From contig OX597831.1 in assembly GCA_951406725.2 (NCBI GenBank), forward strand, positions 6,262,001-6,326,000: a stretch of DNA of 64,000 nucleotides. Reading direction: 5' to 3'. The notes under the pieces were generated by a model. The model was given only the letters and a program-made list of their open reading frames with translations. It made no database searches and was not told the origin of the DNA. The stretch comes from Octopus vulgaris. Taxonomy: Eukaryota. Of the stretch, positions 1 to 64,000 are shown piece by piece; the stretch's first letter is position 1, and each line of letters starts with the position of its first letter. A program made the translations under genes and the position numbers.

Positions 1-438
1 TTACAAATAGCAAAGGACCACATTTCGGACTTCTCCCATCTTGCGAGCTCTGGGACGAAGACCACTTCGCTCAACAGCAACCACATTGAGACTTACCAAC
101 TTCATCCAATAGCATTATGGCAATCTCTTTCTTTGTTGCCACCATCATCTTAACGTCAACAACATCATCGCATGGGCCTTACAGGAGCTTCACTTTGGAT
201 AAAGTTGTCATGATTACACTATATGAACAAGATAGAATTGTCATAGATAGAATATCTTTGATCATAGGCCTGTAAATGTGAGGCTGGTAGATGCCATTAC
301 CGCTTGCATTTGAGCTGATTGTCTTACTGCTATGAGCTGTATATGACTGCTGACATGTCTGGTGTTGGAGGTCAAGTTGTACATAAAAGAAAATGATGAA
401 ATCTGTTAAGATTTTTATGAACAAACTTTTATTCTTGT

Positions 439-883
439 GACTGGCATCCGTTGCTAGTGGAGCACTAAGAGTACCATACGAGTGAGATCGTTGCCAGAGC
501 AACAAACTGGCCTTCGTGCCAATGGCATGTTTAAGCACACCATTCGAGTGTGATCGTTACCGCATCGCCTTACTAGCACTTGTGCTGGTGGCACGGGAAA
601 CATTCGAGTGAGGTCGTCGCCAGTGCCGCTGGACTGGCTCCTGTGCAGGTGGCACATAAAAAGCACCATTTGGGCATGGCCGTTGCCAGTACCACCAAAC
701 TGGCCCTCGTGCCAGTGGCACATAAAAGCACCAATACACTCTCAGAGTGGTTGGCGTTAGGAGAGGCATCTAGCTGTAGAAACTCTGCCAGATCAGATTG
801 GAGTCTGGTTCGTCAGACTTCAATCAAATCGTCCAACCCATGCTAGCATGGAAAGCAGACGTTAAATGATGATGATGATGATG
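439..883 (+). mobile_element. RTE-type LINE 3' UTR / RTE-tailed SINE copy with internal ~65 bp tandem hairpin units and (GAT)n tail
   Basis: Same sequence as the 3' UTR of the RTE fragment at 13790-14975 (…gagtggttggcgttagg…ccaacccatgctagcatggaaagc…gatgatgatg); recurs more than 10 times in the window. Confidence 0.8.
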
Positions 884-884
884 T

Positions 885-1690
885 TTCTGGGAAAATTTCA
901 CTCAATCTTACCTTAGGCTGCAACAAGTTCGGGTCAATGTCTTCGCCTGTGTAGTAGACATCTCTCCTGTACATGTCCCTTAACTTGTGATAATTCTCCT
1001 TCAACATGACAGGGCAACATCTTACCCTTAGGCGTAACCCCTCGCAATCCTTCGTGTCCACCTCTATATCAGAGTTCACCATCTCAAATCCTCTTTCACT
1101 GAAACCCTAGTACTGTTGTACAAAAGGACAAGGTACCCCTCCCTGAATAGGGGATTGGAAACTTGTGGCTCTTGCGTGTTTACACCATTTGTGTTCATGT
1201 CTGGTGGGGTAAGGAGAGGGCTGGTGTCTGAAGTGGGGTGGAGGTTGGGGTATGGAGCAAGAGGTGGGGACGGGAATGGGTTGGGGCTTTTCCTCACTCA
1301 TTTGCTGCTTTCTTCCTTTCCTCTTCTTCCTGCCCACCTCTGTCCATTCTATTGATTTTTCCTTTTGTACTCCAGGTTCCTTGCTTCCATCCTTCTCAGT
1401 TCTTGATGTTATGACTGTCAGAAATGCAGTCTCCACTGGATCTTCTTTTGGTCCCTCTATGGTGGGGAGAGCAGTTGGCTCTTATGTGTCCCAACTGTCC
1501 GCAGGTGTAGCACCTCGGCCTCCTGCCTTCCATCACAACCCTAAGCCTCACCTCATCTCCCACTGTTATCATGCTTTCTGCCAAGTGAAGAAGAATGGCC
1601 CTGCTTGATGCGTTAAAAAGGTGTTGGTAGAAATTCTTTCCAGTGTACTCAGTGAAAACTATGGACACTCAAGTGCTTTGTTTGATGGAG
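885..1690 (-). mobile_element. Degenerate LINE ORF1 (gag-like CCHC zinc knuckle, L1/Tx1-like)
   Basis: Frameshifted ORFs containing RPRCYTCGQLGHIRANC (CX2CX4HX4C) followed by a basic WTEVGRKKRKGRK motif. Confidence 0.6.
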
Positions 1691-1708
1691 ATGTGTAGGA
1701 GCAATAAA

Positions 1709-1989
1709 TGTGGCCGTTGCCAGCGCCGCCCTGACTGGCCTCCATGCCGGTGGCACGTAAAAAGCACCATCCGATCATGGCCGTTTGCCAGCCTTGCCTG
1801 GCACCTGTGCAGGTGGCACATAAAAAGCACCCACTACACTCTCGGAGTGGTTGGCGTTAGGAAGGGTATCCAGCTGTAAAAATATTGCCAGATCAGACTG
1901 GGCCTGGCGCAGCCTCCTGGCTTCCCAGACCCCAGTTGAACCGTCCAACCCATGCTAGCATGGAAAACGGACGTTAAACGATGATGATC
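1709..1989 (+). mobile_element. RTE 3' UTR / RTE-tailed SINE copy
   Basis: Same family as 439-883, with (GAT)n tail. Confidence 0.8.
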
Positions 1990-2540
1990 ATAAAAAGTAG
2001 TGGATATGATGGCATGTTTGATGTAGTAAGCTGTCATAGTTTCTAGCAAAGACACAAGAACTAAAATTTGGAAGGAGGGGATTGTCAAACTAAGTACTTG
2101 GCTATTACGTTATTTTATTGATCCTGGAGAGATGAAGAGCTTATGTGACCTTGGCAGGATTTGAACACAGAATGTAAAGAAACTGAACAAATACTATTTT
2201 TATTCTAATGATTGTGCCAGATTCAATTTCAAGTTTATGGTTTTCTTACCTGCGTTATTTCTAGGAGTGGCATATGAGTGTCTGGTAGGAATGTTAATGT
2301 GTATGTATGTATGTATGTATGTCTATTCCATTATATCATGGAAGATGATATCTTGTGTGTGTGTGTGTGTGTGTGTTTTATGTTTGTTTATGTTTTCCAG
2401 TTTCAGCTCTTGAGCTGTGGCCATGCTGGGGCACCGCCATTTTTTTACATTCCATTTTTATAGTTTTTTTGTGTGCCTATTTTTTACATTCCATTTTTAT
2501 AGTTTTTTGTTTTTGAAATTTTTTGTTATTTCATTAGCAT

Positions 2541-3079
2541 AGGCATGCCCATGTGGTTAAGAGGTGAAGATGCTTTCTTTGCAACAACGTAGTTCTGGGT
2601 TCAGTCCCACTGCATGGCACCTTGGGCAAGTGTCTTCTGCTATAGCCGTCAGCTGACCAATTCCTTATGTGTAGATTTGGTTCATGGAAAATGAGTGGAA
2701 ACCTGTCACATGTATGTATGTATGTATGTATGTATGTATGTATGTATGTATGTGTGTATGTATGTATGTATGTGTGTATGTATGTATGTATGTATGTATG
2801 TATGTGTGTATGTATGTGTGTGTGTATGTATGTATGTATGTGTGTGTGTGAGAGAGAGAGTATGTGTGAGTGTGTGTGTGTATGTGTGTATATCTTTGTG
2901 TTTGTCCCCACTGCCACTTGGCAACTGGTGTAGGTTTGTTTATGTTCCTGTAACTTACCAGTTCAGCAAAAGTGACCAAAACAATAAGTACTGGGTCAAT
3001 TTATTTGACTAAATCTTTCAAAGTGGTTGCACCAGCATGACCGCAGTCCAATGACTGAAACAAGTGAAAGATGAAAGAT
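2541..3079 (+). mobile_element. tRNA-derived SINE (family B) with expanded internal (GTAT)n/(GT)n microsatellite
   Basis: tRNA-like head (tgtggttaag…gggttcagtccc), body shared with 7610-7998 and 53630-54053, 3' end …gactgaaacaagtgaaagat. Confidence 0.75.
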
Positions 3080-3304
3080 AAATTGCCAGCACTAATGCAG
3101 ACCCCCCCCCCCGATTACCATTGCTTTATATTATCTATTGCATATTATCTTTAGTTTGTTGTTTAGCCCTGTATCATCCCTATTGAGCCAATCACTGATC
3201 AATTGAGCCATAATTTATGTTTTTTCTTTAAGGGCATAATGTGCCTAGGACTACATTATCTAACATGTCCTTCTTTTTCTTCAATGGGATATGATTAACC
3301 ATTT

Positions 3305-3623
3305 GCGTTGCCTTAAAGAGCACCATCCAAGCGTGATTGTTGCCGGAGCGGCTATCTAGCCTCTGTGCTGGTGGCACGTAAAAGACACCATTCGAGCGGG
3401 ATCGTCTCCAGCATTGCCTTACTGGCACCTGTGCCATTGGCATGTGTAAAAAAATTCGAGCAAGGTCGTTGCCAGTACTGCCTGACTGGCCCCATGCTGG
3501 TGGCACGTAAAAGCACCCACTACACTCTTGGAGTGGTTGGCATTAGGAAGGGCATCCAGCTGTAGAAACTCTGCCAGGTCAAGATTGAAGCATGGTGCAG
3601 CCATCTGGTTTGCCAGCCCTCAG
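3305..3623 (+). mobile_element. RTE 3' UTR / RTE-tailed SINE copy, 3' truncated
   Basis: ggtggcacgtaaaa units plus gagtggttggcattaggaagggcatccagc. Confidence 0.75.
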
Positions 3624-3946
3624 GTACCAAACGAGTTAAGACAGTTTTGGCTGCTATTTGTAACATGTGAAGAGACTATGTAGAGGTTCCTTTATTGATT
3701 AATGGCTTTTAAATTGTTACAGTGAGTGTTAGTCAAGCACCAGATTAATTAATAATGAAAAAGCTATTTTCTCTAAATTCTTTGTTATTCTACAAATTAA
3801 TTGCAACAAGGCAGTGTATTTCAGAAATAAGGTAACAAAGGAGTTAAGACAGTTTTGGCTGCTATTTGTAGCATGTGAAGAGACTATGTAGAGGATCCTT
3901 TATTGATTAACGGCTTTTAAATTGTTACAATGAGTGTTAGTCAAGT
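3624..3946. repeat. Local direct duplication of ~115 bp (3624-3737 and ~3832-3946)
   Basis: gagttaagacagttttggctgctatttgta…gagtgttagtcaag occurs twice. Confidence 0.8.
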
Positions 3947-4064
3947 CATTTGTAAGGCCATTATATTCCATGTTGATTCTATGTATTTCAGCTGAAAGTT
4001 GAAATCTATAGTATTTTCTGCAAGAATGTGAAGCACACAATGCTCACTTAATAGATGTAAATAA

Positions 4065-4755
4065 TATAATAATCATAATAATAATGAAATTATTGTATAG
4101 TGCTCAGGTGCACCACAACTTGTCAGACAGTGCATATAAAGCATATGTAGTAATGTACAAATGTCTGGAAAGTGAACAGTGTATGAGTCAGATACATGCT
4201 TGTGTGTGTATAGAGGGAAGAAAATCAGGTTGTAGTGTTGGCGAATCTCAGGAAGCATGGAAGTTTTGAAGGATGCAGTGCTCCGACAACTAACAACTGA
4301 TGCCGGCAGTTTGTTCCATGCTTCAGCAACTCTTAACGTGAAAAAATGTTTCTGAAAGTCATGGGAGCTGTGCTGTTTTCTGACTTTGTAAACATGTCCA
4401 CGGGATGTTAGACAGGTGGAGTTTGAAAAGGTGCTCAGAGTTATTGTTTGTAAGATGGTTGATAATTTTATGGGTGTCTGCCAAGTCAGCTGCCAGACGT
4501 CGGAGTTTCAATCTGTCCATGCCCAGGGAAGTAAGGCGTTCAGAATATGGCAAATACCTGATGGAGGGTATTCTCTTGGTTGCACATTGCTGAACAGACT
4601 TCCAGAAACGATTAATATCCTGGGCAAGATAGGGGTTCCAGACTGGTGATGCAAATTCTAGGCATGAGGTCGCACCATAGCTATATAAAGCCGCAGATAG
4701 ATAGCCGGAGAGCGGCTCACAAAGGACTTGGTGAGTGATGCCAAGATACCCTCAG
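4065..4755 (-). mobile_element. CR1/L2-group LINE 3' fragment (RT C-terminus and 3' UTR)
   Basis: YSERLTSLGMDRLKLRRLAADL and AEAWNKLPASVV motifs; a related piece lies at 37590-37770 (+). Confidence 0.75.
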
Positions 4756-5423
4756 CCTAGTAGGGTGCTTGACAATTTTAGCGATGTGTTTTGTCCAACA
4801 GCAAATCGCTGTGCGGTGGCAGGTAACACCCAGGTCATGTTCACCAGACTTTTACTGAGATTAGTGTTGTGGAGGGAGTAAAAAGTTCGACGCTGGGTTT
4901 TACCAGCATTGCCTCCCCTATGCCAATATGTAAATAGCACAAATCAGATTTTATTATATTTTATTTTTAGCTGAGAAGACTCTGCCATAAACTGGAGATT
5001 ACATATTGTTTCAACAGTATATGTCTTTGATTTTTAAATTGCATTCTCTGATTCAATTTTCAACTCTAATTACGATTCTGTTTGGGATTCAGTCACAAGT
5101 ATAAAAAAGGAAAAAGTTATAACCATGTAGTCATTCTTAGATTTAACCGTCTCAGTCATCTCCTGCTTCACTGAGTTGTCCAGAGTCGTCATGGCACTGC
5201 CAAAAACCAATCTCACTTCCCAACATATTCAATATGTAAACAATTTTTTAAAAAAATTTCAGGGTTGTCTCCCTTACCTTTAAGACATTTAAATCCTGCA
5301 TCAAACCTTTCTGAACTTATATCAAATATGCCATCACTAACTTCATTAGTGCTTTATATATAATTTACGTTTTATTTTTTCTTAGTATTTTTTTAGATAT
5401 TGATAATGAAAATTCATTCTTAA

Positions 5424-5795
5424 ATGACAGGTGACGGTCGTTTAGAGAATGTGCGGGCTAAAACTACGCGCCTTCACAGATCAGTTAAGGTGAGACAGTG
5501 TCACGTGACAACTTGCTGGGGCTGCCTGCTAGAGCCTAGCGGCAGGTATTTAAAGGGAAAATATGACAAGTCAGTCAGTCACCGGCTGACACTCGCTGAC
5601 GATACATCGAAGAGGCCAGGGAACAGAAGAAAGAAGACATGCACCCAACACCAGAGCTGAAGACACCTCCGAAAGGGGAACCCTGCCACGTCAAAACGGT
5701 AGAGGAGTGGTTCCTCCTGATGATGTCTTGAGCTAACTGGGTCCTATAAAGGAGCTGTTGTGGTAGCAGACCATGAAACACGGTTGTAATTCCTC
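5424..5795 (+). mobile_element. Dispersed repeat, possibly a PLE pseudo-LTR, with hammerhead-like core motifs
   Basis: 5640-5793 recurs at 15536-15712; TATA-like tatttaaa at ~5547; CTGAAGA, CTGATGA and GAAA motifs. Confidence 0.45.
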
Positions 5796-6529
5796 CAAAA
5801 ATGTAATACAATAATTAAGATTCAATCAAAAGTAAATGCAAGAATCTGAATGAGCTTATGCAGTTACTAAACTTGCTGGATGTTGTAAAGCATATCTCTC
5901 CGAAATCACAACTCGTTGGGTATTTTTAGGACATATTGTTTAATGTAGTCCTAGATACACTATTCTTTTATTCTTTTACTTGTTTCACTCATTCAATACT
6001 ACTTCTTTATTCTGTCAAGGTTGACTTTGCCTTTCATCCTTTTGAGGTCAATAAATTAAGTACCAGTTACAAACTGAGGTCAATCTAATCGACTGGTCCC
6101 CTCCCCCAAAATTTCAGGGCTTGTGCCTAGAGTAGAAAAGAATACTACTTCTTCATTGAGAGTCGATTGGTTAATTATTTAACTAGCTAACTAATCAATT
6201 AATTGATTGCTTATTTAGTTCGTGCATTAGTTAAACAATCAATAAACTGTTTGTCAAAATCCTTTCATTGCTATTCATGACCTGTCGTGTTAAACCAGTG
6301 CATTAGTGTTTATCATTATTATTGGCAAAATACTGCAGTAATATACTATTTGGCAATATAAAAATACCTATTTCTTTACTACCCACGAGGGGCTAAACAC
6401 AGAGAGTACAAACAAGGACAGACAAACGGATTAAGTAGATTATATCGACCCCAGTGTGTAAGTGGTACTTAATTTATTGACCCTGAAAGGATGAAAGGCA
6501 AAGGCGACCTCATACAGTATCTGTTTTTT

Positions 6530-7590
6530 ACACTTCTTTTGGGTTTATGCTCAGCATGTTTTCCAGTGTACAACTCACTGTAGAACAGCAGCCTTGGAAT
6601 CCCATCAGCCGCCATACACAGAACATGGCCTGCCCAATGCGTCTGAGTAGTTATGACTAACTGGATGCTTGTGCTGCATCCTACCTTAGCAACGACTTCT
6701 GTGTTGGATGTTTTACTTTGCTATTTTATGTTGAGTATGCATCTCGAGCATTTTTGATGAAAGCACTCAAGCAGCTTGACAGGCCACTGGGTACTGTCTG
6801 TTTCAGAGGGGTACCATAGAGCTATTAGCAGCTTGACAGGCCACTGGGTACTGTCTGTTTCAGAGGGGTACCATAGAGCTATTAGCATTGGTTTTGATGA
6901 TGAGGAGGATATGATTTGCCCAGACTCTCTTTTCAGACTTGCCACATACTACAAAGGTTTTCTGAATGTGTAGATATATTGCTGCATTTAGGGAGCCATC
7001 TCTCAATAACATGCTGCCCAGGTAAACAAAAGTGTCGACTACACCCACTCTTGTACTGTATGTTATAACATCTGGTTTGATATGCAGTTTGCTTGGTGAA
7101 GGTATGAACATTACCTTGTTATTTTGAGGATTTGTTTTCAGTATTCTCTTAAGACTAAAGGCCATACATGAAGCAGTAAAACAATCCATGATGTGTTGTA
7201 CGTCATCAGCAGTGTGAGCCAGAAAGTCAACATCATCGGCATAAAGGAGTTCTCTGATTAAAGTTTCAAATGTTTCCAACTTGAAGTTGAACCTCTTTAA
7301 GTTGAAGACTCTTCCAATAGTTCTGAACTGCAAGAGGATGCCCTTATCACAGTCATAGGATGCACGGGTAAGCAGAACAATAAAGAATATCGAAAAGAGT
7401 ATGGGAGTAGTAATATCACCTTGCTTTAATCAATCAGAACTTCATCAAGCAATTTCCCACCAAAAATGCCTTGAGCCTTCATGTCTGAATGCAACTGCTT
7501 ACATATAGTGACCATCAGTAGTGGGTTTCCAGCCTTTCCACACATGGTCTTCAGGGCATTTCCATTAACTGTATCAAAAGCTTTTATTAA
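6530..7590 (-). mobile_element. RTE-clade LINE reverse transcriptase fragment (pseudogenic)
   Basis: LIRELLYADDVDFLAHT and DTFVYLGSML motifs; contains a ~57 bp tandem duplication at ~6770-6888. Confidence 0.8.
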
Positions 7591-7609
7591 ATTATGTATG
7601 TGCACATAT

Positions 7610-7998
7610 ACTCTTTTACTTGTTACTTGTTTCAGTCATTTGACTTTGGCCATGCTGGAGCACCGCCTTTAGTCGAGCAAATCGACCCCAGGACTTATTC
7701 TTTGTAAGCCTAGTACTTATTCCATCGGTTTCTTTTACCGAACCGCTAAGTTATGGGGATGTAAACACACCTGCATCGGTTGTCAAGCGATGTTGGGGGG
7801 ACAAACACAGACACACACACACATACATATATATACGACAGGCTTCGTTCAGTTTCTGTCTACCAAATCCACTCACAAGGCTTTGGTCGGCCTGAGGCTA
7901 TACTAGAAGACACTTGCCCAAGGTGCCACACAGTGGGACTGAACCTGGAACCATGTGGTTAGTAAGCAGGCTACTTACCACACAGCCACTCCTACGTC
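7610..7998 (-). mobile_element. tRNA-derived SINE (family B), near full length
   Basis: Nearly identical to 53630-54053; tRNA-like A/B-box head at the right end. Confidence 0.85.
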
Positions 7999-8010
7999 TA
8001 CATATGTATA

Positions 8011-8390
8011 TCATCATCATTATCATTATCATAATCATCGTTTAACCTCCGTTTTCCATGCTGGCATGGGTTGGACGGTTCGACTGGGGTCTGGGAAACC
8101 AGGAGGCTGCACCAGGCTCCAGTCTGATCTGGCAATATTTCTACAGCTGGATGCCCTTCTAATGCCAACCACTCTGAGAGTGTAGTGGGTGCTTTTTATG
8201 TGTCACTGGCACAGGGGCAAGAGGGAGCTGGCAACAATCACTTTATTTGCAGGGTCTTCTCAGTCACAGCATATCTCCAGAGATCTCGGTCTTTTGTCAT
8301 TGCCTCTGTGAGGCCCAATGTTCGAAGGTCATGCTTCACCACTTCATCCCATGTCTTCCTGGGTCTCCTTCAACCCTAGATTCCTTCCAC
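8011..8390 (-). mobile_element. RTE 3' end fragment
   Basis: (CAT)n tail at left; matches 14230-14370 and the RTE 3' UTR. Confidence 0.75.
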
Positions 8391-8600
8391 TATTTGGGAG
8401 TGGAACTTCTTCACACACACACACACACAGTGCCCCAACATGGCCGCAGTCCAATGACTGAAACAAGTAAAAAATTTTTTTGAAAATAAAAAAAAAATCG
8501 AAGAATAACCAAAAAATATAACCGAGGGGTTATAAAAAATTTTAAAGAGATTCGGCTGTTATTTCTAGTATGTGGAGAGATCTATGCTTAACTGTACGCA

Positions 8601-8800
8601 GAGAGTACAAACAAGGATAGAAGAACGGATTAAGTCGATTATATCGACCCCAGTGCGTAACTGGTACTTATCTAATCGACCCCGAAAGGATGGAAGGCAA
8701 AGTCGACCTCGGCGGAATTTGAACTCAGAACGTAACGGCAGACGAAATACCGCTAAGCATTTCGCCCGGAGTGCTAACGTTCCTGCCAGCTCGCCGCCTT
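8601..8800 (-). mobile_element. tRNA-derived SINE (family C), CpG-intact copy
   Basis: Reverse complement starts aaggcggcgagctggcag…gttctgagttcaaattccgccgaggtcgac; homologous to 27230-27458 and 49535-49760. Confidence 0.8.
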
Positions 8801-9518
8801 AACGAAAAGTATAACCGTGGGGCTTTTGTCCACTTTCACACTTTATGCTGCCAAAACAATATTAAAGAAATCATGCCTTCTTTTCAGTGCCATTACATAC
8901 TCAGACCAGAATAATAAGAATACTGTTGACATGTTTTAGAATAGCGCTAGAAAGCCTTTGGTTATTGACGTCTTAAACAGAATGCGGAAGAAAGCTTATT
9001 TATTTATTTGCCTTCTCTCTCGGACAATTCTAATATAAACCCCATTGTCGTCTCCTTTTACTGCCATCACAAATTTAACCTTCTTTCGTGTGTCCTCTCC
9101 TTAAAACTACCGGATACACCCACATCTCGTCTCCTGTCCTGATTTCCAGTTTTTGCAACAAGCATCACGCACAGCCTTCCCATATTATCACTTCGATTGT
9201 GGAATACCTTCACTCCCTGATTCCCACAAAACATTAAACTCCAATTTCGGGGACTTGTTAACAGCAATTAGTTTTTACTGATTCCATAACAAAAAAAATT
9301 AAAGCAAACGAAACAGAGTTAAGACAATATTTTTATTGATAATCCATTGCCTCATATTTTATCTGTATTCTTTTGTTTCTTTTATTAAACCGAATGAAGA
9401 CAGTTAACAACACAAATGTTGTTTAATGCCGCATTTCTTAAACTGGGGAAAATTTCATAATTCTCCAGAGAATTTTTGGTGGGGAGGAATATTTTGAAGT
9501 TGGAAAGTTTTTGCGGCA

Positions 9519-9791
9519 ATCTTTCGTCTCTAGTAGACCTTTCCGTCGATTTCCGTAAAAAAATTTTTTTTTTTACATATGGGCTTGCGGGAACTTTTGA
9601 AGTAATGAGAGCGAAAGAGACTAAGAGGAAGCGATTGTATGACGAGGGAAGTTCTTTTGAAGTTACCGTGCATGGGAGCATTGATGTACATGTGTGTGTT
9701 GATGGGGTGTGGGAGACCGCAAGCCCATATGTAAAAAAAAAAAGAAGTTTTTTACGGAAATCGACGGAAAGGTCTACTAGAGACGAAAGAT
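9519..9791. repeat. Inverted repeat, ~72-75 bp arms (9519-9590 / 9717-9791) with a 126 bp spacer
   Basis: atctttcgtctctagtagacctttccgtcgatttccgtaaaa…acatatgggcttgcgg is the reverse complement of ccgcaagcccatatgt…ggtctactagagacgaaagat. Confidence 0.9.
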
Positions 9792-11689
9792 CTCCGTTTT
9801 TGCTACATTTATTACCATTAATGTTGATTTTAATGATGCTAACGTTAAATTAATATAAAACCGTTGATATTAAGCAATAAACTGCGTTAAAACAAGACTG
9901 TTTCTCTCTGAATATATTTCGAGGCGGACGAACACAGTTCAATCATTGTTAATTGAATGTCTTAAATAGTAAGCTCATTCTTGTAGACTCGATAAAAATA
10001 GACTGATCGTGGAAATGTTGACATAAGTAGATAAAATTACTGCAAAGAAAATAAAGTAGAAAGAGACCAGTATATTTATTGCACGATAATTTAATACAGC
10101 GTTAATGTATTAAATAAATAAAAGAGGAAGAGAGAGACGACATATTACAAGCAACAGACATTACGACTACAGCGAGGGAGGGGGAATTAGTATCAGCAGA
10201 AAATACTAAATAACATCATTTCAAACGAAAATTCTGTTGTTGCTTATTAAAAATTATATAGGCAATTATGATTTTATATTTAATGTCTTAAAAGCATTTT
10301 GACTGTAATTTTAATTTATCCAATCACTTGTCGCATAGCGATTACTCATCCTTGTACCGGGTCGGGGTCCCCCACAGAAATATAAAAAAACCAATAAAAA
10401 ACGCCGAGACTTTCACGGAAACCTTTACAAGTAACAGGTAAAAGAATTCGCTTTTCTTGACCATTTTCTTTATTAGGAACGTAAAAAAACACATCGGTAG
10501 GATACTTGAAGGACCAATTGTTCAATCCCGTCTCCATAATTTCTGTTTATTCATACATTTTATACAGTTTATTATACATATTGTGTTTGTAGGTGTGTGT
10601 CGTCTGGTCTCCCCCCCTTTCCGTCACCATTTTGCTCTGGAGAGCCGCATGTCGATCTAATTGAACCAGCATTTCTCTTTTTTTCCTTCTCTCACTCGAC
10701 ACGCCTGGAATGCTTTACACATAGAAATATCCCTGATACTACATAACCCTAAATTACACCACCGTCCGACTGCTCAGTCCATAGACATTTCGCTAAAAAA
10801 TGTCTATGGGTCCGTGGTCACACTCCATACATCCACCATGTCCTCCTTTCATGTTGGGACTTTAATTGGCTTTCATTAATCTCTCAAAACATACACAATG
10901 CCTTATATATTTCCCTTTAGGGGGTGAGAATATTTCGGCTCTTAGCTTTTAGGTTGCATACAAAAGACCTTTAATAACTTAAAATCCTTAAATTCTCCCC
11001 TGAATCAAACCATTTCTATCGGTCTTCTTTATCAATCTCCACATCACCGACCGCTGACTCATTAATTCACAATGTCATTTTTATTTTAAATTGTCTCATT
11101 TTCAAAATCCTCGCCTATCGAATCCTACATCTCTATTTTATAGAATTCCAGTCCTCTTCATTCAGCTTCCTCTAATCTTTTTTCTATAATTTACATCATA
11201 CTTTTCCTTTTTCCTTATTGCATTCCATTACTGTTTGTTATGGAACCAGCGATAAAGAAACAAGTTTTATATGATTAAAATACAGTATATTATATATTAT
11301 ATATGTTGTGGTGACTATATATATTATATATGATAATTTTAAATCATATACGTTAACATATATAACAATTTCTTCATGTATGTTAAACGTATCTGATAAA
11401 ACTATGTTATATATTATTAAAATGTTAATATAGAATTATATATGGTTATGCATAAACTTATACAATTTATAAATTCTTTTTTCATCCCGAAAAATCAATA
11501 TTTACAAACATAAACTGGATTTTAAAAAAATCAATAAACAAACAAAATAGAGGCATGTACACTCCCTCAATTATACATCGCGCTGTCATCATAATATACA
11601 TTAGACATGCCTATGTTGTTGATGATTTTATGTTGTATATAGTAATGCTTTGTTTATATATATATAAACATATATATATATAAACACAC

Positions 11690-11950
11690 ACACACACACA
11701 TATATATAAACATGATAAATAAAATTAGTGGTTTGAGTTTTCTACTGCTCTTTCTAGCACAAGGCTGTCCTATTTGGAAACCCTCTTAATGTGTTCTAAT
11801 GTACACGATATTTTTATGTGTATATATATATATATATAAACATAATAAATAGAATTAGTGGTTTGAGCTTTCTACTGCTCTTTCTAGCACAAGGCTTTCC
11901 TATTTAGAAGCCTCTTAATGTGTTCTAATATACACTATATTTTTATGTAT
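11690..11950. repeat. Tandem duplication of a ~125 bp unit
   Basis: aattagtggtttgag…ctctttctagcacaaggct…gtgttctaat occurs twice. Confidence 0.8.
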
Positions 11951-13789
11951 GTATAAAGCCATGCATTATGATTTATCCTTTGAATATATTTTGTATTTTA
12001 TTCCTTCATTCTAAGGGGCTTTACAGGTTCTTCGTTCTTATAAATTATTTCATATCGGAAGCTTATTCTTTCATTTTGTGCATTGCGATATAAACATTTA
12101 GTTAATTTGAGGCTAGCATCTCACCTTATCATATACAAAGGTGTTAGGAAGTATCATTCTCTTATCTGACAATGACAAAACCAAATATATTGAACTTTAC
12201 ACACCTTTATCTCAGCAGCCTGTCTTCAGATTACAGACAAAACGGGAATAGGCCTAATTTAGTATTAATGTTAAATTTTATTTTAGATAAAATTTCTCAC
12301 AATAAATACATTGGTATAAAGCTGTGTTTGAAATCCCTGTTCTGCCTAGATTTTATCAACAAGTAAACAATTAGGCGCTTCCTTTGGTGACTCAACTCCC
12401 GTTTTTCTGCATTCCTAAGGTTGAAGACTAAAACTGAATTTTCTGGGTTTATTTATTTCTTTTTACAAAAATTGCAACTGATTTTATTGAACTAACCTCC
12501 AAAGATCTTTGGGGGAAGAATTATGTCTACTCATTACATTGTATAAATTTACGTATAATATACAAAGAAACTGCTAAATGTATGTTATATGTCGGAAGAA
12601 AGCATTTCCCCCCCATTCTAACATATTGCCTCACTCGCTCAGTATCGCCAAGGTAGATGTTCCTTAATCATTCATTGCTCAGTGTCTTTTCTCATACAAC
12701 TTTTATTAATATAGTTCGACTATCTGTTGTTTAAACCTAGTCAGTACCGATCGAGCAAACCTGCACACGGCATGATGTCAGTTCAAGACCTCGCTCCACC
12801 TCGCCGACGACCGTACTGCACACTGACGTACAGTCGTCGTCTAGTTGCAGGTCAAAGTCATTCAAGTCGTTGACTAATTCGTCTTTTCTGCAGACACATC
12901 ATCGAGTATGGACTTCCTTTTTTTTTTTTAAAGACAGTAGGGCGTGTCTTGAGGAAGATTTAATGGGATGGCACCTTGGGCAAATGTCTCCTACTCTAGC
13001 ATCGGGCCGACCAAAGCCTTGTGAGTGGATTTGGTAGTGTCCACCATTTGATAAATGGGGCTGATTTGATCTTCAGGTTTCTATTTTCAACACCAGGCAT
13101 TCGAAATCAGCAATTTTTTTTTTAACTAGAAAATTGAAATTAATTCTTCAGTTAGAAGCTGGTTAAAATTAGGCCAAATACAACCCCCCCCCCCCCTATT
13201 TTTTCTCCTATGTAAATAATATATTCCGTTGCATTTCACTTTCCGAAAATTTTAATTGCCAGGATGAGAATGTAATTACAAATGCAAATAAAATATATTT
13301 ATACATGTCTCTCATACAAAAGATGTTGTAGCGATAAATCACCTGAAAATACTTTTCTTTTTGTTTCTTAAGTGAAAAAGTGGGATTGAGATTTAGGAAA
13401 ATTCATATTCAAACAAATTCAACTTGATTACTATTTCTAGCTGGCCACTCATCAAACCATTGCCTTATTGACTCATTCGAGTTGTGTACACTGAAGTAGG
13501 AAATTGAAATACAATGCACCACCTGTTATAGCATTTTAACATATTCAACAAGCACCTCAACAATATGAGCTGATTGACAAATCCCTTCAGGTAGATGGCT
13601 CTGCTCGATCTGTAGAAAGGGCATAGGTAGAAACTATAAGATGTACCCAGTGTAAGCTATGGACACATAAGAGGTGCAGCAATATCAAAAGGAAGGCTAA
13701 TTGGGGAGATAGTTTTTGTATGTGGCAAATGCTCGGGAGCAATAAATAACACTGAAAATGTGGAGAGAACAACTTCTGCCACATTCCAG

Positions 13790-14975
13790 GGAGAAAAACT
13801 AGAAGTAGTTGATAGCTTCCGTTACCTAGGTGACCAAGTCAGTAGCAGAGGGTGGGTGCTCTGAAAGTGTAACTGCTAGAGTAAGAATAGCCTGGGCAAA
13901 GTTCAGAGAGCTCCTACCTCTGCTGGTGACAGAGGACCTCTCGCTCAGAGTAAAAGGTAGACTGTATGACGCATGTATACGAACAGCCATGCTACATGGC
14001 AATGAAACATAGGCTGTGACTGCTGAGGACATGCGTAAGCTCACAAGGAATGAAGCCAGTATGCTCCGCTGGTTGTGTAATGTCAGTGTGCATACTTGAC
14101 AGAGTGTAAGTGCCTTGAGAGTTGGACCTAAGAAGCATCAGATGTGTGCAAGAGAGACGACTGCGCTGGTATGGTTATGTGTTGTGAATGGATGAGGACA
14201 GCTGTGTGAAAAAGAGTCACACCCTAGTAGTTGAGAGAACCTGTGGAAGAGGTAGACCCAGGAAGACATGAAATGAGGTGGTGAAGCACGACCTTTGAAC
14301 ATTAGGTCTCACAGAGGCAATGACTAGTGACCAAAACTTTTGGAAAAATGCTGTGCTTGAGAAGACCCGGCAAGCCAAGTGAGACCATAACCCGTGGCCT
14401 ATACTAGTGGTGTAACCAGCCCACTTACACATACCTTTCCTTCATTGGACACTAAACTCTGCTTGCGAAGACCTGTTGAGGCAAGGGAAATCGAAATCAA
14501 ATTTGATGACAGCACCGCATGACTGGCATCCGTGCTAGTGGAGTGCTAAGAGCACCATCCGAGCATGATCGTTGCCAGGGCTGCTGACTGACTCACATGC
14601 CGGTGGCACGTAAAAAGCACCATTCGAGCGTGATCGTTACCAGCGTCGCCTTACTGGCACTTCTGCTGGTGGCACGTGAAAAACATTCGAGCGAGGTCGT
14701 TGCCAGTGCCGCTGGACTGGCTCCTGTGCAGGTGGCACATAAAAAACACCATTTGAGCATGGCAGTTGCCAGTACCGCCTAACTAGCCCTCGTGCCATTG
14801 GCACATAAAAGCGCCCACTGCACTCTCGGAGTGGTTGGCATTAGGAAGGGCATCCAGCTATAGAAACTCTGCCAGAACAGACTGGAGCCTGGTGCAACTA
14901 TCTGGCTCCCCAGTCCTCAGTCAAATTGTCCAACCCATGCCAGCATGGAAAGCGGACATTAAACAATGATGATGA
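13790..14975 (+). mobile_element. 5'-truncated RTE-clade LINE: RT C-terminus plus 3' UTR with (GAT)n tail
   Basis: VDSFRYLG…GCSESVTARVRIAWAKFRELLPLL…KGRLYDACIRTAML with stops and frameshifts; the 3' UTR is the source of the abundant short copies. Confidence 0.85.
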
Positions 14976-15535
14976 TAAAGTAAAACTATTTTGTCAAAAA
15001 ACATGAAATCACATTAATTCTTTATAATTGTTTAGGCAAGAGGAAGAGCAGTGCTCATGACTTTTTCATGGACACTACCCTTTTGCTTGTAACAGAGTGG
15101 ACTGCTCATTAAAGGCACCCAGTGGTCAAGGAGTGATGTTAGCTATATTTGTATGGATTATATTTTTATTGATTTACAAATGATATCAGTCCCTTATAGT
15201 AGTGGGTTTTAATTGCTTAGTTGTTGCTGTTGTTGTTTAGGTTCAAGTCAGCCCCGATTTAGGAGACCTATGATCAAATGCATTCCAGCCATGACCATTC
15301 TATCTTTTCTTTTTTCAGAGATACTCTACTCCAGCCTACATTATTGAATATGTTCTTTTTTAATACTTGAGTGTGGCTTCGGAGAGATTTCTGCTTTTTC
15401 TTACAGGTCACATGACTTGTGACTCACTGTTATTGAACATTTGATTGCTTCTTGTAGAACCTTAAACATTAACTTGTATATTGAATCTAGATGAAGTAGT
15501 CGTAAAATAAGGAAGGCATCTATGTTATAGAAATA

Positions 15536-15712
15536 TGCACCCAACACCAGAGCTGAAGACACCTCCGAAAGTAGGGGGCCCCACCATGTCAAAATGGTAG
15601 AGGAGTAGAGGGCCAAAACCGGACGTTGGTTCCTCCTCATGATGTCTTGAGCTAACTGGATCCTATAAAGGAGCTGTTGCGTAGCAGACCACGAAACACG
15701 GTTGTAATTCCT
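15536..15712 (+). repeat. Second copy of the 5640-5793 repeat
   Basis: gcacccaacaccagagctgaagacacctccgaaag…gaaacacggttgtaattcc. Confidence 0.8.
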
Positions 15713-16894
15713 TCTGGCACTAGGATATCCAAGTAATTAGTAAACAAAAACTCCTTTTTGAGGTGTTTAAAATCTGAAGACAATAACCAAGAGAGATAAG
15801 TCCAATGATCTGAATCTATTGAAGTTTTTGGACTATAAATGAATTGAGTCTGGTCTTTAGTAAGATTCTGTTATATTTGTATTTGATATGCAGAACACAC
15901 CCTAGAGATGTTTCCCACTTAGTTATATTGTTTGAAACACTTTCAATATAAAACAATAGCATTGTTTGTAAAATGGTGAAATGAAACCTTACTTACAATA
16001 CAACCAAAGCAATTTGATATCTCATTGTTTTCTTAATTTAGACCTCTCTCATTTTATTTATGTCTACACCTTTTTTCCCATCTATATGGGCCTGTGATAA
16101 TATTTATGATATTTCTAAAAGATATTGTTTAACAGTTGCAGAAATGCCATGATAGTTAATAATTTTGGAATACCTTTGACTGTGTAGATAACCTTTCTCA
16201 TTTTGTGAAGAACAATTCACTGTCAAGCAGTGTTTATTAAACAATCTAGATAATACCTTTCATACAAAACTACATTATTGTTTTAGTTCATGTAGTTTGT
16301 TAGTGTTGATGTATTTACACAACTCGCCTATCTGTCTTCATTTCAGCTTATACAAGTTTGCAATAGCTGCATAGTGATATCATTTCTTCTTAAGTTTAAA
16401 TGTGTTTTTTTGTTGTTGTCTTTTTACGTATATATTTCTTCCATGCGGTAGTACTACGTGCTGATGGACACTGAACATTGTTAAGTCAGTTCTAAGAGGA
16501 ACAAATAAGCAATTTAAAAGTAATCTGATATGTTGGAAGTAGGGAAATGATTGGATAAATAGAAAGATATGAACTTATCTATTTTGAATGAAGAATTCTG
16601 AATAATTGGTAGGTGGGAAAGAGTGAAGTCTTTTATGTTGTGTGACATTAGATGCAAATTCTAAACTTCAGATTTATATTTACCTTGAAAAACCTGATTA
16701 AACTTATTTCTTGCTCATAAGCATGGATAGTATTTCAACTGTGTGAAAACAAAGTAATGTCAATATTTCTTCCATATCAAAACAATCCATGTGTAAGAGC
16801 AGGGTCACCTGAGAAATCCAGCAATACTAGACAGTGTGTGTGTATTTATAAATGTATGTGTATATACATATTTGTGCAGAAGTATATATATATT

Positions 16895-16981
<87 letters not shown>

Positions 16982-17199
16982 CAAGCCAAGTGAAATTGTA
17001 GTCATGGCTGATGGTGGTGTCATGTAACTGGAATCCTGTGCTGGTGACACATAGAAAACACCTTTCAAATGTTGGGCCTCCAGCTGTACAAACATTGCCA
17101 GATCAGATTGGAGCCTGGTGCAGCCACTGGCTCTCCAGACCTCAGTCAAGCTGTCCAACCCATGCCAGCATGGAAAACGGACGTTAAACAATGATCATA

Positions 17200-17222
17200 T
17201 ATGATATACATCTATATATGTT

Positions 17223-17273
<51 letters not shown>

Positions 17274-17717
17274 GTATGCATGTATATGTATGCATGTATA
17301 TGTATATATATGTATGCATATATATGTATATATATATAAATATATATACATGTATATATATATATATTTATATATATGTATGTATACATGTGTGTATATA
17401 TATATATATGTATGTTTACATGTGTGTATATATATATTTATATATATGTATGTTTACATGTGTGTATATATATATTTATATATATGTATGTATACATGTG
17501 TGTATATATATATTTATATATATGTATGTATACATGTGTGTATATATATATTTATATATATGTATATATATGTGTATATATATTTATATATATGTATGTA
17601 TACATGTATATATATTTATATATATGTATGTATACATGTATATATATTTATATATATGTATGTATACATGTATATATATTTATATATATGTATGTATACA
17701 TGTATGTATATATATTT

Positions 17718-17799
<82 letters not shown>

Positions 17800-18221
17800 T
17801 ACATATATATGTATGTATATATATGTATGCATGTATATGTATATATATGTATGCATATATATGTATATATATATAAATATATATACATGTATATATATAT
17901 ATATTTATCTATATGTATGTATACATGTGTGTATATATATATATATGTATGTTTACATGTGTGTATATATATATTTATATATATGTATGTTTACATGTGT
18001 GTATATATATATTTATATATATGTATGTATACATGTGTGTATATATATATTTATATATATGTATGTATACATGTGTGTATATATATATTTATATATATGT
18101 ATATATATGTGTATATATATATTTATATATATGTATGTATACATGTGTATATATATTTATATATATGTATGTATACATGTATATATATTTATATATATGT
18201 ATATATACATGTATGTATATA

Positions 18222-18259
<38 letters not shown>
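17200..18259. repeat. Complex (TA)/(TG)/(CA) microsatellite array with ~537 bp higher-order duplication
   Basis: Almost pure purine/pyrimidine alternation; the block starting at ~17284 restarts at ~17821. Confidence 0.9.
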
Positions 18260-18265
<6 letters not shown>

Positions 18266-18467
18266 ATTGAGGTAATCAGATCAGATGGTTCATATTTGTA
18301 GATATTTATTTATATATTACATTTTTTACATATATATCATATCATTCGGATTAGCGCTTGCTCCCATTCTAGTGGGTTTTCAAATCAAATCAGTTGTGGG
18401 TAGTTTGAACCTTTTTATAGTTTCGTAGTAGTGGGTGAGGAGGAAGTGAGACAGAGAGAAAATATGT

Positions 18468-18529
<62 letters not shown>

Positions 18530-18974
18530 TTATATCTGAGAGTGAAGAAGTGTTATTTCCGTTGGTCTGCTGGACCCCCTGTGGTTATTTATATATGATG
18601 GCCTGCTGCTCTTGAGGAGACCTATTGTGTCAAGTTCATCAAAATAAAAGTTGTATGGATATTGTAGTTGTGATACCCATGCCGGTGGCACGTAGGGCTT
18701 CACAGAGGAAATGATAAAGACCAAGACCCCTGAGATATGCTGTGACTGTGAAGACCCAACAAATGAAGTGATTTCATGGCTCGCAGGACAGCCTGCTGTG
18801 CTAACCTTGGGTCGTAGAGTGACCCACTGTTCTCGAGGAGACCTATTGAGTCAAGTACGTCAATACCAATACCAAAATAAAAATCAAATGGAAATTGTAG
18901 TTAAGACACCTGTGCCAGTGACACGTAAAAAGCTCCGTCCAAGTTCCTCAGACTCTTTGGGAGAATATTAAAAT

Positions 18975-20075
18975 GCTGTGGACCCTTGAAACCCAGGCTG
19001 TTGCAGTAACTGGTCCTGAAGCATGATGGTGTTGCTGGGATCTTTGGCAGTGTCATCCCGTTTTGGCATTGGTGTAGCTTTCAATGCCAAAATTTGGCAC
19101 AATTCCTTCCAGGATTTTCCAGATATATATTACTGCATACCTCTCCAATCTTCTCTCCAGGGAGTAGAGTTCTTAGCTGTTTCAAACTTTCCCAGTAGCT
19201 GAGCAGTTGCAAAGAGACAATCTTCTTTGTGAATCTTCTCTAGATTGCTTCTGTTAATTTCACACTGGTGGGTGACCATAGCTGTGAGCAGTAATCCAGG
19301 CGGCTGAAGACAAATGTCCACCAGAGGACCATAATGGTTTCCTTATCTCTGGTTCTGAATGTTCTTAGGATCCATCCAGCCAGTCGTCTGCACTTTGTCA
19401 CCATCATGGTAATGTGCACTTGGACAGAGGTATCATCACTCATGTCGATACCCAGATCCCTCACTGACTTAGGCTCTAGGATTGAAATTCCCTGTGGATC
19501 GGTGTACCCTGTAAGTTTCATATTCAGTTTTGGATGCTGGTAGTGCATGGCTTGAATTTTTCAGCATTAAACTGCATATTATTATCCTCAGCCCATCTGT
19601 AAATTGAGTCCAACTCTTGCTGCAGGTGTGCAACATCGCTGGGGTTCTGTATTTTCTGCGAGACTTTCGTATCATCTGCATAGCTTGCAAGGGTGGCTAT
19701 CCGGGCATTTGAGGGCATATCTGAGAGGGCTACTATAAAAAGCTGTGGTCCCAAAACAGTGCCCTGTGGAACACTGCTCACTATTTGTGTGTTCATAGAG
19801 GTGGCTCCATTAGCCACTACTGCTTGACTCCTATCTTTCAGAAAGTCATGTAACTACTCTCCATGTTTTCCAGCTATGCCAAGGTCATGCAGTTTGTGGC
19901 ATATCATACCATGATCCACCTTGTCAAAAGCTTTTGCAAAATCAAGGTATATTATGTCCACAATTGATTTGTTGAGTAACTGCCTCAACACCCAGTCATA
20001 ATGTTGTAAGAGCTTGGTTAGGCAGCTCCTACCTGGTCGAAAACCATGCTGGGTATCACTCAGCAAGTTATTTTC
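18975..20075 (-). mobile_element. CR1-like LINE reverse transcriptase fragment
   Basis: QHGFRPGRSC, YLDFAKAFDKVDH, VPQGTVLGP, YADDTK, SRLDYCSQLWSP motifs with frameshifts. Confidence 0.9.
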
Positions 20076-20149
20076 TATTTGTGTTCCGTCCTTCCTTTTC
20101 TTGTGGTGGGAACTTTTTTCTTCTTCTGGTTTTCTAATGGCTTCTGTCT

Positions 20150-20680
20150 TTTAAGAAGTCATGCAACCATTCTCCTAGTTTCCAACTATGCTGAGTCCCC
20201 ATAACTTGTGACGTATCATCCCATGATCAATCTTATCAAAGACCTTTGCAAAATCGAGATACATCACATCCACATTTGAGCAATTCGTTAATTGTTTCAA
20301 CACCCAGTCATGATGCTGCACAAGCTGTGTAAGGCAGCTTCTCCCTGAGAGGAAGTCATGATGGGGGTCAGGGAGCAAGTCATTATCTTCAGGAAACACG
20401 ATCAGTTTCCTCCTGACAATGTGTTCCATGACTTTACTGACATGGGAAGTTAGAGGGACATGACTGCAATTTTTAGCATCTGCTCTGTCTACTCTGCTAC
20501 CTCCCTCAAGGTTAGAACATATGCCTTCCTTTAATTTTCTGAGAAGTGACCCAGTCGTGAGGAAGCTCTGAAAGAGGACCTGTAGTGGTCATGTCGGAGC
20601 CCCTTGTGTTTCTTCATGAGGATTGCTGGGAATCCATCAAGACCCGTGGCTAAGTTTCAGTTCATTTCATCGATAGCTGA
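20150..20680 (-). mobile_element. Second CR1-like RT N-terminal fragment
   Basis: MEHIVRRKL…GRSCLTQL…YLDFAKVFDKIDH. Confidence 0.8.
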
Positions 20681-21844
20681 TGTTAAATCCATTTATTTTG
20701 ATGTTATCAATAATTGCCATCTCAGAGTTGTGGTGCTGGAGAACTGATGAGGCATAGCTATTTGCAAGTGCCCCAGTGGAATTGTGAAAATATTCTTGTA
20801 TTGCACATTCAGTATGAATGTTGATATCTTTGTGGATTTCTGAAGTTAACAATGTAGATATCTGATGTGAAGTGTTTGTTATTTATTTTTATTATACATT
20901 ATCTATGGCAGTGGTTCTGAAGTGGTGTGCTAGGGACTTTGAAAAATACAATCTATAGCTTAAAAAAATCTATATAAATAATTGAGTGTTTTGAAAACTG
21001 TTATTTATGATTTTGCTATACACAAGTATGATTAATGAAGCAAGCTAGACAATAGTTTATATATATATATTGTATTTTTAACGTTAGATGATAATTTTTT
21101 TTAAAATCTTCTATACAAAGTGTACCAGTAATTTTTTGTTTGATTGTGAATGAAGCACAAAGTTAAAAAGATTTTGAGAATTGCTGATCTAATTCAAAAA
21201 TATACATTTCATAATGAAGTACTTGGATATTACAAAAAAGCAACTAGTTTAAACAAACATTTTGCTCCATAAATACAATAAAATATGTAAGCACTTTTCC
21301 ACAAACCTATTCTGTCCTAAGAATGTGTGCATCCACTCTAAGTACATACAGAGCCAACTAATATTCCATCAACTTTATGAAAAGGTTTGTCAGGTCACTG
21401 GTCAAACTGACATTGAACGTAAAGATGTATGTATGCTAAATTTTCTGTAGCTTTTAAGCGCTTATATAAGTCTACTTATCTCAGATAACAATATTGATTA
21501 TCAGTGAACAGTCAATATCTTTTATCTCAGAACACTGATATTTCAACTGGGTTCAGGCATATGTAATTCAAGGACTGATGGTCTCATCTTCAAGAAAAAT
21601 TATTGGTTTACCATAGGAGATATAAATTAGTCATGGTTTTGTTTGATACTTATGGATTTTATGACATTTATGATTAAGTTGTTCAACATGTTTTTGTCCT
21701 CATCGCTAATGACTAATGTGTAATTTGTGTCAAAGAAAATGACACCAAGCAACTAATATTTGTGTTTAGTTATCACTAGGTCTTTATCCATTACTACACT
21801 CTCAGTAAAAAATATTCGTTAATCATGCATGTACCTTATTTTAA

Positions 21845-22161
21845 TACTAAACTGGTATATAGTGAAAGTACCATTAGTTACTATGGTGACAGCTGTCAAC
21901 CTATCTATCTTTCACTTTCTCTCTTACTATATTTCTCAGCCCGTTATCTTTCACATTCTCTCTCTCTCTCAACAACAACAACAACAACCAGTCATTATTG
22001 TGAAATTCTTTTTTTTATAAGTGTTTTGCATTGTGTCTGTCTTGAAAGACACAGACACACACAACACAAAAAATAACTATATTGTTATATAGCAAAAGTT
22101 TTTTTTTTGTTTTTTTGAAGCTATGTTGCATTGTGTTGTCTCTATGTTGGAAGAAAGACAT

Positions 22162-22198
<37 letters not shown>

Positions 22199-22542
22199 GA
22201 GAGACAGACAGACAGAGCCAAAAAGTAGCTATGTCATCATCATCATTTGAAAGTCTTTTTGTTTTGAAGTTGTGTTGACTGACTTGCACTTAAAATACAT
22301 GCATTTTTAAGCAAAAATTGTTAGTTACTATGGTGACAACTCTATCTATCTATCTATCCATCCATCTATCTATCTTTCACACACACTCTCATGGTGTATT
22401 TCTCTCAACTGTAACTTTTTCTCCTCCCCGTCATCTTAAAATACATTGCAATGTATATTTCGATTCCTCTCCTTCTCCTTCCTCTTGTAGATGTTGTGAC
22501 AGACAGACAAATGGAAATCCACTACTCTTTTATAAAGTAAGA
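21845..22542 (-). mobile_element. Possible non-autonomous Helitron-like element
   Basis: Minus strand begins atcttactttataaaa…gtctgtctgtc, typical of non-autonomous Helitron 5' ends; internal repeat ttagttactatggtgaca; 3' hairpin unclear. Confidence 0.35.
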
Positions 22543-23180
22543 TGAATTAATTTCCAAGGCTGATATATAAATCCTTGATAGAAAGTGAAAAAAAAAACCC
22601 CTAGCATATCATTTAAGAAGTATGGGATTCAACTTTCACTAATAAACTTAGCATAATTTTTTAAATAGATTTCTTTGTCATGAAGATATCTTCTTCTTAT
22701 TGCTTGCAAACAGTAAAATAAAACACAATACTGTAGCTACATTCTTTCATTAAAAGTCTTTGATTAAGGTTTTTACTGATATTTAAAAAAAATTTTGTAA
22801 TAACTTTGATAATTTCTTTTAAAAAACATTCTTCTCAATGTCTACTTCACTTTCCAAATTTCATTCCATTCTTGCAGAAATTATACTGAGTATTTGAAGT
22901 ATCCTGAATGATAAATGTTCTAAGTGCTGCCTTCCTCATCTTGAACTAGAAAGTTTACAACAATACTAGACAGAGTAAATAGCTTTTGAAAAGGACATCC
23001 CAAAGATAACAAAATTATGGAAAATTAGGCCAAAAATTATTACTAACCTATTAATGGGTTTTTAATTTTCTTTTTTCAATGTTGTTAATTACAGCTAGGG
23101 TGTGGACATGTTGATGTTTTTCATTTAATTATATTGCTATGCTGTTTCTGATTGAGACATTAACTCACAGAGATCTAGTA

Positions 23181-23452
23181 TCATCATCATCGTTTAACGT
23201 CCGCTTTCCATGCTAGCATTGGTTGGACGGTTTGACTGAGGGCTGGCGAACCAGATGGCTGTACCAGGCTCCAGTCTTGATCTGGCAGAGTTTCTACAGC
23301 TGGATGCCCTTCCTGACGCCAACCACTCCAAGAGTGTAGTGGGTGCTTTTTACGTCAGGTGGTACTGGCAATGACCTCACTCGAATCTTTTTACACATGC
23401 CACCGGCACAGGTGCCAGTAAGGCGATGTTGGTAACGATCACACTCAAATGC
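23181..23452 (-). mobile_element. RTE 3' UTR / RTE-tailed SINE copy
   Basis: (CAT)n then cgtttaacgtccgctttccatgctagc. Confidence 0.8.
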
Positions 23453-24070
23453 AGCCAGTATATCTGGCTGTAAATAGTTGGGGAGTTACAATTTTTCACT
23501 ATTGTAAACAATTGAGTTGTTATGTAAATAATGAATATTTCATTAGTTTAGATACACCTCCGTAAACTACTCCTGAGTTTCTTCTTTTGAATCATTTTCT
23601 GAAAACAAAGTTTTATTCTCTTTTTAGATTCTCTGTATATTTTTTATGTTTAAAACAAGGTAGAAAATATGATATATTTGAAAACACGATACATAACAGA
23701 TTCATTTACGAAAGGGGTTTACAGTTATGAATTATAACAACTAGAAAATTAATGATTATTAATTAACTCTCTGCAATTGTATGAAGATACACAATTGCCC
23801 GCAAGAGTTTTAATTTATGTGCTTTGAATGAGTCATTTTTTGATTAGTTAAGAATATGGCATCTGATGATAAACAAGTGGTTACTTTATTATTGTATTCT
23901 CTCATTTTAGACAAGATTAAATTAATTAAATTCTGTTTTTTCTTTTTGCTTATTGTTATTTGTACCACCTGTTAACAACAGTGAATGTTAGCATTTCCCT
24001 TCTATTTCCAACAAAATTGCTTTTAGATTATTTTTTAGTCTCATCTAAATAAGTTAATTTTCATTAATTT

Positions 24071-24116
24071 GACACAACGTTTCGGCTGATATACCCTCCA
24101 GCCTTCATCAGGTGTC
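24071..24116 (-). ncRNA. Minimal type I hammerhead ribozyme (PLE-type)
   Basis: Minus strand reads GACAC-CUGAUGA-A-GGCUG-loop-CAGCC-GAAA-CG-UU-GUGUC: 5 bp stem I, 5 bp stem II, palindromic AACGUU stem III. Confidence 0.8.
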
Positions 24117-26129
24117 TTGGAGAAATTTCGAACCTGGTTTCTCATTCCTAAGATATTTTTCGATGTTGTTGTTATTATTATCATTATTGATAAAGTATGT
24201 TGTCATGTACTGCTGTGACTCCATTTATATTTTCTCCCAAAATTCATGGCTATCTCAGGTCATCTTTCCCTTTCATCCCTCTGGCATTGATAAAATAAGG
24301 AACTAGTCAAGTACTAGTAATCATACAATCAACTTATTTCCTCCTCTTAAAATTGCTGGCTTCTTTCTTAAATCAGAAACAATTGTTGCTGTTGTTATTA
24401 ACCATGTTGTTTCTACTTTATGCAGATTCTTATATAAACATGTTGTACAGTGTTAAAAGTATCTGTTTCCATTTATTACCCATTGAAATATGAAGGCAAT
24501 TTTTTAAAGATGTTTTGAGTGTCATGTTTTCACTACTGTCTCTCTCTTCTCTTCCAACAAGTTCTAATACGCATATAACCCATGGTAATAATTATCTCAT
24601 TATATTCACATATTTTCTCATTTCAGTTTCTAGTAGGTGTGTTTTCACAGAGTTTTTTCTTGCTAATCATCAGGCCATGTCAATAAAAATCTTTCTTTTT
24701 CTTTCCATTTTTCATAACGATGTTTCGCTTATTGGCATCAATTGCTTTATCCGCTTTGATATGTGTATTCTATGAGAGAGTGACCTTTTCATTTTCAGTG
24801 GCTAGGTGTTTGTACCATTTCTCTGTTGATTTTATCTTAGGTTTCTGAAAATGTTCCAATGCAGAAATGCTGATACATTGTTGTGTTACCTGATATATTC
24901 TGTTGTTGGTAGAACGTGATTGTTCTTTCATATTTTCTGCACATCATTCTTTATAGGTCTGTTATATCTTTAATCTCTGATAGAATATAATGAAGAAACC
25001 CCTAATGTTAGCATTACTAATCAACCTCTTTGTCTCTATTGAGACACTGGTTTTTCTATTTCTGTTCTATTTATTTTCCTAAGATATTTGCTTTGTCCTT
25101 CCAATTCTTTTGAATTTGTTATTCAATATTACACAGCTTTACTTTTCATTTCTTTCATACAAATCTATGGCCTTCTATTAATGTGACAAACCCCCCTCCA
25201 CACCATCATCATTATTATTATTATTATTATTATTATTTATGGCTTGAGAGATAAATGTATCAAGTTTCCCTTATATTGAAAAGACAGGTATATTTTGGAA
25301 ACTTATGTATAGAAATCTTCAAGATTAACAAATACTTTGTGAGAAAACTTTAAGCTTTACAAATCCTGATATTACTATTTTCTGAAATATCTGTTGCTGC
25401 ATTGACTGTCCTTGTAATCTGTTTATTTTTACTGATGTGGTTGTATATCATTCCATTTGTATTGATTGCGAACAGAATGATGGATCTACCTTTAATTCAC
25501 TTCTGGGCAATATGTGGGATATTTATACACCCTTTTCATGTTTGTCTATATCTATATACAATGTTCCAAAGTAACTTTTCTAAGACAAGTGGAGACTGAT
25601 ATGTATTTCACAGAACTTTTTGTCATTTAAAAGTCAAACTTGAGCTACCAGACATACATAGAGTAACTTTGCTGTGTTGTATCTCAAGATGTATTTGGTG
25701 GTGAGAGCTAAATGTGGATATCCGAATACAATGGAAGTTATTGTTCCAGCAAATATACCACATATATCATATTTATCATTTTAGAGAAATTCTAGATAAT
25801 TCTCTGTTTCATGGTGATGGTCTCTTTTATATGAAAATGCTATTTCTGTTGCTCCATTGCCTTGTTTAGTCTGCGTTTGTTTATTTAGGCCAGAATCAGT
25901 TTTCTTTTTTTCTATTTTTCAATGTTTGGAAAATGCAGTTTGCAGAATTATATTGCTCATGTAACAACATATCTTCATAGCTGGTATCTAGTTTTGCTGC
26001 TGCTTTAGATTTAGATTAAGATTTTACTTGTTTGAAATTTCATTCAAGTTCTTGGGGGATACAGTCTTAATTTATTACCTTTGAAAAAGGTGTACTGAGC
26101 AAGGATTTTCGTCATCATCAACAACATTG

Positions 26130-26306
26130 ACAAAATGCTTAATGGTTTTTCATCCAGTTTTATATTCCGAGTTCAAATTCCACTAAGGTTGATTTTGCCT
26201 TTCATCCTTTTGGGTTGATAAAATAAGTATCAGTTGAGCTCTGGGGTCAACGTAATCAACTTACTCCCTCCCTTAGAACTGATGGCCTTATGCCAAAATT
26301 TGAAAC

Positions 26307-26339
<33 letters not shown>

Positions 26340-26343
26340 CATT
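26130..26343 (+). mobile_element. tRNA-derived SINE (family C) with (ATT)n tail
   Basis: gagttcaaattcc…ttgcctttcatcctttt…(att)n. Confidence 0.7.
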
Positions 26344-27206
26344 GCCTTTGCACAGCTTCTAACACTGGAGATGGGCAGCACAAATTAGAGCCTCTCTTTC
26401 TGGTTTTAAATCACTTTTAGTCATCCACAGCCATTTTTTTTTCTCTGTCTGTCTTATCTTCAACATCCCTATGAAATTGACCATACATTCTTTTCTTTAC
26501 CCACCTATTTTCAGTTTCATTTGTTTTCAATTTCTTGTATAATGCTTTATCTTTGCAATCTTTCATCCTACACAAGCCTGACCTTCCTGGAAAAAAAATG
26601 GAGTCCTGCCACTTGAGCAAAAGGGTTGCAAGTGTAAATGCAGAGGTACCAAGGATCAACTCCTGATAGACAAAACTGTACTTAGAGACTCCAAGAGGAG
26701 GAAAAGTAACTTAGCCATGTCATGGATCAACTATCGTAAGGCATATGATACGATCCCACATTTTTGGATTATGGAGTGTATGAACCTATTTGGTATTGCA
26801 TCGAATGTTGAGCGATTGCTTGGAAAAAGTATGGCAAATTGGAGGACGGACCTGAGAGCATATGGAAGAATTTTAGGGACAGTAGAAATTCGGAGGGGCA
26901 TTTTCCAAGGGGACTGCCTGTCTCCACTGATCTTTGTACTGTGCTTGATACCACTAACACTGATTCTGAGGAAAGCAAAATCTGGGTATGTATTCAAAAG
27001 CCATCAGCAAAAAGTCAACCATTTGTTATTCATGGATGGTAAAGATGAAGCCCAAGTCAGTTCCCTCGTTAATACAGTGTATACCTTCAGTGCTGATATC
27101 AAACTGGAGTTCGGACTGAGAAAGTGTGGTGTGTTAGTCTTGAAGAGAGGCAAAATCAAATGTTTGGATGGGCTAACGATACCGTTGGGGGAGGTTATGA
27201 AGCAGA
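26344..27206. mobile_element. R4/Dong-clade non-LTR retrotransposon remnant with inverted 5' segment
   Basis: + strand 26590-27206: EQKGC…[10 protein letters not shown]…[13 protein letters not shown]…[13 protein letters not shown]…NHLLFMD; - strand 26390-26587: WVKKRMYGQF and the downstream domain; (TAA)n on both flanks. Confidence 0.75.
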
Positions 27207-27229
27207 TAATAATTATTATTATTATTATT

Positions 27230-27458
27230 AAGGTGGCAAACTAGCAGAATTGTTAGCACACTGAGCAAAATGCTTAGCAGTATCTTGCCCATCTTTACAT
27301 TCTGAGTTCAAATTCCACCAGAGTCAACTTTGCTTTTCATCCTTTCAAGGTTGATAAGTTAAGTACCCATGAAACACTGGGTTGATATAATCAATTAGTC
27401 CCTCTCCCCAAATTTCAGGCCTTGTGCCTATAATAGAAAGGATTATTATTATTATTAT
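27230..27458 (+). mobile_element. tRNA-derived SINE (family C)
   Basis: aaggtggcaaactagcagaa…ctgagttcaaattcc…(att)n tail. Confidence 0.75.
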
Positions 27459-28485
27459 TCACTGCACATTATGAATATAAAATACTGATTGTTTTTTTCC
27501 TTCATCATTAATCTCAAACCTTTACAAAAGGTCTTAGACAAAAAGTACCACCCTAAGAATATGATCTGCTCCAAGGAGGTTGGTTTTTGGAGCACTTGTA
27601 TGTATATCCGTCTTCGTGTCTAACTATTCCAGTTAGTATGACGATAAATCTCTTTTGGGGATTGAATCTAAATGCTCTGATAGTAACTGGTAAAACTTTC
27701 ACTTTTACTGCTGGCAATTTCTTAAATTACTTTATTAAATGCTTTAGAAAATTTTAATTCATTTCTCTGATTTCTGTTTTCATATCTTATTAGTGTGACA
27801 GATAAAACAGTAAAAAAAGAGGTAGAACTAGGCCAATGTAACTGAGAACTGCAGAGAGAGAAATGGGAGAAAAATGAAGTCCCTTTGCTTCAAGTGGTAT
27901 TGTAGGTAGTAAGAGTAGTAGTAGTTGGTACAGTGGTGTGGTAGTAAAAGTCTTAGAGAATCAAATCTCTAACTCAAGTTCAAATCCTAGGTGGGTCATT
28001 TCATGCACTTTTTGAATGCTTATGAGAAGTGAATCAATATCACTGCTTCCCATGTTTCTTCTGTACAGATGAAACTTAATCCTTTGGAGATATGCTGTAC
28101 TTGAGAAGACCTGGTAAGCCAAGTGAGACCATATCCGTGGCCTATGCCTGTGCTGTATAACCAGCCCATTTAAGAGTACCCTTCAATCATTTGTCAATAA
28201 ACTATACTTGCAAAGATCTATCGAGGCAAAAGAAATCTCTGTCGTGGCCAATGCCAGTACCGCCTGATTGGCACCCATGCCAGTGGAACGTTAAAAGCAA
28301 CATTCGAGCGTGATCATTGCCAGGGCTGCTGACTGACTAGCAGGTCAGGTGATCATGTAATGTATAAAACCAATTAGCTATGTTTTTATATCTTATGACA
28401 GAATTTGATGTGGGTTTAGTTTTTAAGTATGAGTTATTTGGAAGGACCATAATTTGTCTTCTGTAAGGATTTTAGTTGTTTATCT

Positions 28486-28747
28486 CAGTGGTTCCCAAAC
28501 TTTTTCAGGCTGCCACCCCCTTGATACTCTGGCTACACTCCTAGCACCCCCACCCCAACCAACCTTCACAAGCATAGACCTCTTTCTGAAGCAAATTCAA
28601 AGCAACTGTATTTCACAAATAAAACTTAACCATTATTTTATTCTTTTTACATGAATCACTACCCCATTATCGCCACACTTTTCTTCAGTGCCCCCTTGGA
28701 AATCCCCCCCCCTCAAGGGGCAATACTGTCCACTTTGGGAACCACTG
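28486..28747. mobile_element. hAT-type MITE
   Basis: TIRs cagtggttcccaaa / tttgggaaccactg; imperfect 8 bp TSD gtttatct / ttctatct. Confidence 0.7.
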
Positions 28748-29217
28748 TTCTATCTTGTAAAAATATAAAAAAGTTATTTATTTTTCATTTATCTCTTTTT
28801 TATATATTTCTTAATAAAATTCCAGTGCAGACAATTTTGGAAAAGTTAGAATACTTTCTGACTTTTCAAAGTATTTTGTTTCTATGTATAGTGTGAAATT
28901 GTTTTCCCAGCTTCATTTTGGTAAGAGATTACTTCTAGTTGGCTGTTATTCTGAATATGTTTTCCACCCACTTACATTTCAAATGTAGTATAAGTTTCTC
29001 CCTTGTTTTGCCATTATTAAATTGTATTTTGGGTGTATCCTAAGTACTGTGACCTTATTTATCATAGAATCTCTTTCCTTTTCCTCACATGTTTGTTTGT
29101 CAAGAGAGCTGGAATACTTGTATTCTTTAATAAGCTCGTATCTAGGCTGTCTCTCTTGTAGATTTCCCCTTACATTCATTAACTTCCTGTGTTTTAATAT
29201 GCATATTTCAATATAGA

Positions 29218-29917
29218 TATGAGGCTAATGCTGTTTCGCAGCTCTCCTTGAAAAATGCATTCTTTTAAAAATCTTTTTCCGGATTCCTACATTTTAGATG
29301 TCAGAGCTTACGAAAATGCAAAAAAAAAGAAGATTTTTAACCCCACCACCACCCTCCTGTTTAAAGTTTTGAACTTTTTCGAAAATTTTTTTCCCCTATG
29401 TTTTTAGATGTCAGAAATTCCAAATATAAAAGAAATCATGTTTTCAAAATTTTAAATTCAATAAGCTTATAGACATGTGTATGAAGTGATTAGATAGATG
29501 TGTCTTCCCAGGGCTAAAAACAACAGTAACACTGTCTTCTATAGGACCACCACATTTAGTTGACAAATATATTTTATGAATAAACGGACAGGGATAAATA
29601 GATAGACAGATAAGTAAATAAATGGATGAAAAGTTCAAAATCAAAAATTGGGGGAGGGGGTGAAATTTTAGCCCCTTATTAAACTTTATAACATTAATTA
29701 TTAAACATTAATGTTTGTTTCTCATGAAATGGTGTATATTTAATTTGCATTAATTTATTATTCACAATTATTTAAGGCAAACAAGTAAAACGCAAATTCT
29801 TTTCACTTTAATGGATGATGATGATAATCTCTAACATCTAAAATGTGGGAATCTTTAAAACTTTTTTTCAAAAAAGGCATTTTTCAATGAGAGGTGTAAA
29901 ACTGCATTTGCCCTATA
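29218..29917. mobile_element. MITE-like element with long imperfect terminal inverted repeats
   Basis: ctctccttgaaaaatgc…attcctacattttagatgtcagag versus ctctaacatctaaaatgtgggaat…gcatttttcaatgagag. Confidence 0.55.
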
Positions 29918-29930
29918 TATGTGTGTGTGT

Positions 29931-30262
29931 GAAGGCGCATGGCTCAGTGGTTAGTGTCGAGCTTATGATCATGAGGTTGTGAGTTCAAATCCCGGACCGG
30001 GCTGCGTGTTGTGTTCTTGAGCAAGACACTTTATTTCACGTTGCTCCAGTTCACTCAGCTGTAGAAATGAGTTGCAGTGTTACAGGTGCCAATCTGTATC
30101 GGCCTTTGCCTTTCCCTTGGATAACATTGGTGGCGTGGAGCAGAGAGGCCAGTATGCATGGACGACTGCTGGTCTTCCATAAACAACCTTGCCCAGATTT
30201 GTGCCTGGGAGAGTAACTTTCTCAGTGCAATCCCATGGGTAGTCATGACTGAAGGGGGTCTC
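29931..30262 (+). mobile_element. tRNA-derived, CORE-like SINE (family D)
   Basis: A box tggctcagtgg, B box gagttcaaatccc, then cttgagcaagacacttt…ctcagctgtagaaatg. Confidence 0.7.
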
Positions 30263-30296
30263 AGCATATATATATATATTATTGTTTATGTATATG

Positions 30297-30586
30297 TATT
30301 GGGTCATCCCATAAATAATGTGGGTTTTCTTGAACTAAAAGTCGTAGGGGAACTGGATAAACTACCTGCAACAACTTGCAACAAAAGCAGGTAGTAATTT
30401 TACCTTGTTGTTTTATACATTACCTTGGACTTATTCTTTTGTACAAGTTTTGAAGAGTGCAGTTCAATTTTAAGTTATTTTTTCAAAGCTGTAATGGAAG
30501 TGACAAAGGAGCATATTCAGCATATTTCGTTTTATGAGTTCAATAAAGGCAACAACATAACAGAAAGTGCAAGGAATATTAATGCG
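30297..30586 (+). mobile_element. Mariner transposon 5' fragment (TIR plus transposase N-terminus)
   Basis: ta-ttgggtcatcccataa TIR-like start; MEVTKEHIQHISFYEFNKGNNITESARNINA resembles mariner N-terminal HTH; truncated by an RTE piece at 30586. Confidence 0.7.
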
Positions 30587-30830
30587 TGGTGAAGCACGAC
30601 CATCGAACATTAGGTCTCACCGAGGCAATGACTAGTGACCAAGACCTTTGGAAGTATGCTGTGCGTGAGAAGACCCGGCAGGACAAGACCACAAACCGTG
30701 GCCTTTACCTGGGATGTAGCCAGTCCACTTATGCATACCTTTTCCTCTTGGGACACAAAACTCTGCTTGTGAAGACCTGTTGAGGCAAGTGAAATCGAAA
30801 TCGATCAAATGGAAATTGTAGTTGTGATAA
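30586..30830 (+). mobile_element. RTE 3' fragment
   Basis: Matches 14278-14500. Confidence 0.75.
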
Positions 30831-32160
30831 ATTTCGAGAAGCTATCTATTTTGATTGGAATTTTAATTTTTGGCCCTGAATATGCTTAAAACTTTGTAAA
30901 ACTCATTTTATGAATAGCAGCAACAAGTCACAATGGAAAAGGACATTTATCATCTAAATATGCTGTGTAGCTATTTCAAGTTAAATAGTTAAGATTGTTT
31001 TTAGAATATAAAGTGTTTGTTTATTTTAAGGTAAAAGTAAAATCCAAACTTTGGGATATGTTTATTTATGAAAAAAGTTTCAAAATATAGAAAAAAACAA
31101 AAATAACAAACACTGCCTTTTGTATAATATTCAAAACAGATGTTAAATATTGATGATGAAAATATTTGCCAAACAAAGTTAGTGAAGAATTCTATGTATT
31201 TAGCTCCCAAATTTACTCCTCTTTCTACTTGTATGGAAAGTAAGATGTTAAAATTCCTGAGCCCTTCCCTACTGAAGCTGCTATTATTATCAGTTTTTGA
31301 TGCCTGCTGGACACTCTCACTGCACTTGTAGACGTTAAATAAATAGTTGAAATAATTAAATAGAATAATGTTAAGAGTTCTGACTACAGTTGTTACTTTA
31401 ACAGTTGTTATTTAAGTGGAAATGTTAAAGGTGGATGGCTAGGTTATTATGTCTAGTTTGAAACATTACTTATTGTGGAATATGTTATCATTTAGCAGGG
31501 AATAAAGAGTAAAGAATAATGAAATGTTGTGTGGAGTCAGCAGTATTAAGGAATGTGTATTCTTTTGAATGTTTTAAAGGGGGAGGAAGTGCTCCAGATT
31601 TGAGGTTTGGCATAAATGGAGTAAGATTAATGGCAGTTGATGTTCAGTTTAAATCATTGGAGGTTAATTTATGTAGAGATGTGGCCAGGAAGGGAATGAA
31701 GCTCTTGAGAAGGAACATTCTGTTTAGTAAAATGTTTAGTATGGTGGTCAGGAATTGAAACAATTTAGGAGTGGGTAGGAAAAGTGGGTTTAGAGACTAT
31801 TGTATTGTTGGTAGAAGAGATAATGAGCACAACCTAACGGTGGTGGTTGTTGTTATGGATGTTTATTTTCTGTTCACTTCTGATGAGGTAGACTTGTGGT
31901 CAAAAGATTTTCTATTCATGAACATCCCATGTTTTATGTATATTCAGGTCTACGTTGTCTAATGTGTCATTCTCTTTTTAAGTTGATGGGATGTATCATC
32001 GAGAAGATTTAGCTTCTGTTTCTAGCAAGTCAAACATAAACACAAGTAGTTGTTCAGTGATGAAATATTTTCAGTTTCTGATAGGAAGGCCAACCTTTAC
32101 ACTGAGGTTGCATGAAAAGTTATTGGAGATCTTTGAAGTAAAAAAAAAACAAACAATTGT

Positions 32161-32530
32161 CTGTGTGGTATGAAGCTTACTTCCCAACCACGTGGTTCCC
32201 TGCTCAGTCCCACTGTATGGCACCTTGGACAAACGTCTTTTACTATAGCCTTGGCCTGACCAAAGCCTTGTCAGTGGATTTGGCTGACAGAAACTGAAAG
32301 AAGCCTGTCGTGTGTGTGTCTTTGTGTCTGTGTTTGTCCCTCACCACTACTTGACAACTAGTGTTGGTATGTTTACATCCCCATAACTTAACAGCTCTGC
32401 AAAGGAGACCAAGAGAATAAGCACCAAACTTTAAAAAATAAGTACTGGGATTAATTCACTCGATTAAAATCATTCAAGGCAGTGCTCCAGTATGGCCACC
32501 ATCTAATAACTGAAACAAGTAAAACAAAGA
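32161..32530 (+). mobile_element. tRNA-derived SINE (family B)
   Basis: Homologous to the reverse complement of 53630-54053. Confidence 0.75.
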
Positions 32531-33229
32531 TATTTTTTACCTTTCAGTTTTGTCTGGAGGAACAGATTAAAAAAATATTTTGTTGTTGGTTTAGTCTAGA
32601 TGAAAACGCTGGGCCGTTGACCTTCACAGTCCCTTTGAGACATGAAGGATAATAGATATTGGGGAGAAGGAAGGGCTTTAGTAAAATGATTCGTGCTAGG
32701 GTTGGCTATCACGCAACACATACACTCACATATACATCATTATTACAATAAAAACCAGGACAGATGCAAGGATTAAGAAAAAAAGAAAACAACCCATTTG
32801 TTTCATGTTTATTTGTTCAAATTTCACCAATGTTAGCCCTTCATTCTGGTAGAAAGACTGTAGTAGTAGTATAGTATTTTAAACTAGTTTGATCATTATT
32901 TAATGAAATATTTCTTTTCTCCCTCGTCCATTATCATCATGTCTATTTTTTTAATGCTTGCTAGAGTTGGACATGTCTTCTTCAGCACAGTTGTCTTGCT
33001 ATTTGTTGTAGTTCTGTTGTCATCTCCTTTTTGAGGTTTAGCCTCTTTTGAAACCCTCCTTCACTGCTGTTTCCTTTATCTTCCATGGTCTTACTCTTCT
33101 GCAGGATCCTTCTACTCAGAGCTTCCATAGAAATGGATTCCATAACCTAATGTTGTTGGAACACTGCTTTGTTTTTGTTGTTTAGATTTATCCCTAGGTT
33201 AGCTTTGACTGAGCAAGCCTTTGATCAAA

Positions 33230-33862
33230 AGCACTCCAGCTTTGACCATCTCCTATATGTTTTCTTGCTTACTAGGACCTTATTCTTTGCTAAGTTAACC
33301 TTAAGGCCCTTAGATTCCAGGTGATGGGCCCCTACCTGTACACCAAATTTTTCATTGTACTCATGCTTAACTCTCACCTTACTGATAGTGTCTTTGTGCA
33401 TGGCCTGTACAGCTTTCACCAGCCATTCATCTATCCCTAGCCACTTCAGAGCCTACCGTATCACACAGCAGGGCACTTTATCAAAGGCTTTCTCTAGATC
33501 AACAAATGCCAGGTATAATGGTTTATTCTTAGCTAAGTACTTTTCTTGCAGTTGCTTCACTATAGAAATAGTATCAGTAGCGCTTCTTCCTCAGACAAAG
33601 CTGAACTGCATTTCATCTAACTTAATTCTGCTCTTAATTAATTGGGCTTCTTCTGTAATTTTCATCTCTATTGTTCTTGCATCACCCTTACACTTCTTGC
33701 AGCTAACAATTATGAGAGTACTCCAGTTACTGGGTAATGCACTTTTCTGAATGACCTTATTAACTATGCAGCTGACTATCCCATATCCTACTGTACCAGA
33801 TATTTTGAGCATCTCAGCTGTGATTCCGAATGGACCAGGGGCTTTCCTGGTTCCCATGTTTT
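33230..33862 (-). mobile_element. RTE-clade RT fragment
   Basis: KAPGPFGITAEMLK, KLDEMQFSFV, FVDLEKAFD, SKVRV motifs. Confidence 0.75.
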
Positions 33863-34962
33863 TAATTGCTTTATGTATAATTATATATTTATGTGTGTAT
33901 GCTTATCAAATAACTTGTAAACAATTGCTGCTTTATACTGTAAAGGTCATTGTCTTTCTATAGACTGTTGTTTTTGGTTTTTTTAATTTTTGATATTATA
34001 AGCTGTGATGCCCACATGGGTACATTTCTTTGCATAAAATGGCTCTCACATTAAATGTTTTAAGTTTAATCTTTACTACAGGAATTATGTTGTATTGTTA
34101 GACAAAGAATATTATTTGGTTTCACTGCATGAAATTAAGTGGAAAAAACTTTTAAGGATATTCAACAAGCAGACTTGTTAAACCCTGGGACCAAGATTTT
34201 GTTATGCTTAAAATGGAACCGTCATCGTCATCACTAATGATGGTGTGTATCTTTCTGTGTCTGCTTAATTTGGCTTACTTCTCACATTTGCCTTTAAATG
34301 TTTCTAGTCACAGTTCTTCATCAGTATGCATTACCCATTGGCATCACATTAAGATGAAGAAAAAACTTGTGTAGTTTTCCCCCACTGCATCTATTGGTGT
34401 CTTCACAGCCTGTCATTTTCTCAACTCAGTTTTATTTAGCTTTTTTTGTCACATACATTTCCCAACCAATGCACCATACTTCACCTGTTACTCCTCACCT
34501 TCTCATTCCACTGCCATGTGGCAATGGTTCTTACTTATGCCTTTGTTTTCAAACTCTTCCTACTCTCTAACTGTAGCCATTAGTCTTGATACCAATGAAC
34601 AATTTCTATGTATTATGGCCCAATATTTCACTGCTGGCTGTTGAGCTGTCATTTGTAATCTTTATTATAATCTACATGTTGTAAAGATTCTTTTTTATTG
34701 TACATTGTATAATTAATAGGACACAACATGTTATTTATACACAAACTTAGTAAAATTAAGAAAAGGTATTGATTCTTCTGCAAATGGTGATTGAAGGAAA
34801 AAGTGAAAAAATAAAAAAAATGGAAGGAAGATTATCACAAAATTGGATCAGACAAATTAAAAATGATTGAATACAAGAAGTCAATTGCTGCACGGAAGGT
34901 GTTTATAAGCCATTTAAGAAACACACAAAAACCGTTAGATTCACTTCAACATTTAAATTTAA

Positions 34963-35013
34963 TTTGTCAAAATATTTTCGTCGCTTTGAGACCGCGACCT
35001 GTTCACTGACAAA
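34963..35013 (-). ncRNA. Variant type I hammerhead ribozyme (G3-C8 core), left arm
   Basis: Minus strand UUUGUCA-GUGAACA-G-GUCGC-GGUCUCAAA-GCGAC-GAAA-AUAU-UU-UGACAAA. Confidence 0.6.
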
Positions 35014-35025
35014 ACTTCATGCTGT

Positions 35026-35075
35026 TTTGTCAGTGAACAGGTCGCGTCTCAAAGCGACGAAAATATTTTGACAAA
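35026..35075 (+). ncRNA. Variant type I hammerhead ribozyme (G3-C8 core), right arm
   Basis: UUUGUCA-GUGAACA-G-GUCGC-GUCUCAAA-GCGAC-GAAA-AUAU-UU-UGACAAA: 7 bp stem I, 5 bp stem II, palindromic stem III. Confidence 0.6.
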
Positions 35076-35411
35076 TTAAATTTAAATGTTGAAGTGAATC
35101 TAACAGTTTTTGTGTGTTTCTTAAATGGCTTCTTATAAACACCTTCCATGCTGCAATTGTTTTCGTTCCAGCACACGATCTCAGATCAAGTCACTTGCTA
35201 TGCAAGTACATCTCCGTAAATACAAGAATTATTTTCCCAATAGAAAGCAGTTTATGCTACAAATATCTTCAATATGACAGGTATTATATATCTAATGAAT
35301 GATCTAATGACAAAATTAATAAAGACAACTTCCTTTCTGTAATGTTAGGAAGATGTGTGCTAATGTCAGAGATGAAGATGAGCTTGACACTTTCGTGATA
35401 AACAATGACTA

Positions 35412-36265
35412 CATGGTCTACTCACTAAGTATCCGGACTGTTGCTAAAGCATGCAGAGTGAAATCACTTGCTACAGATTGACCTTGAACTCTGCTGCACA
35501 TGCACTCTTCTTAACATTCTAGCTCACTTCTGCTGTTTACAGAAGTGCTTGGAAGTAACGTGTGTAGTGTGTGTTCATCGCATTGACTATGACATAGAAA
35601 GTTGAGCAGAGAATCTGCATCAAATTTTGCCAAAAGCTTAGTGATACCTGCTTAGAAGCTGACAAAAAATTTTCAAAAAGTTCTCACTGTTCTTGACACA
35701 ATAAAGATTTTGTTCAACTGAAACCCGAGTGTCTTTTTGGTCAGCTGAAAGCAGGTTTTGGCTCAAACTTGGCAGACATGCATCTCATACCCAAATCTTC
35801 TGTGATATTGGACTGAACTGAACCATAGCTAATTTGCACATCCTCTGATAACTCACAGATGGTGATTCGACAGTTTCCCCTCACAGCTCCATGCACATCT
35901 GTGATGGGTTTTTTTAAAGTTCTGCTGGTTGTGTGTCTCCCAGAATATTTGTCAATATCGACATTTTTCCAACCATCTTGGAAATGTCTGAATCACTCAT
36001 ACACTTGTGTGCAGCTCATACACTCCTCTCCATACACTTTCTGCAACTTTGCATTGGCTTCTGAGCAGGTGTCACCATGACAACTTGCTCTGTCTTAGTC
36101 AGTGCAATGACCACACGTTACTTTGAAGCACTGTGGAAGTGAGCTAGGGTGTTAAAACTTAGTGCACAGCAGAGGTCAAAGTCAGTCTGTGCTAAGCGAC
36201 TTCACTCTGCATGCTTTGGCTTCGTTGCTATAGCAACAGTCTGGTTACTTATTGATTAGACCTCG
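35412..36265 (-). mobile_element. Internally deleted mariner transposon
   Basis: TIRs (ta)catggtctactcactaagtatccggactgttgct / agcaacagtctggttacttattgattagacctcg(ta); transposase remnants KLQKVYGEECMSCTQVYE and LGMRCMSAKF. Confidence 0.75.
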
Positions 36266-36639
36266 TATTTCAAGCAACTGATCAAGAAATGTCAGGGACT
36301 TTCCAATTGTTCAACTGCAACAATCATTTACTGCTCTGTTATCCTATAATATAATATTCTGAAATGAATCATAAGCCTGCTAAGAGTAAATAGTATGAGA
36401 CAGTATATGTTGAATAAATAGATTCTAAAATTATTGCTATTGATGAAACATTAAGATCAATTTTTCAAGAAGACAGAATACAAGGATTTGAATCAAATTC
36501 AGTGTATTAATGAAGCTTGTTTTATGAGGAAAAGTAAAGAAGACAGAGAGAGAGAGAGAGAGAGAGAATTGTAAAACATTTGATGTGTCTGTCTATCATT
36601 TTTGTCAACCACCTATTTTCAGATATGCCACGACATAGT

Positions 36640-36818
36640 CCTTTCTCCTAGTGGCACAAAGTCTGAAATTTGTGGTGGGGGTGGTACTTATTTTATCAAT
36701 CCTGAAAGGGTTGATGAAATAAGGCAAGGTCGACTTTGGTGGAATTTGAATCCAGAGCACAAAGAAAGACAAAATGCCACTAAATGTTTTGCCCGACGTG
36801 CCACCGGCTCATTGCCTT
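36640..36818 (-). mobile_element. SINE family C, degenerate
   Basis: aaggcaaggtcgactttggtggaatttgaa…tttgcccgacgtgcc. Confidence 0.6.
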
Positions 36819-37589
36819 AAATATGTCACTACATAATTGATATATAGATCTGTTTGTTCAGTCATAGCATTGTATCCCATCAAATTGCTCAAGACATCAA
36901 GAAAAACCTTGATGCTAGAAATAGCATCCAAACCTCCCTCAGAATCACATCCTGCTATCTAAAAAAAAAAAAAAAGAATGTTTTAGAGAATTTACCCCTG
37001 AACATATAAAAGAATCAAGCTGGGGAAGAGGCTAAACAACAGCAAGAAGAACTTAAACAGCTTATCAATTTCTAATTAATTTGGTGATCCACCAAGTTGA
37101 AATCTCTCTCTCACTTTTTCTGATACCAGAAGAGAACAGTAAAGATGGTTTAACACCTTGCCCAGGTTATACATAACACCACACTACTATTTGTACACAA
37201 AGTTAACTCATTTAATGGGCTTAAATATAATAAAGTTGACTTTTATTTATGCTGGACGGTATAATGCTTACTTTTTCTGTATAAATTTACGAAAACCGTT
37301 TAAAGGTTAACTACTTTTTTGATGTCTGACATACATGCTGGTAATCACAGTCCAGGCCATATTTTACATACTTTACTCGGTTGAGTAAAGTATCATCCAA
37401 GCTGATGTTTATTGGTAATTAAACTAAATTTGCAACACCTGTGTGTATTTATCAGCTTTGTTTTTGTCGATAATTCTTATCAACAACTTTTCCTGTGATC
37501 GTGGTTTGAGAAGACGTATAGCAAGCAGTATGCTAAAGATGGAACATAATTTCTTGTGGGCAAGGAATGTAAAATAAAGTTTATTATAA

Positions 37590-37790
37590 ACAAGATTATC
37601 CACCATCCTTCCAACAACATCCTTAGGCACCTTTTTGAATTCCATATGACAAACACTCGCAGACATGCTTATAAAATCAAAAATCAACACGGCACCCATG
37701 ACTTTCAGAAACATTTTTTCACGCTCAGAATTGCTGAAACATGGAATAAACTACATCCTTCAAAGCTTCCATGCTTCCTGAAATCTGCAA
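37590..37790 (+). mobile_element. CR1/L2-group LINE RT C-terminal fragment
   Basis: TNTRRHAYKI…KHFFTLRIAETWNKL; same family as 4065-4755. Confidence 0.65.
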
Positions 37791-40043
37791 ACAGTTCACC
37801 TGATGGCTTTTTTTCCCTTAGCTGTAGTGCACCTGAGCACTCTATACAGCAATTCACTTCATTATCTCATGCTCACAATTTGTAAAATAATGCTTCAGTT
37901 ATTTCCAGTTATGCAGAGACACACAAACACACAGTCTCATACAGTTATGTACATATACAAACACACACAATCTCATACAGTTACATGCACGCACAAACAC
38001 TTAAACACAGTCGATTTTATTTATATAGACAACACAAACACTTTGTAATTTAAAAACTTTTAATGTGATACATGTTAAACTGAAATTACTTTTAGTTAAT
38101 GAAAATTTAATAAAATCTAATCATAAATAAGTGAAAATATGCTAAATACAACTAAATTGAAAACCTTTTTCCCCTGGCCATATCAGCAATTCTGAAAACT
38201 TTTGGGTGCGAATTTTACATGAGTAGAAGCCTTTTTTTAACAATTTTTATCTTGAAAATCACCTGTGTAAATTACACCGGTCCACAATTTACATGGGTCT
38301 TTACAGTAATTCTAATAATTCTTTATATTAGCTGTGAATGCTAAGAGTAGCATAGAGATAGGCAATTCCTTTGATGTCCAGCTGTATCTAGGCAGTGACC
38401 ACTAAGTGTTTTTTTAATGAGGTTTTTAAGTAAATTGGCACTGTTGTAGATGGATGATGTGTCACTTATTATATTGAATCAATTCTGGTGATAAGCTGTC
38501 TGTGAGGTTGAGAAGGCCAGTAATTTTAAACAAGGATTATCACTTTGGTAATACCTTAAACCTAAGAAAGAGATTATATATTTTTCATTAAGTAAACTTC
38601 AAATATTTTTACAAACAAGTAGAAGAAAATTTATTATGATTTAAAAAAATAGCCAGGCTGTTAGTTTAAGTGATTTCAAAATGCAAAATTCAATTTTTTT
38701 TTTTGTATTTGTTTTCATTTAAACATCTTCCTTAGTAATGAATTTTTAAAATTCTTCATAATGGGATGGTCACTATGATGTGGTAAGTTCCCAGTGGATT
38801 GTTTTAACCTTTTATTTATGTTAGCAATGTTTTTAAGAAAACTGAGCATCACAACTTCTTTCCACCCTTTTCTATAGAATCTGTAAGAAATTGTTATTTT
38901 CTAATATAATATATTGCTATATGTTATTATACAAGCATCAGGCAATGGCAATCTTCAGATAGAATTTCTTCTCTCTCTCTCCTCTTTCCTGCTACAGCTT
39001 TCTATCAGACGCATGCCCAACATTGCTAAGCTTATTGGAAGAGATCTTCTTTCATTTTAGAGCCAAAAACATTTCGACTCTTGCTTTCTGACCTTATGAA
39101 AATTGCAACTTTGATCACTTATGCTTTATTTTTACATTTGGAAAAGTACATATTAACTGCCATTGGTATTTCTTATTAGGACCTACCCTCTTCACTCTAT
39201 GGAAGAAAATTTAAGTAATATTCTATTTGCTTAGAGAACCTTTTCTCAAAGAAACTCATTAATCTTAGGTTCACTCAGGAACTCAGTTGTTCTTTTCTCT
39301 AAGTATTAAAATAGATGTTGCCCCACATAATACATACATTATATTTAGTTTCTACATAAAGCGTTTGTTTGTATCTCTCGGCCCACCTCATCACCATTGC
39401 TTTGCTTCTCTGTAAATACTTACAAAGACCATGTGTACATTATATCTGCAGTAAGGCTATTTTGTCTTCACACTTGTTAACCAGTAGTCTTCTTTTCTGC
39501 TGTCAATCTATAGAAGTTCAAAGATAGTGTGTCCTCTTTCAAGGACATTAATGATAAGTTGTGTATATTGTGTATTAAGTGACTGGGGAAGATTGGTATA
39601 TTAACTCTTAGTTGAATAAGAAATAATTACATAGCTAGAATTCTGGCTCATGAATAAATTTTATGAATGAAATATAAAAAAGAGTCTATTCTGAAATTCA
39701 CTTTCATCATTTGAAAAAAATCAGATCTAATATCACTAGACTTTTATTTATTATTCTATTAATGTATATGTAATTTATATTTTTTTGAATGAAAATTTTT
39801 TAAATACCCTTATAATTTTTGGATGCAGGATAGCTGTGAGAAGAGTCTAGAAAGTTGGGTAATTACTATTAGAAGACGAGGAGACAAAAAAGTTAGCGAC
39901 AAGTACACTCGAAACTTGCATCTTATTCACTGTACCACTAAGCCAATATATACACAGACAAGTTGCACAACTGACTTCAACAGTGACACACTCACGCACA
40001 CATATATACACGTGCACACAGATGAATGGCATGTGTGGATTTG

Positions 40044-40447
40044 CTGTTCACTGACAAAACTTGGTGCTGCAGTACTTTAGCGAGGTTTTGTCAGTGAACA
40101 GGTCGCAGTTTCAAAGCAAACTAAATATTTTGACACAAACGAAATTTTAATGTTGAAGTGAAACTAGTACTACTTAAATACAGGTTTTACATACAAAACA
40201 TTTTAAATGTACATTGTGTGGACATGTAATGACACCCTAACCCTAAAACTAGCCCTAACCTTAACCCTAAAATTAACCCTCCCCTTCATATCATTACGTA
40301 GATGCATCGGGACCTCTGTATTTAAGTAATGCCATGAAACTAATAGTTTCTGTGTGTTCTTGAATGGCTTACAAACACCTATGCTACAATTGTTTTTGTT
40401 TCAGCACATGATCTCCGATCAAGTCACTTGCTATGCAAGTACATCTC
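40044..40447 (+). mobile_element. Older copy of the 34880 fold-back family, interrupted by a nested insertion
   Basis: gttttgtcagtgaacaggtcgc…aatattttgac…gatcaagtcacttgctatgcaagtacatctc matches 35024-35214. Confidence 0.8.
40165..40334. mobile_element. Small TIR element containing (CCCTAA)-like repeats, nested in the fold-back copy
   Basis: TIRs tacttaaatacag / ctgtatttaagta; tgaaac(ta) duplicated at 40159 and 40335; ccctaa repeats at ~40235-40280. Confidence 0.65.
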
Positions 40448-41654
40448 TACAATTTTTTAAAATCACTGTGGATAAATGCCAGCAATGACCTTCTCAGGTT
40501 TTCCAATATTTTAATTTCTAAACAGTAACAATTGGGGACAGGGAGTGGGGTTGCAAAAATTTCATAATTTCTCAAATTTTCTTTTTTATAGCATATAAAT
40601 GGGGAAAACATATTAAAAAAAAAACATTAATACATGCGAGAATGGTAAAGAAACAAGGAATGTTGTCTTTGGATATCTTAGAAACAAGTCAAATTCCCCT
40701 TAAATCACTTTTCCCTCTGAAAATATTAACAATTTAAAAGAAAAAATTTACCAAAAATGCCCTTCCCATAGTTTTGAAGTGCAAAAAAACATTGGTCAAA
40801 ATATATCCAGAGTGGGATGATGGAGGGGGTGTAAAAAAAAAGAGTTTTACAAAACATGCAGTCATTTCGAAGAATGTGGTTTCAAAATAAATGAGGAAAA
40901 TCCTTGAACAAATTTTCCCTTCAAATTTGTTTATAATCATAGTCAATGCTGTTTGAAAGGGATTTGTTTCACCTTTCATCAAAAGATACCCATCTTCCCG
41001 AAAGTTATGAGGAGGAAAAAGTCAGATCATGTGAATTTTCTAAAACTCCTCTCTCCACCCTCTCGGAAAAATTCTTTCTCATAAATCCCTATATACTCTG
41101 AAACCACAACATCTAAGTGGTATTTATAGAAAATTTTGTTAAAAGTTATCCATATTTCTGGATGTCATGAAGCAAAAAAATCAGGGGTATATGCATCTGT
41201 AGTAATGCCCTTTTATTTATATGATTTTTTTCATTTCATATTTATTTCATTCATTGTTTGCAATGTTCTCCCCCCCCTCTCTCTCTCTTACACACACACT
41301 GCAAAGCTTACAGAAGGGCTGCTGAATTGTAATCTCTATGTTGCTTTGAGGGGAAGGTAAAACTTGACAAATTGCTTCTCCCTCTGTTGTTGGACTACAG
41401 TGATGTTTATTTAAAAGAGAGAGATTATGACTGTGATAAAGTAATGAAAGCAGTATTTATTAAGCATGTGGGCACTATTATACAAAGAAATAATCAGACG
41501 TAAAATATAAAAATTATTAGAATTGGGAATCAAATCTGAAAATATTATCAAGGAGCTCACAGAAAACCACCTGGATGGCAGTCTTTCTGCTAGAAATATT
41601 AATCAGAAGATAGTGTTTGAAATTCTGTTATTAGTGAGAGTTTGAATGTGTATA

Positions 41655-41690
<36 letters not shown>

Positions 41691-42191
41691 AATTTCTTCA
41701 TCTTCATCACACACTTAGCTTAATACCATTTTCTAACAAATGGTATAGTTTCATGGTTTCCCATTTACTTCACTCCAAAATATAAACCTAACCCTAACAC
41801 AAAGCCATAAATTTTGGTATGAAATATAACTGGTTTGATGAAGCCCCAGTATTTGATTGATAATTGTTATATTAATTCTCGAGGGTTGAAAAATGAAGTA
41901 ATTTCTCATAGGGTTTTAAGTTAGGCTGTAACTAAATACCACCAGGCATTTAATCTGTCAGTTTATATCTGCCATTCATTGCCCTACATTCTGAGTTGAT
42001 CTCTAAGCATTTATGTTTCCAAATATTTATTGTTCATTGGGTTTTATTTTGTGACCACTAGAGTCAATGAAATCAAACCGATTCTTTCATGATATAAGTG
42101 GAACTTTAATTTCATGTCTTCATGATTCTACTGTTAGTCTTTTCATCTTTGACTTTAAACAATGGCACTTAACTGAATATATTTTTATTCA

Positions 42192-42611
42192 TCCTGTGCC
42201 GGTTGCACGTAAAAAGCACCATCTGTATGCAGCCAATGCCAGCACCACCTTGACTGGCTTCCGTGCCGGTGGCACATAAACAGCACCAACCGATTGTGGC
42301 TATTGCCAGCCTACCCTGGCACCTAAAAAGCACCATCTGTATGTGGCCGATGCCAGCACCACCTTGACTGGCTTCCGTGTCGGTGGCACGTAAAAAGCAC
42401 CAACCGTTTGTGGCCATTACCAGCCTCACCTGGAATGTAAAAAGCACCCACTACACTCACAGAGTGGTTGGCATTAGGAAAGGCATCCAGCTATAGAAAC
42501 ACTGCCAGATCAGACTGGAGCCTGGTGCAGCCTCCTGGCTTCCCAGACCCCGGGTCGAACCGTCCAACCCATGCTAGCATGGAAAACGCACGTTCAAAGA
42601 TGATGATGATG
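42192..42611 (+). mobile_element. RTE-tailed repeat with four tandem hairpin units
   Basis: gtgccggtggcac(a/g)taaaa…gcacc units and (GAT)n tail. Confidence 0.8.
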
Positions 42612-43127
42612 CTGATTCATAAGTTTATCAAAAGAGGGGTTGCCAGTAATGTCGTTCTTCTTGCCTCTACATCATTTATGGTTAATATTAAGTAATGCAA
42701 ATTAGTAATATACAAGCAAGTCTTTTATAAAACAAGCACACATAAAAGTTCTGTACAGTTCAAGAGAGAGACTTATTGACTTTTTGTTTTTAATTAAAAT
42801 TCCTTTATAACTGTTAACAATAAATTCTGTTCCTTTCAATTAAATTTAATTGAATTATGTGTGTGTTGGGTGGGGGGTGAAGTATAGAATTGGGAATAGA
42901 AAGTAATGAATGGAAAATAGAGCAGAAGTTATTCCTATATATTTCTAAATGTATATCTTTCTTGGGATACAGTTTCATCTCTACTTTATATCTCAATATT
43001 TGTAGAGATGCTCAGTAAACAGCTCTCTTACTGAAATAGATTTCAGTACTGTATGTATTTATATCTTCTGCTCTTATCATGCATTGCCTGTGAAGAGATA
43101 CGTAGTTGCAGTGAGCGACTGACTACC

Positions 43128-43649
43128 TCAGTCTTTCACTTCACCTGTTCTTTATCGCTTCTCCTCCTACTTCTTACCTTTCCCCTCTCCCTCTTTTTCG
43201 TTATATGTTGAAAGTTTGGAAGCCATTCTTCCTCAACTGCAAAGTCAACTCCAGCCAAATTCAGAAGCTGGCTATCCAGGCTGTTGTGTCATTGTCAGTG
43301 ATATTTTCAGTGAAAAGTTGGTCCAGCTTTTTTTTGTCTGCTTCATGAAGTTGTTCCACTGTTAAAAGACCAAACGGATAACAAGCTAGAATATCACTCG
43401 TTTAAATTGCTTTGACTAATTATCTGAAATAACTCCCAGAACTATCTTTTCAACATTTCTCAGTCTACTTTGTAACACTACAGTTTTGGATAGCCAGTTT
43501 CTGAATATTTAACCTCCTCAACTCAGTAAATACCGTTTGGAATAAGCTCCGTATTGTCAGCACCACACATCTAAAAATAACTCCTTTTGAATTGTATCAA
43601 GTGATAGCACCTTGCATTACTGAAAAGGGGATAGGAATCTGTAACCATG
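43128..43649 (+). other. Tmod: Probable first exon of tropomodulin (5' UTR plus ATG only)
   Basis: Repeat-free sequence, Inr-like TCAGTC at 43128, accATG at 43647-43649 followed directly by donor gtatgt; splices in frame to 49775, giving MVAATKAADMYNS…. Confidence 0.5.
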
Positions 43650-46600
43650 GTATGTTGGAATCTCTCTTATTACTTATAATATTCTTCACTAACTATACCC
43701 AAACTTTTGGTATATGAGATATATTTTTATTTTGTGATTTGGATTTTTAGTAATTTAGTTTTTTTTAAATGTTCTTATTTATTATTACTCATATATAAAT
43801 AAATCTGTGGAAGGTATTCACTTTCTCTGTGCAGAACAAGTTTCAAATTACCTGCGTTTACTACTTACTTGTTCTTACCTTCTGATGGGATTTTAGATCT
43901 CATCAAAAATGTCTATAGTAATTCTCATATTCTTCTTAAATTTCTTTTTAAAAATGCTGCATTGTTTGTATTTGTTAAACAAAGGAGAAATGGATTAAGA
44001 ACTCAATATCTATTTCTATATAGTAATCTTTGTATAACTGTAAAGGGATAATTAAAACACTAACCCAATTAAGCTGAGAATATGTTACAAAGTAGAAATT
44101 ACAATATTGACCTGTCTAGCATAACTACTGAAATGTTGATTCTTTTAACGATAACACTTTAATCAAACTAATTTAAAAGTTATGCCATCAGTGTTTATAC
44201 AGTCAATTAATGGTTTCAGTTAACATATCTGGAATGCACTGAACAGATCTAATCTATGAGGGAAGTTTATTTCTGCTATTGAAGTTGTGTGTATGACTAA
44301 GTTTTATATCTAATAAAAGTATTTCAGCTTTTTCGTTACACATTTACATCACATTACAGGTTAATTTTTTACCTGTAAATGAATTTCTTTCTCGACTGGA
44401 GATATGAAAATAGAAAAGAAAGCCACATCCATCATAGATTTTTCACTTGCCAATAAATTTATCTCATTGAATTATATTGAATTATATACTTATAAATACA
44501 TTACAATGCTGTGCCTACTTTCTAAACATTTACCAGACTCCACCCTGCATATTGCTATTCATGTAACTTCAACCAGTGTTGAATGAGAATGCTATTATAA
44601 TGCTACATTTATATCGAAATAATAAAATAACTAATTCACTGAAACTGTGACTGTAGACAGAACTCACAAAATCAGTAACAGCTGTGGGAATTTTTGGTTT
44701 TAATATTCATTAAAAAAAAACTGGAAATAAAAATTGTATTGTATGTAAGGAAAGTCAGCTTTGTAAAGCTTCTCTCTGCAGCTATATAGTAATTGAACTG
44801 AGCGTTTACAAACTAACAACTCATTGGGGTTTGAGTGCTTCATTGTGTACTCTAGTAGTGAGCTCTACTCACCTGTTGTATCTATTTATGGCTAAGTGAA
44901 CTAGACTATTCGAAGTTTGTCATCATGGGTATGGACATAACACTGTACCAGTGTCATAATATCAAAACACATATCTCATCTGATATCTAGTTATTCCCCC
45001 AAACTACCAACTTAGCCAACTGTAATTCTTGTTACATATAATTCATTTAGTTTTTACATATCTGCTTCAAATTCAACAGATAGCTATGAATTTCTACATT
45101 CTTATCGATATGCACTATAATGTAATGAACCTAATTTATTAAGGAATATCTAGAGAAACTCCCATTAATAGTATAGATAATCTTGTATTGCTACTAAATT
45201 GATTGTTATTTCCTCTTTACAAATTTATATACAAATGTGCACACACACACACACACACACACTACAATGCCTTTGCACATAAACTGTACCTTTTTGTTTA
45301 CATTAAAAGATTTTATTTTTATTTAACTAAGTTTCATATATTTCCGTGAATTCAGTTAAATGACTTCAGTTTTCATTGATTAATATTGATTAAGTTTCTG
45401 TGAAATGTAATGCAGTCACTAAATATTATGATACTTAAACAAGAATCCAGACATCTAACTCTAAACATATTGATTTTATTATTCTACTGTTTACTTCATA
45501 TCATAACATTCAATATCCATATGAGTAAGCCTGTATTTTGTTAAACATCTGCTCTTCTGCATTCATAAACCAACTTAACAGCACTCAAAACTAACAAAAA
45601 CCAGCCTCTTTCCTTGTCCCCTCAAAACAAACTTTACTGAAATTTTTATTCTTTTCTCTTTTTTATTAATGAGCTAAGAGCATAGAGTTTTTATAGTGTA
45701 ATTCTTCTCATTTCATCTTGATGTTGAACAAGTTTAAAGACTTTTAAACCATCTTACAATTATTAAACATGGTTATTTCTCCAGCTCTGATCAATTTTTA
45801 CAATCCTGTTGTGGATTGAAGGCCTTCCCTTTTGAGAAACATTAGATTAACTCATGCTCACTACAGACCAACTTTATAAACTTTTTTCAACAAGGCAAAT
45901 TTCAGTATTCTTTGAAAAAAGTATAAATTAATATTTTTCTTTAATTGTTTTTTATATTCAATTGAAAACTGAAGTTAATAAATAAAAAAACTGGCTTGAA
46001 TGTTTTCTTATATATGTAACGTGTTGAGGTTTTAACAGGGGGTCTTTCATTCTATTTTATACTGGTATATGTCAGGGCTACAGAATAGAAAAGAGTATTT
46101 CATAAAGTATATATGATCTACAAATAAAGTACATATTAATGTTGTTCCTCTCAATATATTTGCTGTTCTTTATAAGTTATCAGTTGATCATAATGTAAAA
46201 CATTGTGATCTTTAAAGAAGGTTGAATATAATTAAATATTAACATTTTAGTGAAGAAATATTTTCTAAAAGGTTTTTTAATAGCTATCATTATTAATATA
46301 GATCACTTTGATATTATGGTTATACTGTATTCTTTATACATTTTATTTCAATAGAATATTTTTGTTTGTTACCTTGATGTATTCTTGCCATCTGTTTGTA
46401 GAACAGTTATAGAGTTCCAGTTATTTCTTTGAGTAAATAAGTCACTGGTGCAACAAGTCTTGTTAGTGTTTCTAATATTTTGATCTTATGATTATTTTAT
46501 TTTTTATTTATATTTATAATTTTGTTGTTACCATCTTGACATTTAATTAGTGAAATCCATTTGTTTTATAGTCTTTTATTTCTTTTACTGATTTTCATAA

Positions 46601-47513
46601 TTTGGCTGAGGCTATGCTGGAGTACTTGCCCTCAAAGATCTTTTTTTCTTTTTTTGTTTGTTTTTGGTCATATCACCCCCTAGTACTTACTTCACTCTGG
46701 TGTTTAGTTTGTCAAATATGATTTTAACATAAAGAGTACACACACACATTTATGCAATAGGCTTCCACACAGTTTCTATCTAGCAACTTCCACTCAGAAG
46801 GAATTAGAATGCAATAGGCTTCCACACAGTTTCTATCTAGCAACTTCCACTCAGAAGGAATTAGTCAACCTAAGACTACAGTCGGAGACACATACTTGAG
46901 ATACTTGAGGTACTGTGCAGTAGGATCAAATTTGCACTGCCTCTGCCCATAGTCAATAGAATTCATATAGTCAAAACAATTTGTTTTTTAGTGAGTAGTT
47001 TGTTTATATTTGTGTTTTATAATGAAATAACAGTTGAGTAGTTAATATGGCTAACTTGAAAATAATAAATACAAGCCCAATCACTAATATTACAAGGGAT
47101 GTTACTCTACCATCTCCAATTACCACTGCTAAAAATACATAACATTACTTGAGTAGATAAGATAGGCAATGGTCTACTTGTAGAGTACTTGCTGTAGTAT
47201 CTTGTTACAAATGCAAAGCAATACTGCCACAGGGAAGTAAGTAATTAAAATGGTTGATTTAAAAAACGATCCTAAGTTATACTGAATTGTTTTTCTCTTA
47301 CTGTTACATACTTTATGCTAGAGTAAATCAAGAATTTTTGGAGATAATTATTTTTAACATGATAGCTTTTCCTCCTACTGAACTGTGAAGTGGGTGTGGC
47401 ACCTATTTCCAGCCAAGGTTTACAGGCAAACAGACTGATGTGCCATGTTTTGTAAGTGCAATACAAAAACATATAATGCCTTCAATCTAGTGTATATATA
47501 TAAGCATTGTGTA

Positions 47514-47686
47514 GAGGTGCAAGTATGGCTGTGTGGTAAGAAGTTTACTTCTTGATCAAATGGTTGCAGGCTCAATCCCATTGGGTGGCATTGCAGGCGA
47601 GTGTCTTCTACTATATAGCCTTGGGCTGACCTAAACTTCATGAGTGGATTTGATAGATGGAAATTGAAAGAAGCACTGTGTGCATG

Positions 47687-47727
<41 letters not shown>

Positions 47728-47735
47728 TTGCTTTT
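47514..47735 (+). mobile_element. tRNA-derived SINE (family B), 5' half
   Basis: ggtgcaagtatggctgtgtggtaag…gtgagtggatttgatagatggaaa. Confidence 0.7.
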
Positions 47736-47896
47736 ATGTTCAATTATAATAAAGAGTAAATTAATGTATGTAAAGAGTTACTCCATACTTTTGTAGAGTA
47801 TAGATTTATTATTCCTTAACAAGAATAATGTGTATGTTCTATTTTGAAAAAATATGTAGCAGCTGAAATGTCTAGCAAATTATGTCTGCAGGGTAA

Positions 47897-48096
47897 TTAC
47901 ATATCAAAACAGAAAACTGGAAAAATTTGATATATTTTGGATTTCGTGTTCCTTCATCTCATGAACTACAGATAGGAAATTCCATACATTTTTTTCCACA
48001 TGTATAACTTTGTAACTCCTATCCTAGAATGAAATACTTGTAACATGGAATTTAAAATATACCAAATTTTTCCAGTCTTTAGTTTTTATATGTAAT
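47897..48096. repeat. Imperfect inverted repeat (MITE-like)
   Basis: ttacatatcaaaac…ctggaaaaatttgatatatttt versus aaaatataccaaatttttccag…gtttttatatgtaa. Confidence 0.55.
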
Positions 48097-49054
48097 GTCT
48101 TAAATTTAGATATTCGCAAAACATGACTTTTGAGGAATACAATATATAAGAAATCTTTTAATATTTATCTTTGGCAATAAAATACTTGAAACGTCAGCTG
48201 CTTGAATATCATCCCCATGATTTGTTTTAGAGACAAAATACCTTTGTTTATGGTTCCTTTATGCCTTTTGATAGATTCAGCTTAGATATTATAGAAATTA
48301 TCTCAAATCATACACTCAGTAGGCTTACCTTTTAAAAGCCATCATGAGTTAAGATGAATGAAAGCTATTAATCCTTACTGAATTCATATCTAATGTCAAC
48401 TTATCTGAAACTAAAACCTCTATTTTATAACTACGACTGAACACAAGTGTTGAATGGCTGCTGTCATAAAACAGATGTGGCTGTTAGCCAAGTAAAGATG
48501 AGCTTGCTGCATTCTTTTAATTTAGGAAGAGCAAGCAGTTCTCCTGTATCTGGGGACTGTGGCAAAAGAGTTGTGTGATGGATAAGGTCAAAAGGATTGA
48601 AGAGTAATAAGTTTCCTCTTCAGCCAGGCATTTATCGACTTTTTCAAGCTCCACTTGGAAAGGAAGATGAGACTGAAAGGAGGATGGCAGTGGTGAAAAA
48701 GGGAAGCATGAATGGGTCTACCCTCAGCTTGTCCCTTTAGGTCAGAGGACTATATAGTTGGAAGAGAGCACTTATTCTTGATGGTCAAAGTAATTCTAGA
48801 TTTATGGGGTTCTTTGATTGGCCCTAGATGGATGGATGGATGTCCTCCTGTATCAAAAGGATGATATTGTCTTTAAAACATGTATGATATACTAAAGTAT
48901 ACCAAATATAGTTTTTATTTCATTCAGTGTTTTTGTAGTTCAGTTTCTACATAAACTCCCATACTTTATGTAACTTGCCTTTGTAATGTCCCCTATGATT
49001 TTTCTGACATTAAAAACCATTAAACCTATGACAAATAAAAAAGAAATTATTATT

Positions 49055-49420
49055 AAGTATGCTAATTTACATAGCAGAGATATTATGAGGTTTGGTGATA
49101 AAAGCCTCCTCAAATGTCAAGAACCATAATGTAGAGTAGCACTTTCCTGCAAGTTGATATTATGTGTCGTACTTCCAGTATCTTTCAACCTCACATTATA
49201 ATTTGGGCATTGTGCCAAGTGCATCAATTACCACAGGAACCATCTTCATCCTTGTGTTCTATCCTTCTGGCAAGGTTCTAATTTTCATCCTTCTGGTTAG
49301 GTCCTAATTGTCTCAGTTTCCTTGATATTCATGCTGCTTTTGAAAGTGATTGCAAAGTCAATAATCTTACGCTGCTTCTTCTTTCTGTCTTCTACAATCA
49401 TTAATGCTCTCCGCGCTTCA
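49055..49420 (-). mobile_element. R4/Dong-like restriction-like endonuclease C-terminal fragment
   Basis: Minus-strand KIIDFAI and VPVVIDALGTMPK motifs; (TAA)n-type repeats on both sides. Confidence 0.55.
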
Positions 49421-49427
49421 CCAATAT

Positions 49428-49534
49428 ATTATTGTTATTATTATTGTTATTATTATTGTTATTATTATTATTGTTATTATTATTGTTATTATTGTTATTA
49501 TTGTTATTATTATTGTTATTATTATTATTATTAT
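49428..49534. repeat. (ATT/GTT)n microsatellite
   Basis: Direct reading. Confidence 0.9.
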
Positions 49535-49760
49535 GAGCTGGCAGAATCATCAGCATGCCAGACCACACCCTTGTCTGTCTTTATGTTCTAAGTTAAAATG
49601 CCACTGGGATTGACCTTGCCTTTCATCCCTTTGGAGTTGATAAACTAAGTACCAGTTGAGTACTGGCATTGATGTAATTGACTGTACTCCTCACCTAAAA
49701 TTCCAGGCCTTGTGCCTAGACTAGAAAGCATTATTACGATTGTTGTTGTCATTATTATTG
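49535..49760 (+). mobile_element. SINE family C immediately upstream of the tropomodulin acceptor
   Basis: gagctggcagaatc…ttgcctttcatcc…ggccttgtgcctaga…attatt. Confidence 0.7.
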
Positions 49761-49774
49761 CTTCTCTGTTTCAG

Positions 49775-49924
49775 GTTGCAGCAACAAAAGCAGCCGACAT
49801 GTATAATTCTCTTGCTTCAAAGGATGACAAGGATGAAGACTTTGACTGGGATCGGTTAGATGAACTTCTCAAGACACTTAGTGCAGATGAAGTTGAGGAA
49901 CTTAATGGAGATTTTGATCCAGAT
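49775..49924 (+). CDS. Tmod: Tropomodulin exon (N-terminal tropomyosin-binding region); in-frame ATG at 49799
   Basis: tttcag acceptor, gtaagt donor; VAATKAADMYNSLASKDDKDEDFDWDRLDELLKTLSADEVEELNGDFDPD matches the tropomodulin DELLxxLSxxExxxL…DPD signature; phase 0 end. Confidence 0.9.
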
Positions 49925-50541
49925 GTAAGTATTTTTCTCTTCTACTTTCGCTTTTCACCAAATATTCAAAATTGCTAACTGATTCTTGCCAAAATTTTAC
50001 AACACTTTATTCCTTTTGTATTTATTCACATTACTTTGTTTCCTTTTGAGAAGAAGAAAGGCTGTAGTTGTTACCTATTCAACCTTTCATAGAGGGGAGA
50101 TAGGTTTACTATGATTAATATGGTTAATATTTGGTTAGATTTTCTTTTTTGGTAATTAGTCGGGCTGGAGGGAAAGCAAAGGAAGAAAAGAATTGAGTAA
50201 ATGAGTTCTGAAAAAGTCAGAATTGTATGAGACATGCAGAATCTTTACAGTTGAATTGGGTGGGTTTAGATAGGGTTTGGATGTATATATATTCAACATT
50301 TTTCAAGGAATGAAGATCTTTATATTAAGTGGGAAAGATTGGAAGGTTGCAACTGATACAGTTGGTGTTTGTGAATAACTTTTTGGAAGCATAACCAGTT
50401 TTTTTTATGTGTTATGGAATTACCATCTTAGATTTAAATATGCTTTAGTGTTCTTGTTTCTTGGCCTCAAGACATTCCTGACTGCGCAGATCCTTGAGCA
50501 AAACTGTTCCAGCTGTAACTTCATGTTTGTTTATCAGGAAT

Positions 50542-50900
50542 TCATCATCATCATCGTTTAACGTCTGTTTTCCATGCTAGCATGGGTTGGACAGTTCGAC
50601 CGGGGTCTGGGAAGCCAGGAGGCTGCGCCAGGCTCCAGTCTGATCTTGCAGTGTTTCTACGGCTGGATGCTCTTCCTAATGCCAACTACTCCGTGAGTGT
50701 AATGAGTGCTTTTTACGTACCACTGGCTCAGGGTCAGAGGACGCTGGCAAACGGCCATGATTGGTTGGTGCTTTTTACATGTCACCGACACGGACGCCAG
50801 TCAGGCGGCGCTGGCATCAGCCAAGTTCAGATGGTGCTTTTTACATGCCACTGGCATGGGTATCATAACTACAATTTCCATTTGATTTTTATTTTGATGT
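50542..50900 (-). mobile_element. RTE-tailed repeat copy
   Basis: (CAT)n cgtttaacgtctgttttccatgctagc. Confidence 0.8.
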
Positions 50901-51514
50901 TGGTGAATTACATAATCAAATGTATCCCTCCCCATTTAAATTAGCTGGGGTGTAAATTGACATTTGATTCTTGCTAAAGATAAGAATCAAATGCAATTTC
51001 TGCTTAAAGGCTCTCATTTACTCATCCAAAACTAGGATAGGGTATATTCATACTTTCAACAACTACTTAGACTTGAAATAACTTTTAGTTTTGAAGAGAA
51101 AACCTGCATCACAAAAATATTTTGTGCTGCAGGCTTGGCAACATAGAAAATGTGTGTTTGCTATAAAATGTAGAATTGTAAGATGTAAATTTAGCAGCAA
51201 GATGATGAAGAGATGACTGCAGTGTTGTTGGTTTGTTTTCTTTTCTTGAGATGATAATACCTGTATTGCTTTGCTATTGAGTTTAAACTGGTGGATCCCC
51301 ATAACAAGATGTTTCAAGGTCTTTGATTGTATATGTGTATGAACAAATTGTGTGTGTGTGTGTGGAAGATGAAGGTGGAATGTAGCATAGTGTCATCAGT
51401 CTGTGTGTGTATGGCAAGAGGTGGCAAGGAGTTGTTTACAAACAAGTAACAGAATGCACCCAAGGTAAATGTATCAAGTATTAGGCAGAACTTCATTTAC
51501 AGATGCTTACTATT

Positions 51515-51795
51515 ATCATCATCATCGTTTAACTTCCGCTTTCCATGCTAGCATGGGTTGGATGGTTCGATCAGGGTCTGGGAAGCCAGGAGGCTGCACC
51601 AGGCCCAGTCTGATCTGGCAATGTTTCTACGGCTGGATGCCCTTCCTAACGCCAACCGTTCTGTGAGTGTAGTGGGTGCTTTTTACATGCCACCGGCACA
51701 CGTGCCAGGCGAGGCTGGCAACAGCCATGATCGGTTGGTGGTTTTTACGCGCCACCGGCACAGAGGCCAGTTGAGGCGGCGCTGGCAATGCCCAC
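51515..51795 (-). mobile_element. RTE-tailed repeat copy
   Basis: Same family as 50542-50900. Confidence 0.8.
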
Positions 51796-53629
51796 AGGTT
51801 TTGCAGTGGATCTTAACTGGTAGTGTTGAGAAGGGAAAGAGATTGAAGGAGGTAAAATGTGATTATTGTTTGTAATTGTCTCTCGTCATTGAATATATTT
51901 TTATGGTGAGATTGCTCAGTTGGCAGTTAGTTGGTCAGGGAAGTTACTTTTATTCTTAGTTCTATGTTTCCATAGAACTAAGACCTTAATTCTATGTTTC
52001 CATGTCTCAAGGATCAGTACTCGTTAAAAACATTTGATGAGGTCAGAGACTACTTTAGAAATCTAGCATTACTTTTTAGTTACTAAAGCCTTACAGTTAG
52101 AACTCTAGTAACCAAAATAATGTTGCTAGATTTGTAGGCTGTTTGAAAGGAATTTTGAGAAAAATTGGTTAAAAATTGGGATTCTAGCTGAAGGTTTAAG
52201 TGAAGAGTGAGGTTTGGAAGAAAATGGAGACTAAATGTGACAGCTTTGTCTACAAGACTACTTATTACAGATAGAAGAGTCTTATCTTAAAGAAGTTTTC
52301 TTTGGCAAGTTGCCTCATAGCACTCAAACTCTACTTTCAACAGTGAAATTAGCAGATTTTGGAATTATCTACAGAGTCTGTCAATGCTTTACCATCCATT
52401 TCTTCAGAATTACAGAAGATGAAAGAAATTTGCCGTAGAGAGTTACGACATAAAATTTATACTAGCTAATTTTCATACTAAACCACTAGACAACAATTCA
52501 AATAATTCTTGTTGATTTAAGTAATAGACATGGCATAAAAATAGCCAAAATCTCAAAGGAGTGAGTGTTGTGGAAATGAGTGACAACCAACAAACACTAG
52601 CATGAGTGTCATGGAGTCTAGCGACAACCAATGATCACTGATTAATTTCCCAAAAGTCAGGGTTTTTATAACTGCTCATACCTGAATTCTAAGAGTTGTA
52701 TTGTGTGAAAGATTTCTCTTTGACAAAAGTTTAGAATGCAAATTATGGGCAGTAATTTTAACGATTGGGAAACTAACAATTATACCTATTCAGGCAACCT
52801 GACCATTACGTCATATTACCATCGTTTATGACTTGCTTGCTACAGTGCATTAGGTTGCTGATTTGGCATCCTGATACGTATATAGAGAACTCTCAAAGGA
52901 AGTCTCATGCGACCACGTGGAAATTATAAGATGAGAGATGAACAAGCTGGAGAATGCTACTAAGAAATACTACAGCAGGGTTCTTGAAAAGTGAGCTGTG
53001 TTTCTTGAAGCTACAAACATTCAACATTTGTCCTATAAGAGTAAAACACAACACTTGGCAACGAGGATGAGATTAAATGTCACTCAGATAGGTCCAACAA
53101 CCTTTAGATCTGAACCATCAAAAGTGGGTAATCTATTGTGGCATGATTCGATTGAGATACTTAACTGTGAAGCAAATGATAACAAGACTATCAAACAAGC
53201 TGCCTCTGTATTCACTTTCATATCTATGCTTCTGTTATTTATAAAGCACTTGCAAAAACCTGTGTTATCTGCACTCTAATTGTTGTTCGTGTTTAGCAAC
53301 AAACTGTCGACAGATACAGTCTAGCTCGAAGATACGTTTATGTTGTCGACATGACGATTGTTTTTAGATTGGCAAAATCTTGCCAAATGCCCTAATTTGC
53401 CATAAAAAAATTTTTTTTTCTCCTATGCTGGACATGCGCAAGCTTTGTGTGTACACCCATAACTTCAACATTTCATTACAAAGTCATGACTGCTACTGAG
53501 AGTATTCTTATTGACATTAAAGATTCTTATTGTTTGTTGATTCCTTGCAAACAGTGTTTCTGATTCTGTGGTGGATGCAAGAGCAGCTATTTCAGTGTAT
53601 TTCATTTTAGAATGACACCGTAACTCTCT

Positions 53630-53845
53630 TTCTCTTTCTTTTACTCTTTTACTTGTTTCAGTCATTTGACTGTGGCCATGCTGGAGCACCGCCCTTAGTC
53701 GAGCAAATCGACCCCGGGACTTATTCTTTGTAAGCCCAGTACTTATTCTATCAGTCTCTTTTGCCGAACCGCTAAGTGACGGGGACGTAAACACACCAGC
53801 ATCGGTTGTCAAGCGATGTTGGGGGGGACAAACACAGACACACAA

Positions 53846-53882
<37 letters not shown>

Positions 53883-54053
53883 CATATATACGACGGGCTT
53901 CTTTCAGTTTCCGTCTACCAAATCCACTCACAAGGCATTGGTCGGCCCAGGGCTATAGCAGAAGACACTTGCCCAAGATGCCACGCAGTGGGACTGAACC
54001 CGGAACCATGTGGTTGGTTAGCAAGATACTTACCACACAGCCACTCCTGCGCC
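53630..54053 (-). mobile_element. tRNA-derived SINE (family B), full length and young
   Basis: Starts ggcgcaggagtggctgtgtggtaag…ccgggttcagtccc; ends gactgaaacaagtaaaagagtaaaaga. Confidence 0.85.
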
Positions 54054-54080
54054 TGATCCAAAATTTTTAACTTTATCTCT

Positions 54081-54470
54081 GCTGACAACAATCACATAAT
54101 GAAAATGAGTTTCATGATTTCTTCCGGATTCTCTTTCAACCTATTCAAATGGCAAAAGGAAGCCTTGAGAACTAATCCTAAGCAGGAAGTTGTTGATTGA
54201 CTCATTTTCTTGTTGCTTCAGTTCCAATAATTTTAATATGTCCGCAATTAAGTTTCTCCTTCAGTTTTATTAATTGTTGCGATGCATTCATTATTTGTTG
54301 GTTTGTTATTCTGAAGAATTACCAGGAAAAGAACGTTTTTTAACTTCATTATGGCTTCAACTCCACGGGTAGAAAGAAATGTTGGCTTCTTTTTGACATT
54401 TGAATAGGTTGAAAGAAAATCCAGAAGAAGAAATCATGAAACCCATTTTCATTGTGGGATTGTCATCAGC
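54081..54470. mobile_element. MITE-like element with ~85 bp imperfect TIRs
   Basis: gctgacaacaatc…ttcaacctattcaaatg versus catttgaataggttgaa…gattgtcatcagc. Confidence 0.65.
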
Positions 54471-54990
54471 TTTATTATATCTTCTTGCTGTTCCTCTCTG
54501 ATCCCTGCTCTATATCTGCACATCCTTCCTCGGGCAGCTTGCAATTGGGTTTCTCATGAATTCAGAGTTTAAGCTAAATTAACCTTTATAAACAAATATC
54601 AATTTTTTTTTAATGAGCAGAAAATAAATAATTGCATTTCTGCCTATGTGATGGTCACTATAAAAAAAAAAAATTCAAAAAAAAAAAAAACCCCTTTTCA
54701 CTATCAACACACCACCACAACCACCACCGCTACCTACCTCTCTCTCTCTCTCTCTCTCAATATCACTGCCTCTTCTGTCCATCTCTCTATCTATCTTTCC
54801 CTTCAGCTAACTTTTTAACCTTGTTAATAAGTACCGCTTCCCCCCACCCTACTGCATCTCCTTAACACTTCTCTCTCCTCCTTTTCTCTGGTTCTTCACC
54901 TCCACCTTCAGCTGATCATGTGGCCATTTGGCCCAAGTGTTTTAATATTTATCACCTTTCTCTACTTCTTCCTCTCTTCTTTCTTCACTC

Positions 54991-55033
<43 letters not shown>

Positions 55034-55377
55034 ACAACTAACTAATGTATAGTGAGCGAATGAACAAGCAGATTATTATATAGACAAGCAGGACTCATTA
55101 ATATTTCATAGAATTGATGGTAAACCTATTGGGTTATTAATCCAAAACATCTGAGAGCGTAGCCTGTATTGTGTCTGTATGTGAAGAGAGTTGCTCATCT
55201 GATACTCATTGAAAAGTAAAAGAAATTGGAATACTTAATGCACTTTATATGTACACTTTATATACTTTGTGCACAATTTTATAGACTTAATATACAGCAC
55301 TCATAAAATAAATATTCACTCTTATTTTTCCATCTCTCCCATAAACAAAAAAAATATATATCCTGTACATTTTTTTT

Positions 55378-55623
55378 GCACGTAAAAAACACCATTTGAG
55401 CGTGGCCGTTGCCAGTACTGCCTGACTGGCCCTCGTGCCGGTGGTACGTAGAAGCACCCACTACACTCTCAGAGTGGTTGGCATTAGGAAGGGCATCCAG
55501 CTGTAGAAACTCTGCCAGATCAAGATTGGAGCCTGGTGCAGCCATCTTGTTTGCCAATCCTCAGTCAAATCGTCAAACCCATGCTAGCATGGAAAGCGGA
55601 CGTTAAACGACGATGATGATGAT
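55378..55623 (+). mobile_element. RTE-tailed repeat copy
   Basis: Same family, (GAT)n tail. Confidence 0.8.
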
Positions 55624-56523
55624 ACACTAGCATAGCTAGAGTGCCCCTCCCCCAGCTGCACTAGTGTGTACATATATGCAATCTACCTAAAAGTTGTATC
55701 ATATCTGCCATGTAAATAAGCATGAATATCTCACAGAATTGCACTTATGTGCATGCATTTAGTGATAGGTGATCTAAAAAACTTAGTTCAATTAAAAAGA
55801 AATACACTTTTTACTATCCAATCACCTCCATCTCTACCACCACCACCATCATCTCTCTCCCCTCTCTCTGCCTTTCTTTAACCTCACCATCAGAACATCA
55901 CCCCTCTGCTAAAATTATATTTTTATCTTGCCTTCAACTAATTTTTTTGACCATGTAATAAATATTACGTTCCCCCTACCTCGTGTCATAGAGGCTTCTC
56001 TCTCCCTCTTTCTGTTTCACTCTTCACCTTATCCTCTTTTTTCTCTCTGCTCTCTTTCCCTTCAACTAATCAGATGAAAATGTTACAATTACATTCCTTC
56101 TACATCATGACATGGACCCTTCTCTCTCCCTCTTTTTGCCCTCCCTCTTTTTCTCCTTCTCCCTCTTTTTCTCTAATCACATAAAAGCGTTACAAACAGG
56201 TTAAGTAACACAATGACAAGTAGAATTATTGAAAGATGTTTTAAATGACTCTGAGGCTTTCATTTCTCTGCCTCTATCTCTTCACTCCTTCACTGTTAAG
56301 GGAGTTGGAAAAGAAATGGAAAGAAATTTGACTGCATATAATTCCTAAATGTTTTAAATGAACATAGACCAACTAATTTCATGATCCCAAGTTATGTTGT
56401 CCTAAGGAGCTCATAACAAGGGTGAAATAGCATCATTTACAACTACTAGAACACATTAAATAAAAAAAAGTGTATTCTGTGGAAATATTATTTCAAATGT
56501 TCTCACTCATTAGAAAAAGATCT

Positions 56524-56756
56524 CAGCACCATCCAATCGTGGCAGTTTGCCAGCCTCGTCCGGCGCCTGTGCCGGTAGCACGTAAAAAGCACTCACTACA
56601 CTCACGGAGTAGTTGGTGTTAGGAAGGGCATCCAGCTGTAGAAACACTACCAGATCAGACTGGGCCTGGTGCAGCCTTCTGGCTTCCCCGACCCCAGTTG
56701 AACTGTCCAACCCATGCTAGCATGGAAAGTGGACGTTAAACGATGATGATGATGAT
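56524..56756 (+). mobile_element. RTE-tailed repeat copy
   Basis: Same family, (GAT)n tail. Confidence 0.8.
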
Positions 56757-57481
56757 AAATCTTAAAGTAGTTATCTCCCCTTAAGGGAAATTTTAACCCT
56801 CTCTTATATTTCTTAGTAAAATCTCTCTCTCCCTCCCTCTTCTCTCTCACACTAAAAGCAACTGTAGGTGACAGCACCAATGGTCTGCGGTCAAAATAGC
56901 ATTTCCTCTGTGTTTGTGTGTATATATATATATATATATATATACACACAACAAGAAATAATATTTGTCTCTTTTTATAGAAACAAAAGGGTTTATAGGA
57001 CTGCAAAAGAAGTGCTCAAATAGAAATGAGACAAAGATAAAGAAGCATTGGTTATAGAGCAAACATTAAATTTGGGTCAACAACTTTATATACAACAACC
57101 ACCCCTCAAACATTTAATCATATATAAAAATCACCATGGTCTACAAACACATAAAAAAAATAACATATATACATAAAATCACAGAAGGTAAAAGTATATA
57201 ATCGAATAAAAATACAAATAGAATGGCCTATCAAAAATTTAAATATACACAACTAAAATTTCATAAACTACCAAAAAACCTAATAGATAAATATAAAATA
57301 GATAAAGATAAAAATAAAATTAAAAATTAATGCCCACCGACTAAAGTTTTATCAGACAATTAAAATATTGCTAAAAAAAAATTTTTTTTAATATTTGAAA
57401 AAAGTCTTATACTTCCCTCACACAAGTATGTACAAAGTTCATAATAAACAGACTCCACAGGTGAAATTCAACATTTACATA

Positions 57482-57564
57482 TATCTATGGCCATTTCGGG
57501 AGCTCACCACTGCAGTCCATTTACACTAAAGTGCATGACAGCGATGACCCCCCTCATCAGGATA
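57482..57564 (-). ncRNA. Type I hammerhead ribozyme downstream of a Penelope RT fragment
   Basis: UAUC-CUGAUGA-GGGGGGUCAUCGCUG…CAGUGGUGAGCUCCC-GAAA-UGGCCA-UA-GAUA: long stem II, palindromic AUGGCCAU stem III. Confidence 0.75.
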
Positions 57565-57719
57565 AACAGGAAATAAGACACACACACACACACATCAAAA
57601 CTTTTTTATGAAAAGCTTATATACTTTAAAAGAAAAACCCATCAATGGACCAGTCCAAATTTTCTTTAAAATTTTTCCCGACCAGCCGTGACATGGTCAG
57701 GTGGTAGACCAGCCATCTT

Positions 57720-58270
57720 GTTTTTAAATCTCGTGTTAGGTATATATGAGATTTTAGTTCTGAAATTGCTTAATTTTAGAGCGTTGTTGTACACTAGTGC
57801 ATGTTGATCGAAAATCTCTTCATTTGCAGATAAATTAGAGATTCTGATCGAAATAGTGGTAACGATGCTATCTCTAGTGGATTTTGGGTGATTGAACGAT
57901 ACATTGATATATGAAATGGATTTGTTTGGCTTATGAAATGGGTAGTTATAAACCCGTATCCAAACACAATGTAACATCTAGAAAATTCACCACTCTAGAG
58001 TTAAAGTCAAAGATAATGTTAAGACTAAAGAAATCCTTTAAGAAACCTCTCAGAGATTTCCTCAATCTATTCAATGCAGTTTTAGACTGGCTACATACAG
58101 CTAGAAGTGCATCATCCCTATACAGTCACCCAGTGAGGAGAGGAAAACTATCCTTAATCTGTGAAAGGAGGTATAGGCCCACTAAGTCAGTCACCTGTGC
58201 AGAATCAGATGACCCCATGGTTATATCAAAGAAGTTGGTGGAATCAACTCTCTGCCAATCATGTTTGTTG
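57720..58270 (-). mobile_element. Penelope-like element reverse transcriptase fragment
   Basis: FDITMGSSDSAQVTDLVGLYLL, LYRDDAL, VNFLDVTL, PFHKPN…YIN…NHP…IRISNLS…EEIF with a stop and a frameshift. Confidence 0.85.
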
Positions 58271-58739
58271 TAGGAGATGAGGTATAAGAAGCGAAATAGT
58301 GGTAGTGGCAAGATAAGTAAAACCAAGAGCTCACCATCAACATATACACACGTCCTTGTCATTTTCTCTCTCTTTCACTTTATGCTGACATCAAACGAAA
58401 TGTACATTTTCAGTTCGAAAAATAAATAAAAATTTTTTATGGAATTTACCAAATGCTGTACCTTAACAGCTGACTCAAAACAAAGGCTAGCCCTTGCTTG
58501 AAACTTATCTCCTGCCATAAAATCTTTGATGATATAATGATACCAGAAATAAATCACTGCTTTAATCTCCCCTCAAAAAAACCTACCATCCAGTGAGTGG
58601 AACACCTCAAACGGCACATTTTCACTCAAGACAACACCACAACCAAGTGTGTGTGTAGACTTACAATATATCCTATTGTTAAAATTTTACACAATCATTC
58701 AATAAAACTCAAATGGGAAAAAGAGTACACACTTTATTC

Positions 58740-59699
58740 GACTAAACAGTGCAATGGGATCCGCTTGGTAGTCAAGTCCCTAATACACACTTTATTGAGG
58801 CCACCATTGTTATGGGGTACAGGAGGCGGGAAAATATTTTCATTTCAAGGATGCACCATTATCCCTCAGGGTGAGACATGCCGTTTAACTTCTGCAGATC
58901 GCAGATCCCAGTGAGGCCATGCTTCGCCATGTCGATCAACAAATCCCAAGGCCAAACACTATCGGTGGTGGGCATCCATTTGGAGGAGCCGTGCTTTTCA
59001 CATGGGCAACTTTATGTGACCTGCTCCCATGTGAGCAGTAGAAATGCTCTTTTTGTGTATGCTTCTCAGGGCAGAACATGAAATGTTGTTTATAGCGAAG
59101 TTTCATGGACATAGAAAGAAGAACAAGTCATCAGTGCAGCCTATGTGGTTATAAACAGGTGATCTGGAAGCATTGGCCAGACATATTCTTAAACCATGGC
59201 AACTCATGGACTCTTCCTCTTCTTTATTGGAATAGCAGTGTTGTGTTTGGTTAAGTCCCATTTGGGGTGAAAAATCAATAAACTGATTCCTTATGGGATT
59301 TTCCATTCAATCAGGATGAAAAAGTGATAAACTGATTCCTTATAGAATTTCCCACTAAAATTGACTACATCACATTTTCAACCATAACTTTTACCAGTTT
59401 TGATGTATTTTTTTCAAACTTGATGCTGGCATTACTTAGGACTCGTGGGATCTTTGAATGCTTTAAGTTCTCCAAAAAAAAACCCAGAAAATCGCTGAGT
59501 GGAAAAATTGATAAACCGACTCCTTATGGGACTTCCCAATCAAATTGTCTGCAACTCATTTTCAGCCAAACGTTTACCAATTTCAATGGATTTCGCTCAA
59601 ATTTGATGTCGGTTTAACTTAGTTTGGTTTGAAACAAAGCACTTGATTAGCTTAATAATCCTAACTTAATCCTGGGCTATGCCAGGCTATACTGCTAGT
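58740..59699 (+). mobile_element. Helitron 3' fragment (PIF1-like helicase C-terminus and terminal hairpin)
   Basis: CNGIRLVV, QIPVRPCFAMSINKSQGQTL…FSHGQLYV, NVVYSEV; 3' end cctgggctatgccagg…ctgctagt at 59671-59699. Confidence 0.85.
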
Positions 59700-59788
59700 A
59701 TATATATATATATATTAATGGATAATAAAACGAATGGTGTATGACAAATGAAAGACAGAGAAGATGAACTATACAAGAATATAAATGT

Positions 59789-60060
59789 AATCATGTTGCC
59801 AGCTTTAAGTTAATCAATAAGAGACATTCGACATCTTTGGCAGATTTTATATGGCGACTGAAGGGGGGTAAAACGAAGTACAACATTAATTGGTCCATAG
59901 TTAGACATGCAAAACCATACGGTGTAATTTCCAGGAGATGCCGTCTTTGCTCCGAGGAATCCCTGTCTATTCTGTGGACTAACAAGAAGATCATTAATAG
60001 AATTTCTGAGTGACTATTGAGATGCCTACACGCATATAAATGTACTTTCGCGCAATGCAG
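59789..60060 (+). mobile_element. Penelope-like element GIY-YIG endonuclease C-terminal fragment
   Basis: NHVASF…STSLADFIWRLK…INWSIVRHAKPY…RRCRLCSEE…IINRISE*LLRCLH matches the PLE endonuclease C-terminal pattern. Confidence 0.75.
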
Positions 60061-60510
60061 TGAGAATGAAATTTGAGTAACCATTAACTTAGTGTAATTT
60101 TATTTTATTTTACTTTAAGCTATGTATGACTTAAGTTTACTTTTAACCTCCCCGTTCTTCTGAACACCAAGTAAATAACTGACTCACTTTGTGATCATGA
60201 GTGCACCAAATCTTGCGTGTGTGTGTATGGTCACATGTTTGCTGATGCTTCTATGAACGTGTGTGCTCGTGCCATGCAGCTTGCCTGAGGCCGTTTATAC
60301 ATCCATATCTATCAACGGTTATTTTCAATACTTTTCTCACTGGATTACCATGTTCGTTTCTCTTTTTGTCTTCTGCAATTTTATTTTCGATCTTCTATAT
60401 ATATATATATATATAAAGATTTTGCCTCCGTCTGGCTGTTTTTCTCTCTACAGAAAGTTACATTGTGGAACAGTCATTTTCACGAGTTGCTTTTTTGTTT
60501 TTATTTATTT

Positions 60511-60614
60511 ATCACCCAACAAGATACGTCTGCACCACCGGATACTCCTGAACCAGTTGTTGAGTATCCCACAAGAGGAATCGATGCTAGATGTGTCGAA
60601 ACAATTGTCGTGAT
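60511..60614 (+). ncRNA. Decayed hammerhead ribozyme in the PLE 3' region
   Basis: AUCAC-(CCAACAA)-GAUACGUCU…AGAUGUGUC-GAAA-CAAUUG-UC-GUGAU: all stems intact, 5' core mutated. Confidence 0.55.
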
Positions 60615-60749
60615 TAATAATATATTCTCATATATTTCATCTTCTGTCTTTCATTTGTTATATATATATATATATATATATATTTTATAAATAGAGATAT
60701 ATATATGTGTGTATGTGTATATATATATATATATACATACACATACAGC

Positions 60750-62495
60750 CACTATTTAGTAAAAATGGCTCACTAACTGCAGACCCGGGGAAGATAAGTG
60801 AAGTGCTAAATAAACAATTCTGAAGTGTTTTTATTTCTCCACTGGAAAATATGCAAATAAACAAGCCGGAGGAGTTTTTCAATGTAATGAATCTTTTCGG
60901 AAAAGGGGCAATCATCGATTACATCAATGTAATATCAGTTATTGATGCGTTGAGATCAAACTCAGCAACAGGCCCAGACGGACTCCCATCTGTTCTCTTA
61001 AAGACATGTAAAAAGGCTCTTGCAAAACCCCTGCAGATATTCTTTCAGAGTTTCTTTGCATGTGGTAAACTTCCCAACATGCTAAAAGAGGGTATAATAT
61101 GCCCTGTCTATAACGGAGGGAGCAGAGAAGATGCTAAAAACTACAGGCCCATCTCTCTGACCTCACATGTTAGCAAGACAATGGAACACATTGTCAGAAA
61201 AGGGCTGATCACGTTCCTAGAAGAAAACAACCTTCTCACAAACATGCAACATGGCTTCCATCCAGTCAGCTGTAGACGTGATATACCTCGATTTTGCCAA
61301 GGCTTTCGACAAGGTTGATCATGGCATGATATGTCACAAGCTGCGAAACCTTGGTATTACCGGGAAACTGGGAGAGTGGCTGCATGATTTTCTGAAGGGC
61401 TGGAGTCAGACAGTTGTAGCTAATGGTGCTCACTCTGAAGTGACACCAATTCTCAGCAGAGTCCCACAGGGAACTGTACTGGGGTCACTACTGTTTGGGT
61501 GGTCCTCTCAGACCTGCCCTCTGTGGTACAGTCAGCCAATCTGACCAGTTATGCTGATGACACAAAAGTATCGCAGGCAGTTAGGAACCCAGAGGACATT
61601 ATAAGACTGCAGAAAGTTCTGAATGAAATCTACAAATGGGCTAACAAAAATAGCATGCAGTTTAATGCAATGAAATTTCAGGCACTCCACTATTGGTCCC
61701 ACACCAGGCTAAAATCGGAATACACCAGACCAGAAGGTAATATGATCCCAGAGTCAGTCAGTGTGTGTCCTGGGGCTTCACATGAGCAATGATGCAACAT
61801 TCCATGTGCATATTACCAAGATGGCAACACTGTGAAGGTGAGTGGCTGGATGGATTCTGAGGACATTCAGAACCAGGAAACGGGAAGCCCTGCTACTCCT
61901 GTGGAAGACTTTCGTTCTCAGCCATTTGGACTACTGCTCCCAACTTTGGTCCCCAGAGAATGTGAAACAAACTGTGGAACTCAAAGCAATCCATCACCAA
62001 TACACAAAGAAGATGGGCTCCTGGGAAAGGCTAAAGGAGCTGAGTCTCTATTCCCTGGAGAGAAGACGAGGGAGATAGGCAGTGATATATATTTGGAAGA
62101 TCTTGGAGGGTTTAGCTCCCAGTTTTGGAATCGACAGCTATACCAATCCTCAAACTGGATGGCACTGCATCATACCAAAGATCTCGTCTTCCTCATCTAA
62201 AATAAGAACATAGTACTGCAATAGTCTAGGTTTCAAGGGCCTGCAATTGTTCAACATCCTTCCAGGCAACCTTAGAGATCTACATGGTGTTGATGTGGAA
62301 ATTTTCAAAGAACATCTGGACAGGTTTCTGTCTGAGATATGAAATGAACCCACATCGTGGAAGGAGACGCAAAGAAGAGCAGCTCTGTCCAACTTGCTAC
62401 TTCACCAAAAACAATATTGGAAACAACACCGAGTAACTACAGCTGGTGCACCAGCATGACCTCGGCCCTGGGTTGAAACCAGTAAAAGATAAAAG
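60750..62495 (+). mobile_element. CR1-like LINE, ~1.7 kb 3' portion with degenerate RT
   Basis: SATGPDG, NYRPISLTS, YLDFAKAFDKVDH, VPQGTVLG, YADDTK, LDYCSQLWSP, LYSLERRR; 3' end …gaaaccagtaaaagataaaagat. Confidence 0.9.
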
Positions 62496-62506
62496 ATATA
62501 TACATA

Positions 62507-62789
62507 TTTCGTCTTTGGATTTGGTTTGCAAGATTCTTTATATGACTTCGTGTGTTGAAGCATATTCTGTTGTGTCTGGGGAGAGTCATTTTCTTTTTGT
62601 GTCTTATTATTTAACACACTCACCGGTAAAATTTCCACTTATTTCTTATTTTTATTTTCCTGAAATTTTCATTTATTGAAACGGTTGCAAGATGCAACGA
62701 AAATAAAAATAAGAAATAAGTGGAAATTTTACCTGTGAGTGTTACATTATAAGGTGCAAAAAGAAAATGACACTCCCCAGACACAACAG
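62507..62789. mobile_element. Second fold-back element family with tail and 12 bp TSD; hammerhead-like centre
   Basis: Arms ~62562-62659 / 62699-62794; gatatatacata at 62495-62506 and 62790-62801; centre UUGAAAC-G-GUUGC-AAGAU-GCAAC-GAAA. Confidence 0.7.
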
Positions 62790-62837
62790 GATATATACAT
62801 ACTTATTTATATGCCCCCACCCCTCTCCCTGCCCCAA

Positions 62838-63068
62838 CTGGCCCCTGTGTCACTGACATGTGAAAAGCACCATCTGAATGTGGCCAATGCCAGTGCCGCC
62901 TGACTGGCTCCCGTGCCGGTGGCACATAAAAAGCACCCACTACACTCTTGGAGTGGTTGGCGTTAGGAAGGGCATCCAGCTGTAGAAACCTTGCTGGATC
63001 AGATTGGAGCCCGGTGCAACTTCCTGGCTTGCCAGCATGGAAAACGGACATTAAATGATGATGATGAT
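62838..63068 (+). mobile_element. RTE-tailed repeat copy
   Basis: Same family, (GAT)n tail. Confidence 0.8.
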
Positions 63069-63492
63069 ACTGATCCAATCCCTACCATTCAAATAAATAG
63101 TGATAATAGTCTATTAGGGCTGGTGCTGTTTTAATACATCTGAATAGTTAGCCTATTGGTCCATTGATCAGAAATCCAAAGCTTTTTGTTGTAGGCATTG
63201 TAAGTTTTTTTAACTTATTACTTTTCTCAAAATATTCATTAAAAAAATTCTTCACTTGGTGTTAGAGAAGATGTTGAACTCTAAAATTTTCCATATCTAC
63301 TATTATGAATTATTTGGTCTGCAAGAACATTTTTTTAAACTAAAGATTTAATGAAAATTTTTAGTTTAAAATTTTAAAGTTTTTTGTTTAAAATTTGCTT
63401 TTGATTCAACTAATGCTAGATTAAGTATTACAAGTTACTTTTAATTACGATAATATGATTTAACTTTATGTTATTTTCTTTTAATATTCCAG

Positions 63493-63649
63493 AATTCTTT
63501 ACTCCCACCATCCCAGAGGTGCAGAGATCAAACATCAAAGCTTCCTACTGGACCTCTGAACAGAAAGAAATTATTAGCATTCCTTGAAAAGAAAGCCAAA
63601 GAGGAGAAGGACTGGGAAGAAGCAAAGCCTTATACTGGAGAGAAAAAAG
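63493..63649 (+). CDS. Tmod: Tropomodulin exon (actin-binding site 1 region)
   Basis: ttccag acceptor, gtttgg donor; NSLLPPSQRCRDQTSKLPTGPLNRKKLLAFLEKKAKEEKDWEEAKPYTGEKK(G) continues …DFDPD in frame and matches the tropomodulin DQT…PTGP…R..LL..LEK…PYTGEK signature. Confidence 0.92.
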
Positions 63650-64000
63650 GTTTGGATAGATTTGTCAGTCGTGAAATAATTGGTTAACTACCTGTAATAT
63701 GGGCTGTTGATTGTTAATCACTTGAAATGATGGAATATAATGTGGAATTACAGCCAGCAGTACTTGCTGTTGAATAGTTAGAGCTTCTTATGCTTAAAAT
63801 AAATTTAGAAAACCGCTGCACTTATTAATGATAAAAGAATTATGAAAAGATGCAGAGGGTAAAAAATTTAACTTATTTGATGTACGGGATCGAGTAAGTG
63901 CATGTGAACTTATTAAGTGAAATTTAAAGCCTTCTGTGTTAATTATGGAAAGCTTAGCTGCAGGATATGTTGTTATAGTTTCATATTTGCTCAGGAGTTT

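What the first reader, a model, noticed from the sequence alone, without database searches (positions are those of the whole stretch)
34870..35228. TSD-flanked fold-back element carrying back-to-back hammerheads with a swapped G3-C8 core
Seen: a 339 bp insertion between 10 bp direct repeats (aatacaagaa), made of a ~278 bp palindrome plus a ~60 nt tail. Each arm reads UUUGUCA-GUGAACA-G-GUCGC-loop-GCGAC-GAAA-AUAU-UU|UGACAAA. GUGAACA differs from CUGANGA only at positions 3 and 8. Established: C3 and G8 form a tertiary Watson-Crick pair in the active hammerhead, and the G3-C8 double swap rescues activity; inverted pseudo-LTRs with a tail are typical of PLEs. Inference: a non-coding, PLE-mobilised ribozyme element that puts an HHR on both strands. 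Caveats: the UUU triplet is a weak site, and the full hairpin would sequester the ribozyme.
Basis: partly seen in the sequence, partly recalled or inferred. Interest (0 to 1): 0.85.

Follow-up and report, generated by a model that had tools for sequence, protein, structure and literature searches.

The report
Penelope stump with swapped-core hammerhead
This palindrome is a stump of a Penelope-like jumping gene, likely made when the gene's front end was copied twice in opposite directions at one site, and it carries a hammerhead RNA motif with two paired core letters naturally swapped, which is predicted, not shown, to still cut.

Summary
The sequence description is correct. The 339-bp insert is not a separate ribozyme element and not a MITE. 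It is the first ~208 nt of an autonomous Penelope-like element (PLE): pLTR end plus 31 codons. I found the RT/GIY-YIG partner in this genome.

The fold-back is rebuilt at each insertion. Of 90 tail-selected copies, 46 have an inverted partner; 40 of these end at site B (+140–152) and none at site A (+208). Short copies often start at a fixed +1 with an extra G, and 1 of 79 starts at the cut site. The likely template is capped, uncut sense RNA, copied once from each RT start site.

The G3–C8 core is the family norm (thousands of copies). A sister family has C3–G8 with compensated stems, so the hammerhead fold is real. Cutting is untested, and in this copy the hairpin hides the motif.

In the papers I could read, U3–A8 is natural and G3–C8 only engineered; one key paper was unavailable. 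This scan earlier noted similar PLE stumps in shark- and fish-like genomes, and a G3–C8 core in a protist PLE.

The parts
34870..34879 (.). Left target-site duplication, 10 bp, AT-rich
   Evidence: non-simple TSDs in the family are mostly 8-14 bp
34882..35017 (-). Inverted arm, family positions +6 to +148; its outer end is RT start site B (inferred)
   Evidence: L001; 40 of 46 inverted partners end at +140-152
34964..35013 (-). Hammerhead motif on the minus strand (G3 at 35006)
35010..35025 (.). Junction of the two arms at their RNA-5' ends (left arm from +6, right arm from +15, one shared base)
   Evidence: the same junction recurs at L392 (tail on the other arm) and L393, with different flanks
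35024..35219 (+). Sense arm, family positions +15 to +208; it ends at RT start site A (inferred), the fixed 3' end of the family
   Evidence: 4,110 exact tail matches
35026..35075 (+). Minimal type I hammerhead motif: stem I 35026-32 with 35069-75, core G3 35033 and C8 35038, 5-bp stem II, palindromic stem III, U17 35068. Cleavage untested.
35125..35219 (+). First 31 codons of the PLE RT/GIY-YIG ORF, carrying a private 3-nt insertion
   Evidence: translation matches the ORF start in L183 and L024
35160..35219 (+). PLE tail, about 57-60 nt between sites B and A
   Evidence: tail concept from PMC11167929 and PMC8557442
35219..35228 (.). Right target-site duplication
40044..40447 (+). Second, older and interrupted copy of the same family, with a short inversion and a decayed stem II

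Best explanation
The insert is the first ~208 nt of an autonomous endonuclease-positive Penelope-like retrotransposon, present twice head-to-head between a 10-bp target duplication, and it was likely made by two cDNAs primed on the two cut target strands, one from RT start site A (+208) and one from site B (about +148), joined at their RNA-5' ends. Shown: family identity, the RT/GIY-YIG partner, fixed A and B ends, the A+B rule, a discrete +1 start with excess G, and the G3-C8 core with compensated stems in a sister family. Inferred: the steps. A capped sense mRNA starts at +1, 23 nt before G3. The PLE protein binds the tail region inside its own ORF, cuts both strands of an AT-rich target and starts RT internally, so the 5' site of the mRNA gives ~210-nt stumps and the 3' pLTR gives long copies. 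The template is uncut RNA. The hammerhead is an inherited pLTR feature and most likely a slow, dimer- or protein-dependent ribozyme (about 55%). In this copy it is predicted to be inactive because the hairpin sequesters it.
For: Partner: 12 of 13 RT-bearing family loci carry this pLTR, and 11 of 13 carry the intact G3-C8 motif. GIY-YIG scores above the Pfam cut-off. L183 and L415 are pLTR-ORF-pLTR units. The tail runs into the ORF at 20 places, including copies that start G+1 (L402, L411). Ends: 206 of 237 non-passenger 3' ends fall at A or B. 66 of 70 classifiable head-to-head pairs are A+B (mixed selection). In the tail-selected sample, 40 of 46 partners end at B and 0 of 46 at A. The same layout holds from ~0.3 to several kb. 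The B arm reaches further 5' than the A arm in 20 of 53 close pairs, as it does here. Arms agree at 525 of 577 diagnostic cells, against 63% when shuffled. Template: the base before +1 is G 95, A/T 41, C 70; about 19 of 30 inspected C cases are long copies with templated upstream sequence, and flank G content is 10%. 28 of 79 short arms start at +1 to +4 and 1 of 79 at the cut site. Literature: two internal RT starts, extension of both strands, a predicted dimer and an uncut template were reported for an anole PLE (PMC11167929). Hammerhead: the sister family (55% aa identity) has C3-G8 with compensatory changes in stems I and II.
Against: No family copy with a complete intact ORF was seen among those examined. 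Asymmetric central deletion of a perfect hairpin could also make B arms look longer. The extra G could be a non-templated RT addition rather than a copied cap, and in some inversions it may be microhomology. The +1 context also resembles a 3' splice site. Against catalysis: stem III is all A-U, and RNAcofold's best dimer did not form it. G3 is predicted to wobble-pair with U17. Position 8 is not better conserved than N7 among genomic copies (397 non-C8 against 6,659 C8). 40 of 100 listed non-C8 copies have G3 opposite G8. The younger sister family has C at position 9 in 96 of 100 listed matches.
Confidence: 0.8

Rival explanations
1. Same PLE origin, but the palindrome forms by fold-back self-priming: one cDNA from site A hairpins and copies itself up to site B, or priming occurs on an antisense template as proposed in PMC3846280.
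For: It predicts the A+B rule and the 91% arm concordance. Small duplications and hairpin-like pieces occur at many junctions.
Against: In 20 of 53 close pairs the B arm holds 5' sequence that the A arm lacks, sometimes up to G+1 (L208, L219, L223). A solo B-ended copy with its own TSD and extra G exists (L209). The extra G points to a sense RNA end.
Confidence: 0.25
2. The ~210-nt unit is a SINE-like non-autonomous PLE derivative, transcribed from its own copies and re-mobilised in trans, with the ribozyme as cargo (closest to the first reader's idea).
For: Short copies far outnumber long ones: 79 of 90 in the tail-selected sample. They have a discrete 5' end, and no intact ORF copy was found.
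Against: Short copies share subfamily markers with ORF-bearing copies. Some +1-starting copies continue 90-130 nt past the tail into the ORF. The window's junction has only 3 look-alikes at up to 2 mismatches, all with other flanks and one with the tail on the opposite arm.
Confidence: 0.12
3. The hammerhead motif is a catalytically dead relic or a protein-binding structure, and the G3-C8 state arose by drift through a mismatched intermediate.
For: G3/G8 copies are over-represented among position-8 variants (40 of 100). The sister family has C9. There is no peak of copies at the cut site. Hammerhead mutants did not affect insertion in vitro (PMC11167929).
Against: Nine other core bases and both stems are kept between families whose other pLTR sequence gives no BLAST match. 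Shared variants fall in 4 of 8 loop II columns and in 0 of 26 non-CpG columns across the core, stem II, stem III, N17 and the 3' strand of stem I. Two transversions that restore the pair fit selection better than drift.
Confidence: 0.4
4. It is a DNA-transposon MITE or foldback element.
For: It is a long palindrome with a TSD, and a real foldback DNA element carries one old copy of the unit in each arm.
Against: TSD length varies, arm lengths vary, about half of the copies have no inversion, one end has a tail, and the sequence is continuous with an RT ORF.
Confidence: 0.01

Closest known systems
Endonuclease-positive Penelope-like elements with inverted 5'-truncated pLTR and tail (PMC8557442, PMC3846280; passages read)
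   Same: Single RT plus C-terminal GIY-YIG ORF, tandem pLTRs, adjacent inverted copy, tail at one end only, pLTR and tail overlapping the ORF start, variable TSD, AT-rich targets.
   Different: The tail is about 57 nt, against the usual 30-40. The hammerhead core is swapped. The RT-EN linker resembles the short Nematis-type zinc finger by eye, but the clade was not tested by tree.
Poseidon_Ac of Anolis, in vitro (PMC11167929; parts 1-2 of 4 read)
   Same: Two internal RT start sites inside the ORF that define the tail, extension of both strands, uncut RNA as template, and partial rescue by an engineered C3G/G8C double change.
   Different: That paper saw no difference in start site between strands. 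Here genomic pairs are almost always A+B, and G3-C8 is the natural state.
Minimal type I PLE hammerheads (PMC4209133; parts 1-2 of 4 and supplement file 2 parts 1-2 read)
   Same: Extra base between positions 9 and 10.1, G10.1-C11.1 pair, short palindromic stem III, U17 common, predicted dimer dependence.
   Different: Of its 56 representatives, 53 are C3-G8, 2 are U3-A8, 1 is U3/G8 and none is G3-C8. Stem I here is 7 bp.
Natural hammerhead core variants (PMC3088659, section 8 read)
   Same: Natural covariation of the 3-8 pair is known (U3-A8).
   Different: G3-C8 is not mentioned in that section; its figure could not be seen.
Non-LTR retrozymes (bioRxiv 10.64898/2026.07.22.740005, part 1 of 5 read)
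   Same: Small PLE-derived units with a type I hammerhead.
   Different: Retrozymes are head-to-tail tandem monomers. These are single or head-to-head stumps bounded by +1 and the RT start sites.

Membership tests
EN+ Penelope-like element | ORF with RT and C-terminal GIY-YIG endonuclease | tested here: met
   In the partner copies: GIY-YIG over the Pfam cut-off. RT motifs including YVDD were seen by eye. Pfam RVT_1 did not hit L181 and hit homologues P0001, P0002 and P0048 only below cut-off.
EN+ Penelope-like element | pLTRs formed by partial tandems and overlapping the ORF start | tested here: met
   L183, L415; the ATG lies inside the unit
EN+ Penelope-like element | Adjacent inverted 5'-truncated copy and a tail at one end | tested here: met
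   46 of 90 copies have an inverted partner, and 0 of 46 have the tail at both ends
EN+ Penelope-like element | Variable-length TSD in AT-rich targets | tested here: met
   Non-simple TSDs mostly 8-14 bp; 37 of 66 A+B pairs were flagged as simple-repeat targets
Nematis or Neptune clade | Zinc-finger linker and RT phylogeny | tested here: inconclusive
   A short C-CxxC-C linker like the Nematis rows, but with a long insertion in the fingers; no tree was built
Minimal type I hammerhead | Stems I and II, palindromic stem III, conserved core, NUH site | tested here: met
   the core is canonical except for the 3-8 swap; the site is UUU
Minimal type I hammerhead | Covariation of the paired positions | tested here: met
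   Against the sister family: the 3-8 pair, one stem II pair and one stem I pair change on both sides (read by eye). Only two families were compared.
Minimal type I hammerhead | Site-specific self-cleavage | not testable with these tools
   Only assembled contigs were available
MITE / foldback DNA transposon | Fixed terminal inverted repeats and fixed TSD, no RT link | tested here: not met
Non-LTR retrozyme | Head-to-tail tandem monomers, each with a hammerhead | tested here: not met
   No such arrays were seen in the 90-locus sample; a genome-wide tandem search was not done
SINE-like non-autonomous PLE derivative | Short-only clades that amplify from their own transcripts | tested here: inconclusive
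   Shared markers with ORF-bearing copies; no genome-wide tree

The most novel reading that the evidence does not exclude
PLE integration is an asymmetric two-strand reaction: one target strand is primed at RT start site A and the other at site B, on capped, uncut sense mRNA. This would explain inverted pLTRs, the one-sided tail and the mass of ~210-nt stumps in one step. In addition, this family carries a naturally selected, active G3-C8 hammerhead.
Probability: 0.4. Interest if true: 0.65.

Novelty: new variant of a known kind. Interest (0 to 1): 0.45.

Why it matters
How PLEs make inverted pLTRs and one-sided tails is an open question. This family gives countable constraints (A+B pairing, a discrete +1 with extra G, no use of cut RNA) that can be tested in the existing in vitro PLE assay. 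A natural high-copy G3-C8 core also means that CUGANGA-based searches miss whole PLE families, and it supplies a natural version of a classic rescue mutant. The single insertion itself is ordinary retrotransposon debris.

Tried and rejected
Rfam found no hammerhead model match. The first partner hunt, through Pfam GIY-YIG, found other PLE families with other hammerheads (U3-A8 and C3-G8); none was linked to this pLTR.

The 1,114 exact 35-mer matches were rejected as a copy number, because 14 of 30 loci were one passenger copy inside a foldback DNA element. The core counts also include both arms and these passengers.

Splicing was considered as the cause of the +1 boundary and judged unlikely, because copies keep the AG and share no upstream exon. 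A G3/G8 sub-lineage was considered, but the 10 rows showed no private markers. U17 as compensation for G3 was rejected as a necessary link, since the C3 sister family also has U17.

The cluster of 5' starts at +13 to +18 is partly a BLAST artefact of the reference leader. The 2 variable columns on the 5' strand of stem I are likely an alignment artefact too. Neither was used.

Sequencing runs: no RNA holder was listed and all runs were contigs, so nothing can be said on expression, cleavage or circles. No solved structure matched the ORF.

Lünse et al. (RNA Biol 14:1499) is not held; from recall it lists very many PLE hammerhead variants and could include G3-C8. Searches for a published natural G3-C8 core gave only engineered cases. 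A search for an extra G in PLEs gave 0 papers. Supplement file 1 of PMC4209133 and all figures could not be seen.

Full report
OBSERVATION. A relaxed descriptor hit 0 times in 60 window shuffles and in 0 of 5000 unit shuffles. The host is probably an octopus: 2.8 Gb genome, and the best protein relative is named Octopus vulgaris by its source.

FAMILY. The right arm plus tail is a high-copy repeat. There are 4,110 exact matches to a tail 23-mer and 6,659 to a core 20-mer with C8, of which 97 of the first 100 listed have G3; the latter count includes both arms and passenger copies. Copies share a fixed 3' end, have variable TSDs and often no inversion. In an unbiased sample (the first 90 of 4,110 tail matches, all on C1), 79 were classed as short and 11 as long; one of the 11 (L389) is short on inspection. 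An inverted partner was detected in 46, and a few more are visible by eye. Only 19 of 90 have both arms spanning the motif, and 5 of those 19 pass a strict motif pattern on both strands. The window's junction has 3 look-alikes genome-wide, with other flanks, and one has the tail on the opposite arm. The fold-back is therefore not a replicating unit.

PARTNER. Following the sequence upstream of +1 led to an ORF with RT motifs and a GIY-YIG domain. Of 131 scored RT hits, 53 belong to this family (74-100% aa identity) and 78 to a sister family (56-58%). Of 13 family loci fetched, 12 carry this pLTR and 11 the intact G3-C8 motif; L199 has G3/G8 and L198 has no match. L183 and L415 are pLTR-ORF-pLTR units. 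The ORF starts inside the unit at window 35125, so the tail is coding. The window arm is 95% identical to L024, which runs into the ORF, and 93% to RT-bearing L179. No complete intact ORF was seen. This meets the PLE features in PMC8557442 and PMC3846280 (passages read).

HOW THE PALINDROME ARISES. Two 3' ends dominate, A (about +208) and B (about +148): 206 of 237 ends. Head-to-head pairs are A+B in 66 of 70 classifiable cases; 11 more have a non-standard end (11 of the 66 come from loci selected for a full A arm). In the tail-selected sample, 40 of 46 partners end at +140-152 and none at A. The layout is the same from 0.3 kb to several kb. PMC11167929 (parts 1-2 read) showed two internal RT starts that define the tail, extension of both strands and a predicted dimer. 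I infer one cDNA per target strand, from A and from B, joined at their 5'-ward ends. Fold-back self-priming also gives A+B, but the B arm reaches further 5' than the A arm in 20 of 53 close pairs, as in this copy. A solo B copy with TSD also exists (L209). Later central deletion could mimic the longer B arms, so this rival is not excluded.

TEMPLATE. Of 79 short arms, 28 begin at +1 to +4 and 1 at the predicted cut site. The base before +1 is G in 95, A or T in 41 and C in 70 matches; about 19 of 30 inspected C cases are long copies where C is templated, and flanks are 10% G. About half or more of the G cases sit in inversions, where microhomology may add some, but G stays enriched in solo copies. 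An extra 5' G from cap copying is known for LINE-1 (recalled, no call). Some G+1 copies continue 90-130 nt past the tail into the ORF (L402, L411), which ties the stumps to the autonomous mRNA. The likely template is capped, uncut sense RNA. That agrees with PMC11167929 and disfavours the antisense self-priming idea in PMC3846280. The +1 context also looks like a branch point plus 3' splice site; this is unresolved.

THE HAMMERHEAD. For: the sister family has C3-G8 at the same place, with compensatory changes in stems I and II and the same U17, while the 208-nt unit gives no BLAST match to it. In the unbiased sample, 82 of 88 arms are G3-C8 and 106 of 107 have U17. Shared variants fall in 4 of 8 loop II columns, 3 of 45 spacer columns and none of the core, stem II, stem III or stem I 3' columns. 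Non-CpG departure is 2.8% in the core against 4.3% in the spacer, a small difference, as expected for copies decaying after insertion. Contigs of runs labelled organisms A, C and D show the same core in loose-end consensus rows. Against: stem III is all A-U and was not formed in the best co-folded dimer; G3 is predicted to pair with U17; in the fold-back, stems I and II have probability below 0.0001. There are 397 matches with another base at position 8, and 40 of the first 100 have G. The sister family has C at position 9 in 96 of 100 listed matches. PMC3884650 (passages) notes that an engineered G3-C8 variant does worse with C17 than with G17. Cleavage could not be tested.

PRIOR ART. Natural U3-A8 is published (PMC3088659 section 8; PMC4209133). 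None of the 56 representatives in the latter's supplement is G3-C8. G3-C8 appeared only as an engineered rescue. Lünse et al. could not be read. Earlier notes of this scan describe a G3-C8 core in a protist PLE and similar stumps with rebuilt mirror halves in shark- and fish-like genomes; these are unchecked and were seen after my own reading was formed.

VERDICT. An ordinary kind of PLE insertion, with two worthwhile extras: a high-copy natural G3-C8 core, and countable rules on PLE insertion. New variant of a known kind; interest 0.45.

Noticed in passing
L091 2100-5450, L092 2260-5560: A multi-kb foldback element with long inverted arms carries one old inverted copy of this unit in each arm; 14 of 30 loci are this passenger.
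   Followed up: partly
L191-L197: A young sister PLE family with an intact 1,312-aa frame and an asparagine-rich insert. Its hammerhead has C instead of A at position 9 (3,095 matches). It is a better source of active protein for tests.
   Followed up: partly
L094-L109, L038, L040, L041: Another PLE family with a 781-aa RT/GIY-YIG frame, an upstream ORF and a minimal hammerhead with U3-A8 and A17.
   Followed up: partly
window 24066-24116 (minus strand): A canonical C3-G8 minimal hammerhead with a 4-nt palindrome and U17, probably from another PLE family.
   Followed up: no
window 40044-40447: An older copy of the same family, interrupted by about 170 bp of other sequence.
   Followed up: partly
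L199, L135, L137, L251, L266, L267: G at core position 8 opposite G3 is more frequent than expected among position-8 variants (40 G, 44 T, 16 A of 100), on mixed backgrounds; unexplained.
   Followed up: partly
L183 5195-5222 and other long copies: The sequence just before +1 fits both an initiator and a branch point plus 3' splice acceptor.
   Followed up: partly
L424: Seven inverted-arm copies in a row at about 180-bp spacing next to one insertion.
   Followed up: no
window 17196-18340: A very long TA/CA-rich microsatellite; LINE-like RT fragments are scattered elsewhere in the window.
   Followed up: no
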